A stretch of DNA of 64,000 nt from Microcoleus sp. (lineage in GTDB: Bacteria; Cyanobacteriota; Cyanobacteriia; Cyanobacteriales; Microcoleaceae), in the NCBI GenBank assembly GCA_042408215.1, contig JAYFMW010000006.1:288001-352000 (forward strand), written 5' to 3'. Position 1 is the first letter of the stretch. Each line of letters begins with the position of its first letter. The position numbers were made by a program, and so were the translations under genes. A model generated the notes under the pieces. The model did no database searches, was not told where the DNA came from, and saw nothing but the letters and a program-made list of their open reading frames with translations. Positions 1 through 64,000 of the stretch are shown one piece after another.

Positions 1-148
1 CTGCGGCTGCAATAGCCGTCGTGTATGAGGAATAACCCCCTGCGGTTGGTACTCGTAGATAGTTAAAACTGGATCAAACATATACACCGAGATGGGTTAC
101 ATTGAACGACGTTTTCTAAATGGAACTGAAGATTCATGTCGGCGAGTA

Positions 149-253
149 ATATCAAATCCGGTAGCATCGGAATTATTCAGATCTCTATTCTCTCCCTCTG
201 TGTCCTCTGTGTTCTCTGCGGTTAAATCATTCCGGTAAAACCAGAAACGATAT
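149..253. repeat. ~100-bp dispersed MITE-like repeat (ATATCAAATCCGG...CTCTGCGGTTAAATCATTCC...CCAGAAACGATAT)
   Basis: Related copies at ~45929-46035 and, reversed, at ~60477-60558. Confidence 0.65.
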
Positions 254-503
254 AAAGTGCGTTGTCCGCCTTCTGCCTAATTTCCAAAACATTGTTCTTG
301 CTCGATATTTTTCTCGTACAGATGCGGTCGCCCATCTGCAATTTCTGAGGCGATCGCGATCGACGGCATTTTATGCTGTCGGGAGCGATTTTATTCCTAA
401 TTAAAGTGCGATCGATCGGAGCATCATCTGTGACCACCACTTGTATGATAGAACACCGGATGTTAAGGTGACTGAAAAGCTTGGAAGATACTTAGGTAAT
501 AGA

Positions 504-824
504 ATGCCCTTGAAACCCAGCGATTTTAAAGCAGACCTGTTCAAGGTGTTGTCTAATCCAGTGCGGATTCAGATTCTAGATGCCCTGCGAACAGGAGAAC
601 GCAGCGTCAACGAGATCGCTGAGTGGCTGGAAATAGAGCCTTCGTCTATCTCTCAGCAATTAGCCGTGTTGCGAAGCAGGAATTTGGTGACAAGTCGCAA
701 ACAGGGCAACTTTGTGTTCTATTCCATTCGTGACCGGGCGATTTTCAAGATTTTGGATGCCGCGTTAGAAGTATTTAACAACCATCTGGTTGACGTGCGG
801 GATGCCTTGGAACAGTTGCAATAG
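504..824 (+). CDS. ArsR/SmtB family transcriptional regulator
   Basis: ADLFKVLSNPVRIQIL...SISQQLAVLR...SRKQGNFVFYSI winged HTH; ATG at 504 is in frame with ORF 441..824. Confidence 0.9.
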   Translation: MPLKPSDFKADLFKVLSNPVRIQILDALRTGERSVNEIAEWLEIEPSSISQQLAVLRSRNLVTSRKQGNFVFYSIRDRAIFKILDAALEVFNNHLVDVRDALEQLQ

Positions 825-1076
825 TTGAAACTGCTAGCTCTGCTGATGTTCAGCAGATAGTGACTGAACTCTCAGATTAAGCAAAGCTTAAGCAGGAGGT
901 AATTCAGAGCCTTTGAGCATTTAAAGTATCTGGTGGTTAAGGGAACGATCGCCCAAATTCGCGATCGCATACAGGAAATGTTACCGCCGACTGGGGGGGA
1001 TGAAGTTGGAACCGATTCGGTTGTGTGGGGCGCGTTATGCTGAGTCCCCTTGTAATAAGATTGAGTGGCAGTTTAA

Positions 1077-1247
1077 TTTGATCCTTTCTTTACTACTAAA
1101 CCGGTGGGTTCTGGTACTGGTTTAGGGTTGTCTATTTCTCATTCTATTGTGGTTAAATCTCACGGTGGTAATTTGAGTTGTATTTCTGCACCCCTTGAGG
1201 GTTGTGAGTTTATGATTGAGATTCCGATTACACCTCATCGGGTTTAA
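1077..1247 (+). pseudogene. Orphan C-terminal fragment of a histidine kinase HATPase domain
   Basis: Manual translation FDPFFTTKPVGSGTGLGLSISHSIVVKSHGGNLSCISAPLEGCEFMIEIPITPHRV*; a stop lies immediately upstream and there is no start. Confidence 0.85.
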
Positions 1248-1319
1248 TTTGGTGGGGGAAACCGCTGTTATGAGGTACACCTACTTATCGTTCAATCCTC
1301 CTAGGGACAAGGCATTGCG

Positions 1320-1515
1320 AATTGGTGTCAACTTAAGCTCAAACCCTTGATAAATCTCGCTTTTAGCTGAGTCTTGATCCCCCTAAATCCCCCTTAAGAA
1401 GGGGGACTTTGAATAATCTCTTGTCCCCCCCTTCTTAAAGGGGGCTAGGGGGGATCTAAGTTTAATGGTCAAATAGCAGTCTGTGAATGGGTTTGACGTT
1501 AAGTTGACACCAATG
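1320..1515 (+). mobile_element. IS4/IS231-like MITE inserted in a GTAG-REP
   Basis: TIRs (C)ATTGGTGTCAACTTAA / TTAAGTTGACACCAATG; 9-bp flanks GGCATTGCG / GGCATTGCC; internal GATCCCCC...GGGGGATC palindromic core. Confidence 0.8.
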
Positions 1516-1530
1516 GGCATTGCCGTGTCC

Positions 1531-4500
1531 CTACCGTGTTTCTAAACCTCGAATAATACGGACGACTTCTAAACTATTCAAAAAGTAAATATTGGCACGA
1601 ATCGGATGCTCCGAGTTAAATAATCGTTTAAATATTTGTCTCAGAGCGTTCATTTTGTCACCTTTGAGGGTATCAAACGCGGGAAGATTTTCCGATAAAA
1701 CGTGACCCATGAAGTATTTGTCATTGCTGTGCAATTCTTCCGGTAAATATAACTCCATTACCAGTGCATCCACAATTTGCTCAAAATAACTCAGCATCAG
1801 TTTGTCTTCTGCTGTTGCTACCATTCTTTCGCCATGACTAGGAATGTCTTTGAGTTCGGCGGTAAGGTAGATGATGTAATTAACTAGGGTTTCAATAGCT
1901 GATTTTTCCTGTGGCTGTGCATTAGGAATGGGAATTTGCCAGAAACATAAATGCTTTGCAGTGCATAAGTCCCACCTGCCATTTTGCCAACTATCTGATC
2001 AAGAACAAACCAAGTAATCTGCGAGTTTAAGAACTCCATAAAAGATAGTACGTTGAGTTAGGAATAAAAAATCATTTTATTATTGGTATATAATCCTTTT
2101 GTGAATCCCAAGCAAAAGCCTGATAAGTAGCAATTTCCTGGATAAACAATCTTAGGCGGCTCAAACTCTTGCCAGATACCCTCTTGAGCATGATCGCAAG
2201 TTCGTCCCAAGGAAGCTGTACCTGAATCGCTGCACGGGCTAGATAACTCTTCTCGTATTCATCAATCGAGCGTGCATAGCTGGATAAGCTTTAGCAAATA
2301 TTGTCTCGGCATACTTATCGACAGGAAATTCCGACAAGATGTTGCTTATTTGCGAGATTCATCTTAATTAAATACTGTTCTGCGAAATCTACACACCAAC
2401 GCTTTACATCCTCTACCTCGCAAGAAAGGTTTGAGAACTTCTGCCGAGGCGGGATGCTCTGCGATAAGTCTGATCGCGTGTATCTGCAATCCACCACAAA
2501 GGCTTCGTTAAAACCAGTTACGATGCCCCGATAAAATCGCCCATTCACATATTCCCCTAGAGGCGTACCAGCTTTTCGCAGTTTTTCTAACAACTGCAAC
2601 ACCGAGTTAGATTCTAACCGCCAACCATCAGCCGTTAATTCCTTTTGTGCTATGAAAAAACTCTGATTTTCAAACACCGAAGCAAACCGATCCACAGGTT
2701 GCCCTAATTCCCAATTTAAAACGCGAGTTTGATGATTTTCCGGTTGTTCCTTACTAGCAATAATAATGCTAGGATAAGCAATAGCCGTAAAAATCGGTGC
2801 ATCACCAAAATCAATTAATTGTAGAATAGTCGATTGATTAGCTAAAAACTTACGCAGTTTTTCCCCATAGCCAGAGCGAAAATATTTATTAGATGAAATA
2901 TAACAGAGAATGCCTTTATTTTTCAGTAGCTTTAATCCTTGCTCATAAAAATAAACATACAAATCGGCCACCCCGGTATAACAATCATATTGACTTTTGA
3001 AGAGATAGGTTTAAACTCTTTAATTTGCTCCTTGGCGCACATAGGGCGGATTACCAATACAAATATCAAAACCATCACTTATCCCAAACATCCATTCTGC
3101 ATCAAAGAAATCAGCAAAAGTATTTTGCTCATAGGGCTTCCAAATCGCTAACTTTTCCGCACTTTCACTCGGAAACCCACCACATTTAAGAATCTCACTA
3201 ATCTGATGACGAATTCGATCATCTAATTCTCGATACTTAGCCTTAGTCTTAGGAGTACGAGCCATAAAATAACTTCTACGAACCTCTGCTAATTCCTTTT
3301 CCTTCTCTTCAATACGAGGATCGCGTAAAGTAAAATCACCCGCCCCTTTAATTCCCAACAAAGCATTAGCCGCGACAAACTTAGTTTCCAAATTAGGTAA
3401 AGGACGAACACCTCTATTTTCCAGAGAATTATCAATATTTTGGTGAACAATCAGCGAAATGAAAAACCGTAACTTAGAAATCTGGATCGCGATGGGTTGA
3501 ATATCTACCCCATAAATGCAATTTTCAATTAAATATAACTTGCGTCCATAATCCAACTCATTCTGCTCAAAAGCTTGCTCAATATCCTCAATAACCTTTT
3601 CTCGAATAGTGCTATCAGGAATCTCATTAGCCTTCGCGATTTGCTTTTCCTTCCATCGGCGGTTTTGGGGGTCAAGTTTAGTCAGAATAAACACCAACTT
3701 ATGCAAAATTCCCATCGGAAAAGCACCCGATCCGCAAGCCGGATCGAGAATTTTTAAATGATCGATCGCCTCAATCAATCCTGCTACTTCTGTATCCGTA
3801 AACTGATGGGGTTGATCGTTATAAGCCAACAGATGACGTAATCGATCCCCCCCAGCCCCCCTTAAAAAGGGGGGAGTTTCATTCTCAGGTAAATCATCGT
3901 TTTGTAGGGGCGGTGCCCCCGTGCCCGCCCTCCGTGTCCACGATTTTGTATGTGTTTCAGAGATTGGGGCAACCACGGGGAGTAGGGGTCGGATTTCCCC
4001 TAGGTCGAATGAACAGCCCTGCCTTAAAAAGGGGGGAGTTTCTTCTATTTCCCTCTCTTTTGAAGGGAGGGTTAGGGAGGGATCAGATAATTTACATTCC
4101 AAACAAGCAATTAATGCCTCATCTACCATGTAATCAACAATTTCACGCGGCGTATAAAAAGATCCCGTTTGTTTCCTCGCAGTTGTATTCGTTTCCGGGT
4201 TATAAGCCGCGAGTAAATTTTCAAATACTTTCCCTAACAACTCTGGATCAAGGGCAATTTCTTCCTCAATCGGCGTATTTTCAGTAACAGTAAACTTATA
4301 ACTATGGAAAATATTAATTAAACCCCGCACCGTATAGCGCTTGTTTTTTGTCCCGTAAACATCATTCAGATCAATTTGTTGATCGGATTCACTAAAAAAT
4401 AGACAATTAGGAATATTTAGCCGATTATCCTGACGTTCCGAAAAACCATCAATGCGGATAATCTGTTTAGGCTGATCTCGATCGGGTTTATCCAAGCATT

Positions 4501-5653
4501 CAAATAAACCACCATTCAGAAAAGGAATATCATCAAACAGTCTGAGTATCGCTGGGGAATCGTGAAAATAATCCTCATAGCGATAGACATTATGCACCAT
4601 GTAATTTTGATCGCGTCCCCCTGCTTGCTTCGCCTTATTTCTAAACTTACGATTATCAGGTTTATTAGGAGTATTCATCTCCTGATTCAGCGTTGCAAAG
4701 AATAAATTTTGCAGAATCGCTTTGTAATAAGTGCTTTCCTCCGGTGCATTGGACTTGATTAATTCCTGTATACTTTGATAGTTAAACAAATCATCTGGTA
4801 CTAACCCTTTTTCCTTCAGAAACCAAACAAAAATCAACCTTGTAATCAACCGAATTATAAATGTGGCACAGGCATCTTGCCTGTGATGTTCTTGATTATT
4901 AACAGGCTGGAAGCCTGTGCCACTTTCTGGTAAAGTCACATTTTGCACCGCCCAAAAATACCAGTTAGCTACTTCTTTGAAAAACCGTTTATTTAGTTCA
5001 GAAGTATCAAGGGTTTTCTGCCAAGCGTCGTGTAATTGGTCAAAGTTGGTAAATTGATACTGTTTATATAACTGAGGTAAAGAAAGGTCAAAAAGTATTT
5101 CAATATGGGCACGATGGGGCTGAAAAATATTAATATCTTTAATTAAAGTAATCTTTTCTAAAACATCCTTAGAAGTTTCCAGTTTATTAGGGCGGCGGTT
5201 AATGATCGACAAAGTAAAACAATCACCATGTCGGAATAACACCAGAATGGGAATATCAGACTGACGGTTAACTTCGCGAGTAATATTTGATAAATCAGTG
5301 CGGTTGTAATGATTACCGCGCAAACTAATAGCCAAGAAAATATAAGATTGCAGATAATTTTGATCTATCTTACTAACAAATCCTAATTTACCATTAGATT
5401 TAATTTCATCCTCAGTCAGTTGAAACAAAAAATCAACCGACTTCCATTCTGAAAACATCGCCCGTTGCTGGTTGATTCCCTCCCATCCAAACCTATCGAG
5501 AAAATCATTAGGGTTATTGCTATCTAACTCAAATTTTCTTGTTGTGGAATATCCTAGCGTTTGGAATAACGCCTCTATTTTCTCCGCTGCATTACCCGCA
5601 GCTAAATTTTGGATAGATTGAGAAATTTTATCTTTCATCTGTTGTTCATTCAT
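1531..5653 (-). pseudogene. Eco57I/type IIG-like N6-adenine DNA methyltransferase with C-terminal target-recognition region, frameshifted
   Basis: Motifs TGSFYTPREIV, ILDPACGSGAF, IYGVDI, DICIGNPPYVRQ, ADLYVYFYE and GIVTGFNEAF span ORFs 3020..5653, 2315..2971 and 1531..1824. Indels lie near 3030-2995 and ~1900-2490. Confidence 0.85.
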
Positions 5654-8600
5654 CTTGAATCACCAACCATGTAATTAAATCAAAATCTGTTTTGCTAGTC
5701 ACCTGTTTTTTCTGTTCAGGCATTACCGCACCTTTACCAGATTTAAACAAATTACTGGCTAACCGCTTCTGAAAAGTCCGAGTAATCGAATCAACCGCCT
5801 CTTGAAGCAAATCATTATAAACACTCATATCTTCCCCGTTATTCGTCTGTTTGTCAAACAAATGACACAAAGAGTCATAAGCTTGCGTCTTATCCACACA
5901 CAACAACCGGAAAATCTCTAAAATCTGCTTAGGTTGAGCAAAAGTGAAACGTACCACCTTATCCTCTCTAATATACACCAGAAAGTGCGGTTGCAGAGGG
6001 TTAACCGTCTCATTTCCAGAAGTATCGCCTTTCTGTTTTAAACAAAAAATTACCCCTGGTGCAATTATGGGATTTTCTGACGCGGGTGGAACCACTGCAT
6101 AAATACCCAAAGGTGTATTTTCTAGCTGTTTCCGGTTCTTTTCCAAATACTGACTTAGTTCAATCCGAAAATCATCTAGGGTAAACTCATTGAGGGCAAC
6201 ATTTTCGTCAAAATCCTCTAAATCTAATACCTCATTCTGCAATCGTAATAACTGCTTATCTCTATATTTTAAATCAGTTTGGATTAACTCTTCAATTTCA
6301 TCCGGTTCTAACAGATTATCCTCAAAAGTAGCAGCAATATCAACTAATGCCATCCTTGCTTCTACCCGATTTTTCAGATTGATGTATTTATTTAAATCAT
6401 CAGTAGGCCAAAAATTCACTAACTGTACGGTATGATTAACACTACCGATACGGTCAATCCGTCCAAAACGCTGAATAATTCTAACTGGATTCCAATGAAT
6501 ATCGTAATTAACTAGATAATCACAATCCTGTAAATTTTGCCCTTCAGAAATACAATCTGTAGCAATTAATAAATCAATTTCTCCATCTTGGTGCATCGAC
6601 TTCATCTTATCCCGCTTTTTGGAAATGGGAGAGAAATTAGTCAGAATTTGATTGAACTCATTCTTGCCAAATGTGGTTTTATTTCTGCCTGTTCCCCCAA
6701 CTACTAAAGCTATGTTAATATTGAGCTTGGAAGTTGCAATCCATTCCTGCAAAGCCTGATAAAGATACTCTGCTGTATCCGCAAAAGCAGTAAATACCAA
6801 AACTTTACGGTTAGGTTGATTTTGTTTATTAATTGTTGGCTGTTTTACCTTGTTTTGAATCAATTTTTTCAATTCGGCTAACTTGGCATCCCGCGTTTCA
6901 TCAACCTGTGAAGCTGAATCATAAAGACTCTTTAGTTGTTGCTTATCCAGTTCTAAATCTTCTAACCAGCTATCAATATCCAGATGTGCCATCTTAAAGA
7001 TTAGCCTTGTCCCAACCTCCATAGCTGCTTGTAGTTCTTCATCATCAATATCTTCAATATTCAACTGATTAAACTCAATATTCTGGTTGAGATCTCGAAA
7101 CTGCTTAAAAGTTTTAATTCGTTGCTGTAAATCTTCAATTTTAGCGATCGTCCTTTCCATCGTAATCGCAAAGGATTTTACCGAACTTTCCAACCGTTTA
7201 AGAAAATTTACTTTCATCATCCCGATGAGAAAATATTCGCGTACACTCTGCTTAAATCTTTGTCCGGGTTTATGTTCGTACTCTTCTCTGTACTCCGGTA
7301 AAACATATTTGGAAGGGTTAAACAATGACAACTGATAATTAGAAATTTCATCATTCAGCTTGTCATAAGGCATAAACTCACCTTCTAAATCAATCCTCGG
7401 AAAGATAGATAAGGGTTTTAAACGTTCTGGAAAACCACCTAATTGTTCTACAACATCCTGATAATACTTTTGAATATGTTTACGAGAACGAGCTATAGTT
7501 AATTCATCTAGTAGTTTAAAAAATCCTGAATCAAGAGAGTTTAATAAATCGCTAGTTATGCGAATACTTTTTTTCGACCAAGTGGTAAAAGCTCGTTGAG
7601 CCTTAGCTAGAGTATCTTTCAGACTAACTACACCAATTGATGCTTGAAAAGCATCATCTTTACCTTCAGTGATAAATTCAAGCTGATGCCTTAAATCAGT
7701 TAAGTTATTGTTGACAGGAGTAGCAGAGAGTAATAAAACCTTAGTTTTAATGCCCGATTTAATAATGTCATTCATCAGTCGCTCATAACGACTTTTACGA
7801 ATTATATTCCCATCTTCATCTCGCTTACCCTTGGTGTTGTTGCGGAAATTATGGGACTCATCAATTACTACTAGGTCATAATTTCCCCAGTTAAGATTCG
7901 CTAAGTCTGTATCACCGGATTTGCCAGACTCACGGCTTAAATCTGTGTGAGATAAGACTGTATAATTAAAGCGATCGCTAACAAAGGGATTTAGTTCACT
8001 ATTATTCTGTGCATGATAGATTGTCCAGTTTTCGCGCAACTTTTTTGGACATAACACTAAGACTCTATAATTCAGGCTCTCAAAGTGTTTAATAACTGCT
8101 AAGGCTTCATAGGTTTTTCCTAAACCGACACTATCGGCAATAATGCAACCATTATGGCTGCGAATTTTGTTAATTGCTCCGATTACGCCATGTTTTTGAA
8201 ATTGAAATAAACTCTTCCATATCTCAGTCTCAAATAACTGGTTGTTTTCACTCAACCATAGAGCATCTTGTTGGTCTGCTAAAAACTTTTCAAAGATATG
8301 AAATAGGGTTTTGTAGTAAACCAGTTCTGGGGTGGAGTTAGTATATAATTGTGCTAGATAAAACAACACATCTGCTTTGATATCTTTGACCAGTTCTTCA
8401 TTATTCCAAATTTGGTCAAACCAAACTTTGAAATCATAAGTGTCTTCTAGGCTACTGACGATTAGATTTAATTCGATATTGTTGACATTATTAGATAATC
8501 CTAAGCCTTTTATGGTAAAATTAGAACTTCCCATAATCGCGGAGGGAACTCGATAAATGGTTTTCGAGCCATCGGGTCTGATGTCCTGTACTTCATTGTC

Positions 8601-8999
8601 AATATGATAGAGTTTTCCGTGTAAGAAGTTAGACTTTGTTATCGATTTTATTTCGACTTTTTCTCTAATCCAGTCAGCACAATCTTTTGCTAAACGTTTT
8701 TGTTGAAGCTGCTTTTGTAGGGTTAACCCTTCTCGATCAATTAAAAAAGCTTTATTTTCATTTATATGAGGATCGAGAATAAAACTTGGTTCACCAAAAA
8801 TAAATTGTAAGCTTTCAATTTTTAATAGTTTTTCTTTGAGAGCTTCAAAAGCATAAATGGTAAAATACGCTGAAACAATTGATAAGCGAGAGCCTTCTTT
8901 AATTTGACGAATCAAAAAATCACCAACAGATCCCCGTGTGTGATTATCTTTAATCCCTGAATATGATAAATAAGGAATAGAACTAGGCCTATTTTTCAC
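5646..8999 (-). CDS. Phospholipase D (HKD) nuclease fused to an SNF2/SF2 helicase; probable restriction partner of the methyltransferase
   Basis: HGKLYHID...GSSNFT; ADSVGLGKT; DESH; LSATP; SEGQNLQ; QRFGRIDRIG. The stop overlaps the MTase start region. Confidence 0.9.
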   Translation of the reverse strand: MKNRPSSIPYLSYSGIKDNHTRGSVGDFLIRQIKEGSRLSIVSAYFTIYAFEALKEKLLKIESLQFIFGEPSFILDPHINENKAFLIDREGLTLQKQLQQKRLAKDCADWIREKVEIKSITKSNFLHGKLYHIDNEVQDIRPDGSKTIYRVPSAIMGSSNFTIKGLGLSNNVNNIELNLIVSSLEDTYDFKVWFDQIWNNEELVKDIKADVLFYLAQLYTNSTPELVYYKTLFHIFEKFLADQQDALWLSENNQLFETEIWKSLFQFQKHGVIGAINKIRSHNGCIIADSVGLGKTYEALAVIKHFESLNYRVLVLCPKKLRENWTIYHAQNNSELNPFVSDRFNYTVLSHTDLSRESGKSGDTDLANLNWGNYDLVVIDESHNFRNNTKGKRDEDGNIIRKSRYERLMNDIIKSGIKTKVLLLSATPVNNNLTDLRHQLEFITEGKDDAFQASIGVVSLKDTLAKAQRAFTTWSKKSIRITSDLLNSLDSGFFKLLDELTIARSRKHIQKYYQDVVEQLGGFPERLKPLSIFPRIDLEGEFMPYDKLNDEISNYQLSLFNPSKYVLPEYREEYEHKPGQRFKQSVREYFLIGMMKVNFLKRLESSVKSFAITMERTIAKIEDLQQRIKTFKQFRDLNQNIEFNQLNIEDIDDEELQAAMEVGTRLIFKMAHLDIDSWLEDLELDKQQLKSLYDSASQVDETRDAKLAELKKLIQNKVKQPTINKQNQPNRKVLVFTAFADTAEYLYQALQEWIATSKLNINIALVVGGTGRNKTTFGKNEFNQILTNFSPISKKRDKMKSMHQDGEIDLLIATDCISEGQNLQDCDYLVNYDIHWNPVRIIQRFGRIDRIGSVNHTVQLVNFWPTDDLNKYINLKNRVEARMALVDIAATFEDNLLEPDEIEELIQTDLKYRDKQLLRLQNEVLDLEDFDENVALNEFTLDDFRIELSQYLEKNRKQLENTPLGIYAVVPPASENPIIAPGVIFCLKQKGDTSGNETVNPLQPHFLVYIREDKVVRFTFAQPKQILEIFRLLCVDKTQAYDSLCHLFDKQTNNGEDMSVYNDLLQEAVDSITRTFQKRLASNLFKSGKGAVMPEQKKQVTSKTDFDLITWLVIQDE

Positions 9000-9049
9000 T
9001 GGTCAACGTTTATTGTTAAACATATTTTTTTAAGGATGTTTAAATCTTG

Positions 9050-9253
9050 CTATCTTTTTAACTCAACTTCTCGCGATCGCCCATAAATCACATCTAACCA
9101 CACCGGCACAACAAACTTCCCCTCAGCCCAAGCTGTTACTACTTTCTCCACATCAGACTCGATCAGCTTAGAAGCTCTTTCCTGCGACTCTTTCACAAAA
9201 ATTAACCGCTTTGGCTCCCGATCGCTCAAAAGCCCGATCCAAGTTTGGCAGAT
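9050..9253 (-). pseudogene. Possible gene remnant of unknown function between the tRNA and the helicase
   Basis: A 67-codon open frame (ICQTWIGLLSDREPKRLIF...VVPVWLDVIYGRSREVELKR*) with no ATG. Confidence 0.35.
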
Positions 9254-9390
9254 CTAGAAGCGGTTTTGAAATGTCAATTGAAGAGACTCGGCCACTCAGG
9301 AGAGTAGGTTGAGCGAAGGATGAGCGGAAAGCGGAATTCTTAAGGGGATCACAAACCTGGAACTATTGATGTACAAAGCTTTGAGTCTAA

Positions 9391-9472
9391 TGCGGATAAA
9401 AGGACTTGAACCTTCACTCCTCTCGGAACCAGAACCTAAATCTGGCGCGTCTGCCAATTCCGCCATATCCGC
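9391..9472 (-). tRNA. trnL: tRNA-Leu (anticodon TAG)
   Basis: Reverse complement GCGGATATGGCGGAATTGGCAGACGCGCCAGATTTAGGTTCTGG...GGTTCAAGTCCTTTTATCCGCA folds as a cloverleaf with a long variable arm. Confidence 0.97.
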
Positions 9473-9608
9473 ACGATCGCATTCAACAACCATAGCACAT
9501 AACTATTTGATGTGTCAATCAAAATCGAGAAACCCGGTTTTTTTTTCCGAAACCGGGTTTGCTTCTGAGTTATATCCACAGCAATTTTCCCAATTTCTGA
9601 CTCGTCGC

Positions 9609-10337
9609 CTAGTTTTTGCCCAACGTCTTCCAAGTGATTTCGTCCACCGCGCCGTCTGCCTTCAAACCTTTATACTCTTGAAAGCTCTTGACAGCCGCAG
9701 CAGTGCGGGCCCCAAAAATGCCGTCGATCGGGCCTGGATCGTAACCCTCTACTTCCAAACGCACCTGTAGTGTCTTCACCTTGGAACCAGCAGCGCCTTT
9801 AGTTAAAGTAGTTACGGTAGTTGGAGCATTGTTCTGAACAGGAGCATTGTTCTCAATTGCAGCATTTTCCTCAACAGTTTTAGGGACGCGACGCGGCTCG
9901 GCAGCTAAAGCAGTCCAAGTGTCTTTGTCTACGATGCCATCTGACTTCAACCCCTGAGACTGCTGAAAGTCACTGACGGCGGATTTAGTGCGGGAGCCAT
10001 AGGAGCCGTCGATCGTCTTGAGCGCGAAACCATGAACTTGCAAGCGCCGTTGTATAGCGGCAACTTCTGGCCCGTCGGCTCCTACCGATATAGTTTTTTC
10101 CTTTTTGACTGGCTGTTGCTCCCCTGCATAAAAAGGCTTGTTAAACATCTCCTGCTGGGAATTTGCGTCTGGGGATGCTGAGGCTTCCGGGTTGGCGGGT
10201 GCCACAAAATCTTGGCGCTGCTGTTCTTGGACAAAGGGTTGAGAGTCGAAGGCTGCGTTGGCATTCCTGGTTAAGCCAGGAGCGAACAGAGCCACTAGGC
10301 CGAGAATCGTAGCAGTAGTTACACGCATAAGTTTCAT
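9609..10337 (-). CDS. Secreted protein with two peptidoglycan-binding (PG_binding_1) domains
   Basis: Signal peptide; two repeats of V..LQ.RL...IDG.(Y/F)G..T..AV..FQ...GL..DG.V...TW. Confidence 0.9.
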   Translation of the reverse strand: MKLMRVTTATILGLVALFAPGLTRNANAAFDSQPFVQEQQRQDFVAPANPEASASPDANSQQEMFNKPFYAGEQQPVKKEKTISVGADGPEVAAIQRRLQVHGFALKTIDGSYGSRTKSAVSDFQQSQGLKSDGIVDKDTWTALAAEPRRVPKTVEENAAIENNAPVQNNAPTTVTTLTKGAAGSKVKTLQVRLEVEGYDPGPIDGIFGARTAAAVKSFQEYKGLKADGAVDEITWKTLGKN

Positions 10338-10482
10338 GTGGTTGATAAAGTTTGCCTATTGTAATGTTTCTAAATCTAATTGTATTACCCGGACTGCTTT
10401 CTGAAAAATATCTAGGCTGGCCACGATCGACTTTACCTGTATACCTTGGCGGTCATCGATTACCGGGTAGATATTGCTATTC

Positions 10483-12006
10483 TCAAATGACGTAAAATTC
10501 GCCGTATTTGTTGCGAATGTAGCGGACAAACGGATCGATACTTAAAGGAGAATCGGTAACTCGATCGAGCAATTCGACAGCAGTGTATTTGCGGCCGTGC
10601 TGATAGATGTTTTGTTTTAGCCAATCGTGGAGTAGGGTAAAATTGCCCTGTTCTATTGCTACGGGAATTTCGGGATTAATTTTAACTGCGGTTTCGTAGA
10701 ACTGGGCGCTCATTAAGTTGCCGAGGGTGTAGCCTTGGAACATTCCGCCGATCGTCCCGACGTACCAGTGAACATCCTGCATTGCGCCCTCGCTATCGTT
10801 AGCGGGGACGATGCCGAGGTCGGTTTGGTAGCGTTCGTTCCAAGCTTCGGGGAGGTCTCGCACTGCTAGTTTTCCCTCTACCATTGCCAATTCTAGGTCA
10901 AAGCGGATGGCGACGTGGAGGTTGTAGGTTACTTCGTCGGCGTCGGTGCGGACGAGCGATCGCCCGACTTTGTTAATTGCTTTGTAAAATGCCTGAGTGG
11001 GTACCAGTCCCAACTGCCGCAAAAACACGCCTTGCAGTTGCGGGTAAAAACATTCCCAAAAGCCACGACTGCGACCGACTAAATTTTCCCAAAGCCGGGA
11101 CTGGCTTTCGTGAACACCGGAGGAAATGCCACCTGCGAGGAGTGTGCCTTCAAATTCGGGGGAATTTCCGAGTTCGTAGAGGGCGTGTCCTGCTTCGTGG
11201 ATGCTGCTGAAAAGTGCTTGATCGAGGTGGTCTTTGTAGACGCGGGTGGTGATCCGCACGTCGTCTATGGAGAAGTTGGTCATAAACGGGTGCAAGGTGA
11301 TGTCTTGTCGTCCCCGTTGGAAGTCGTAGCCCATACGTTCTACGACTGTGCGAGTGAATTCTAGTTGCTGGGCTTCTGAGAAGTCTTGGTGTAAGCAGGA
11401 GTCATCGACCGGGGGTTGGGAGGCGATGGCTTCGACGATGGGCACTAATTCTTGACGCAGTTGGGCGAACAGCGGGCGCAAAATGGATACTTTCATGCCG
11501 TAGTCGCTACGATCGATCAGGGGATCGGCGATGTGTTCGTATCCGGGGAAAAAGTCTGCGTATTGCCTGCTTAATTCTAGGGTTTTTTCGAGTTCTGGCA
11601 AGACGGCGGCAAAGTTATTGGCTGCTTTAGCACTAGCCCAGGCTTCGTAGCAGTCTGCTTGGTGGCGGCAGAGTTTCGCCATGAAGGCGGAGGGGACTCT
11701 GGCGGCGCGATCGTAATCTCTGCGGGCGATCCGGAGCAGGCTGGCGGTGTTGGAGTCGTAGGGGAGGCTTTGTTCGTAGCCACGTAAGTCTTCTAGGAGT
11801 TCCCCTATTTTCGGGTCGGTAAATTTTTCGTGGGATATTTGTTTGAGGGTGGCAAGTTGGCGGCCTCGGGCGATCGCACCTTTGGCGGGCATATAGGTTG
11901 CTTGATCCCAGTGCAGCAAGGACGAGACTGATTCGATGTCAGTAATTTCGCTGAGACGGGCTGCTAGTTGAGCAAATTTTACTTGAGTTTTGTCTAGGGT
12001 TTGCAT
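10483..12006 (-). CDS. Carboxypeptidase, M32 family
   Basis: HPF, DVRITTR, HEAGH, HESQSRLWEN, DEVTYNLH and QDVHW motifs. Confidence 0.95.
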   Translation of the reverse strand: MQTLDKTQVKFAQLAARLSEITDIESVSSLLHWDQATYMPAKGAIARGRQLATLKQISHEKFTDPKIGELLEDLRGYEQSLPYDSNTASLLRIARRDYDRAARVPSAFMAKLCRHQADCYEAWASAKAANNFAAVLPELEKTLELSRQYADFFPGYEHIADPLIDRSDYGMKVSILRPLFAQLRQELVPIVEAIASQPPVDDSCLHQDFSEAQQLEFTRTVVERMGYDFQRGRQDITLHPFMTNFSIDDVRITTRVYKDHLDQALFSSIHEAGHALYELGNSPEFEGTLLAGGISSGVHESQSRLWENLVGRSRGFWECFYPQLQGVFLRQLGLVPTQAFYKAINKVGRSLVRTDADEVTYNLHVAIRFDLELAMVEGKLAVRDLPEAWNERYQTDLGIVPANDSEGAMQDVHWYVGTIGGMFQGYTLGNLMSAQFYETAVKINPEIPVAIEQGNFTLLHDWLKQNIYQHGRKYTAVELLDRVTDSPLSIDPFVRYIRNKYGEFYVI

Positions 12007-12778
12007 GATTGGGGTTAGCGGTACTGTTTTGCCGACAAAGGTTGCAGTGCGGCATTCATATTAATCAATCATTGCCTACCCTGAGTTAAAGCTAAAAACC
12101 GCACGTCTTCTCGTATTGTATGCAATTTTGAGTCATTTTTGCAGAGTTTACGATATTTTTGGGGATTGAGTTCGATCGCCTTGGACAGATTTTCGATCGC
12201 TTGGCGGGTGCTGGTTGCTAGGGCTTCCTGGCTGTTTTTTCGATCGCCTGCTTGTTTTTCTAGGGCGTACACGCAGGCTTTTTGATAGTAGAGGTTTGGA
12301 GCGTCGGGTTGGAGTGCGATGATTTGATCGTAGGAAGCGATCGCTTCGGCAAATCGTCCTATTTTTTTGAGGGCTACTGCGCGGTTGTACCAGGCTTCGA
12401 TATTGTCTGGCTGCAATTCTACGGTTTTGTCCCAAGAGGCAATTGCTGCTTCAAAGTGTTTTAACTTAGCGAGGGCTAGGCCGCGATTGTACCAGGTTTC
12501 GCTGTCGTTTGGTTCGATCGCGAGGGCTTTGTCCCAAGAGTCTATTGCTGCTTCAAATTGTCCTATTTGTGCGATCGCTGTGCCACGTTTGTTCCAGACT
12601 TCGGGGGGGGAATTTGGGCGCAGTTGGAGGGTTTTGTCGTAGGAGGCGATGGCTTCTGAGTAGAGTTTTTCATCTGCTAGGGCTACGCCGCGGTTGTACC
12701 AGGCTTGGTGCAAATCTGGTTTCTGTTCGAGTGCTTTGTCTTGACACTCCCCGGCGTAAACGCACGGGGATTCTTGGA

Positions 12779-13056
12779 TCAGTCAGTCAACTTGCTCGTT
12801 GATGTCACCACCAATGAGTAGAGGTCGGTCTGTCCCCAAGCGTTAATTTCGGCGTGCCCCGCCGTATTTAAGTTAATTCCTGCTTGTCTCAATCCTTTTG
12901 CCAAAATGTTCAAAGCTGCATTGAGATCGCGGTCTAGTACCGTACCGCACAGGCAAATATGAGTCCTGACTGAGAGCGATTTCTGGACACGATTCCCACA
13001 GTTTGCACAATCCTGGGAAGTGTATTGAGGGGCAACAGCAACCACTGTTTTACCGT
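12779..13056 (-). pseudogene. tnpB: C-terminal fragment of TnpB of element A (zinc ribbon and RuvC-III)
   Basis: YGKTVVAVAPQYTSQDCANCG...HICLCG...DRDLNAALNI. Confidence 0.9.
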
Positions 13057-14467
13057 ATAGCTGGTAAAAGTATAGTCGTTTATTACATGACATGGGAGGC
13101 ATTGAGTCCCTCCCCTTTCGCTTTCACTTCGAGCGGATTAACCCGCCTCGGCTGAACTACGCCCACGACCTATCCCATTGCTAAAAGCATTTGGGATTGC
13201 TTTTCTCAAAATATTATAAGACCCATTAACATCGGCGTTAATCAATCGACCCTCCGACGTTCTGTACAATCCTCTTTTAATTCGCTTCCCACTAAATGTG
13301 ACATCGAAGGCTCCAATATTCCCGTAGACAGGAATTGGATCTAAATTCAGGAAGTTTGATTGGGAAGTATAAGATTCTTCTTGCTCTATTACCTTTATTC
13401 CGAGCAATTTCGCTTTGTATTTCAACATCTCAATTAGTCGAGTATGAGGAATGCTGACAAAGTTTTGATTGGTTTTATTGCCTAAATTAATCTCATTTTG
13501 ACCTTGTAAGTTTTTGCCAATTACTAGCGTCCCAATCCCTTGTGATTCGAGCAGATTGATAATCTGCCGACTGCTGTGGTGCAAGTAGTTATCAACTTTT
13601 TGATTGCGACAACGAGTCAGGCGTTGAATCCGTGATGAGGAGAAGCGATTTCCTTTTAATTGAGATTGCAGTTGTGCCTTACGCTTGTTGTAGAATTGAT
13701 TAATGGATTTCAGTGGTCGCCCGTTAATCAGTAAAGGGACAAATCCCGGCTGATTTAAAGTTAACGCCACTAAATTATTCAGCCCTAAATCAATACTAGC
13801 TACTAATTCTTTTGGGTTTTCATCAAGGGTGGACTCCGGCTCAGTATAGGCATCGTAAATTACCTCAACTACATAGGAATCACATTTTGGCACTAATCTA
13901 ATTTGACAAATTCGCTCTGGCTTTACCTGGGTTTTAATTAAAATATTAGTACCGGAAAGCTTGATAATTCCTTTCTTTAGTTCTTTGCTACTAATCGCCT
14001 GGATTGTATAGACGAGAATATTCCGACCCTTGACTTTATCTTTGTACTTCGGTAATTTCGGGCGATCAGTAAATTTAGTGGGTTCAATTTTGTAAGCTTT
14101 GATTGCTTCAAAAAAAGACTTCCAATTCTTGTCTAATATCATTAATATTTGTTGACTTACCTTGGCTGGTAATTCCTTGTATGCTTGATGATATTTCATC
14201 AAACGATTCATTTCGTTATAATTGATATAACCCCATCCGTAGACAAAACTTTGACGGATAACGTAGTTAGCCGCGTTGTACAAATTTTTGGATTTAAAGG
14301 CTAAGTCGTCAATTTCAACAAAACGATTCTCGGTGGATTTAATGATGTGTCTCTCTGCTAGTTGCATTTAGACTCTCCATTTTTTAACCTTCGCAATAAT
14401 TCTTGCTTTTTGACTATATGATACTACCATTGCTTACTACTGCTTACAAACTTAATGAAGTTTTATA
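13057..14467 (-). mobile_element. IS607-like element B (tnpB only, no recombinase), nested in element A
   Basis: Ends are defined by identity with the mini-copy at 52642-52897: GTAT|T(A/G)TAAAACTTCATTAAG ... CTTTTACCAGCTAT|. The IS607 assignment is inferred from the TnpB type and the non-hairpin ends. Confidence 0.8.
13138..14367 (-). CDS. tnpB: RNA-guided endonuclease TnpB (no zinc finger, rearranged RuvC-II)
   Basis: MQLAERHII, SKNLYNAANY, SIDLGLNN, LVIGKN, QEESYTS, GKRIKRGLY, INADVNGSYNI. Confidence 0.92.
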   Translation of the reverse strand: MQLAERHIIKSTENRFVEIDDLAFKSKNLYNAANYVIRQSFVYGWGYINYNEMNRLMKYHQAYKELPAKVSQQILMILDKNWKSFFEAIKAYKIEPTKFTDRPKLPKYKDKVKGRNILVYTIQAISSKELKKGIIKLSGTNILIKTQVKPERICQIRLVPKCDSYVVEVIYDAYTEPESTLDENPKELVASIDLGLNNLVALTLNQPGFVPLLINGRPLKSINQFYNKRKAQLQSQLKGNRFSSSRIQRLTRCRNQKVDNYLHHSSRQIINLLESQGIGTLVIGKNLQGQNEINLGNKTNQNFVSIPHTRLIEMLKYKAKLLGIKVIEQEESYTSQSNFLNLDPIPVYGNIGAFDVTFSGKRIKRGLYRTSEGRLINADVNGSYNILRKAIPNAFSNGIGRGRSSAEAG

Positions 14468-14572
14468 ATACCTGAGAGCTTTGTTTCGGACAAACTGATC
14501 TGTGCGGATCATTTCGTCGATGACCCGATATTGCTGTGGCTTGCCTTTTAACTTGAACTCTAGTACAATCAT
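14468..14572 (-). pseudogene. tnpB: N-terminal 35 codons of TnpB of element A
   Basis: MIVLEFKLKGKPQQYRVIDEMIRTDQFVRNKALRY, typical of a cyanobacterial IS605 TnpB start. Confidence 0.8.
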
Positions 14573-14961
14573 GGAATTATTCTATCACACTTACCAGTGA
14601 TTATGGGTATAAATCGACTGATTTAATAATCTTTACACTCGAATTAAATCCGTCCTAAAAGGACGGGGCTTTAGACCCGGTTTTTTAGTAAATTTTTAGG
14701 TGTTTGGTGTGTCTGTATAGATTCATACTAATTTTTGATTGTTACTACGTCGAATAGAAGAAAGGGCGATCGGACTGAGGTATGACAAACCTCACCCAAG
14801 AACACTCGGCGGTTGAAACCGCGTCTTGTCAAACGAAGTCCGCCGACCCGGACTAAGAAATAATCAGAGTATTTTTGATAATACCGTATGGGCGGGTTTT
14901 ACCAACAATAATTGCCTCAAACTGACAATCTCATAAACCCGCCCCGCCCAACAGCAAATCC

Positions 14962-16311
14962 CTATCCTTGAATCAAGGCTTGAAACCGAATATCCGATCG
15001 AATGCTGTCAAAATCCGAGTCAGTTTTTGCCAGTTCTCGGCATTTGTCTGGATTCAGATTGATGGCTTGCTGCAAATTCTGAATTGCTTGGTCAATCTGA
15101 CTTTTTAACGCATGACAGCCAGCTTTATTATAAAATGCTGCGTGAAAATCTGGTTTGAATTCCAAGGCTTTGTTGTAGGAGGCGATCGCTGCTTCAAACA
15201 AGCCTAATTTATACAGTGCACAGCCGCGATAGTACCAGGCTTTGTGTAAACCTGGTTTGAATTCTAAGGCTTTTTCGTAGGAGACGAGCGCCGCTTCAAA
15301 CCTTCCTAAATTACGCAGTGCAATGCCCCGATTGTACCATGCTTTGTGTAAATCTGGTTTGATTTCTAAGGCTTTATCGTAGGAGACGATTGCCTCTTTT
15401 GACAAGCCTAAATTACGCAGTGCATAGCCCCGATTGCTCCAGGCTTCGTGATAATCTGGCTTGATTTCTAAGGCTTTGTCGTAGGAGGAGAGCGCCTCTT
15501 TTGACAAGCCTAAATTACGCAGTGCAATACCCCGATTGTTCCAGGCTTTGTGTAAATCTGGTTTGAATTCTAAGGCTTTGTCGAAGGAGGCGAGCGCTGC
15601 TTCAAACAAGCCTAAATTATACAGTGCATAGCCCCGACAGTACCAAGCTTTGTGATGATATGGTTTGAATTCTAAGGCTTTGTCGAAGGAGGCGAGCGCC
15701 TCTGTTAACAAGCCTAAATTATACAGTGCATAGCCCCGAATGTTCCAGGCTGCGTGATAATCTGGTTTGATTTCTAAGGCTTTGTCGAAGGAGTCGATCG
15801 CTGCTTCTACTCTTCCTAAATTATACAGTGCATGGCCCCGACAGTACCAGGCTGTGTGTTGATCTGGTTTGATTTCTAAGGCTTTGTCGAAGGAGGCGAG
15901 CGCTGCTTCAAACAAGCCTAAATTACGCAGTGCAAGGCCCCGATTGTACCATACTGCGTGTTGATCTGGTTTGATTTCTAAGGCTTTGTCGTAGTCGGCG
16001 ATCGCTGCTTCTAATCTTCCTAGATTACCCAGTGCATTGCCCCGATAGTACCATGCCTTGTGAGCATCTGGTTTTAATTCTAAGGCTTTGTCGTAAGCTG
16101 CGATCGCTTTTGCGTATTCTTCAGCAAAGCTATACAATAAACCTTGTTCTAAAAACAAATCAGCTTTTTGTTCTGGTGTGGGCCCATACTCATCTATGAA
16201 AAGTTGAATTCTCACCAATTCCCGTTTCCGTTCTTGGGGAGTCAAAGCTAGATCATCTTCTCGGTTCCATCTTTCCCAACAAGCTTGCCTTTTTTCAGAT
16301 TCTTGAGTCAT
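14962..16311 (-). CDS. Tetratricopeptide repeat protein
   Basis: About ten 34-aa repeats (AW..RG.AL.NLG..E.A..S.DKALE.KPD), also near-identical at DNA level with a 102-bp period. Confidence 0.93.
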   Translation of the reverse strand: MTQESEKRQACWERWNREDDLALTPQERKRELVRIQLFIDEYGPTPEQKADLFLEQGLLYSFAEEYAKAIAAYDKALELKPDAHKAWYYRGNALGNLGRLEAAIADYDKALEIKPDQHAVWYNRGLALRNLGLFEAALASFDKALEIKPDQHTAWYCRGHALYNLGRVEAAIDSFDKALEIKPDYHAAWNIRGYALYNLGLLTEALASFDKALEFKPYHHKAWYCRGYALYNLGLFEAALASFDKALEFKPDLHKAWNNRGIALRNLGLSKEALSSYDKALEIKPDYHEAWSNRGYALRNLGLSKEAIVSYDKALEIKPDLHKAWYNRGIALRNLGRFEAALVSYEKALEFKPGLHKAWYYRGCALYKLGLFEAAIASYNKALEFKPDFHAAFYNKAGCHALKSQIDQAIQNLQQAINLNPDKCRELAKTDSDFDSIRSDIRFQALIQG

Positions 16312-16379
16312 AATTTGATATTTATTTGATAATTTTCAGGTGTTTTTTGCAGGTTCAATTTTTCTCAAGACTAACACAA

Positions 16380-17078
16380 CTAAGCTGACAATACTTGAGC
16401 CACCGTCAGCAATAATTCTGAAAAAGTGGGAGAAACAATTTGTTCATTATCTCTCAACTGAGTGCACTGATATTTCCCTTCAGTATTTAGCGAAAACACA
16501 AATACCGTCGGAATTGTCGGGTTTCCCAAATACTCTCTTTTACCAATTGCCAAATAATCAATAATCCAGTATTCAGCAAGAAGCGTTCGTATTCATCTAG
16601 CTGGTCAACATAATCATCTTCCCAATTAGTTGATACTACCTCGACAGCTAACTGAATCGGCGATTCCGGTGCGGTATAAGATTTGCGTTCAGCGCGCCAC
16701 AAAGTTCGATCGATTACACTGACATCAGGAACTCGCCCTTGTTCCGTACCTTCTTTTGTGCTAGTTTTGATGGTGATACCTCGTTTTACTACATATAGCC
16801 TTTCTCAGTAACAGTGCGGTGCACGCTTGATATAGGGCATAGGGCATAGGGCATAGGGCATAGGGCATACCTCACCAAGATTGAGAACTGCTATAGTTGA
16901 GTTGCAGCCGATCGCTCTCTCGATCAAACTGTCTGTCTGTATATTCAGCAACATCATCGTGATTTCTGGTAGTTGCCATTTTGACAATTTCTCCGTTCAC
17001 CAATTCATAAATACCATCTTCCGGGCAAATTGCAATAAATTCGTTAAATTTTAATTTTTGTTTGGTGATTGCAATCAT
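16380..17078 (-). pseudogene. Uma2 family endonuclease, disrupted
   Basis: YELVNGEIV...RVPDVSVI...LAVEVVSTNWEDDY...EYWIIDY; a 100-bp insertion at 16794-16895 and a further frameshift near 16580. Confidence 0.88.
16796..16893. mobile_element. Small MITE with TA duplication containing (ATAGGGC)5
   Basis: Imperfect TIRs TAGCCTTTCTCA / TGAGAACTGCTA flanked by TA; removing it restores Uma2 ...LNYVVKRG... Confidence 0.8.
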
Positions 17079-17127
17079 TTTTTTAATTCTCTCCAAACTA
17101 AACATTAACTGGTTCATAGCCCAAAGT

Positions 17128-17285
17128 CATTGGCGACAATTTAAGACTGAAACCCATAATAAATGTCGCTTGTAGTCGAGTCCCGATCCCCCTAAATCCC
17201 CCTTAAGAAGGGGGACTTTGAGAACGCTCTTGTCCCACACCCCCTACTCCCCTACTCCCCTTCTTAAGGGGGGCTAGGGGGGATA
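17128..17285 (+). repeat. Degenerate partial copy of the IS231-like MITE with palindromic core
   Basis: CATTGGCGACAATTTAAG...GATCCCCCTAAATCCCCCTTAAGAAGGGGGACTTT...GGGGGGCTAGGGGGGAT. Confidence 0.7.
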
Positions 17286-17336
17286 GAGAAATTAATAGGG
17301 TAACGAGCAGAAAATAGCGAGCAATTTACCCTAATT

Positions 17337-17855
17337 TTAAGCTTGATATTTTTTCAGAATAGCAACTTTTTCGGGGAAGATTTCGATCGCCATTTTGTCG
17401 TCATATCTAGTAGCGAGCGATCGCCTCACCACGCCCAAAAACAGCGGCTGCGACACTCCAGGCTCAGGATGTAGAATTGTCCGTACCCGGATAGTCATGT
17501 AGTCTCTACCGCGTCCAGAGCGCCCTGGAGAGTACAAATCCGCAGCAGCTTGCTGCATCGTCGCTTCTAACTCAGATTGGGCGATCGTCGGTGGAACGGT
17601 AATTACAGTTTGAGCGCCGCCAGTATCGTAAACTAAAGAATAGCGAACCGCACCGGGAATTTCTGTGCGAGCAAACAGTCCCAAACCGAGACCAAATATA
17701 CTTGCAGCAATCACGCCCATAAAGCTTGTAACCCCTACCAAACGGAAGCGAAAGCCCCATTTCAAGATAAAAGCCAGCACTGTCACAACAGCCAAGACTG
17801 CTGTCAGAATTCCCACCCATTGGGCATACATTAAAAGGTTAGAATTTACGTTCAT
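17337..17855 (-). CDS. ycf51: Ycf51 family protein (DUF2518)
   Basis: Two TM helices, [22 protein letters not shown] and LYSPGR motifs. Confidence 0.85.
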
Positions 17856-17857
17856 TT

Positions 17858-18072
17858 TGGAATTGGTAATTGGTAATTGGGAATGGGGAATGGGGAATTG
17901 GGAATGGGGAATTGGGAATGGGGAATTGGGAATTCGGAATTCGGAATTCGGAATTGGGAATTGGGAATTCGGAATTCGGAATTGGGAATTGGGAATTAGT
18001 TATTAGTTGTTCGCACCAACAAATAACCAATCACAAATAACAAATAACCAATAACCAATAACAAATGACAAC
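17858..18072. repeat. Heptamer tandem repeats (GGGAATT/GGGAATG/CGGAATT, then AATAACC-like)
   Basis: STRR-type arrays visible directly. Confidence 0.9.
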
Positions 18073-18075
18073 TGA

Positions 18076-19137
18076 TTACTGATTTTTTCGGCTCACAAGC
18101 AGATAAGTCATCATATCGCCTTTGCCTTTCACCGGAATCACGCCACGATCCTCAAAAACGTACCGATCGCGCAGTCGCTCGTAGGTAGCAACCGTTACCT
18201 GAATGGCACCGGGGACACCTTGAGATTCCATCCGCGAAGCTGTATTAACAGTATCTCCCCACAGATCGTAAGTAAACTTTTTAGTACCGATTACTCCGGC
18301 TTCCACCGGGCCTGTATGAATACCGATGCGGATACTGAGTGGCCGATCGCCCTTAGTCCGCATATTCGCAATTGTCGCTTGAATGTCGAGCGCCATTTCG
18401 GCGATCGCCTCGGCGTGGTTGGTGGTTGGTGTTGGCAAACCACCAACCACCATATAAGCATCGCCGATCGTCTTAATTTTCTCAAGTCCGTAGCGATCGG
18501 CCAACTCGTCAAACTTCGAGAAAATCTGGTTGAGTAACTCCACCAACTGGGCCGGTGACAAATGAGCCGAAAGTTTAGTAAAACCAACCAAATCCGCAAA
18601 CATGACAGTTACGTCAGCGAAACTGTCGGCGATCGTACTTTCCCCCCGTTTCAGGCGTTCGGCGATCGCAAGCGGCAAAATATTCAACAGCAACCGTTCC
18701 GACTTTTCCTGTTCCTGGGCCAACTCCCGTAAATAAGCCTGCTCCTGATCTCGCAGTCGCTTCTTTTCCAGACAAGCACTAATCCGAGCCTTCAACAGCA
18801 CGGGATTAAACGGCTTAGACAGATAATCCTCCGCCCCCAACTCTATGCAGCGGACAATACTATCAATATCGTCCACCGCTGAAATCATAATCACTGGGAT
18901 GTAGCGCAACTTCTCGTCGGCCTTCAGATTTTCCAGCACCTGATAGCCGTTCATTTGGGGCATCATAATGTCGAGGAGAACCAAATCAAACGGCGCAGAG
19001 CGCATCATTTCCAGAGCTTGAAACCCGTCTTCAGCAACACTTACCCTGTGACCTTGACGCTGAAGTCGGCGAGCCAGCAAATCGCGGTTCACCTCATTGT
19101 CGTCAACAACCAGCACGCTGCCCTCGTCACCTTTCAT
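18076..19137 (-). CDS. Response regulator fused to a class III adenylate/guanylate cyclase
   Basis: REC (VVDD...LLDIMMP) followed by FADLVGFT, EKIKTIGDAYM and YDLWGDTVNTASRMES. Confidence 0.95.
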   Translation of the reverse strand: MKGDEGSVLVVDDNEVNRDLLARRLQRQGHRVSVAEDGFQALEMMRSAPFDLVLLDIMMPQMNGYQVLENLKADEKLRYIPVIMISAVDDIDSIVRCIELGAEDYLSKPFNPVLLKARISACLEKKRLRDQEQAYLRELAQEQEKSERLLLNILPLAIAERLKRGESTIADSFADVTVMFADLVGFTKLSAHLSPAQLVELLNQIFSKFDELADRYGLEKIKTIGDAYMVVGGLPTPTTNHAEAIAEMALDIQATIANMRTKGDRPLSIRIGIHTGPVEAGVIGTKKFTYDLWGDTVNTASRMESQGVPGAIQVTVATYERLRDRYVFEDRGVIPVKGKGDMMTYLLVSRKNQ

Positions 19138-19508
19138 CTCATTGCCTCTTTCAGCAGCGTTTCAATCTTACCCAAAAGTCGGGGAAACTCCACCGGTTTG
19201 GTGTCGTAGTCGTCGCAGCCGGCCGCCAAACACTTTTCGCGATCGCCAGCCATCGCGTGAGCCGTCAGCGCAATCACTGGAATTGTGCTAGTTTCAGGAG
19301 CAGCCTTAATTTGCTGCGTGGCCTGCCATCCGTCGAGCACCGGCAGACTCATATCCATGAGAATCAAATCCGGTACTTTCGCGATCGCCATCGACACCCC
19401 CTCAGCACCGTCAACAGCAATAAACACTTCGTGTCCCTTGCGAGTCAGACGCCTCGAAAGCATATCCCTGTTCATTTCATTATCTTCGACCAACAGGATT
19501 TTAGCCAT
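19134..19508 (-). CDS. Single-domain response regulator (DivK-like)
   Basis: ILLVEDN, LMDMSLP, ALTAHAM, TKP. Confidence 0.95.
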   Translation of the reverse strand: MAKILLVEDNEMNRDMLSRRLTRKGHEVFIAVDGAEGVSMAIAKVPDLILMDMSLPVLDGWQATQQIKAAPETSTIPVIALTAHAMAGDREKCLAAGCDDYDTKPVEFPRLLGKIETLLKEAMR

Positions 19509-22500
19509 TGGTTTCCTCCTTGCTTTGCGAGTCGTACCTGCGATCGAGCCTGTGATTGACTAACTCGCGAACATCGCGCAACAAAGTATCGCAACTGTAG
19601 ACTCCCTTTTGTAGCACCCGAGCGACATAACCGTTGAGCTGCTGGCTTTCGGCTGGGGTCAGGTCTTTAGCGGTAGTCACTACAATGGGTATGGGAGCGA
19701 CCGAGTAGGATTTGCGAAGTTCGCCGATCAACTCAAAGCCATCCATTTCTGGGAGCATCAAATCCAGCAGAATCAGGTGTGGCCGGGCAATGTCTAGCTG
19801 CTGGAGAGCAGCCCGTCCGCTGTCAGCTTCCGCCACAGCCCAACCTTGTTTTTCTAGTATGCGTCGCAATATTGTGCGCGTGGCAACGTCGTCTTCCACA
19901 ATTAAGATCTGACGGATCGAACTGTGATTAGCAACGCCATCTCGATCGCGCCGATACTTGCTCAACAAAGAAGCCAGTCGTTTACCGTCCACTGGCTTGG
20001 TGAGGTAGTCCGATGCGCCCATTGCAAAGCCGAGGCTTTTGTTACCGACAAACGATAGCAGAATGACAGGGATCTCAGCAAGGTCAGGATCTGCCTTCAG
20101 AGCCGAGAGCACTGCCCAGCCGTCCATTCCGGGCATAATCACATCCAGGGTAATAGCATCGGGTTGCAGTTGCTTAGCGAGTTTCAGGGCTTGCTCGCCA
20201 CTAGAGGCGACTTCGATGTGCAGTCCTTGACGAGTCAGGGCGCGTTCGATCAAATCCCGCGAGATCGGGTCATCGTCAACCACCAGCACCGTGCCGACAG
20301 CAGGCGCGCCCTCTGGGGAACTACTGGGACGGACTGTGTTTTTTACTTCGGGCTGTTTGATTTCGCTGGGCAGGAGTACGGTGAAAGCGCTGCCGACACC
20401 CAATGTGCTGATCGCCTCAATGCTGCCGCCCATCATCTGGCAGAAGCGCTGGCTAATTGCCAGTCCCAAACCTGTGCCACCGTACTTGCGCGTAGTCGAG
20501 GCGTCTGCTTGGGTGAAAGGTTGGAAAATGCGCTGTAATTGTTCTAGAGTCATGCCGATGCCGGTGTCGGCGACGCGGAAACTTAAGAATTCGGAGTTGG
20601 AAATTAAAATTTGGGAAGATTCCTGTTGATTTTTCATTCTCAATTGTTCATTTTTAATTCTTTCGACTCCGATCGCAATCTTCCCGTTGTGGGTGAACTT
20701 GGCAGCATTGCTGAGTAGGTTCAGCAGCACTTGCCGGACTTTTGTCATGTCGGCGTGCATGGTTTCGAGGTTTTCAGGACAGTGCACTTCCACAGTGTTG
20801 CCGTTTTTCTCGACCAGTGGCCCCGCCGTGGCGACAGCGCTTTCAATCAGAGCAGGGATGTTGAAGGTTTCTAGGTAGAGCTCCATTCGGCCTGCTTCAA
20901 TTTTAGAGATATCTAGGATGTCATCGATTAGAGACAGCAGGTGTTTGCCTGCGGTGCGGATTTTTTCGAGATCCGGGACTGATGCATCGTTGCCGGAGTC
21001 TTCGGCTTCTTCTTGGAGCATTTCGCTGTAGCCGACGATCGCATTCAGGGGTGTACGCAGTTCGTGGCTCATGTTGGCTAGAAATGTGCTTTTTGCCCGG
21101 TTGGCGGATTCCGCTGCTTCTAGGGCTAATTTCATGGCGGATTCTGCAAGTTTTCGATCGGTGATCTCTTCGACAGTGCCTTCGTAGTACAGAATCTTAC
21201 CGCCCTCGTCACAAATGCTGCGGGCGTTTTCGGAAATCCAAATCATGCTGCCGTCTCGGCGGTATACTTGGGATTCAAATTTTGACACTTCGTGGCGATC
21301 GGCCAATTCAGCAATCCACTCGGTGTGGCGGTTGGGGTTAACGTAAAGTTGGCGGTTGATGTCTGTGAGTTCGGCGAGCATTTGGGTACAGGAATCGTAG
21401 CCGTAAATGCGTGCTAGTGAGGGGTTGGCGGTGAGGTAGCGCCCGTCTACGGTGGTCTGGAAGATACCTGGGACTGCGTTTTCAAAGATGCTGCGGTAGC
21501 TGGTTTCGGCTTGCCGCAGGGCCAATTCAGCCCGCTGGCGTTCTAGGGTATTGGCGAGCATTTCTCCGGCCGCCTTTAGCAACCTGGATATTTCTGGCGA
21601 TCGACTTTCTGTCGCATTGAATGACTCTAATCCCAGAATTCCTACTAGGGTTTTATTGCAAATTAGGGGGATTATTATCAGGGTTTGAATACTTTTTTGA
21701 GCCTGGTTTAATTCTGAGTTGTTTGGGGATTTTTGACTCGAATCTATTGAGGCGCTTCGAGTTTTTTTGGCGGTTGATGATTGAGTATTTACTAATAATT
21801 CTGCTGGGTTTTGACCTCGCAGATAGGCTATTTCGGCTAAAGCTTGAGGTTCTAGTTCGCCGATCGCAGAGATGTACAGGCTTTCTGTCCGATCGAGTTT
21901 TTCGGCTAGCATGGGAATTTGTGCGATCGCCAGTCCTTGGAGCTTGTCTCTTAATGGCGTGATGCCACTTTTGCACCACTCGTAGGTATTGTCGATGCAG
22001 GTTTTGTCGGATGATAGCAGGTAGATGTAACTGCTGTCAAAGCCGCTTAAAATGGCGATCGCTTCCAGGGCTTGGTGGATGCCTTTGTCTATTTCTGAGC
22101 CTGACAGACTGAGCAAATGGGTTGACAAACTGGTAATTAACTGCTCGAATTCTACTCGATAATGCAAAGCTTGTTCTACTTTTTGGCGATCGGTAACATC
22201 CAGAAAGCTCCAGACTCTGCCAACTATGTTTGCTCCGACTTTTAAGGGCTGGGAATTTAACTCGAAAATTTGCCCATTTTTTAATTCTAATAAGTCGTTG
22301 ATTTTAGCATCGGTCACGGCCGACACTTTCATCACGTTTTTGAGCAATCCTTGGGGATTTTTTAATTGGCGCAGGGCCAAGGGTAGAGCTGTTTTGGTCG
22401 GTTTTTTGAGAACGCCGATTCTCGATCGGCTCAATTCCCCAGATTCGGACAAACCCCACATCTCCACAACTTTTTGATTATAACTGCATACATTGCCGTT

Positions 22501-22602
22501 TTTGTCAACAGCAATCATGCCAGCATCTGTAGATTCTAACAATGCTTGCAGTAGGTCGAGCGATCGCTCTTGTTCAGTAGCAAACCGCTGTTGTTTTTCC
22601 AT
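19501..22602 (-). CDS. Hybrid sensor histidine kinase (PAS-GAF-PAS-HisKA-HATPase-REC-REC)
   Basis: FLANMSHELRTPLN, NLLSNAAKFT, GGTGLGLAI and two C-terminal REC domains. Confidence 0.95.
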   Translation of the reverse strand: MEKQQRFATEQERSLDLLQALLESTDAGMIAVDKNGNVCSYNQKVVEMWGLSESGELSRSRIGVLKKPTKTALPLALRQLKNPQGLLKNVMKVSAVTDAKINDLLELKNGQIFELNSQPLKVGANIVGRVWSFLDVTDRQKVEQALHYRVEFEQLITSLSTHLLSLSGSEIDKGIHQALEAIAILSGFDSSYIYLLSSDKTCIDNTYEWCKSGITPLRDKLQGLAIAQIPMLAEKLDRTESLYISAIGELEPQALAEIAYLRGQNPAELLVNTQSSTAKKTRSASIDSSQKSPNNSELNQAQKSIQTLIIIPLICNKTLVGILGLESFNATESRSPEISRLLKAAGEMLANTLERQRAELALRQAETSYRSIFENAVPGIFQTTVDGRYLTANPSLARIYGYDSCTQMLAELTDINRQLYVNPNRHTEWIAELADRHEVSKFESQVYRRDGSMIWISENARSICDEGGKILYYEGTVEEITDRKLAESAMKLALEAAESANRAKSTFLANMSHELRTPLNAIVGYSEMLQEEAEDSGNDASVPDLEKIRTAGKHLLSLIDDILDISKIEAGRMELYLETFNIPALIESAVATAGPLVEKNGNTVEVHCPENLETMHADMTKVRQVLLNLLSNAAKFTHNGKIAIGVERIKNEQLRMKNQQESSQILISNSEFLSFRVADTGIGMTLEQLQRIFQPFTQADASTTRKYGGTGLGLAISQRFCQMMGGSIEAISTLGVGSAFTVLLPSEIKQPEVKNTVRPSSSPEGAPAVGTVLVVDDDPISRDLIERALTRQGLHIEVASSGEQALKLAKQLQPDAITLDVIMPGMDGWAVLSALKADPDLAEIPVILLSFVGNKSLGFAMGASDYLTKPVDGKRLASLLSKYRRDRDGVANHSSIRQILIVEDDVATRTILRRILEKQGWAVAEADSGRAALQQLDIARPHLILLDLMLPEMDGFELIGELRKSYSVAPIPIVVTTAKDLTPAESQQLNGYVARVLQKGVYSCDTLLRDVRELVNHRLDRRYDSQSKEETNG

Positions 22603-23203
22603 GTCAAAAAAGACTAAGACTGATAAGTTGCCACCCTCCCAGGCGGGATTGAAAAAATAGGAAACTTCTAAAATCTTACCATCGCCTCGGAAAAATAGGC
22701 GCTCGGAGTTTCTGCAAGGTTGACAAAAGGCGATCGCCTCTTGTCAAGATAGTGAAGTGGCGATCGGCGAATTTTGACTCTTAGTTGCTTGCTGTTGCCG
22801 ATCGCTCGTAAGTTTTTTAAAGATTTTGGATTGACGGCCACGATCATATTTTCCTTCTGTCGAATTGTGCACGCGTATAGCCTGATTGTAGCTTAAAAGT
22901 TTCACTCTCTACGTTGTAGTTGTAACAATCGACACAAGCACTGTTTATCTAAAGGCGGTAAAAACTACGGCTATCACAGAGGATTAAAGAATCAAGGTGA
23001 TAATTTACACTTGCTAGCTACAGTACATCGCCTTACAAGTCGGGTTGACGCTCTGGCACGAAGAAACTTTGCGTCAATCGAGATGTACACATAGAGTGAG
23101 TCTCTGATTTGAAAGTTTAATGGGTATAGAAATAATCTAGAGCGCCGCATCCTAGGATTCAAGCTAACTCAAAGTCTGAAACGGCGTAAATACGTTACTT
23201 GAC

Positions 23204-23345
23204 CAAGAAGTTGGGATACAAGCCCCGTCCTTCTAGGACAGCTTTTCTTGATTTTCTAATATACTCCTTCAAAACATCTGTGCACCGCCAACAGAAACCG
23301 CAAAATAACTAGGACTCCACAATGCCTCTTTGTGGGGCTTCTTAT
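23204..23345. mobile_element. tnpA: IS200/IS605 left-end remnant with a degraded tnpA (Y1) 3' fragment
   Basis: TTGAC|CAAGAAGTTGGGATACAAGCCCCGTCCTTCTAGGACAG hairpin; the minus strand reads ALWSPSYFAVSVGGA..VLKEYI.NQ with frameshifts. Confidence 0.75.
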
Positions 23346-23416
23346 CGATCTAATTTACTGGCATTCTTAACATTTACTCGATCTATTTTATCATAACTAA
23401 AATTTGTCAAAAATAT

Positions 23417-25930
23417 CTAGGGATCAAGCATTTCGGTTAAGATCGAAGTTGCTTTGAAGATAGCTGGCAGCCGAATTGTAAAAGTAGAACCTTTATCCAA
23501 CTCGCTGAGTGCGGTAATATCTCCGCCCATCATTTCGCAGAATTTCTTAGTAATCGTTAATCCCAAACCTGTACCGCCGTACTTCTTAGTAGTTGAAGAA
23601 TCGGCTTGCGTAAACGGATCGAAGATTCTGTCTAACTGTTCGGAACTCATGCCGATACCGGTATCTGCGATCGTAAACAAAATCCAGTCACCAGAGGGAG
23701 ATAAAGGCAAGGGGGGAGACAAGGAAGAAGAGTTTTGTAGTTGCGATCCTGCTTCTGGCAGTCGGGGGGCGGTCTTGGGAATGCCTGCGAATTCTCGGGT
23801 AACGGCGAAAGTAATCACGCCAGAGCAAGTAAACTTAGAGGCATTGCTGAGGAGGTTGAGCAGGGACTGCTGAAGTTTAGTCAAGTCGGTCTGCATCGAG
23901 CCAATATCGTCAGGACATTGTATCTCTAAGATATTGGTATTTTTGTCTGCCATCGGCCTGATCGTGGAGGTCACATCCTCAACCAGATTAAAAATGTTAA
24001 AGGTTTCGACGTGCAGGTTCATGCGGCCTGCTTCAATTTTAGAGAAGTCAAGGATATCCTTAATCAGTGCTAGCAAATGTTGGCCGGCCGTGTTAATTTT
24101 CTTGAGGTCGCCGACGAACTCTTCGGCGCCGAGGTCTTGGGCATCTTCTTGCAGGAGCTCACTATAGCCAATGATGGCGTTGAGGGGTGTACGCAGTTCA
24201 TGGCTCATGTTGGCAAGAAAAATGCTTTTCGAGCGGTTGGCGGCTTCGGCGGCTAATGCGGCCTGGCGGAATTCTTCGGAGCGCTTGTGTTCGGTGATGT
24301 CGCTGGTCATGATTAACACGCACTGAGTGCTGCCGAGGTCGATGAGTTCCACCGACAGCAGCCAGTCGCGGACAACGCCTGCTTTGGTGCGAATTTTGAT
24401 TTCTTGATTGCTGACAGAATTTTGCGCGAGCAAAATCTCGGCGAGTCGCTGTCCGTCTTCAGAATTGACCAACATTCCCAATTCGCTGGCGGTGCGGCCG
24501 ATAAATTCGTGGCGTTCCCAGCCCAAGGAGCGCAAAAAGCTTTCGTTGGCATCGAGAAAGCATCCGTCTGTGAGGGTGCAGATGCTGATGCCGACTGGAG
24601 AAGCGTGAAAGGCTTTGGAAAATCGTTCTTCGGAAGAACGCAGGGCGGCTTCGGCGCGCTTTCTGTCGGTGATGTCTTGGACGGTGCTGGTGATGTAGAT
24701 GGAGTTGACGGCGGCGTGTTCGCAGACTGTGCGGTGGCTGCCGTCGGGGAGTACGAGACGGTAGTCGATGCTGTAAGGTTGTTTATGTAATAAAGCTGCT
24801 TGAATGGATGTCTTGACTAATTCTCTGTCTTCGGGGTGCACATATTCTAAGAAGCCTTCGAGACTGGGTTCAAAAGTTCCCGGCGGCTGTCCGAGAATGC
24901 GGTAAATTTCGTCTGACCATCGCAGTTGCTGGGTTCTGCGGTCTAAGTCCCAGTTGCCTAACTGGGCGATGCGCTGGGCGTTGGCGAGGCTGGCTTCGCT
25001 GGCTCGTAGGGAAATTTCTGCTTGGCGACGTTCGGCTACCGTGGCGGCTAAGACTAGGCCGGTGACGGCGATGACGGCGATGAAGGCTTGCAGGGATAAC
25101 AGGGCTTGGGGGATGCTGCTGGCGTGTTTGAGAAAGGGGCCGCTGCCTCTGGCTATGCCCCAGATGGCGAAGCCTGTGAGGATGAGGTTGGAGAGGGCTG
25201 TGTAGCGCTGACCGAATCGAAAGGCTGCCCAAACTACTAGGGGAAAGGGCAGGTATTCGAGGGGATAGCGGGCGTAGGCGGCGCGGGTGCGGGAGCAGAA
25301 GACGAGCCAACCGACGGCGAGCAGCAGCAGCAGCCAAATGGCGCGTTCGGCAACCTGCTGGCGCTGGGTTTTGGCGGTGGGCAATTCACGCCAAGTCAGC
25401 AGCAGGGGGGCGATGAGCAAAATTCCCATCGCGTCTCCCACCCACCCAGTCGCCCAAATCGTGCCTAAATTGCTCCAGCTAGCTAAGCCTGTTAGGCACT
25501 GGATGATGCTGCCGATGGTGGAGTTGATCAGGGTTGAGCCGAAGGCTGCTAGCCCGACTATTCCTAAAACGTCTTTGAGCCGATCGATCCCTGGGTTGAA
25601 GTTGATGCGTTGCAGCAGGTAAGTTCCCGTCCACGCTTGCAAGGTTCTGGCGCTGGCTGAGATGAATGCAGTGGCTATGTTGGCGGACGGTATGCTCATG
25701 CTGAACAGGAAGCCTCCGATCGCGATGCCGGGCCATAGTTGACGTCCGAACAGCAGCAGGGCGACTTGGGCAATTCCTGCTGCTGGCCACATGGGGGATA
25801 CTTCTGAACTCAGGGTGAGTGTGGAAATGGCGAATTGGGACGCCCAAAAGTAGATCAGGGCGATCGCGCCGACTAATAAAAAGTAACGCCAGGAAGATCC
25901 TTTGATTTTGTTAAGCAACTTGGTCTGCAT
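23417..25930 (-). CDS. MASE1-PAS-PAS sensor histidine kinase
   Basis: Multi-TM MASE1 (MWPAAG, WVGDAMG), PAS motifs and FLANMSHELRTPLN. Confidence 0.93.
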   Translation of the reverse strand: MQTKLLNKIKGSSWRYFLLVGAIALIYFWASQFAISTLTLSSEVSPMWPAAGIAQVALLLFGRQLWPGIAIGGFLFSMSIPSANIATAFISASARTLQAWTGTYLLQRINFNPGIDRLKDVLGIVGLAAFGSTLINSTIGSIIQCLTGLASWSNLGTIWATGWVGDAMGILLIAPLLLTWRELPTAKTQRQQVAERAIWLLLLLAVGWLVFCSRTRAAYARYPLEYLPFPLVVWAAFRFGQRYTALSNLILTGFAIWGIARGSGPFLKHASSIPQALLSLQAFIAVIAVTGLVLAATVAERRQAEISLRASEASLANAQRIAQLGNWDLDRRTQQLRWSDEIYRILGQPPGTFEPSLEGFLEYVHPEDRELVKTSIQAALLHKQPYSIDYRLVLPDGSHRTVCEHAAVNSIYITSTVQDITDRKRAEAALRSSEERFSKAFHASPVGISICTLTDGCFLDANESFLRSLGWERHEFIGRTASELGMLVNSEDGQRLAEILLAQNSVSNQEIKIRTKAGVVRDWLLSVELIDLGSTQCVLIMTSDITEHKRSEEFRQAALAAEAANRSKSIFLANMSHELRTPLNAIIGYSELLQEDAQDLGAEEFVGDLKKINTAGQHLLALIKDILDFSKIEAGRMNLHVETFNIFNLVEDVTSTIRPMADKNTNILEIQCPDDIGSMQTDLTKLQQSLLNLLSNASKFTCSGVITFAVTREFAGIPKTAPRLPEAGSQLQNSSSLSPPLPLSPSGDWILFTIADTGIGMSSEQLDRIFDPFTQADSSTTKKYGGTGLGLTITKKFCEMMGGDITALSELDKGSTFTIRLPAIFKATSILTEMLDP

Positions 25931-26442
25931 TGTCGTTTGGGGAAAAGGTAGCCGATTGTTCTGAAATTATTAGGTGGCACGGGACAGGTACGGGGTAGGT
26001 AAAATGATGCTATTAAGTGATTGTAAGTCATAGATCGTAGCTAGGGGGATGACTTCTTTACTGTGCGATCGATTTAAAATTAAGTATCAGGAAGAAGGAA
26101 GAACGAAGAAGGAAGAATGCTCATACAGCAAGCTTTTTAGCCTCCTGTATCTTACGTTTAATTAAGTGGATTTACTTAAAAATTAACGATCGACTAGCGG
26201 GGATGCTATACAACTTAAGTTTATTTATCCCCATATACTGAAAGCAGAAGTCAACAAAAATGGTAGCGGAAGTTAATTTTCCCTCATCTCTCAAGCACTT
26301 GCTTTCTGGCAAATATAGCAACCGCCGGGGTGCCACCGGACGTTATTAATTGCTGAAACGATTGCTGAGACTGCACGTTGACGAATGACGAATGCCTATA
26401 GGTTCTGCCTTCTGAGTTTTGATGCCCTCAAAGAGTGGCAAT

Positions 26443-27783
26443 CTATTTCCCAGATGCTGCTGCGATATCTAATGTTACTGCCAAACGCTCTTGAGCTTCT
26501 TTGAGGGCGGATGAGGGCCGGCCACCGAGAAGGGTTGCTTCTATAGCACGACCTAGGTTTTCTGACAGGTGGGAGTAACCTGAGATAATGGGTCGCGATC
26601 GAGCTGATTTCATTTGTCCTAAAAATACTCGCAAAACTGGGGTTTTTGCCACAAAGTTTTGATAAGTTTGGCTTTGTCTCGATTTGAGGTTAATTGGCAA
26701 ATAACCTGTGCCCAAGGCCCAGGCGGTTTGGAATTCTTCACCGAGGGCGTATTCTAAGAATTCTAGCCCTGCTTTTTCTCGTTCTGGCGAGGTTTTCATT
26801 AAAAATAGGTGTTCACCCCCAACGACGGCTGCGTGGCGTTTGAGAGCTGGTATAGGGATAGCTCCGTAGTCGATTTTAGTTTGCTCCAACTGTGCTAGCG
26901 TCCAAGGCCCGGTGATTTGCATGGCGACTTTGCCGGCGATGAAGTTATCGAGTTCGTAACCCCGTTCCGGTGCTGACAGTATTGCTGAACCTTCTTTTAA
27001 CAAGTCGCTCCACAATTCTAAGGCGGCGAGAGAGCCTGGGTTGTCTATTTGAGGTATGGGAGTTTGAGCTGTCCCTGCTTTGAGTTCACCACCTGCACTA
27101 AACATGAATGGGAGCCAGGTAAATACTGTCCATTCTCCTTTGCCTAGGGGGAGCACTATGCCGTGTTGATCCGTGCGACCGTCTCCGTTGGTGTCACGCG
27201 AAAGCGATCGGGCTACTTGCTTTAATTCTTGCCAATTCTGTGGCAATTCTGTGATTCCTGCTGCTTTAAATAAGCTGGGACGGTAAAATATTGCTGTGTT
27301 GTTTGTTGCTAGGGGAACTGACCAAGTGTGTCCGTCCAGTTCCATTGACTCGAACAGGGCCGGATCGATTTCGGCTTTGATGGGGGATTGATCGAGCCAG
27401 TTTTCTAGTGGTTGAATTGCTTGCAGTTCTGCTAATTTCCCTGCCATTGTGGGAGTATTCCAAAGCAAATCTGGGGCGGCGTTTCCGACAATTGCTGTCA
27501 AGATTTTTGGCAATTGTTGGTCTGGCTGACCGATGTAAAGTGCTTCTAATTGGATATTAGGATGTGTTTTGTTGAATTTTTCTGTGAGGGTTTGAAACAC
27601 ATCTCGGTTGGGTGGGGGATTGATGCCGTGCCACAGTGTGAGGTGAATGATACCGCTCTTTTTGCCAGTGAGTGCGGTGCTGTTTTGACAGCCGCTTAAT
27701 ATGAGCATATTTAAGGTAAGTAAAAGGCAGAAAGCGCGTTTTACTTGCTTTTTAATTGCTGTGGATAATTTGGATAAAATCAT
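26443..27783 (-). CDS. Carbohydrate ABC transporter substrate-binding lipoprotein
   Basis: Lipobox ILSGC; LTLWHG; FYRPSLF; AMQITGPW. Confidence 0.9.
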   Translation of the reverse strand: MILSKLSTAIKKQVKRAFCLLLTLNMLILSGCQNSTALTGKKSGIIHLTLWHGINPPPNRDVFQTLTEKFNKTHPNIQLEALYIGQPDQQLPKILTAIVGNAAPDLLWNTPTMAGKLAELQAIQPLENWLDQSPIKAEIDPALFESMELDGHTWSVPLATNNTAIFYRPSLFKAAGITELPQNWQELKQVARSLSRDTNGDGRTDQHGIVLPLGKGEWTVFTWLPFMFSAGGELKAGTAQTPIPQIDNPGSLAALELWSDLLKEGSAILSAPERGYELDNFIAGKVAMQITGPWTLAQLEQTKIDYGAIPIPALKRHAAVVGGEHLFLMKTSPEREKAGLEFLEYALGEEFQTAWALGTGYLPINLKSRQSQTYQNFVAKTPVLRVFLGQMKSARSRPIISGYSHLSENLGRAIEATLLGGRPSSALKEAQERLAVTLDIAAASGK

Positions 27784-27822
27784 TTTTGAGTTGCACCCAG
27801 AGAATCAGATTTTTTAGACAGC

Positions 27823-27965
27823 TTCGGAAGCACAGGCGGGACGCCCGTTTCGGAAGCACAGGCGGGACGCCCGTGCCACAAGAAGCCTCACAGGCGGGAC
27901 GCCCGTTTCGGAAGCACAGGCGGGACGCCCGTGCCACAAGAAGCCTCACAGGCGGGACGTGCCAC
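27823..27965. repeat. Tandem array of GTGG-type REP hairpins (CACAGGCGGGACGCCCGT, five copies)
   Basis: Direct repeats visible. Confidence 0.85.
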
Positions 27966-27970
27966 GATAG

Positions 27971-28921
27971 TTAGAGATTGGTAAAACGGGCTGAATCTAA
28001 AAAATCGGCTGGGAGCTGATTTTTTTGTCCTTCTGTGGTATTTTGAAACAAAATCGTGAAGGCTCCTGCTCCTAGTTTATGTTGCGGCCACATCCGATAG
28101 CAAGGAATTTCTGTCAGGTGCGATCGATATTTTTCTAAGTGTGGAACTATGACTGGCTGAAATTGCGGAAATTTGCTTAACAACCATTCACCCACTTGTT
28201 CGTTTTCTGCCGTTGAATAGGTACAAGTCATGTAAGCAAGATAGCCTTGGGGTGCTACAATTTTGGCAGAATTGGCTAAGATTCTTTTTTGGCGACTGGC
28301 GTTGCCGTTAATGGTGACTGGATGAAAGCAGCCCGGTGCTTTGTCTCCTTTTGCTAGTAATGATTGACCTGTACAAGGAGCATCTACTATTACTAGATTA
28401 GCAGTTTCTGGTAGCTTTTCTGCAAGGATTTTTGAATCTAGATTCATTGTAGCCGATCGACTAATCTGGCAGCGTTTTAAGTTAGATAGTAACATTCCAA
28501 TGCGCTTGCCGATGACTTCGTTGCACAAGAGCAATTCTGGGTTTAATGTTTTCCAAGCAAAGATACTTTTTCCTCCTGGGGCGGCGCACATATCTAAGAT
28601 TAGTTCCAGTGGCTGTGTAATTGTTAATAAACTGGAGGCGGCAAAGATTGAGGAAAAGTCTAGACAATAGTAATGTCCTGCTTGATGTAAGGAATGTTTG
28701 CCCGGCTTGGCGTTGAGGGCAAGTCTATCTACAAATTCTGGTTGCCAAAGTGCAACTTGTTCGAGATTAAATGGGTTTTCTGTTGGTTTTGGTTGCAGCC
28801 ACAAGATGGCTGGATTAAATGGTTGGGGATTGGTGACGGCGTGAATAAACTTTTCTTGTTCTGCGCTGTCTGCAAATAAGCTGCGGCTGAGTTTAAGCAG
28901 GAGGTTAGACGGTTTTTCCAT
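27971..28921 (-). CDS. RsmB/NOP family RNA m5C methyltransferase
   Basis: LDMCAAPGGKS, VDAPCTG and YMTCT motifs. Confidence 0.9.
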   Translation of the reverse strand: MEKPSNLLLKLSRSLFADSAEQEKFIHAVTNPQPFNPAILWLQPKPTENPFNLEQVALWQPEFVDRLALNAKPGKHSLHQAGHYYCLDFSSIFAASSLLTITQPLELILDMCAAPGGKSIFAWKTLNPELLLCNEVIGKRIGMLLSNLKRCQISRSATMNLDSKILAEKLPETANLVIVDAPCTGQSLLAKGDKAPGCFHPVTINGNASRQKRILANSAKIVAPQGYLAYMTCTYSTAENEQVGEWLLSKFPQFQPVIVPHLEKYRSHLTEIPCYRMWPQHKLGAGAFTILFQNTTEGQKNQLPADFLDSARFTNL

Positions 28922-29045
28922 AGATGATAAGATAGGATCGAATGTCGGAGAATAGTCGCTTTTTCAGGGCTGGTTTATCGATATTCGGGATGTGAATTAT
29001 AGATGTTGGTGAACTCGGCCCTACAGATATTGTGGTTGATTGCTG

Positions 29046-30158
29046 TCAGGTCGAAGGCGCAACTGGCGGCAAGTCAGAATTATTTTTAGCCTGAGTTATT
29101 GCTGACCGATGTTCGCCCCGAATCTTCGGTTTTAAGTACAAGTTTTCAATCAAAGCAGCAACTCCCGCAAACCAAGGTGGCACAATCACAGCCCCGATAA
29201 TTCCCAATACTTGAACTCCTCCTAAAACAGATAGTAATTGATACAAAGGATGGACTCCTACGGAGGAGCCAACTAACAAAGGATCGAGCACGTAAGTTTC
29301 CAAATTTTGGATAAATACAAATAATAGCAATACCCATAAAAGTACCCAGCCACCTTTAGCTAATGCTACGATTAATGCTGGTACTGCTCCCAATACGGGC
29401 CCGATGAAGGGAATTAGGTTGGTCACGCCTGCGATCGCACCTAAGCCCAAAGCAAATTCCGGCATTCCTAAAAAGCTCAAGCCAGTGGTAATAAATATGC
29501 CTAAAATCCCCGAAACTAACACTCGCCCGCGAATGTAACTCCCCATTCTTTGACCAATCGGTGTAGCTTGGGCGGCTAATCTTTCGTCCCAAGGTTTGGG
29601 GAAAAACTGCACTAAACTTTTAATTAAAGTTTCGCTGTCTGCTACCATGTAACCGGAGATAAATAAAGCTAAAACTAAACTGAAGAAACCTCCTAAAATT
29701 CCCCTAGTTAGACTATACGATCGCAAAACCAGTTGTTGGCTCGATCGAATTACCCAATTAGTCAAAGATTGAGTATTCACAAATTCGCTCAGCAACTCCG
29801 GCGGGTTGTCTGTCAACCGGCCGATCAAACCTGTCGCCACATTTCGCAAACTTTCGACATAAACTGGCATCTGCCGCAGCAATAACTCTATTTGTTCGAT
29901 TACCGTCGGGCCAATTAATAGTACAGTGCCACTAAATCCCCCGATGAGAGTTAAATAAACCACTATCACGGCCAGCCAGCGGGGAACTCGCCTCGTCTCG
30001 GCCCAATTCACTATTGGTACGATGGAAGCAGCTAGCACAACTGATATCATCAGAATTACTAGCAGGCTCCGCAATTGCCACAGCAGGACGAGCAGCAAGG
30101 AAGATGCTACAATTAGCAGCAAGTTAGGTAAAGAAATAGTAATCCGTTGTTCTGACAT
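29046..30158 (-). CDS. AI-2E family transporter
   Basis: Multi-TM protein; NLIPFIGP; QNLETYVLDP; GVHPL. Confidence 0.9.
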   Translation of the reverse strand: MSEQRITISLPNLLLIVASSLLLVLLWQLRSLLVILMISVVLAASIVPIVNWAETRRVPRWLAVIVVYLTLIGGFSGTVLLIGPTVIEQIELLLRQMPVYVESLRNVATGLIGRLTDNPPELLSEFVNTQSLTNWVIRSSQQLVLRSYSLTRGILGGFFSLVLALFISGYMVADSETLIKSLVQFFPKPWDERLAAQATPIGQRMGSYIRGRVLVSGILGIFITTGLSFLGMPEFALGLGAIAGVTNLIPFIGPVLGAVPALIVALAKGGWVLLWVLLLFVFIQNLETYVLDPLLVGSSVGVHPLYQLLSVLGGVQVLGIIGAVIVPPWFAGVAALIENLYLKPKIRGEHRSAITQAKNNSDLPPVAPST

Positions 30159-30233
30159 GATTAAATAATAAATGTAGTCTTAGAGGGCGAGTTTATCTCT
30201 CTCTTGATTTACCCCAAATATTTAGGGTGAAAC

Positions 30234-30443
30234 CATTGGTCTCAACTTAAGCCTAAAATACTTGATAAATATCGCTTCTACCTAAGTATAGATCCCCCTA
30301 AATCCCCCTTAATAAGGGGGACTTTGAGAAAAATCTTGTTCCCCCCTTATTAAGGGGGAGTAGGGGGCAAGCTAAGGGGGGATCGAGCCCTAATTGTCAA
30401 ATAGCAGACTGGTAATACGTTTGACGTTCAGTTGAAACTAATG
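30234..30443 (+). mobile_element. IS4/IS231-like MITE in a REP (degenerate)
   Basis: CATTGGTCTCAACTTAA...TTCAGTTGAAACTAATG; flanks GGGTGAAAC / GGGTAAAAC followed by CCGCCCCTAC. Confidence 0.75.
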
Positions 30444-30519
30444 GGGTAAAACCCGCCCCTACCTATATTATAATAGAACGTAAGATTTACACAAAAACTT
30501 GCACAAGTCAAAAAAATCT

Positions 30520-31473
30520 ATGCAGCCAAAATATTCAACCCAAGATTTCTCTGCCATTTCGTCTATAAAATCACCAACGCTGTTTTACGAATGGAAAAAT
30601 TATCGCTGTGCTTATGATGTTTACAACCCAACTACTGCGACTGAAGATAGCATCCCTTTGTTATTAATCCATCCTATCGGAGTTGGTTTGTCAAGAGTAT
30701 TTTGGCAGAGATTTTGCGAAAGTTGGCACAAAGCAGGTAACAGCAATCCTATTTACAATCCTGACCTTTTGGGTTGTGGCGAATGCGAAATGCCGGCTGT
30801 AGCCTGCTATCCTGATGATTGGGCTGCACAGTTGCAGTTTTTCTTGGAAACTGTAGTGAAAAAACCTGCGATCGTCCTTGTGCAAGGTGCTTTACTATCA
30901 GTAGCCTTGGCTTTAGCAAAAATTGAGCAGGAAAGTCAATCAAACTTAATTCGCGGGCTAGTGTTAGCCGGGCCTCCCGCTTGGGCGGTGATCGACAAAC
31001 ATTCGACTGAAAGACAGCAAAGAATTGTCTGGAATCTGTTAGATTCTCCCTTGGGTAATGCTTTTTACCGCTACGCCAGACGTGCTGAATTTTTGCGTTC
31101 TTTTTCAATCAAACAACTGTTTGGCGATGCGGCGAAAGTTGACGGCGAATGGTTGGATGCTTTGCAAGCTGGGGCGGCAAATCCTGACAGCCGTCATGCG
31201 GTTTTCTCGTTTTTAGCTGGGTTTTGGCGACAGGATTATAGTAGCACGATTCAAAAGTGCGATCGCCCTGCACTCGTTATCATGGGAGAAAAAGCCTCCA
31301 GCATCAGTCAATCTGGTAAAGCAGAAAAACCGGAGGAAAGATTAGCACAATATTTAGCCAATTTTCCAAATGCGGAAGGTTTATTAATGCCGGGGCGCAA
31401 TGTTTTACCCTACGAATCAACCGCAGAATTTGTGAGTGCTGTCGCGGATTTTGTGAATAAGCAAAGTGAATAA
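30520..31473 (+). CDS. Alpha/beta fold hydrolase family protein
   Basis: LLIHPIGVG, PDLLGCG and GRNVLPYE motifs; the nucleophile site (VQGAL) is non-canonical. Confidence 0.8.
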   Translation: MQPKYSTQDFSAISSIKSPTLFYEWKNYRCAYDVYNPTTATEDSIPLLLIHPIGVGLSRVFWQRFCESWHKAGNSNPIYNPDLLGCGECEMPAVACYPDDWAAQLQFFLETVVKKPAIVLVQGALLSVALALAKIEQESQSNLIRGLVLAGPPAWAVIDKHSTERQQRIVWNLLDSPLGNAFYRYARRAEFLRSFSIKQLFGDAAKVDGEWLDALQAGAANPDSRHAVFSFLAGFWRQDYSSTIQKCDRPALVIMGEKASSISQSGKAEKPEERLAQYLANFPNAEGLLMPGRNVLPYESTAEFVSAVADFVNKQSE

Positions 31474-31478
31474 GCAAA

Positions 31479-31816
31479 GTTTAGAATTCGGCGGTTGAAA
31501 CCGCGTCTACACAAACAAAGTCTGCCTCCGCAGACTAAGAAATTAGGATATAATTAAACAAAAGTATACTCAACTCGGTTTTGTCATGAGCGATCGCAAA
31601 ATCATGACGATTGAACCAGGTAAACGCGGTGGAAAGCCTTGCATCAGGCGAATGCGAATTACCCTGTATGATGTGTTGGGTTGGCTGGCTGTGGGAATGT
31701 CTCATGCAGAGATTCTGGACGATTTTCCAGAGTTGACAGAGGAAGACATTAGAGCGTGTTTAGAATTCGGCGGTTGAAACCGCGTCTACACAAACGAAGT
31801 CTGCCTCCGCAGACTA
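31479..31816 (+). repeat. 59-bp direct repeats at 31479-31537 and 31758-31816 flanking the DUF433 gene
   Basis: GTTTAGAATTCGGCGGTTGAAACCGCGTCTACACAAAC(A/G)AAGTCTGCCTCCGCAGACTA; a related copy lies at ~14807-14856. Confidence 0.9.
31586..31777 (+). CDS. DUF433 protein (putative antitoxin), probably 3'-truncated
   Basis: TIEPGKRGGKPCIRRMRI...EILDDFPELTEEDIRACL; the stop lies inside the repeat. Confidence 0.85.
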   Translation: MSDRKIMTIEPGKRGGKPCIRRMRITLYDVLGWLAVGMSHAEILDDFPELTEEDIRACLEFGG

Positions 31817-31827
31817 TGAATTAGATT

Positions 31828-33399
31828 TCAACTGCGATGCCAGATAGTAGTACCATCCTTTTGATCGATCAGAGTAATGCCCCGATCCTTAAGTTCGTTG
31901 CGAATGCGATCGCCCTCAGCAAAATTCTTCGCTTTCCGGGCATCTTTCCGCTGCTGAATCAAACCCTCAATCTCCCCATCCGTCAAACCACCAACCGAGA
32001 TTTCCGTCTCAGATTCCGGCTGAACTTCCAAACCCAAAACCGCCGCCAAACTAACCAATGTCACCCACTTTTGCTGTATCAATTCCGCAGCAGTTTCAGT
32101 TTTACCTTGATGCACCAAAACATTGCCTTCCTTGCCCAATTCCTTAGCCAATTCAAACAGCACAGTCAAAGCACCAGGAGTATTAAAATCATCATCCATA
32201 GCTGCTTGAAAATGCTGCACCAATGTGCTATTTTGTCCAGTAAATTTATCTATTTTCTCAACATCCCAACCCAATTTAGATCCATGTTGACTGCCAAAAA
32301 GTAAGCCTTCCTTAAGAGTATGCCAGCCATTTTTAGCACTAGCGATCGCCTCTTCGGTAAAATCAATTTGACTGCGGTACTGCGCCATTAATACAAATAG
32401 CCTCACCGCCATCGGTTCCACCGCTTTTGCATTCTCGCTTCCCTCCTTCTTACTCCCCCCCTGCGTAGGGGCGGTGCCCCCGTGCCCGCCCTGGGCTGCG
32501 GGGGGGTTAGATTCAATATCGCTCGACCAATTCCCATCCAACAAATCGCGAATTGTAATAAAATTGTGCAAAGACTTAGACATCTTTTTGCCGTTGACAG
32601 TCACAAAAGCATTGTGCATCCAATAATTAGCAAGGGACTTCCCCGTCACCGCTTCAGATTGAGCAATTTCGTTCTCGTGGTGGGGAAAAGTTAAATCGGA
32701 ACCGCCACAGTGAATGTCAATAGTTTCGCCCAAGCAATCGCGCACCATTGCCGAACATTCAATGTGCCATCCAGGGCGACCATTTCCCCACGGTGACTCC
32801 CAAGCAGGTTCACCGGGTTTAGCGCTTTTCCACAGGGCAAAATCAGACGGATCTCGCTTTTTTTGAGCTTCTATTTCTTCGGTTTCTAATCTACCGCTAG
32901 CCCCAGCCTGCATTTCTTCCAACTTGCGGCCGGAAAGTTTTCCGTATTCGGAAAACTGCCTAACGTTGTAGTAAACGTCGCCGCCAGACGCATAAGCATA
33001 GCCTTTATTTTCTAACTCGTGAATTAGCCTTTTTATGCCGTCCATTGTGTGAGTTGCGCGGGGATATTCATCGGCCCTAAGAATATTTAGCTTGTCCATA
33101 TCTGCAAAATATTCATCTATGAAGCGTTCCGCCACGGCTTCCATTGTGGAATTAGTTTCGCGGGCGCGGTTGAGAATTTTGTCGTCAATATCTGTAAAAT
33201 TCTGCACGTAGCGGACATCAAATCCGCGCCACATCAGATAGCGGCGCACCATGTCCCACACAATGTAAGCGCGGGCGTGGCCGACGTGGCAGTAATCGTA
33301 TACCGTAACACCGCAGCAGTACATCCGCACCTTTCCTGGTTCGAGGGGCTCAAAAGGTGATTCGCGACGGGTCAAGCTGTTGTAAAGCGTTAGGGGCAT
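31828..33399 (-). CDS. cysS: Cysteine--tRNA ligase
   Basis: [38 protein letters not shown]. Confidence 0.98.
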
Positions 33400-34351
33400 G
33401 GGATTTGAGATTTGGGATTGATGTACTGCTCTAATTTATTATATTGCTGTTGGTGAATCTTTCGGTGTCACTACCAAACATCTGTTATTCAAACTCCTAA
33501 ATTTTCTTTACTCTAATGTTCAAAAAGTGTTTCTAGCGATCGCAATTCTGACTCCGTAAAATGTGATTAATGCTTTTCACCTTCACTCCTCCAGCAGACA
33601 CAGCCGAAAGTTTTCCAGTTTGTGATGTGCCCCAAGATACAGTATTCCAGGTTTACGAAGTAGGTCACCAGACAATCGTGTCCCTACGGCGGGGATCGAT
33701 CGCGCGGTGTCCTTCATCAACGTGGAATCTGCTGTATATCTATTCTCAACGATCGCCCGCCCTTCCCCAGACTCATCAAAAAGCCCGTGAAACCCAGCTA
33801 TCCCGTGGGGAATCACCCACTGTCGCCAATATGTCACCAAATCTTGACATCCGTTTCAACACCGCTCCCCAAATTGCCAGAATGTCAATATTCCCTGACA
33901 TATTGATCCCCAAAATCACGAAAATGCGTATAAGTACCCATAATTTAGGGAAAAGACCTCTTGACCAGACGGCAAATTGTCTGCAAGACTAAATCATGAC
34001 AAAGCGATCCCAAAGAAATGTTGTGATTAAGCATTTCTATAAGTCAAGTAGCGTGGGATCTGCGCTCAACAGCGTTGTAGTATCGATCGCACTTACTAAA
34101 TCGATCTGGTCAGTCAAGAATCGGGGAAAAAGCTTTAGTTAGACCGGATGTAGCGCGCCGAAGCCAACAAGTTATAGCCCCCGCATTGGGGACTTAACTA
34201 AGTGAAAACAATCCAGGCTTCACAGGTGAGAGAGATGCGGAAGCTCTAGCATATTTGCAATTAAAAGAGTTTCGTTTCTCACTCATGTCAACACCATTGG
34301 TGTTACGAGACAAACCTAACCCGCCATCCAAAATTAGTGGAGAACAAATTT

Positions 34352-35614
34352 ATGGTCAAAGAACGTCCACCATTAGAAGATATGACTTTGCGCCAACTAC
34401 GCAGAGTTGCTAGTGAATGTGGAGTTTCTCGCTACAGCCGGATGCGTAAGTCGCAACTCCTGGCATCTATTCAAGAAATTCAACTTACCAAATTTACATA
34501 CAGTCCATCTCGTAAATTAGAGGCACAAGAAACAGTGGAAGCAGCAAAATTTGAACTAGGTCAAGAAGATCAAACAGGCGGTCCTCTATCGTCTGTCGAT
34601 GAAGGTTTAGCAGATTTGCCCAATGGGTATGGCGAAAGCCGCGTGGTGTTGATGCCCCGTGACCCCGAATGGGCTTACACATACTGGGATATTCCTAACG
34701 ATCGCAAAGAAGAAATGCGCCGCCAAGGTGGACAGCAACTCGCCCTGCGGATCTACGACGTTACAGATGTTAACCTCGACACTCAAAGCCCGCACAGCAT
34801 TCAAGAATATCCCTGCGACGAACTGGCCCGGGAATGGTACGTGCCAATCCCAGTGAGCGATCGGGATTATGCGATCGACATCGGCTACCGATGCGCCGAC
34901 GGACGCTGGTTGGTATTAGCGCGATCGGCCGAAGTCCGCGTCCCGCCCATCTATCCCAGCGACTGGATCGAAGACCAATTCATCACCCTCGACTGGGAAG
35001 AAGACTTACGCGGCAAAACCTTCGCCGAACTGGTTCCTCCAGCCAAGAAAATCGCTGCATCAGCAGTCGGCGCTTACAGCACCGGTAACGCGATCTACGA
35101 ACAAATCTTCGGCCTGGCCGAATCCGCCGAAGCCCTGCGCGTAGCTGGTTCCATCTTCGGTTCCATGCAACACGTCGCCGGTTCGATCCAACAAGTCGGC
35201 ATCCACGAACAAGCTATCAGTTCCTACGTCTTCCCTTCCGGCGTTGGAATGTGGGCAGTTCCCACCATGTCCGGCCTCACGATGTCCGGTGCGGGTATGT
35301 CTATGTCTGGAGTTGGCTTCGCCGCCCCGATGCGCCCGCGTCAGTTCTGGTTAGTTGCTGATGCCGAACTGATCGTCTACGGTGCCACTGAACCCGACGC
35401 GAAAGTCTATGTGGGCGGACAGCCGATCAAACTCAATGCTGACGGAACTTTCCGCTTCCAGATGTCTTTCCAAGATGGCTTAATCGACTATCCGATTTTT
35501 GCAGTAGCCGCAGACGGCGAACAAAACCGCGCCATCCACATGAAATTCGAGCGCGAAACCCCTGAACGTCGCACAAATACTAAAGAAGATGCTGTTGTTG
35601 AATGGCTTGGCTAA
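34352..35614 (+). CDS. DUF4912 domain protein with a Rho-N-like N-terminus
   Basis: MTLRQLRRVA...YSRMRKSQL; LMPRDPEWAYTYWD; FWLVADAELIVYGATEP. Confidence 0.88.
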   Translation: MVKERPPLEDMTLRQLRRVASECGVSRYSRMRKSQLLASIQEIQLTKFTYSPSRKLEAQETVEAAKFELGQEDQTGGPLSSVDEGLADLPNGYGESRVVLMPRDPEWAYTYWDIPNDRKEEMRRQGGQQLALRIYDVTDVNLDTQSPHSIQEYPCDELAREWYVPIPVSDRDYAIDIGYRCADGRWLVLARSAEVRVPPIYPSDWIEDQFITLDWEEDLRGKTFAELVPPAKKIAASAVGAYSTGNAIYEQIFGLAESAEALRVAGSIFGSMQHVAGSIQQVGIHEQAISSYVFPSGVGMWAVPTMSGLTMSGAGMSMSGVGFAAPMRPRQFWLVADAELIVYGATEPDAKVYVGGQPIKLNADGTFRFQMSFQDGLIDYPIFAVAADGEQNRAIHMKFERETPERRTNTKEDAVVEWLG

Positions 35615-35745
35615 CAGCAATGGTCGATCGATCGGGGGGCGATCCCGCAGGTTTGTGCCAATTTTTTAACCATCACAAGGCTTAACCCGGACATCTGATG
35701 ATTTGCTAGGGTTAATCCCAGACAACAACCCATAACACCCCCTAT

Positions 35746-35780
35746 ACACCGTTCTCCTGTTTTGAGGAGCGGTGTTTTTT
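35746..35780 (+). terminator. Probable intrinsic terminator
   Basis: ACACCGTTCTCC-loop-GGAGCGGTGT followed by a T-run, downstream of the DUF4912 gene. Confidence 0.7.
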
Positions 35781-35888
35781 GTATCCAGAAACAATCTACG
35801 GGTAGGGACGTGCCGATTCGTGTCAACAACCAGGCTTAAATTCATCATAAATCTCGCTTGTAGTCGAGTCTCGATCCCCCCTAGCCCC

Positions 35889-36044
35889 CAGGGCGGTTTC
35901 ATTCTCGGAAAAACCGCGATTTTGTAGGGGTAGTGCGACCCCTACTCCCCGTGCCTACCCCCCTTACCAACCATCGAATGAGCATTTCAGGCCTCTGGGC
36001 GGGCACTCTTGGCACCGCCCCTACAAGAGAATGAAACCGCCCTG
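35889..36044. mobile_element. ISAs1-like MITE
   Basis: Perfect 18-bp TIRs CAGGGCGGTTTCATTCTC / GAGAATGAAACCGCCCTG; 10-bp duplication CCCTAGCCCC; internal GTAG-REP pair. Confidence 0.85.
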
Positions 36045-36099
36045 CCCTAGCCCCCCTTCTTAAGGGGGGGACAAGAGCAACGGAGGACACGGCAGTGCC

Positions 36100-36805
36100 C
36101 ATAGGTGTCAACAATCGCCTAAAACCCATAATAAATGTCGCTTTTAGGCGAAGTCTAGATCCCCCTAAATCCCCCTTAAGAAGGGGGACTTTGATCGAAC
36201 TCTTATCCCCCCCTTCTTAAGGGGGGTTAGGGGGGATCTGGGACTAATGGTCAAACAGCAATCTGTGACTGGGTTTAACGTTAAGTTGACACCAATAGGC
36301 AGTGCCGTGTCCCTACGATTATTTTGGGGTAGGGAAACGGCACTGCCCATAGGTGTCAACTTAAGCCTGAAACCCTTGGTATCTCTTGCTTTTACCTAAG
36401 TCTAGATCCCCCTAAATCCCCCTTAAGAAGGGGGACTTTGAGAAGACTCCTGTCCCCCCCTTCTTAAGGGGGAGTAGGGGGCAAGAATGCGGGGGGATCT
36501 AGATTTAATAGTCAAACAGCAGTCTCTGACTGGGTTTGAGCTTAAGTTGACACCAATGGGCACTGCCGTGTCCCTACGATTATTTTGGGGTAGGGAAACG
36601 GCACTGCCCATAGGTGTCAACTTAAGCCTGAAACCCTTGGTATCTCTTGCTTTTACCTAAGTCTAGATCCCCCTAAATCCCCCTTAAGAAGGGGGACTTT
36701 GAGAAGACTCCTGTCCCCCCCTTCTTAAGGGGGGCTAGGGGGGATCTAGATTTAATAGTCAAACAGCAGTCTCTGACTGGGTTTGAGCTTAAGTTGACAC
36801 CAATG
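36100..36805 (+). mobile_element. Three tandem IS4/IS231-like MITEs (36100-36297, 36348-36558, 36609-36805), each inside a REP
   Basis: TIRs CATAGGTGTCAAC... / ...GTTGACACCAAT(G/A); 9-bp direct duplications GGCAGTGCC or GGCACTGCC. Confidence 0.88.
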
Positions 36806-36986
36806 GGCACTGCCGTGTCCTGATTATGGGTAATATTAATTCCGATGCAACCAGATTTGATATTAGGGCGATCGGAAGGACTGTGGACTATCTCAATATC
36901 TATCTGTAGATAGATGTTTATTTAACTCCCAAAACAACTACTTAAATCCTCTTTTGCACTCTGCACTCCCGCATTATTAAGTAAGC

Positions 36987-37000
36987 TTAAGTTAACTTAA
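36987..37000. promoter_or_regulatory. Perfect palindrome TTAAGTTAACTTAA upstream of the sugar ABC operon, possible operator
   Basis: A 14-bp palindrome about 215 bp before the start codon; AT-rich, so it could be chance. Confidence 0.3.
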
Positions 37001-37214
37001 ATTTTTATTACACAAACTCGCTAAAACCCGCGAAACAACAGAAAGCGAGTTATCAGAGAAGTATAGCCTTTCTCAGGTAAATTAGGTGCTCATGGGCCTA
37101 GGGCCTAGGGCCTAGGGCATTGGTGGTTCCTTTTCCCGATCCGATCAGAATACAGAATCAATATTCTACCTTCTTCCTTCTTCCTTCAACATCCGCTATA
37201 TTTCTCAAAACCTC

Positions 37215-38534
37215 ATGCAAACAATCAACTCCCCGCCTTCATTTCGGCGGCAAAAGCGATCGACTTTGTTAGCGTTATTCGCCCTCACCCTAGCCGCCGT
37301 CTTGTTCCTATTTATCCTCCCAGCCCTCACCCAGCAACCAGTCGTACTGACAATGTTAATGCAGGGGCAAGACATTGTGAACTGGAAGCCCTTCGTCAAA
37401 GAATTTGAACAAAAAAACCCAGACATTCGCATCAACCTCATAGAAGGGCCATTCGATAGCAACCTCGTAGAAAATCTTTACACATCTGCCTTTTTGTTAG
37501 GCGATTCGCCCTACGACATCATCAACATGGATATTGTCTGGGTTCCCAAATTTGCAGCCGCCGGGTGGGTGCTCGATTTAACAAACAAAATTTCCCCCCA
37601 ACAACTCTCAAAATTTATCAAAGGTAACGTCGAAGGCGGGCGGTATCGAGGCAAACTTTACCGCATTCCCCACGCTTCCGATGCCGGAATGTTCTATTAC
37701 CGCAAAGACATTTTAGAGCAAGCTGGAATTAAACCACCCCAAACTTTTGAAGAGATGTTTACCATCTCTCAAAACTTGCAAAAACAGGGAAAAACTACAT
37801 GGGGTTATTTGTGGCAAGGCAAACAATATGAGGGAGTATCTGCGATGTTTGTCGAGGTACTAGCTGGCTTCGGTGGCTTTTGGGCAAACCCTCAAACTTT
37901 TGAAGTTGGGTTAGATAAACCGGAGGCAATTAAAGCGGTTGAATTTCTGAAAAATACGATCGCATCTGGCATTTCTCCTGCTGGTGTCACCACCTACGGC
38001 GAAGAAGAAACCAGGCTGTTGTTTCAAAGTGGTCGATCGCTGTTTTTGCGGAACTGGCCCTATGTTTGGAAGCTAGCAAATACGGCAGGATCGAAAGTTA
38101 AAGGCAAAATTGCGATCGCACCAATGCTCAGCAGTGTCGGTCAACAAGGCGGTTCCTGTTTGGGCGGCTGGGGCTGGGGAATTGCCAAAACCTCAAAACA
38201 TCCAGAACAAGCATGGAGAGCAATTAAATACCTTACCAGCGAGGAAACCCAGCGCAAATTTATTTTAGAAACCGGGTTAGTTCCCAGTTACAAATCTCTG
38301 TTTGTAGATCCAAAAATTGTCACCAAATATCCCCACTACCCGCAACTTCTCAAAGTAGTAGAACAGTCAGCTTTGCGCCCTGCCATCGCTCAATATGCTC
38401 AAGCTTCAGATATTTTGCAAAGATATTTGAGTGCAGCTTTTACCGGAAAGATGAGTTCAGAAAAAGCCATGACAACTGCTGCTAGCGAAACTCGCAATTT
38501 ATTAGGCAGTTTGAAACCAGCCAAAGTTTCATAA
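37215..38534 (+). CDS. Sugar ABC transporter substrate-binding protein (trehalose/maltose/sucrose-like)
   Basis: DIVWVPKFA, WQGKQYEG, FLRNWPY and LGGWG motifs. Confidence 0.9.
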   Translation: MQTINSPPSFRRQKRSTLLALFALTLAAVLFLFILPALTQQPVVLTMLMQGQDIVNWKPFVKEFEQKNPDIRINLIEGPFDSNLVENLYTSAFLLGDSPYDIINMDIVWVPKFAAAGWVLDLTNKISPQQLSKFIKGNVEGGRYRGKLYRIPHASDAGMFYYRKDILEQAGIKPPQTFEEMFTISQNLQKQGKTTWGYLWQGKQYEGVSAMFVEVLAGFGGFWANPQTFEVGLDKPEAIKAVEFLKNTIASGISPAGVTTYGEEETRLLFQSGRSLFLRNWPYVWKLANTAGSKVKGKIAIAPMLSSVGQQGGSCLGGWGWGIAKTSKHPEQAWRAIKYLTSEETQRKFILETGLVPSYKSLFVDPKIVTKYPHYPQLLKVVEQSALRPAIAQYAQASDILQRYLSAAFTGKMSSEKAMTTAASETRNLLGSLKPAKVS

Positions 38535-38539
38535 CTTCT

Positions 38540-38776
38540 CGATCCCCCCTAACCCCCCTTAATAAGGGGGGACTGGAACATTCAAAGTCTTCTTTAAAAA
38601 GGGGAGAACTGGAACGTTCAAAGTCAACCCCTACTCCCCTTATTAAGGGGGATTTAGGGGGATCGCGCAGTCGCCTACAAGCGAAAAAAAAGGGGAGAAC
38701 TGGAACGTTCAAAGTCAACCCCTACTCCCCTTATTAAGGGGGATTTAGGGGGATCGCGCAGTCGCCTACAAGCGAA
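38540..38776. repeat. Palindromic-core repeat with an internal ~90-bp duplication
   Basis: GATCCCCCTAACCCCCCTTAATAAGGGGGG...AAGGGGGATTTAGGGGGATC, with the 3' part duplicated. Confidence 0.8.
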
Positions 38777-38815
38777 AGATACAAATTCCCCTGATTAATA
38801 TCAAACGATAAAAAA

Positions 38816-39730
38816 GTGAAAAATATGACAGACACAATGCGACAGCGCGAACAAAGAACCGGATGGATATTAGTAACCCCAGCTTTAATAATCCTGCTGC
38901 TAGTATTTGCTTACCCAATCTTGCGCGCTTTTTGGTTAAGTTTATTCACCCAAAACCTCGGTACTGAATTGAAACTGGTTTTTTCCGGTTTTGCTAATTA
39001 CAGCCGAATGTTAGGCGACGGGCGTTTCTGGCAAACTTTGAGCAACACAACAGTATTTACCGTTGCTTCTGTGGTGATGGAATTAATTCTCGGTATGGGA
39101 ATTGCCTTAGTATTAAATCAATCTTTCCCTGGGCGCGGGATTGTGCGGACAATTTCTCTGCTACCTTGGGCACTGCCAACTGCATTGATGGGAGTAGCTT
39201 GGGCATGGGTTTTTAACGATCAATATGGCGTAGTTAACGACATTTTGATGCGTTTGGGATTGATTCAAAATAGCATTAATTGGCTGGGAGATCCGACTTT
39301 GGCAATGATGGCAGTTATTACAGCAGATGTCTGGAAAACTACGCCGTTTGTCAGCTTGCTTTTATTAGCTGGATTGCAATCAATTCCCGCTGATTTGTAT
39401 GAAGCTCACGCCATTGATGGTGCTAGTAAATGGCAAAGTTTTCGTCAAGTTACCTTGCCGCTGCTAATGCCGCAAATTGTGATTGCTTTGCTATTTCGAT
39501 TTGCTCAATCTTTCGGCATTTTTGACTTGATTCAGGTGATGACAGGAGGGGGACCAGCCGGGGGGACGGAGACGGTTTCTATCTACATTTACAGCACGGT
39601 AATGAGATATTTAGACTTTGGTTACGGGGCGGCTTTGGTGGTGTGTACTTTTTTGTTGTTAGTAGCAGCAGTTGCGATCGCAGCTTACTTATTATCGAGA
39701 TACCGCGTCAATACAAACGGAGAAAATTAA
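38816..39730 (+). CDS. Sugar ABC transporter permease
   Basis: DVWKTTPF, LYEAHAIDGA (EAA-like loop), MTGGGP. Confidence 0.93.
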   Translation: MKNMTDTMRQREQRTGWILVTPALIILLLVFAYPILRAFWLSLFTQNLGTELKLVFSGFANYSRMLGDGRFWQTLSNTTVFTVASVVMELILGMGIALVLNQSFPGRGIVRTISLLPWALPTALMGVAWAWVFNDQYGVVNDILMRLGLIQNSINWLGDPTLAMMAVITADVWKTTPFVSLLLLAGLQSIPADLYEAHAIDGASKWQSFRQVTLPLLMPQIVIALLFRFAQSFGIFDLIQVMTGGGPAGGTETVSIYIYSTVMRYLDFGYGAALVVCTFLLLVAAVAIAAYLLSRYRVNTNGEN

Positions 39731-39733
39731 ATT

Positions 39734-40597
39734 ATGTCCATAGCCCGCGAACAACCTACTCAAAAGCCTTTTCACATCCGGCAATTAATTGTCCCCATAT
39801 CGGCGCTGTTAATTGCCGCATATTTTCTCGCACCTATTATCTGGCAGGTGCTGACTTCTTTCAAAGTAAATGCAGATATTGCTGCTATTCCCAACGTCTA
39901 CATTCCCAAGCAAATTACTTTCGAGCATTACCTGTCTTTATTCCGCCGTCGCCCCTTTGCACTCTACATTTTAAATAGCGCTTTTGTGTCCATTACTTCT
40001 ACACTCTTGTGTTTGGCAGTAGGATCACCCGCAGCTTATGCTTTGGCGAGATTGCGACTGTGGGGCGAGAGAATTATGCTGGCAACTATTACGATTGTGA
40101 CGCTATTTCCAGCGGTGCTGCTATTTTTAGGACTGTTGGAAATTGTCAAAGCGTTAAATTTAGGCAATAATTATTTAGCCTTAATTATTCCTGACACTGC
40201 TATCAATTTGCCGCTGACTATTTTAGTGATGCGGAGTTTCTTTCAGCAGTTGCCAAAAGATTTGGAAGATGCGGCTAAGGTGGATGGATATAACACTTTT
40301 CAAATGCTGTGGCAGATTGTGCTGCCGATGACATTTCCGGCTTTAGTCACGACTGGAATTCTGACGTTTATTTCTGCTTGGAACGAGTTTATTTTTGCAC
40401 TGACATTTATGACTCGCGAATCTCTGAAAACTATTCCTGTAGCAACGGCTCAACTCAGTGGTGTGTCGGTATTTGAGATTCCCTATGGTCCGATCGCCGC
40501 CGCCACCGTGTTAGGAACATTACCCTTAGTTTTCCTAGTTTTAGTGTTCCAGCGGCGCATCGTTCAAGGTTTAACTGCGGGTGCAGTAAAAGGATAG
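39734..40597 (+). CDS. Sugar ABC transporter permease
   Basis: LEDAAKVDG, AWNEF, GLTAGAVKG. Confidence 0.93.
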   Translation: MSIAREQPTQKPFHIRQLIVPISALLIAAYFLAPIIWQVLTSFKVNADIAAIPNVYIPKQITFEHYLSLFRRRPFALYILNSAFVSITSTLLCLAVGSPAAYALARLRLWGERIMLATITIVTLFPAVLLFLGLLEIVKALNLGNNYLALIIPDTAINLPLTILVMRSFFQQLPKDLEDAAKVDGYNTFQMLWQIVLPMTFPALVTTGILTFISAWNEFIFALTFMTRESLKTIPVATAQLSGVSVFEIPYGPIAAATVLGTLPLVFLVLVFQRRIVQGLTAGAVKG

Positions 40598-40722
40598 TCA
40601 TTAGTCATTAGTCATTAGTCATTAGTCAAGAACATTAATCCGTATATCCGTGTTTATCCATATCGTATTGTTCTTACCAATTCCCAATTCCCAATTCCCC
40701 ATTACCAATTCCCCATTCCATT

Positions 40723-41802
40723 ATGTCAAAACTAGAACTAAAAAACCTCAATAAAACCTACAACCCCAAAGTTGTTCCCGTAAAAGACATTAGTTTAGAT
40801 GTCAGCGAAGGAGAATTTCTGACACTACTGGGGCCGTCGGGGTGCGGCAAATCCACGACACTGCGGTTGATTGCAGGATTGGAACAGCCGACTAGGGGCG
40901 AGATTAGAATCGGCGATCGCAATGTCACTGATCTCAGACCGGGCGATCGGGATATCGCAATGGTTTTTCAAAGTTACGCGCTGTACCCACACATGACAGT
41001 ATACGAAAATATGGCATCAAGTCTCAAAATTCGCAAAATTTCCTCTGCCGAAATCAACAGATTAGTGACGGAAGTTGCACAATCCCTCGGATTGACAGAA
41101 TTAGTCGATCGCAAACCGGGTCAACTATCAGGAGGACAGCGGCAGCGAGTCGCCCTCGGACGCGCTTTAGTGCGCCAGCCGGCGGTGTTTTTGCTAGACG
41201 AACCTTTGAGCAATCTCGATGCTTTATTGCGGGAAAAAGTTAGGGGAGAACTCAAACAATTGTTTGCGTCACAAAAAGCCCCTGTAGTTTACGTTACTCA
41301 CGACCAAACAGAAGCCATGACACTTTCTACAAAAATCGCAGTTCTCAACAACGGTAGCCTACAGCAGTTAGACCCGCCACACCTAATTTATACCCGTCCA
41401 GCCAATCAATTTGTAGCAGGTTTTGTGGGCAGTCCGCAGATGAATTTGCTAGTGCTTAAATGTCAGGGCAATTTTGCGATGTTGGGCAATTTTCCAGTCC
41501 CCTTGCCGAATCTGCCGACGGTGCCGCCAGAAATTGTGCTGGGAATTCGCCCGGAGCACGTCAGTTTTGCTGAGGGGACGGAGGCGGGCGAGACAACCAT
41601 TAAAGGCGAGGTTTATTTAGTGGAAAATCTGGGAATGCAGAATTTAGTTAGCATCCGAGTTAAAGGTTTGGAGTCAGTAACAGTGCGGGCTTTGCAGCCT
41701 GGTGACAAAAATTGGAATTCGTCCATTGTCGAGCTAATTTTTCCGCCTCGGTTAATACATTGGTTTGATGTCAAGACTGGCGATCGACTTCCGGATTTTT
41801 GA
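40723..41802 (+). CDS. Sugar ABC transporter ATP-binding protein (MalK-like)
   Basis: GPSGCGKST, LSGGQRQR, LLDEPLSNLD, FVGSP. Confidence 0.95.
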   Translation: MSKLELKNLNKTYNPKVVPVKDISLDVSEGEFLTLLGPSGCGKSTTLRLIAGLEQPTRGEIRIGDRNVTDLRPGDRDIAMVFQSYALYPHMTVYENMASSLKIRKISSAEINRLVTEVAQSLGLTELVDRKPGQLSGGQRQRVALGRALVRQPAVFLLDEPLSNLDALLREKVRGELKQLFASQKAPVVYVTHDQTEAMTLSTKIAVLNNGSLQQLDPPHLIYTRPANQFVAGFVGSPQMNLLVLKCQGNFAMLGNFPVPLPNLPTVPPEIVLGIRPEHVSFAEGTEAGETTIKGEVYLVENLGMQNLVSIRVKGLESVTVRALQPGDKNWNSSIVELIFPPRLIHWFDVKTGDRLPDF

Positions 41803-42133
41803 ATCCTGTCAAATCAGTTGAATATCTTGCATCGAGGGATAATTAGGAGGCAGATTCTCCGTCGTTGCATTCCCCGTCAGAGCCTGGTAACGATACTTAT
41901 GAAACTAGCCATAAACACAATTAAGCTATTAATCAAATTAGCGAAATCTACAAGAAAAATTTTCAGCAAGAGTCGGTGCTGCTGGCAACCAGCGAAGTCA
42001 AAGTCTCTTTCTATTTTTTTACTTGACTCAGGCAGTTTTATGATATCATTGACGTAATTCAAGGTCATGCTCTCAAAAACAACAAGGGTGCAGGTGCTGT
42101 GAAAAATCATAGTTTGTGGGTATCGATCGCACC

Positions 42134-42400
42134 ATGCAAAAAATATCTAGTAAAACCGGCCCGGGAGAAAACAAAAACATGATGAACGACGCCAATCAAA
42201 AAGATGAACCGCCTGAAAGCGAGGATGTGAAAAATTTGGATGCCCTAGGGAAAGCTTTTATTGTGCAAATGGCTTGGTCTTACGCAGAGGCATTAGAGCG
42301 CACCCAACAAAAACACGATCAAAATCAACAGGAACCAGCGCCGGAATCTCAACCAGAATCTGAGGCGGAACCAGTCGATCGCCCTTGTGAAAAAAATTAA
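42134..42400 (+). CDS. Small hypothetical protein
   Basis: ORF only, acidic and low complexity; start uncertain. Confidence 0.35.
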   Translation: MQKISSKTGPGENKNMMNDANQKDEPPESEDVKNLDALGKAFIVQMAWSYAEALERTQQKHDQNQQEPAPESQPESEAEPVDRPCEKN

Positions 42401-42725
42401 TGATTAGACTAAGCTCTCCCGCATCTAAATTGTATTTTTGGGGCGGGCGGGACACCCCACAAGAAAATTTAATTTTTGTGGAACAAGCCGAAAACCCTGT
42501 TCCTGACAGAGGTGCAAGATGTCAGAAAAATCAACTCACTGACAGCGAACTGTTCCGATACAGCCGGATTTGAGCCGATGGGGAATTCGGCAAATTTCCT
42601 GGCATCAGAGCGATTGTGATGAGTGCTTAAATCTATTTCCATCCCCAAAAGGGATTTAAACTAAACAATGTACGGTTTTACCGTTACAGTGTACAAAAGA
42701 AATCACCAATTTTGATCTCGGTCTC

Positions 42726-43241
42726 ATGTCTAATTCAAAAATGATTGGCAAAGCGATCGCAGGTGGCATAAGCTTCGGCATCCTCGCCAGCTTCAACGCC
42801 TCACTCGGCCCCGTATCCGCAGCCGCAGCCGCACCAAAAATTGCCGAAGTAGCCGCCCCGGCCACCAGCAACATCGACCAGCAACTTCTAGGCCAATGGC
42901 AAGGAACAATCCCTTCGGGTCAGTCTTTCACCTTCGTCTTTGCCCCAGAAGGCAAATTGTTTATGATGGCTAAAGGCCCCGACGGGGCAGCCCGCGCCAA
43001 AGAAATGAGGTACAAAGTGAATTTCGGTGCCAAACCAATGCACTTGGATTTCGGTCTCAGCAATACAGAAACAGTTCAGACTGTTTTTGAATTGACTCCC
43101 GAAGGTCAAATGCGCCTCCAATTGCAAGGCACTAATCCCGGACAGCCCAGACCTAATTCCTTGAATGCTGAGGCCACTGTGTTTAAAAAGGTTTCTGAAG
43201 CAACTGCATTGCCTGCTGATACTCAAGTCATCGGTTTCTGA
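42726..43241 (+). CDS. Hypothetical secreted beta-rich protein
   Basis: Signal-like N-terminus; QLLGQWQG lipocalin-like motif. Confidence 0.7.
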   Translation: MSNSKMIGKAIAGGISFGILASFNASLGPVSAAAAAPKIAEVAAPATSNIDQQLLGQWQGTIPSGQSFTFVFAPEGKLFMMAKGPDGAARAKEMRYKVNFGAKPMHLDFGLSNTETVQTVFELTPEGQMRLQLQGTNPGQPRPNSLNAEATVFKKVSEATALPADTQVIGF

Positions 43242-43363
43242 TCAAAGTAGAAGTTTTCTGCCTTCAACAGGCACTCAAGAGCTAAAAAACAGTGACTTTG
43301 GATCGAGAAAACTATTGCAATTATTGTGGGGTGGGCACTTATATTCCGCCCCAAAGATGTTAT

Positions 43364-43661
43364 AAAGAATACCCTGAAAACCCTGTGACTTTAGTCCAGG
43401 GATGAAAGGGCGTTGCAGGATTTATCCAGCCAGCCCTCTTTATGCAAGACACAAACCACATTCTGTTACCATAAAAATGTGGGATGGATACACAGACGCA
43501 GGTCTGGGAAGCAAATGCCTACCACAAGTAGCCATAGACTCAGCAATGGGCGAGTGGGTAGTGGGTTATTGACAAACCCTTTAAGAAGCAAGATTTGGGT
43601 GGATTCATCCCCCAAAGTTTGTCCTTAAGAATCCCCGTGTCTTTAGACCGGGGAGTGTCAA
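43364..43661 (+). mobile_element. Protein-less IS200/IS605 mini-element with a putative omegaRNA
   Basis: Left hairpin AAACCCTGTGACTTTAGTCCAGGGATGAAAGGGCG after TTAT; right end GAATCCCCGTGTCTTTAGACCGGGGAGTGTCAA, similar to element A. Confidence 0.8.
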
Positions 43662-43721
43662 TTAGATGTGGAACAGATTACAATCCACTTAATCTTCCTT
43701 TAATTTCTGTACTAGACCTCC

Positions 43722-45773
43722 ATGAGTGAAACCGTCCTAGAAGTTCGCAACCTGCGGGTTCAATTTCCATCTGCGGATGCAGGCGATGCGTCTGCAACAA
43801 TCAAAGCAGTTGACGGCATTTCCTTTGAGGTGAAGCGAGGCCAAACCCTGGGAATCGTGGGAGAATCGGGGTCAGGAAAATCCGTCACTTCCCTAGCTAT
43901 TATGGGTTTGCTGTCGAGTTTTTCAACTGAAATTTCGGGGGAAATTTGGTTCTCTTCGGCAACAGACAATGCTAGCAATCAGCCGGTAAATCTGCTGGAA
44001 ATCCCGGAAAGGGAAAAACAAACATACCGGGGCAGTCAGATTGCCACGATTTTTCAAGAGCCGATGAGTTCGCTAAATCCCGTCTACACCATTGGATTTC
44101 AACTGACAGAAGCGATTTGTCTGCACCAAAATGTATCCCAAATTTCAGCACGACGGAAGGCTGCTTCTCTGCTGCAAGAGGTGAAGCTGCTACCTGACGA
44201 TGGGGAACTAAAACAGCGGTGTTTAGCCAAAATGCAAGAGCATTCAGGGGCCGAGTCTGGGAAGGAAGCAGCAGCAGGAGATTCACGGGATTTGATGCAG
44301 CGGATCAACAGGGAAAAACAGGCTATACTCGATCGCTACCCCCACGAATTATCCGGCGGCCAAATTCAGCGGGTGATGATTGCAATGGCGATTTCTTGCA
44401 ATCCGACTTTATTAATTGCAGACGAACCAACAACAGCTTTAGACGTCACCGTACAAGCAACTATCTTGGCTTTGCTGCGGGAGTTGCGGGACTCTAGAGG
44501 CATGGCAATGATTTTTATTACCCACGATTTGAGCGTCATTGCTGAAATTGCTGATACGGTGGCCGTGATGTATCGAGGTCAAATTGTTGAATGTGGCAAC
44601 ATCGAACAAATTTTTAGTAATCCGATCCATCCTTACACAAAAGGTCTATTAGCTTGCCGCCCAACTCTGGAGAAGCAATTGCGCCGCTTGCCGACGGTTT
44701 CTGATTTTATGGATGTCACCACGAATGCCAGCGGTGAATTAGTAATAGTCGAGAAAAATATTGATTTAGACGGTGAAAATAGCGGGGGACAGTCCGCTTT
44801 TGCTACAGGAAGAGCGCCGATGCTACCGAATATTTCCGGGGCTTTGCTGACTGTTAATAACTTGCGAGTTGGTTTCCCGGTAAAGGGAATTTTTGGGGAA
44901 ACAAAAAGCCTATTTATGGCGGTGAATGATATTTCTTTTGAGGTTTATCCAGGGGAGACTTTGGGTTTAGTGGGTGAGTCGGGCTGCGGCAAATCTACTT
45001 TGGCGAGAGCTTTGCTGCAATTAATTCCGATCGCTAGCGGTGAAGTGTTTTTTGAAGGTCAAGAAATTACGCCTCCTGCTTATAATATTTCTCAATGGCG
45101 GTGGATGGCTAATTATCGGATACAAAAACAGTATGCTCGCAAGTTGCGGTGGCTGCGCCGGGATCTGCAAATTATTTTTCAAGACCCTTTTAGTTCTCTC
45201 GATCCCCGGCTGAATGTTGGGGAGGCGGTGATGGAACCGATGGTGATTCATCGCTTTGGTAAGAGTCAGAAAGAACAGCGGGATCGGGCAGCTTATTTGT
45301 TAGATAGAGTGGGTTTAAATCCCGATTTTATGCAGCGTTATCCTCACGAGTTTTCGGGGGGTCAGCGGCAGCGAGTTTGTATTGCTAGAGCTTTGGCTTT
45401 GAATCCTAAGTTTATTATTTGTGATGAGTCTGTTTCGGCCTTGGATGTGTCGGTACAGGCGCAAGTTTTAAATTTGTTGAAGGAATTGCAGACAGAGTTT
45501 GGACTGACTTATATTTTTATTTCTCACGATTTGGGCGTGGTGAAGTTTATGAGCGATCGGGCGATCGTGATGAACAAGGGTAAAATCGAAGAAATTGGCA
45601 CAGCAGAGCGTATTTACCGCCAGCCACAGCAAGCTTACACGCGACAACTTATTGCTGCTATTCCGGCGGGGAATTTGGAGCGAATTCGGGAACAGCAATT
45701 AGGGCGCAAGACTTATTTGTCCGCTACGGATGCTTCCCCCCTATCGCCAACCGATGAGTCTCAACACGCTTGA
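43722..45773 (+). CDS. Peptide/nickel-type ABC transporter ATP-binding protein with duplicated ATPase domains
   Basis: Two Walker A motifs (GESGSGKS, GESGCGKS); YPHELSGGQ and YPHEFSGGQ. Confidence 0.95.
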   Translation: MSETVLEVRNLRVQFPSADAGDASATIKAVDGISFEVKRGQTLGIVGESGSGKSVTSLAIMGLLSSFSTEISGEIWFSSATDNASNQPVNLLEIPEREKQTYRGSQIATIFQEPMSSLNPVYTIGFQLTEAICLHQNVSQISARRKAASLLQEVKLLPDDGELKQRCLAKMQEHSGAESGKEAAAGDSRDLMQRINREKQAILDRYPHELSGGQIQRVMIAMAISCNPTLLIADEPTTALDVTVQATILALLRELRDSRGMAMIFITHDLSVIAEIADTVAVMYRGQIVECGNIEQIFSNPIHPYTKGLLACRPTLEKQLRRLPTVSDFMDVTTNASGELVIVEKNIDLDGENSGGQSAFATGRAPMLPNISGALLTVNNLRVGFPVKGIFGETKSLFMAVNDISFEVYPGETLGLVGESGCGKSTLARALLQLIPIASGEVFFEGQEITPPAYNISQWRWMANYRIQKQYARKLRWLRRDLQIIFQDPFSSLDPRLNVGEAVMEPMVIHRFGKSQKEQRDRAAYLLDRVGLNPDFMQRYPHEFSGGQRQRVCIARALALNPKFIICDESVSALDVSVQAQVLNLLKELQTEFGLTYIFISHDLGVVKFMSDRAIVMNKGKIEEIGTAERIYRQPQQAYTRQLIAAIPAGNLERIREQQLGRKTYLSATDASPLSPTDESQHA

Positions 45774-46493
45774 TTTATCTGAAATTAGAAGGTAAAATGC
45801 CAGATTTTATCTTCAATTCAGCCTGCTGAATTCCTGTTTTTGTCTTCGAGCTAGAGAAGCTCAGATTAAACAGGACTAAGGTCAACTGTCACACTTAAAT
45901 CAGCTTATAGGGTGCGTCAGACGAAGTTACATCAAATCCTCTCTTCATCGGAATTATTCATCTCTCTCCGATCTCCCTCTGCGTTCTCTGCGTCCTAGAA
46001 AGGTTAAATCATTCCGATACAACCGGAAACGAAGTTATAGATCGACATAATCAGGGTTTGAGCTTCCGGGGCACCTTACTAATTGTGACACTTGCGTCCA
46101 GGACTATTAAACATTAATATATTCGACCAAATATCTAATAGACAGATCGCACAGTTAGTGCTATTTTAGATATCAAAGTAAATTTTTATATGTACGTTAT
46201 TGAATAATAGAGGACTTAGGCATTGTAACGGTGTTACAAGGGTTTGAGATTCTTCGTTTCACTCAGAATGACATAATTAGGTTGTTAATGCGTAAGTCCT
46301 GTAATAGATCGCCCACCCAAAAGTCGGTAAATTGCGAATTCCGTAAATATACTGAAATCGGTTACATAGTTGCGTAAATTTACGCAAAATGTCAAAGAGT
46401 AGATTTCACAAGCGAGAAAACATTGACAATATTTAAACATTTTGATTGCGGTTTGTGAATCAGCAAAAATCAACCAAAATTCAGAGTAAGACC

Positions 46494-49400
46494 ATGAAAA
46501 ATAGCATTCCTAGTTTATTCTCAACTTGGAGAATCCTACAGCTTTTATCAAAATGGTTCCCCATAACACGCAACCGTCATAACTTGTACAAGAGTAAACT
46601 GGTAATTACATTTTTAGCAGTTGTAGCAGCAGCAAAGATTGTCTATTCGGCGGTATCGGCGCGGTGGAATGCTACAACTGCTGCGAAAAAAGATCGCCCA
46701 TCCAGCGAATTAGATGCCAAAGAGCGCTTTTTTACCCTCTCGTTAGAGATGCTATGCGTGATTGGTTTCGACGGTTATTTTAAACTAATCAATCCCACAA
46801 CCACAAAATTCCTCGGCTATTCCGAAGCCGAACTTTTAGCGAAACCCTTCATTGAATTTGTACATCCAGAAGATCGAGAAGCTACTTTTAAAAAAGTTGA
46901 AAGTATTGCTGCGAGTAATTGTACTATTGAATTGGAAAACCGCTACTGCTGCAAAGACGGTTCTTACAAGTGGATATCCTGGACTATTAGTCCTGTTCTA
47001 GAAGAGGAATTGATGTATGCTGTCGGCCGCGACATCACCGGTTCACTGTTAGAAAGTATACTTGAAAGCACCGCAGACTTAATTTTTGTCAAGGATACTC
47101 AGGGTAGGTATGTCTCGCTAAACTCCAAAACAGCCGCTTTTTTTGGCAAGTCAAAAGCAGAGGTTATCGGCCAAAAAGACACCGGTTTTTTTTCACCTAA
47201 AATCGTTGCTAAACTTGTAGAGATAGACCGCCGAGTTATCCACTCTGGTATGGAGGAAACCGTCGAGGAATTAGTAGAAGACATTGACGGCAACTTTCAG
47301 ACATATCTTACAATTAAAAGTCCGTGGCGAAACAGAGAAGGAAATATAATTGGTGTAGTAGGAGTTGCTCGCGACATTAGCGATCGCAAAATCGCAGAAG
47401 AAAAACTGCGACAGAAAGAAGAATTTTTGCGTAGCATTTACGACGGCGTGGACTACATCATTTTCGTAGTAGATGTCGGTGAAGACGGAGAGTTTCGCTA
47501 CGCCGGATTGAACCCAGCCGCAGAGTTACTGAGTGGAATCAGCAGCGAGGAAGCGTGCGGCAAAACTCCACAAGAACTTTTTGGAACACCGACAGGAACT
47601 TTTTTCTGGCAAAAATTAAGAGAATGTCTCGAAAAAGAGAGTTCAATTTCCTACGAAGCGATCGCTAATTTTGATGCTACAGAAGTGCGTTGTTTGATGA
47701 ATACTCTGACTCCGCTGCGGGACGAATCGGGGAAAATTTATCGCATTGTCGGTAGTTGCACCGAAATTACAGATCGCAAACAAGCAGAACAATCTTTAGC
47801 AGAACAATTGAAACTTTCTGTATTCAGAGCAGATGTGGGAATTGCTCTGACAGAAAACCAAATTTTACCTGTAACTTTGCAAAAGTGCTGCGATGCTGTT
47901 GTGCGGCATTTGGATGCTGCTTTTGCTCGGATTTGGATTCTGAATGAAGACGAAAATGTATTAGAACTGCAAGCAAGCGCGGGGATGTACACTCATATTA
48001 ACGGTGCTCACAGCCACATTCCAGTGGGTGACTTTAAGATTGGTTTAATAGCTAAACAGCGAAAACCCCACCTGACGAATACTGTTATAGAAGATCCCCG
48101 TGTCAGCGACAAAGAATGGGCAGAACGAGAGGGAATGGTAGCTTTTGCCGGATATCCGCTGATTGTTGACAATCAGTTAGTGGGAGTAATTGCGATGTTT
48201 TGTCGCCACGAGTTGAACGAATTAACGCTGATTGCTTTAGCATCCATAGCAGATGCGATCGCCCTGGGAATTAAACGCAAACAAACAGAAGTTGCTCTAG
48301 CGAAACAACAGCAAACTTTGAGGGTAATTATTGACAATGCTCCCATCTGGGTATGGATGACCAATATTAACGGGCGGATGTTATTAGTTAACAAAACTTT
48401 TTCCGAAGATGTTGCTATTCCTGAAGATAAATTTTTGGCAGCAACTCACTATTCAGAATTTTTTGGAGTAGAAGCATCTGCTAACTGCATGGCATCTGAC
48501 TTGCAAGCGTGGAGTCAAGATACTCCGTCTTATTCTGAGGAAGTTCTGCAACTTGCTGACGGTGAAGAACATTATTTGGAGACAATAAAAACTCAGATAA
48601 AAGATGCTTCTGGCAATTCGATCGGCTTGATCGGTTTGGGTTTGGATGTGACGCAGGAAAGAGAATCTCAAAGAAAATTGCAAGAGTCGGAAGCGAGATT
48701 CCGCAAATTAGCTGAGCAGGAAGCGCTGCTGAACCAACTAGCGAGCAATATCCGTGCTTCTCTGGATTTGGATACTATTTTGGCAACTACTGTGCAGCAG
48801 ATTCGCGAGTTGCTGCAAGTCGATCGCTGTCTGTTTGTTTGGTATGAACCCGACGCTTCGCCGCCGGTTTGGAATGTGACATACGAGGCAAAAAATCCTG
48901 ATTTGCCCTCGCTTTTAGGTTTATATCCTACCGATGCTACTGGTTCTCACTCTGAACAGATTGCCAATTTGGAAATAATTCGGATCGATGATTTTGATAC
49001 TGCTACCGCTTCGGTAGAACGGGATTTTTTCATCTCTATAGGATTCAATTCTCTGCTGGACATTCCGATTCAGACACCTTCGAGTCAAATTGGCCTGATT
49101 TGCTGCACTACTTGCGGCGTCCCGCGGCACTGGAGTGACGATGAAGTCGAACTGTTAGTGGCAGTGGGGAATCAATTAACTATTGCGATTAACCAAGCAG
49201 AACTCTACACTCAAAGCGTAGATTCAGCTCGGATAGCACAAGAACAAGCTAAACAGCTAGAAGTGACTTTGTGCGAACTCCAGCAAGCTCAAACTCAGCT
49301 CGTTCAAGCCGAAAAAATGTCGAGTCTCGGTCAGATGGTAGCAGGAATTGCCCACGAAATCAATAATCCGGTCAGCTTTATTTTCGGCAATCTTACTTAT

Positions 49401-50120
49401 ACAGAGGAATACACCGGAAGTCTGATGAAACTGCTGCAAATGTATCAAGATGAATTCCCGGAAACATCGCCAGCAATTCGGGATGCCATTGATGCGTTAG
49501 AATTAGATTTCTTGCTAGACGACTTGCCGAAAATGATTTCTTCGATGAAGGTGGGAGCCACTCGCATTCGGGATATCGTGCGGAGTTTGCGGAGTTTTTC
49601 TCGCCTTGATGAATCTGACATGAAAAGTGTTAACCTTCACGAAGGCATCGACAGCACTTTGATGATTTTAGAACACCGACTTAAAGCTCTGTCCGTTAGC
49701 GTAGCGGGTACGGAGTACCATCGCCCACTAATTCAAGTTGTTAAAGAATACGGAGAATTGCCACAGGTGGAGTGCTACGCCGGATTGTTAAATCAGGTGT
49801 TTATGAATATGCTCGCTAACGCTATTGACGCTTTAGAAGAGCAGAAGTCAAATCCGGGAATAATCCGTATTCGTACAGAGGTAGAAGGTAGTTTTGTGGC
49901 GATCGCGATTTCTGACAACGGTGTAGGGATAACAGAGAAAGTCAAGCAGCGGATATTTGACCCATTTTTTACTACAAAGGCGATCGGTTCGGGGACTGGG
50001 ATGGGTTTGGCGATTTCCCATTCAATTGTTGTCGAAAAACATCAAGGTGAAATCAATTGTATTTCCGCTGTAGGGAAAGGAACTGAATTTATAATTAAGA
50101 TTCCAATTGTTAGTCATTAG
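46494..50120 (+). CDS. Multi-PAS/GAF sensor histidine kinase
   Basis: Several PAS domains, two GAF domains, AGIAHEINNP, NQVFMNMLANAIDA and GTGMGL; ATG at 46494. Confidence 0.93.
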   Translation: MKNSIPSLFSTWRILQLLSKWFPITRNRHNLYKSKLVITFLAVVAAAKIVYSAVSARWNATTAAKKDRPSSELDAKERFFTLSLEMLCVIGFDGYFKLINPTTTKFLGYSEAELLAKPFIEFVHPEDREATFKKVESIAASNCTIELENRYCCKDGSYKWISWTISPVLEEELMYAVGRDITGSLLESILESTADLIFVKDTQGRYVSLNSKTAAFFGKSKAEVIGQKDTGFFSPKIVAKLVEIDRRVIHSGMEETVEELVEDIDGNFQTYLTIKSPWRNREGNIIGVVGVARDISDRKIAEEKLRQKEEFLRSIYDGVDYIIFVVDVGEDGEFRYAGLNPAAELLSGISSEEACGKTPQELFGTPTGTFFWQKLRECLEKESSISYEAIANFDATEVRCLMNTLTPLRDESGKIYRIVGSCTEITDRKQAEQSLAEQLKLSVFRADVGIALTENQILPVTLQKCCDAVVRHLDAAFARIWILNEDENVLELQASAGMYTHINGAHSHIPVGDFKIGLIAKQRKPHLTNTVIEDPRVSDKEWAEREGMVAFAGYPLIVDNQLVGVIAMFCRHELNELTLIALASIADAIALGIKRKQTEVALAKQQQTLRVIIDNAPIWVWMTNINGRMLLVNKTFSEDVAIPEDKFLAATHYSEFFGVEASANCMASDLQAWSQDTPSYSEEVLQLADGEEHYLETIKTQIKDASGNSIGLIGLGLDVTQERESQRKLQESEARFRKLAEQEALLNQLASNIRASLDLDTILATTVQQIRELLQVDRCLFVWYEPDASPPVWNVTYEAKNPDLPSLLGLYPTDATGSHSEQIANLEIIRIDDFDTATASVERDFFISIGFNSLLDIPIQTPSSQIGLICCTTCGVPRHWSDDEVELLVAVGNQLTIAINQAELYTQSVDSARIAQEQAKQLEVTLCELQQAQTQLVQAEKMSSLGQMVAGIAHEINNPVSFIFGNLTYTEEYTGSLMKLLQMYQDEFPETSPAIRDAIDALELDFLLDDLPKMISSMKVGATRIRDIVRSLRSFSRLDESDMKSVNLHEGIDSTLMILEHRLKALSVSVAGTEYHRPLIQVVKEYGELPQVECYAGLLNQVFMNMLANAIDALEEQKSNPGIIRIRTEVEGSFVAIAISDNGVGITEKVKQRIFDPFFTTKAIGSGTGMGLAISHSIVVEKHQGEINCISAVGKGTEFIIKIPIVSH

Positions 50121-50121
50121 T

Positions 50122-50267
50122 TTACGGGCGGGCTAGAAGCCCACCCCACAAGAAATAAATGAAATGCTTGTGGAACAGGCATCTTGCTTGTTACGGGCGG
50201 GCTAGAAGCCCACCCCACAAGAAATAAATGAAATGCTTGTGGAACAGGCCGAAAAGCCTGTTACGGG
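50122..50267. repeat. 69-bp tandem duplication of a GTGG-REP pair (BIME-like) between convergent genes
   Basis: TTACGGGCGGGCTAGAAGCCCACCCCACAAGAAATAAATGAAATGCTTGTGGAACAGGC occurs twice. Confidence 0.85.
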
Positions 50268-50268
50268 C

Positions 50269-50862
50269 TTATTGCATCGGCCCCAAATACTTAGTTAAAT
50301 AAGGCGAAAAAACCTCATAAATCAGAGTCAATGGCTTACCACGATGCCAAAACAAATAGTGTCGCCCCCAAAAAGGGCCCGACTGTTCAAAAGCTGATTC
50401 CAAAGCAGCCGAATTACCCAAATAAATGCCTTGGACATCCCGATACAATTCTGTCCGCAGTCGCGCTAAACTTGCCCAAATTGGCAAAGATTTATTTTGC
50501 AAATATTCATCTACATGACTCGCTTCCCACCAAGAAGTAGCATAGGCCAAACGCTGTCCAGAAGCAGTCCGCAGCCACACTTGTCGGCGCAGACGAGGCC
50601 CCGGAACCGCGACAATCTGCTCCGGTGCGCCGTCTGCATCCGCACCAACTAAGGACATATCTATGACATCAACTTCTGTGGGTTCCCCTGTCAGCAGTTG
50701 CAGGTGACGGGTGGGGGAACCGTCGCCTAGGAGCAGTATTTGCCATGCCGGTGCTAGCTTGGTGTGGGGTAAACCCTTCTGTACTGCGTCTTCTGCTCCT
50801 TGCCATAGGGGGCTCAGAGCGTGCCAGGTGAGGCTGTTTTTGGGTGTGAATGTTGCAGTCAA
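50269..50862 (-). CDS. ubiC: Chorismate pyruvate-lyase (cyanobacterial UbiC, DUF98-like)
   Basis: LLGDGSPTRHL, RRQVWL, LAYATSWW, IYEVFSP. Confidence 0.85.
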   Translation of the reverse strand: MTATFTPKNSLTWHALSPLWQGAEDAVQKGLPHTKLAPAWQILLLGDGSPTRHLQLLTGEPTEVDVIDMSLVGADADGAPEQIVAVPGPRLRRQVWLRTASGQRLAYATSWWEASHVDEYLQNKSLPIWASLARLRTELYRDVQGIYLGNSAALESAFEQSGPFWGRHYLFWHRGKPLTLIYEVFSPYLTKYLGPMQ

Positions 50863-51040
50863 GGGTCTTTACAAAACTTAATTTTTTGTTGATTATAACG
50901 TTTCTCTAATCTAAAATCGAAAGTCGATCGCCATAACTCGATCGCCCATATCCTGTCCGGTGAAATAGTTATAATACTTTTGTTCGACTTTTGAGAACCC
51001 GGAAATAAAACGCGATCGCCGTTTATTGAGTGTAATAAAT

Positions 51041-52657
51041 ATGTTACGAATAACTGAAATAAAACTCCCCCTCGATCATCCAGTAAATGCGATCGCCGAC
51101 AGCATTCTCAAAAAGCTGCACATTCCCCCCGAAGAATTGCTCGGCTATTCCATCTTCAAGCGCAGCTACGATGCTCGTAAAAAACCAGAAATCCTGCTTG
51201 TCTATATTGTGGATGTGGAAACGACACAAGAAAAGCAAATTTTGGCGCGCTTCACAAAAGATCCTCATGTGATGGTAACACCAGACATGAGTTATCGCTA
51301 TGTAGCCGAAGCTCCCAGAAATTTGACGATTCAGCCCATTGTGATTGGTACAGGGCCTTGTGGGATGTTTGCGGGGCTGATGCTGGCACAAATGGGATTT
51401 CGCCCTATCCTTTTAGAACGTGGTAAATCGGTGCGCGATCGCACGGTTGATACCTTTGGATTTTGGAAGAAAAAAACCGAATTCAACCCAGAATCTAACG
51501 CCCAGTTTGGGGAAGGAGGCGCGGGGACTTTTTCCGATGGGAAACTCTACAGCCAAGTTAAAGATCCTCAGCATTATGGACGCAAGGTGTTGACGGAACT
51601 TGTGAATGCGGGAGCTTCACCGGAAATTTTATATATCAATAAACCCCATATCGGCACTTTTAAACTGGTGGGAATTGTCCAAAGTATGCGCGCCCAAATA
51701 GAATCTTTGGGCGGTGAAATCCGGTTTCAAACTCGTGTAGCAGATATTCACATCGAAAATGGAAAAGTCCAGGGACTTACCACCGCTAGTGGGGAATATA
51801 TTGCTAGTAATTATATAGTTCTGGCGGTGGGACACAGCGCCCGCGATACTTTTGAAATGTTGTTTTCGCGCGGGGTTTACATCGAGGCTAAACCGTTTTC
51901 TATTGGTTTTCGGGTGGAACATCCCCAAAGTATTATCGATCGCTGTCGTTTTGGCGATCGCGCGGGCCATAAGCTTTTGGGAGCCGCCGATTACAAACTG
52001 GTTCACCATTGCCAAAATGGTCGTTCTGTGTATAGCTTCTGTATGTGTCCCGGTGGATTGGTGGTGGCCGCGGCGTCAGAACCGGGGCGACTTGTCACCA
52101 ATGGAATGAGTCAATATTCTCGCAATGAACGCAACGCCAACAGCGGAATTGTGGTGGGGATTACGCCGGAGGATTATCCGGGTCATCCCTTGGCGGGAAT
52201 TGAGTTTCAACGTCGCCTAGAAGAACGGGCATTTGAGTTAGGAGGTGGCACTTACAACGCCCCAGGACAGCTTGTGGGGGATTTTTTGGCAAATCGCCCC
52301 TCGACGGCGCTTGGCGCTGTGCAGCCCTCTTATACGCCGGGAGTTGTGATGACTGATTTGAGCGAAAGTTTGCCGGATTATGCGATCGCAGCCATCCGCG
52401 AAGCACTTCCGGCTTTTGACAAACAGATTAAAGGATTTGCGATGGATGATGCGGTGTTGACTGGGGTGGAAACGCGCACTTCTTCACCGATTCGGATTAA
52501 ACGCAGGGAGGATTATCAGAGTTTAAATACAGAAGGTCTTTATCCGGCGGGGGAAGGCGCAGGATATGCGGGTGGAATCCTGTCGGCGGGGATTGATGGG
52601 ATTAAGGTGGCGGAGGCTGTGGCTTTGAGTATTTTGCGTATTGTAAAACTTCATTAA
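51041..52657 (+). CDS. NAD(P)/FAD-dependent oxidoreductase
   Basis: IGTGPCG, FGEGGAGTFSDGKL, FCMCPGG and GEGAGYAGGI; the last codons come from the inserted element. Confidence 0.92.
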   Translation: MLRITEIKLPLDHPVNAIADSILKKLHIPPEELLGYSIFKRSYDARKKPEILLVYIVDVETTQEKQILARFTKDPHVMVTPDMSYRYVAEAPRNLTIQPIVIGTGPCGMFAGLMLAQMGFRPILLERGKSVRDRTVDTFGFWKKKTEFNPESNAQFGEGGAGTFSDGKLYSQVKDPQHYGRKVLTELVNAGASPEILYINKPHIGTFKLVGIVQSMRAQIESLGGEIRFQTRVADIHIENGKVQGLTTASGEYIASNYIVLAVGHSARDTFEMLFSRGVYIEAKPFSIGFRVEHPQSIIDRCRFGDRAGHKLLGAADYKLVHHCQNGRSVYSFCMCPGGLVVAAASEPGRLVTNGMSQYSRNERNANSGIVVGITPEDYPGHPLAGIEFQRRLEERAFELGGGTYNAPGQLVGDFLANRPSTALGAVQPSYTPGVVMTDLSESLPDYAIAAIREALPAFDKQIKGFAMDDAVLTGVETRTSSPIRIKRREDYQSLNTEGLYPAGEGAGYAGGILSAGIDGIKVAEAVALSILRIVKLH

Positions 52658-52897
52658 GATTGTAAGCATCAATAGACAATGGTAGTATCATATAGTCAGA
52701 AGTGTCGATTGATTAACGCCGATGTTAACGGGTCTTACAATATTTTGAGAAAAGCAATCCCAAATGCGTTTAGCGATGGGATAGAGAGCTGCGTAGTTCA
52801 GCCGAGGCGGGTTAATCCGCTCGAAGTGAAAGCGAAAGGGGAGGGACTTCATGCCTCCCACGGCACTGTAATAAATGACTATACTTTTACCAGCTAT
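52642..52897 (+). mobile_element. Internally deleted mini-copy of element B (left end, tnpB 3' tail and omegaRNA region)
   Basis: 52642-52698 matches the reverse complement of 14411-14467; 52704-52897 matches the reverse complement of 13057-13250. Confidence 0.9.
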
Positions 52898-52932
52898 TTC
52901 AGGTTTATGAAGTAGGGACACTCAAGCGTGCT

Positions 52933-53129
52933 CATTGGTGTCAACTTAAGGCCAAACCCTGTCACAGACTACTGTTTGACGATTAAGGCCAGATCCCCCC
53001 TAACCCCCCTTAAGAAGGGGGGGACAGGAGTCCGATCAAAGTCCCCCTTCTTAAGGGGGATTTAGGGGGATCTAGACTTAGGTAAAAGCGAGAGATACCA
53101 AGGGTTTCAGGCTTAAGTTGACACCTATG
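52933..53129 (-). mobile_element. IS4/IS231-like MITE, reverse orientation
   Basis: CATTGGTGTCAACTTAAG...CTTAAGTTGACACCTATG; closely similar to the 36609-36805 copy. Confidence 0.85.
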
Positions 53130-53163
53130 GGCACGCTTGAGTCTCCTCATCAACCAACTGTTT

Positions 53164-53715
53164 TCAAACAGTAGCTAAGCGCGATCGAATTTGAGTATCC
53201 GTATATTCCGGTGTCCAACCGACCGTAGTGGTAAAATATCGCACAGCTTTAATTTTCCGTGTTCCTGTCAAATAAAACCAGTGTTCTGTATTCGCCGGCA
53301 CGTTGATAAATTCTTCCGGCTGTACTGTCACTTCCACTTGGCTACCGTCGGGACGCACAAAACCGAAAATTCCCTCTCCTGCTACGATATAGCGGACTTC
53401 ATCGTCAGCGTGAATGTGACACTTGTCAAATTTGGAGAGCAAAGCATCGAGGTTGGGAATGTCTGGGTGCAGTACAATTAAGTCTCGCGACTGATATCCG
53501 GCGGTTTCCTTGAGTTGTTGAAAGTAGCCGTCGAGGGCTTGCAGGACTTGTTCTTTTTGATTGTCGTCGATCGCATCTTTGGCTAGCAATTCCAGAATTT
53601 CTGGGTTGTCTCCCACGGGCCAACTGTTGAGTTGAATGTTTAAAGGCGCGAGTTCGCGGGCCATATCGCTCAGTTGAGTGTAGGTTGTACCGTCTTCGAG
53701 TCGCAGGATAGCCAT
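53164..53715 (-). CDS. mtnD: Acireductone dioxygenase (methionine salvage)
   Basis: HIHADDEVRY...VPANTEHWF...AVRYF ARD/cupin motif. Confidence 0.88.
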   Translation of the reverse strand: MAILRLEDGTTYTQLSDMARELAPLNIQLNSWPVGDNPEILELLAKDAIDDNQKEQVLQALDGYFQQLKETAGYQSRDLIVLHPDIPNLDALLSKFDKCHIHADDEVRYIVAGEGIFGFVRPDGSQVEVTVQPEEFINVPANTEHWFYLTGTRKIKAVRYFTTTVGWTPEYTDTQIRSRLATV

Positions 53716-53937
53716 TTTTGCACGTTCCTATTTTTGGCGATAAACAGACACAGCGAAAGACGCTTGTCGATCGCGCCTGTATAAGAATTACAATTTTAAC
53801 GTGAATATGAACAGGCAAGATGCCTGTTCCACAACAACTAAAGATCTGTCGCGATAAGATTAATAAGTCAGATGCCAGCTAGCAACCGCTGCGATCGGCC
53901 AACCACTGATATTTTAGATGTAACTTTTGCAACAACT

Positions 53938-54897
53938 ATGCCGACATATACTGGAATTTCTAGCGAAGCTTTTCAGCATCCCCTCGATCGCCAAGCTGAG
54001 GAAGCGTTACGCAGCGTACCTGGATTTGACTTAATTGCCAGCAAATTTGTAGAATTTGTCTACGAACGACCGCAATTTGTTTACCTAATGGGAAATAGCA
54101 TTCAAGTCGGGCCGCGTCAATATGCCAGCATTTATCACATTTTTCGGGAATGCGTGCAGGCTTTAGATGTTTTTCCAGAACCCGGTTTGTTTGTTTCTCA
54201 AAATCCCTCAGTCAACAGTTATGCCCTGGGAAAAAACCAGCCCTATGTGGTATTAAATACTGGTCTTTTAGACTTATTGGATGAGGCCGAAATTCGGGTG
54301 GTACTGGCTCACGAGTTGGGACACATTAAATGCGGTCATCCAACTTTAAATCAAATGGCAATGTGGGCAATGAGCGTTGCTTCAACGATTGGCGAGATGA
54401 CTTTCGGTTTGGGAAATATGGTCGGCAGCGGTTTAATTTACGCTTTTTACGAGTGGCGACGCAAGGCTGAATTATCTGCCGATCGGGCTGGTTTGTTAGT
54501 CACAGATGATTTGAATAGTGTGATGAAAACGATGATGAAACTGGCGGGAGTTAGTAGTAAATATGCTAGTGAATGCAGTTTGCAAGAATTTATCCGCCAG
54601 TCTGATAACTATCAAGAGCTCGATCGCGACAACCTCAACCAAGTGTATAAATTTTTACTTTACAACGGCGGTTCTGGCGCGATGCTGAGTCACCCGTTTC
54701 CAGTGGAGCGCCTGCGATATTTGCGAGACTGGGAAAGTTCCGAGGAATATCGCCAAATCAAGCTGGGGAACTACAAACGGGCGGTATCTGAGGGTGCTGT
54801 TGATGTGAAGTCTCAAACACCTAACAGCGAAGCGGAGGCTCTGCGCCGTCAGATTGAAGAGTTGCAGCGGGAGATCGATCGGCGTAAATCGCGCTGA
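53938..54897 (+). CDS. M48 family metallopeptidase
   Basis: AHELGH, ELSADR, SHPFPVER; ATG at 53938. Confidence 0.92.
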   Translation: MPTYTGISSEAFQHPLDRQAEEALRSVPGFDLIASKFVEFVYERPQFVYLMGNSIQVGPRQYASIYHIFRECVQALDVFPEPGLFVSQNPSVNSYALGKNQPYVVLNTGLLDLLDEAEIRVVLAHELGHIKCGHPTLNQMAMWAMSVASTIGEMTFGLGNMVGSGLIYAFYEWRRKAELSADRAGLLVTDDLNSVMKTMMKLAGVSSKYASECSLQEFIRQSDNYQELDRDNLNQVYKFLLYNGGSGAMLSHPFPVERLRYLRDWESSEEYRQIKLGNYKRAVSEGAVDVKSQTPNSEAEALRRQIEELQREIDRRKSR

Positions 54898-54973
54898 ATG
54901 GTCAGTTCCTCGTCCCTAGGAAGAGCCTAGGAACCATTTAAACCCTCTGTGTATCTCGCTTGTAGCCGAGTTT

Positions 54974-55075
54974 CGATCCCCCTAAATCCCCCTTAAAAAG
55001 GGAGTAGGGTGTGAGTAGGGGGTGACGAAAGAGTGCTTCCGGTTCCCCCCTTTTTAAGGGGGGCTAGGGGGGATC
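54974..55075. repeat. Palindromic-core repeat
   Basis: GATCCCCCTAAATCCCCCTTAAAAAGGG...CCCCCTTTTTAAGGGGGGCTAGGGGGGATC. Confidence 0.8.
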
Positions 55076-55284
55076 AAGTAGCTCATCGTTAGACAGATCG
55101 AGATTATTTGGGAAATTTAGCGGATTTGTGGCAGGGAGAAAGGTAAAAGGAAGGTGGGCAAGAGAGGGACTTACTCGCAACTCGCCTCCAATCTAAAAAC
55201 TGTCCTCTCCTTTCTGAAATCTGTTTCCTAGGAAGTGTAGTTTAAATGAAGATAAGCTTATAACTCAACCGGGCTAGGTAACAA

Positions 55285-55710
55285 ATGATTATTGATAAAG
55301 CAATGAATACTAACAACTCAACCTCTAAATTTTTCGGTAATGTGGGCAAAATTGCGATCGCCCTAACTCTGGTAGCCGCCGGTATGGCCTTTACAAATCC
55401 TGCTAGAGATAAGTATCTAACTTATGCTTCCGGCGTACTCCAAAACGAGCTGGAAAACACTGTGTGTAAAGATTCTCGCGTGCCGAAAGCTTTGAGCGGT
55501 GTTACAGATACTTTGATCGGCAGTTGCAAGAATTTACTGACTTCGCAGCGGGACACGATCGAACGCTTGCTCGACAATACAACCCAGCGTCAGAATTTTG
55601 GTGTTGCCAGTATTTACACCACTGAATTAGGCCAAAAAAGCTATCAAACAGTTGGAGTTTTTGGTAACTTTGTTACCCTACCGCCTGCTGCGAAAGAAGC
55701 TCAAAAATAA
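55285..55710 (+). CDS. DUF4359 domain protein
   Basis: TM segment followed by TNP, TQRQNFG..SIYTT and TVGVFGNF. Confidence 0.8.
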   Translation: MIIDKAMNTNNSTSKFFGNVGKIAIALTLVAAGMAFTNPARDKYLTYASGVLQNELENTVCKDSRVPKALSGVTDTLIGSCKNLLTSQRDTIERLLDNTTQRQNFGVASIYTTELGQKSYQTVGVFGNFVTLPPAAKEAQK

Positions 55711-55827
55711 GATTAAATTAAGTTCAATTGTAGAAACCGGGTTTTGCAGAAAGCCCGGTTTTTACTTAGGTAATTCTATGTAGAGCAAAATTTACAGGCG
55801 GCAGAAAGTCTCGCAACGGCTCAAAAA

Positions 55828-56727
55828 TTGGCGATGGAAGCTGCTGTGATTGTGCAAAAACCGCCTCATACTGTGGAAGTTTGGCATCAGTCGCAAAGTA
55901 AATGGCAACAGGCGATCGCACTTTTAGAAGCGATCGAGCCAACTACGCCTGTTTATAGTTTAGCTCAAAATAAGTTATCTAGTTACCGGGCGAATCAGGC
56001 TGTGATTAATCAAAGAGTTGCGATCGCTCAAAAAGCTGCAAATTTCAGCAATCAAGGTTCTTTGAAAATTCAAAAGGGAGATCTTCCAGGGGCGATCGCA
56101 AATTTCACTCAGGCTTTAGGGCTGAATCCCAACATACCTCAAGCTTACCTCGGATTGAGAATTGCTACTGCCAAACAGGGAAACAAGCAGCAGGCAATTT
56201 ACAATTACGATCGAGCGCTGCAATTTAATCCTCACTTGGCAGAAGCTTATTTTGGTCGCGGTCAAGTATACTATGAATTGGGAAATAAGCAAAGGGCGAT
56301 CGGCGATTACGAACAAGCTATTCGCGTTAATCCTAATTATGGTTTGGCTTATTTGGAACGAGGTGCTATTCGCTGTATGTTGGGAACTAAATCGCAAGCC
56401 GTAGCAGACTTTAACCAAGCGGTCGAACTTTTCTCAAAGCAGGGAGACGGCAAGAATTACCAATTAGCAAAAAACTTTATTAATGAGTGTAAAGAACCGA
56501 TTGTACAGGCTGTAATCTGCGATTATAGCAGGAACATAGACTCCTTGGGGCGACCCTGCGGTCGAGCTTTTAATGCTCCGATTATAATTAGAAGAAAATC
56601 CGCGAACAGGGCCTCAAACTCTGATTCTACTAATGTTAAAAGCAATAGCAGCGATGCCAAAATATCCCCGACTAATTCTGATAGCAGCAGCACCAGAACT
56701 CGCAGCAGGAGAAGAAGTAAAAGGTAA
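55828..56727 (+). CDS. TPR protein, 5' end uncertain
   Basis: TPR repeats (AYFGRG, AYLERG); the frame is open from 55774 without an in-frame ATG until 55834. Confidence 0.75.
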   Translation: MAMEAAVIVQKPPHTVEVWHQSQSKWQQAIALLEAIEPTTPVYSLAQNKLSSYRANQAVINQRVAIAQKAANFSNQGSLKIQKGDLPGAIANFTQALGLNPNIPQAYLGLRIATAKQGNKQQAIYNYDRALQFNPHLAEAYFGRGQVYYELGNKQRAIGDYEQAIRVNPNYGLAYLERGAIRCMLGTKSQAVADFNQAVELFSKQGDGKNYQLAKNFINECKEPIVQAVICDYSRNIDSLGRPCGRAFNAPIIIRRKSANRASNSDSTNVKSNSSDAKISPTNSDSSSTRTRSRRRSKR

Positions 56728-56739
56728 ATCGCATTCCCA

Positions 56740-57918
56740 TTAGTTAATAGATGACAAAATCTGCTGGTAAGCATCAATAGTTTGTTGGGCGATCGCCTCC
56801 CAGTTATAATACTTTTTTGCATACTCTTGGCCGTTCAATCCCCGCCGTTGGCGCTCCTGTGGATCGAGAAGTGCTGATTTGATTAAATTGGCGATCGCCC
56901 CTACTTCCAAAGGCCCCACCCAACCAGCTTCTGCTTGCTGTATGTCTTCCCAAATATGTATGCGATCGGAAATGGCGACAGGTACACCGGCGGCCATTGC
57001 TTCTGCTACAGCAATGCCAAAGTTTTCGTAATAGGAAGGCAATACAAATAAGTCAGCATTTGTCAATAGTTCATTTTTTAAATCCCCGCCCACAAACCCA
57101 GTTATTGTTGTATATTTTGCCAAACTTGAATTCTGTATTTTTAGTTTTATGCCTGTTTCATAATCAGCATCTTGGGGATTTGAACCAGCTAAAATAAACT
57201 GAAACTCTATTCCCGCTTCTAAAATACTTTCTAATGCTGGAATTAGCAAATCAAGCCCTTTTTTAGGTTCAATTCGCGACATAAATAAGATGATTGGCAC
57301 TTGAGATTTTCGCAATCTCTGAGGAAACAAACCTGCTGTCACTCCCAATGGAATCACCAAATCCTGTGGCACAGACATCTTGCTTGTGCAGTCCAAACCA
57401 AATCTTTCTGAGATTTTAGCCTCTTCTTTACTTGTGAAATGAATTGCGGCTGCACCTGCTAAATTAGGGCCTTCTAAAACAGTACCATAAATCTGTTTTA
57501 ACAGCTTTTTCTTCTGCAAATCAGCCGGATCGAGCATACCGCAGGGACGGATAATGTACGGCAAATGATGATATCTTGCAATGGTAGCAGCGAGGGTAGT
57601 TACTGGTGAGAAAAGAGCGTGAATGTGAGCGAGATCAAATTGCCGTGCATTTGCATTTAACCACTGCAATAACGAGAGGGAAAATTTATATCTGCGGCTG
57701 GGAGAACAGCGGAAATAAATAATCTGATAGCCGTTTTGTTGTATTGGTTGATTTAGGGGAACATCTAAGGGAAGTTGACCGATATCTCCGTTAGAATTTG
57801 TGGTGATAATTGTCACATCAATGTTTTTGGAAGCGAGGGCGGCTGAAAGTCCGAGTACCATTTGACTCGGCCCGCCGTAGACGAGGGAAATTGAGGGGAT
57901 AATTTGGAGAATTCGCAT
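56740..57918 (-). CDS. hpsP: GT4 glycosyltransferase, hormogonium polysaccharide HpsP-like
   Basis: MRILQIIPSISLVYGGPSQMV; PSYYENFGIAVAEAM; synteny with hpsN and hpsO. Confidence 0.8.
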   Translation of the reverse strand: MRILQIIPSISLVYGGPSQMVLGLSAALASKNIDVTIITTNSNGDIGQLPLDVPLNQPIQQNGYQIIYFRCSPSRRYKFSLSLLQWLNANARQFDLAHIHALFSPVTTLAATIARYHHLPYIIRPCGMLDPADLQKKKLLKQIYGTVLEGPNLAGAAAIHFTSKEEAKISERFGLDCTSKMSVPQDLVIPLGVTAGLFPQRLRKSQVPIILFMSRIEPKKGLDLLIPALESILEAGIEFQFILAGSNPQDADYETGIKLKIQNSSLAKYTTITGFVGGDLKNELLTNADLFVLPSYYENFGIAVAEAMAAGVPVAISDRIHIWEDIQQAEAGWVGPLEVGAIANLIKSALLDPQERQRRGLNGQEYAKKYYNWEAIAQQTIDAYQQILSSIN

Positions 57919-57943
57919 TGTTAGCACTTTTTGTTATAGGTCG

Positions 57944-58111
57944 TAATACCAGTTTTTTATGAGGCTGCATAGAATCTGATCCCCCCTAACCCCCCTTAAT
58001 AAGGGGGGAACAAGATTCTGCTCAAAGTCAACCCCTACTCACACCCTACTCCCTTATTAAGGGGGATTTAGGGGGATCGAGATATATGCAACGACCCATT
58101 AAATTGGTATA
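57944..58111. repeat. MITE-like element (TACCAGTTT...AAATTGGTA) with palindromic core
   Basis: Short terminal inverted repeats around GATCCCCCCTAACCCCCCTTAATAAGGGGGG...GGGGGATC. Confidence 0.65.
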
Positions 58112-58228
58112 AGATTAAATGAACCGCGAAGGCGCTCATGACGCGAAGAATATCAAGAAGAAGATGCAGTTCTTCCTTCGCGCTAAGAGTGTATTCGCGG
58201 TTTAATCATATAGTTTTATTCCTCAATC

Positions 58229-59401
58229 TTAGGCAAACAACTCTTTATAAAACTCCAGCAATTGTTCAGCTAAAGCTTTATTTGTATAGTTATTCATAAC
58301 TCGATTATAACCCCGAACGCCCAAATCTGCCACCAACTCCGGCCGCTTCATCAATTCATGCAAACACTCTCGCAATTTCTCTGCATTTCCTTCGGGAAAT
58401 ATTAAGCCCGCATCTCCGATGACGTGGGGGATTTCTCCGCAGTCGGAACCGATAACCGGAATTTTACACGCCATCGCTTCGATTAAAACATGGCCAAATT
58501 GTTCTTTCCAACCGACAGTCGTTAAAGTTTTGAATTTATAACTTGTTTGCGATGGCAATACCAAACAATCCATCAAGTTAATATATGGGGGAACGTCTTC
58601 GTGGGAAACGCTTTCTACCCAGATTATTCGGTCGCTGATGCCCCATTCAAGAGATTTTTCGGCAATTTGCGATCGCAATTTTCCTTGCCCTACTAACAGC
58701 CATTTCCAAGGGTGTTTTTTCAAGCCAGCCAAAGCTGACGCCAAAGTTAACAACCCTTTCTCTTCGACAAACCGCCCCACATATCCTACCACAAAATCTG
58801 TAGGTTGAATGCCGAATTTTCGCGATAAATCAGCGTCTTTAGAAGTACGGTAAAACAAAGTTTCATCTACTCCCAATTGTGGCATTACTTCCATCGCACC
58901 TGTGTAGCCCCGCTGGCGCAAAATTTTAGCTCCATCCAGGTTTCCGGCAATAATTCCGTCGGTGTGTTGCAGATTGCAATCTTCTAACACAGAAGCAGGC
59001 CATTTCAATTGATAAGGTAAATTCCACCAGGTAAAAAATATATTTTTTGCTTTGAGATTGAGCAATTTATTTAGTAAAATTAACTGGGCATAGGCTAGGG
59101 ATTTTGAACCTTGTTCTACTTGGATAATCTGCGGTCTAAATTCATGCAAAAGTTTAATTATATCTGTGCAAAATGTTAGCAATCCTTGATTGTTTTGACT
59201 CAAATTGGAGATGGGAACTACTTTAAATGAGCCTTCTTGACAAAATTTCGTTTCTATAATTTTATTTTGTACGCCTCCTGGTTTCCAACGCTTCGGCACT
59301 ACAACTGTTACTTCTATACCGGGTTCTAGGTTTGCTAAAATCTTGAATTTTGCCCGATTTATGTCCACAATATAGGTGTGGCTGGCAACGAGTATTCTCA
59401 T
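58229..59401 (-). CDS. hpsO: GT4 glycosyltransferase, HpsO-like
   Basis: MRILVASHTYIVD; WKEQFGHVLIEAMAC. Confidence 0.8.
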   Translation of the reverse strand: MRILVASHTYIVDINRAKFKILANLEPGIEVTVVVPKRWKPGGVQNKIIETKFCQEGSFKVVPISNLSQNNQGLLTFCTDIIKLLHEFRPQIIQVEQGSKSLAYAQLILLNKLLNLKAKNIFFTWWNLPYQLKWPASVLEDCNLQHTDGIIAGNLDGAKILRQRGYTGAMEVMPQLGVDETLFYRTSKDADLSRKFGIQPTDFVVGYVGRFVEEKGLLTLASALAGLKKHPWKWLLVGQGKLRSQIAEKSLEWGISDRIIWVESVSHEDVPPYINLMDCLVLPSQTSYKFKTLTTVGWKEQFGHVLIEAMACKIPVIGSDCGEIPHVIGDAGLIFPEGNAEKLRECLHELMKRPELVADLGVRGYNRVMNNYTNKALAEQLLEFYKELFA

Positions 59402-59403
59402 TT

Positions 59404-59488
59404 ATTGGAATGGGGAATAGGGAATAGGGAATAGGGAATGGGGAATGGGGAATTGGGAATTGGGCATTGGGCATTGGGCCTAGGCATT
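59404..59488. repeat. Heptamer tandem repeats (GGGAATA/GGGAATG/GGGCATT)
   Basis: Visible directly; similar arrays at 40596-40627 (TAGTCAT) and 40676-40720. Confidence 0.85.
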
Positions 59489-59490
59489 AT

Positions 59491-60462
59491 TTATGCGTTA
59501 ATGTTGTCTTGATTGGTGTAAATTTGTTCATCCTTCCACAAGGATTTAATTATTGTATTGAGAACACTTATAAAACCGATAATGTAAAATGCAAATCTAG
59601 TGATGATTTTAATGGGCGATCGGCTTTTATAGCAAGGTGGATTTCCCAAAACATGGCAGTCAAACAGTTTGGCGAAAAATCGCAGACATTGAAAGACGGT
59701 TAAATTTTTTAATCCCATCAGGAAGTGGTTGTGATAAAATGTTATTTGATATTCGAGCGATCGCGTGCTGACATCGTGACACCCGCCACTCTCTTCCCCT
59801 AAGTGCACTAAACAGGCATTCGGATCGTACCAGATTTTAAAACCGGTCGATCGCAATCTCAAACAAAAATCCGACTCCTCCCGCACAGCACTACCTGCAA
59901 AGCGCTCATCGAAGCTCAAACCGTGCTCGGCAAAAATTGAGGAGCGAAAGGACATATTGCAGCCTCTAGCCGAGAGCACTTGCTGCGGTTTGACTGTATG
60001 TACCAAATCGATAAAATACCAAGCAATCCCTGCATCCATCGCTTCTGGTGGCAAATATTCGATCGCCAAATCGCCTCCAGAAAGATCCAATTTCATCCTA
60101 TCAAAAACCCTACCCGCCACACATCCCACATCCGGTTTTGCTAAATAGTTGCTAGCATGAGCCGCCAAAAAACCATTGGGTAACTGCACATCATCATCAA
60201 TAAATAAAATAATATCCCCAACTGCGCGCCGCACTGCATAATTGCGAGCTCCGGGCAAATTCGCCCAATTTACCCGAAACCATCGAATTTTGCCAGCATT
60301 TGCCAATTGTTCTAAATAAACTTGAGTTTCCGATTCATGGGTGCGAGTTTGATCGATTACTAAAATTTCAAAATTTGAGTAATTTTGTCCCATCAAATCA
60401 GCCAGCGTCTCTCGCAGGGTTTGCTCGCGGTTGTAGGTTGGTATCACAACAGAAATCATCAT
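59491..60462 (-). CDS. hpsN: GT2 glycosyltransferase, HpsN-like
   Basis: ISVVIPTYNR, FIDDD, GCNMSFR, REESDFC. Confidence 0.8.
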   Translation of the reverse strand: MMISVVIPTYNREQTLRETLADLMGQNYSNFEILVIDQTRTHESETQVYLEQLANAGKIRWFRVNWANLPGARNYAVRRAVGDIILFIDDDVQLPNGFLAAHASNYLAKPDVGCVAGRVFDRMKLDLSGGDLAIEYLPPEAMDAGIAWYFIDLVHTVKPQQVLSARGCNMSFRSSIFAEHGLSFDERFAGSAVREESDFCLRLRSTGFKIWYDPNACLVHLGEESGGCHDVSTRSLEYQITFYHNHFLMGLKNLTVFQCLRFFAKLFDCHVLGNPPCYKSRSPIKIITRFAFYIIGFISVLNTIIKSLWKDEQIYTNQDNINA

Positions 60463-60649
60463 TTTGAGTTTTTTATGAATGATTTAACCGCAGAGGGCGC
60501 AGAGGGCACAGAGGAAGAGAGGAGAGAGTTGAATAATTATGATGCTAGCGGATTTGAGCTAACTCATAAATGGGGAAAGCAAACTGGGAAGAGGAAGATA
60601 ATTACCAATTCCCCATTCCCGATTCTCGATTCCCCATGCCCAATTTTCA

Positions 60650-62110
60650 TCAAATAGCTTGGTATTTCTGAACTGCCAAAACTAAATTTTCAGTCCAAAA
60701 ATTAGCCAATTCATGGCTGGAAGCTTCCACCATGACTCGGATCAGCGGTTCAGTACCGGAAGCGCGGACTAGCACCCGTCCTTCTTCTCCCATTGCAGTT
60801 TTAGCACGCCCGATCGCCCCTTGCAAAGTCTCGCAATCGTGCCATTTCAGGCGTTTTTCCCGATCGTCAACTCGGACATTTCGCAGCAATTGGGGGTAAG
60901 TTTCAAAGCTGCCATCCACCAATTGTGCCAGTGGTTCCCCCGACTCGCGCACCAGGGAAGCCATATGCAAAGCAGTTAACAAACCGTCACCGCTGATACC
61001 GTAATGAGGACAAAGAATGTGTCCCGACTGTTCGCCGCCCAACATCGAACCGGTGCGCTGCATTTCAGCATGAACGTACTGATCTCCCACCGAAGTTCTA
61101 ATTAGTTTTCCCCCCAATTCTTCCCAAGCTCGCTCAAAGCCGAGGTTAGCCATTACAGTAGAAATAATTAAATTTTCCGGCAATTGTTGGCTGTGGCGCA
61201 AATGCCGCCCCCACAGATAAAGAATGTAATCGCCATCCATCGATCGACCTTGGTTGTCAACACCCAAAACTCGATCGGCATCGCCATCAAAAGCAAATCC
61301 CAAATCCGCATTGTGCTCTAAAACCGCAGCTTGCAAACTGTCGAGATGAGTAGAACCGCAGTTAACATTAATCCGATCGCCATCAGGAGAGTTGTGCAAA
61401 CAGATAACATCCGCCCCCATTTGCGCGAACACCGCATGGCCCAAGCGCGCCGCAGCCCCCCAAGCCAAATCCAAAACTATCCGCATTCCCCGCAAATTCA
61501 TTCCTTGCAGTGAACCCTCCAGGGAAGTGGCATAATCTTTAACCAACTCTGGCCGGTGGTGGTGGCGTCCCCAACCCAAGCTAGCAATGGGAACCTTGGC
61601 CCCCCGGATTCCCGCTTCGATTTGTTCCTGCAAATGCTGGGACAGCTTCGTGCCATTGGAACCGAAAAACTTAATCCCGTTATCTTCTGGGGGGTTGTGG
61701 GAAGCCGAAATCATCACTCCGCCGACAGACTCTGAAACGCTTGCCAGATAAGCAACACAGGGAGTAGGACACAATCCCAAATTCCACACTTCCAGCCCGG
61801 CTGCTGTCAAACCCGCTGACAATGCCATTGCTAGCATATCGCTGGAATTTCTGCTGTCTTGACCCAAAATCACCGGGCCTTGGTTGGGGGAATTTTGGCG
61901 TAAAACTTGTCCCGCCCAAAAGCCAATTTGCAGTGCTAGCGGTGCATTCAGCAATTCTCCAGCTTGGCCGCGAATGCCGTCTGTGCCGAATAGTTTGGTA
62001 TTTGGCAGCGAAACACTATTTCCCACCAGAATCGTATCGCGCTTAGCTGACTGTACTGAGTTAGCAGCCTGAAATTCGCTGCCGCGATGGCGCGAAGGTG
62101 TCTGAACCAT
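60650..62110 (-). CDS. glmM: Phosphoglucosamine mutase
   Basis: [36 protein letters not shown]. Confidence 0.95.
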
Positions 62111-62363
62111 ATTCACTCCTTTAGGAATATTCACACTCACACTTTGGAGTTTATGTTACAACTGAAAGTCTTTTTTTTTCAGCCTCAACTCCATTTATTG
62201 CTGGGATTGCTCCGGCAACCTGACACTTAACATTACCCTGACAAAAGTTTGATTATGTGTTGAATATACGCTATTTAATTAAACTTTCAGGTGGCTGAGC
62301 AGATTCTAGGATACCAGTTTAGTTGCAGGAGGCGGTGTCGCAGGCGGGTGGCACAGGCCGCTC

Positions 62364-62930
62364 TTAGGTTTCAACCCCTGTCGGACTGTCGGAACAGCGA
62401 ATATAAAATGTTAAAGCTGTATTGCCGTATACTTTATGACGGCAAATTTCTAGGCCGGAAATCGGGACAGCCGATCGACTGCGACTGTGTTCGATCGCTA
62501 TTTCGCCATTCGGTGCTAACATTTCTTGGCTGGCGATCGCATTTAAGACAGGCTCGTACAAGTCGCTGGCGTAGGGCGGATCGAAGTAAATGCGATCGAA
62601 CTGCTGTGGCGATAATGAGGCCAATTTGGCGATCGCATTTCCCCGCAATATGTGAAATTCTTGGGATGAATCTGCCACTTGCTCCCAATTTTGGCGGATA
62701 ATTGCACAAGCTTTCGCCGACTGTTCAATGCCAGTGACACTCGCAGCCCCGCGACACAAAGCTTCTGCACCCATCGAGCCACTGCCGGTACAAATGTCAA
62801 GCCATCTGCAATCGGCGATCGTCCCTTGCCAAATATTAAATAAAGCTTCTCTAACTCGCCCTGGTGTGGGGCGAGTTGCGAGTCCCGGCAGGGTTTTTAT
62901 TTGGCGGTTTCCACAGATTCTTAAACTCAT
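62364..62930 (-). CDS. rsmD: 16S rRNA (guanine966-N2)-methyltransferase
   Basis: TRPT..RVREALFNI, GSGSMGAEALCRGA, FDPPY. Confidence 0.92.
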   Translation of the reverse strand: MSLRICGNRQIKTLPGLATRPTPGRVREALFNIWQGTIADCRWLDICTGSGSMGAEALCRGAASVTGIEQSAKACAIIRQNWEQVADSSQEFHILRGNAIAKLASLSPQQFDRIYFDPPYASDLYEPVLNAIASQEMLAPNGEIAIEHSRSRSAVPISGLEICRHKVYGNTALTFYIRCSDSPTGVET

Positions 62931-62999
62931 TTAATCAGAAGAAGGAAGTTCGGCAACGGATTATGTAACGGATGTAACGGATGTCAGGAATAAGTAACT

Positions 63000-63453
63000 G
63001 AGGACACGGCAGTGCCGTGTCCCTACCCCAAAATAATCATGTAGGGAAACGGCATTGCCGTCTACTGATTTCGGTAATATTAATTGCGATGCCACAATCA
63101 TGTAGGGAAACGGCATTGCCGTCTCCTGATTTCGGTAATATTAATTGCGATGCCACCGTCAGTAATCGAGGACACAATATTGCCGTGTCCCTACCCCAAA
63201 ATAATCTTGTAGGGAAACGGCATTGCCGTGTCCTGATTTCGGTAATATTAATTGCGATGCCACCGTCAGTAATCGAGGACACAATATTGCCGTGTCCCTA
63301 CCCCAAAATAATCATGTAGGGAAACGGCAATGCCGTCTCCTGATTTCGGTAATATTAATTGCGATGCCACCGTCAGTAATCGAGGACACAATATTGCCGT
63401 GTCCCTACCCCAAAATAATCATGTAGGGAAACGGCATTGCCGTCTCCTGATTT
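63000..63453. repeat. Tandem array with a 107-bp period, built of paired GTAG-REP hairpins (BIME-like)
   Basis: GAGGACAC starts at 63168, 63275 and 63382, plus variant units from 63000. Confidence 0.9.
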
Positions 63454-63454
63454 C

Positions 63455-64000
63455 TTAAGCAACTACTTTTTCTCTCACCATACTGACAAAATTTGACAGC
63501 ATTTGCAATCCCGTACTCGAAGACTTTTCCGGGTGAAATTGTACAGCCATCAGATTGTCTTTAGCGATCGCCGCCGTCACATTTTGGCTACCGTGAGTCA
63601 CCATTGCCGATCGCACCTGTGTGTCAACCGGATCGACATAATAAGAATGCACAAAATAAACCCAAGGTTCAGCAGGTAAATTTTGCCACAGCGCCAAATC
63701 CTGAGTAAATTCCAATTGATTCCATCCCATGTGCGGAATTGTTAACCCAGGTTCCGATCGAAACCTGCGTACAGTACCTTGAATAATTCCTAATCCCGGT
63801 TCCGTACCTTCTTCGGAACTTTCAAACAGGATTTGCAAACCCAAACAGATGCCTAAAAAAGGTTTTCCAGAGGCGATCGCACTTTTAATCGGTTCTATCA
63901 AATTGCGCGATCGCAAATGCTGCATCGCCGGGTCAAAGGAACCCACTCCCGGCAAAACCACCGCATCAGCCTGCTCGATTATAGCGGGAGAATCCGTAAT
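63455..64000 (-). CDS. hisH: Imidazole glycerol phosphate synthase glutaminase subunit (5' end outside the window)
   Basis: LPGVGSF, LGICLG, PHMGWN, YFVHSY, QFHPEKS. Confidence 0.95.
   Translation of the reverse strand: MTDSPAIIEQADAVVLPGVGSFDPAMQHLRSRNLIEPIKSAIASGKPFLGICLGLQILFESSEEGTEPGLGIIQGTVRRFRSEPGLTIPHMGWNQLEFTQDLALWQNLPAEPWVYFVHSYYVDPVDTQVRSAMVTHGSQNVTAAIAKDNLMAVQFHPEKSSSTGLQMLSNFVSMVREKVVA

Follow-up and report, generated by a model that had tools for sequence, protein, structure and literature searches.

A guide-only IS607-family derivative in Microcoleus that keeps a predicted omegaRNA scaffold and probably uses TnpB in trans

We analysed a 64,000-nucleotide stretch of a Microcoleus genome (G000:C6:288001-352000; the window), which carries a protein-less deletion derivative of the IS607 family at 52642-52897. 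This mini-element of 256 bp joins a left end of 62 bp (52642-52703, forward strand) to the last ~195 bp of a long element, namely the last tnpB codons and the right end (52704-52897, forward strand, 194 nt), as an earlier note on this DNA had proposed. It is inserted at the 3' end of a gene for an FAD-dependent oxidoreductase (51026-52657, forward strand), to which the left end gives a new stop codon, and swaps the last three residues of the enzyme for four others. The insertion is scarless and lacks a target duplication: the target motif and predicted TAM, GTAT, lies directly upstream at 52638-52641, and its TAT, found at the end of the left flank as well as of the right end, forms the recombination core.

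The left end, a type that also precedes intact tnpA genes in relatives, contains the promoter-like motif TTGTAA-17-TAGTAT (52660-52688, forward strand; boxes at 52660-52665 and 52683-52688) with an extended -10 TG at 52680-52681. This motif, which the earlier note had described, occurs in all 17 copies of the mini-element and in the long copy of the window, element B. Its predicted activity gains no independent sign from the motif itself, because it matches the sigma-70 consensus at 8 of 12 bases, is absent from the list of a promoter scanner and was inherited with the left end. Further along, TATAGTCA at 52691-52698 has an inverted partner, TGACTATA, at 52876-52883; by analogy with the short inverted motifs of CboIStron ends, the two are candidate TnpA-binding motifs. 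The remainder shares sequence with the tnpB 3' end and extends as far as the right end, as an omegaRNA does, and is the predicted scaffold. Its elements, all on the forward strand, are stem 1 (52757-52761 with 52778-52782, within 52757-52782), which is intact in this copy, a hairpin (52788-52802) whose loop GTAGTT (52793-52798) pairs with AGCTAT (52892-52897) to form a guide-adjacent pseudoknot, stem 3 (52807-52820) and a 3' stem GGGAGG/CCTCCC (52839-52859). The predicted guide is the right flank at 52898-52917, starting where the earlier note had placed it; the single target known for it is the unoccupied insertion site of this very element. The last guide bases run into a nested palindromic repeat (52912-53147), for which BLAST gives 850 hits in this genome, including 286 of at least 150 bp.

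Element B (13057-14467, minus strand; 1411 bp) is a tnpB-only copy, which ends in the same terminal sequence, CTTTTACCAGCTAT, as the mini-element and is likewise preceded by GTAT, as had been noted. Its TnpB (13138-14367, minus strand; 409 aa) has the RuvC motifs SIDLG, QEESYTS and NADVNG, no Cys zinc finger, and a score of 182.5 bits against NF040570 guided_TnpB (cut-off 100); a PDB sequence search matched no chain, so that this search offered no close solved structure for the clade. Element B itself sits inside the remnant of another, zinc-finger-bearing tnpB (window 12779-13102, minus strand), and its guide therefore comes from a tnpB gene; the guide 16-mer has one more copy in the genome, which lacks a TAM.

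The family membership is defined by an autonomous-type copy on another contig (C5:466588-464643, 1946 bp), which has the ends of the mini-element and carries tnpA followed by tnpB. This tnpA encodes an IS607 serine transposase (NF033518, 130 bits; cut-off 110) and contains an in-frame stop, which confirms the IS607-like assignment of the earlier note. An alternative classification as an IS200/IS605 PATE was rejected, because the autonomous copy encodes a serine recombinase and not a Y1/HUH enzyme, although the mini-element would work in a PATE-like manner. The stop-carrying gene is the sole cognate tnpA of the assembly, and excision, hence the target of the guide, may therefore now be rare. 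Close tnpA matches are present in 15 of 60 genus genomes, and an open tnpA frame of 198-199 aa follows a mini-type left end at 10 of the 11 relatives' loci examined.

Searches with the element ends yielded 39 right ends in the genome, one of them alone and 38 paired with a left end. The paired elements comprise 19 long and 19 protein-less copies. Eighteen of the long copies are tnpB-only (1404-1426 bp) and one is the 1946-bp copy; full tnpB frames with all three RuvC motifs are found in 13 of the 19, and six are broken. Among the protein-less copies, 17 share the junction of the window's mini-element (256-258 bp), and two (279 and 268 bp) have different junctions. The mini-element thus lacks an effector gene in a genome that holds compatible, intact-looking TnpBs elsewhere, and the scaffolds of the TnpB-bearing long copies share alleles with the minis. 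Two pairs of the 17 same-junction minis lie inside near-identical duplicated stretches of 4.7 kb and 7 kb, which leaves 15 distinct sites for these minis and 36 for all elements. GTAT precedes the element at 35 of these 36 sites (one left-truncated copy had its start set by hand) vs a genome frequency of 0.25%, and at 31 of them a purine stands before it, in agreement with the TAM ending in GTAT that had been predicted from two copies. Nearly all family sites are intergenic or at gene ends, and titled records with the mini's right end come mostly from Microcoleus and Tychonema.

Several further observations concern the wider family. A long, frameshifted copy (G000:C3:438444-437038) and a mini of another left-end subtype on a metagenome contig (L228) occupy the same site, by repeated insertion or by replacement. 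A sister tnpB-only family (G000 C1, C5:404472, C12:30773, C16:16482, C28:303273), with 52-53% protein identity, has the left-end start and GTAT of the mini family and a different right end, and may share its transposase. In three copies from relatives (L055, L081, L106), another element breaks the copy a little 5' of the scaffold, at almost identical positions.

The 3' part of the mini-element matches element B with 91% identity (BLAST E 7e-74), and the earlier note had accordingly read the mini as a copy of B that is served by the TnpB 38 kb away. This derivation was rejected: the left end is identical to B at 52 of 60 positions and to two other long copies at 57 of 60, and the 3' part at 179 of 194 and 181 of 194, respectively. 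As B is the closest match at neither end, and as 13 intact-looking family TnpBs exist in the genome, the tie to this particular TnpB is an accident of the window. The common junction, which lies inside a short GAAGG/GGAGG similarity, shows a single origin of the mini, in a deletion that removed the interior of a long element from the left end up to the tnpB 3' end. Its copies show that it spread as a unit, inserting without scars at 15 or more GTAT sites and at further sites elsewhere, with the full omegaRNA fold kept. Judged by their identity of 91-100%, the 17 minis are young copies. Three allele blocks assort freely among the main minis and the long copies throughout the genome, a sign of frequent gene conversion in the family.

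The fold of this scaffold is supported by comparison across families. A single-sequence fold of the mini was no better than those of shuffles (z -0.76), and the within-family consensus showed slight covariation, its 64 members being too alike. Among 14 rows from diverged families, whose counts lean towards support because the structure was named from these same rows, 85% of cells were paired vs 40-48% in slid controls, and 18 cells were changed on both sides, a number reached by 0 of 500 shuffles. Two of the four pairs of stem 3 were changed on both sides, as were all six pairs of the 3' stem in one diverged row (L023). In the pseudoknot, 90.5% of cells were paired, a count lowered by one row (L161) that is misregistered by one base, and 4 of the 14 rows carried compensatory UA>CG changes, so that GUAGUU/AGCUAU in the mini corresponds to GCAGUU/AACUGU and GCCGUU/AACGGU in other families; the enclosing stem had a mean length of 4.2 bp vs 2.5 bp at other positions. 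These compensatory changes support the omegaRNA fold as real, including its guide-adjacent pseudoknot, and with it the retained scaffold that the earlier note had suggested. All six pseudoknot pairs are kept in 17 of 17 minis; stem 1 has lost strength in 10 of the 17 minis, compared with 2 of the 19 long copies. Since the minis are mosaics of long-copy alleles, intact folds may be renewed by gene conversion and not by selection. In diverged families (L159, L164 of G030, L161, L293 and L294), changes in the terminal bases of the right end (TAT, TGT, GGT) are accompanied by changes in the pseudoknot loop, and in G030 the left flank also ends in TGT. An Rfam scan placed no family, RAGATH-18 included, over the mini at E values up to 10, and gave chance hits on the neighbouring palindrome only.

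Read-through from the oxidoreductase gene may transcribe the mini. As the mini lies on the host-gene strand and TnpB is reported to trim the 5' ends of its RNA (PMC10278001), read-through could serve as an RNA source in addition to the left-end promoter. Three RNA-labelled runs (X14, X15, X18) had, in the contigs that represent them, a depth profile that mirrors a DNA run (X3), and are thus uninformative on expression.

One argument for a function of the scaffold comes from its repeated retention. Seven independent left-end/right-end derivatives shorter than 400 bp (main, C7, C30, L003, L052-type, L050-type and L200-type) all keep about 170-240 nt of right end, and all seven junctions stay 5' of the structured part, which in the mini spans 141 nt. 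In the published account of CboTnpA (bioRxiv 10.1101/2023.11.20.567912), 40 bp at the left end and 60 bp at the right end suffice for the transposase; by this analogy, the retained length exceeds what the transposase should need. The chance of a seven-of-seven retention under a simple uniform null is 0.001-0.012, a rough value, as one derivative (L003) was found by a search with the mini itself. A left-end-anchored metagenome scan returned 118 loci, of which 15 are short derivatives, all with a scaffold; 70 lack a family right end in reach (long copies, chance matches and low-GC minis), and 33 are too short. In relatives, the scaffold is missing from one 758-bp copy and from three fragments of the right end, single observations that run counter to this pattern (L110, L125, L136, L142). 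Contigs of 24-37% GC contributed five complete, protein-less minis of 252-329 bp (L201, L242, L243, L260, L264) with the mini's left-end start, GTAT, a near-consensus promoter and a perfect pseudoknot; the four that were aligned show compensatory changes among themselves, no coding remnant is left, and 13 further matches are truncated. An apparent scaffold deletion in G008 proved to be an assembly gap, and a Microcystis plasmid match was rejected as a mini because it is a tnpB end. Viral contigs matched neither end pattern, no plasmid record covers 80% of the mini, and the low-GC mini found no match among plasmid records.

The guide is simply the insertion flank and matches the empty site of its element. 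When the guides of all 38 elements were compared with the genome (GTAT plus 16 nt, up to 2 mismatches), no match was found; the best were three weak matches with 3 mismatches each. Neither an empty paralogous site with TAM and seed in the genome nor a guide base bias beyond the flank was detected. The filled site would escape cleavage, since CTAT, not GTAT, precedes the guide-matching DNA. With no genomic targets, and each guide aimed at its own empty site, this constellation argues for many nucleases serving selfish guides and against the one-nuclease, many-guides targeting system of the earlier note. From that interpretation, the IS607 family, the GTAT TAM, the guide start, the scaffold and a probable use of TnpB in trans thus remain, while the special TnpB link and the many-guides system find no support.

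Comparison with relatives points to a recent insertion in the window, which is absent in close relatives. The exact empty site, GTAT running straight into the predicted guide, is preserved in 2 of 16 relatives' loci (G005, G013). At a third locus (G012), GTAT and 7 guide bases match, and an autonomous-type copy with a tnpA start (G012:C564; L038, L302) is inserted 11 nt downstream of the window's site; the remaining 13 loci have different sequence without GTAT. The junction of the window's mini occurs in 3 of 79 genus genomes, with further sites in G005 and G008, at 11 metagenome loci, and on contigs of four studies. An excision-circle joint was not seen in the contigs searched, which drop rare variants.

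Guide-only transposon derivatives with an omegaRNA acting in trans are an already published concept (PMC10691335, PMC10055086). The standalone omegaRNAs of OMEGA systems are described as effector-less, mobilised and working in trans, and their role is called unknown (PMC10691335). The mini resembles them as a mobilised, effector-less omegaRNA locus in a genome with compatible effectors, but belongs to an IS607/serine-recombinase TnpB family of a cyanobacterium, and its trans use is predicted; to what that report sets out, the family adds mapped ends, empty sites, seven independent origins and a candidate homing footprint. The protein-less, PATE-like IS605 derivatives of Geobacillus stearothermophilus, which according to PMC10055086 "often encode omegaRNAs" and need TnpB in trans, follow the same retention logic with gene-less minimal elements, but are described with a Y1/HUH transposase and hairpin ends, whereas the mini has IS607 ends with a shared TAT core. 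A mechanistic counterpart is CboIStron with its TnpA-S and TnpB, for which the preprint (bioRxiv 10.1101/2023.11.20.567912) reports scarless excision, a TAM equal to the transposase target, and a TnpB that cuts the donor joint and drives element retention and homing in E. coli. Both elements have a right end one base off the TAM (TCGG/TGGG there, CTAT/GTAT here); unlike CboIStron as described, the mini family has no group I intron, uses GTAT as TAM and TAT/AT instead of GG as core, and includes natural protein-less copies. A guide-adjacent pseudoknot is reported as required for the activity of the ISXfa1 reRNA (PMC10711439), and the reRNAs of ISXfa1 and ISFba1/RAGATH-18 (PMC10711439, PMC11061315) combine such a pseudoknot with a scaffold of ~150-187 nt, compared with 170-240 nt kept in the minis; the TAMs given for both differ from GTAT. 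In our literature search, neither natural cyanobacterial IS607 minis nor guide-only homing footprints were the subject of any paper, though preprint supplements may list such minis.

We consider it probable that the mini is a non-autonomous, protein-less and selfish guide-only IS607 derivative, a parasite on the transposase and the nuclease of its family, and that it probably uses the family TnpB in trans. The serine-recombinase TnpA, intact in relatives, would have moved it in trans. Its RNA would be made from the left-end promoter or by read-through, and then be bound and 5'-trimmed by any of the 13 intact-looking family TnpBs. With the DNA to the right of the element as guide, the complex would cut GTAT plus flank, a sequence that would be confined to sites lacking the element, whether left by excision, present on a chromosome copy not yet filled or carried by an incoming allele. 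Repair from a filled copy would restore or spread the element. Cyanobacteria hold several chromosome copies per cell. Empty sister sites would thus be available, much as plasmid copies are reported to supply them (PMC11870625).

A possible footprint of this process was found between petH and prk, where the genome carries one of the two protein-less copies with a different junction (G000:C7:175433-175711; L297, L356), ~190 nt upstream of prk. Twelve of 79 genus genomes share its right-end/guide junction (L345-L355 included), most others hold the empty site, and 11 of the 12 junctions belong to a scaffold remnant of 171-174 bp without a left end, which should for this reason be unable to transpose. 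A tree built from the downstream flank groups five of the filled genomes with empty ones, in a clade separate from the seven remaining filled genomes. The remnant of these five is 97.5% like that of two other-clade genomes, with flanks ~90% alike. Upstream, the alleles at the first 8 diagnostic columns are those of the other clade in all five, and in four this extends through all 11 columns, as far as ~215 bp; downstream, the five have the alleles of their own clade from +18 onward. Two control loci (162 columns) gave no run longer than 2 in four of these genomes, and G017 is admixed. This tract rests on a MAFFT alignment and direct reading, because a re-test by BLAST projection lost most informative columns in an indel-rich stretch and kept 1 column within 210 bp. 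Family TnpBs are present in four of the five genomes, all four that were searched. The remnant thus appears to have passed from one Microcoleus clade to another within a short tract that extends to one side, as guide-driven conversion (homing) would leave it. Gene flow in Microcoleus is well reported, and a single neutral or selected introgression followed by inheritance fits the tract too. That guide-only IS607 derivatives act as independent homing elements, which convert empty alleles with a TnpB borrowed in trans even after loss of the left end, is a tentative suggestion that we regard as somewhat doubtful.

The same elements could also be inert passengers, MITE-like and moved by TnpA, with a scaffold kept through the positions of deletions or a long right-end requirement, and with RNA that is not made or loaded. 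The youth of the minis and their homogenisation with long copies, the weakened stem 1 and a junction in a GAAGG/GGAGG similarity, as a microhomology deletion would give, all agree with this reading. It is harder to reconcile with seven independent junctions that differ in position but never reach from the 5' side into the structured part, with the 60-bp right end that suffices in the CboTnpA preprint, and with low-GC minis that combine compensatory changes and a near-consensus promoter with the loss of any coding remnant; we therefore hold it to be unlikely.

It is very improbable that the minis form a domesticated distributed system which provides TnpB with a guide repertoire against host genes or invaders. 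Many guides with a shared scaffold, many TnpBs and one remnant at the same petH-prk site in 12 of 79 genomes would suit such a role, but the guides lack TAM-adjacent genome matches with up to 2 mismatches and show no base bias outside the flank, the window's insertion is recent, and the TnpBs keep their catalytic residues, unlike repressor-type derivatives; for the same absence of guide matches and the intact catalytic motifs, TldR-type domesticated guides were rejected. Hardly credible, finally, is a selected decoy or regulatory role, in which abundant mini RNAs titrate TnpB, or in which the left-end promoter or the insertions alter neighbouring genes. The 19 protein-less scaffolds vs 13 nucleases and the C7 remnant upstream of prk could be cited for it, as could the intergenic or gene-end position of nearly all sites, but purifying selection on any insertion would produce the same bias.

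Elements of this kind are known, but relatives of the mini carry unusually clear natural traces that enzyme borrowing, as in the preferred reading of a selfish guide-only element, may really take place. If the minis are inert, they are ordinary miniature transposons. The family offers seven independent births that all spare the RNA fold; new are the left-end-less petH-prk scaffold remnant across clades, as homing would predict, and the predicted AT-rich TAM GTAT, preferably after a purine, for an uncharacterised, zinc-finger-less IS607 TnpB clade. With 19 guide-only and 13 nuclease-bearing copies in one genome and known empty alleles, the question of their role now becomes testable. If the homing proposal is true, the 174-bp petH-prk remnant would document in nature how an RNA-only gene drive passed from one species to another, and homing would explain the purpose of standalone omegaRNAs.
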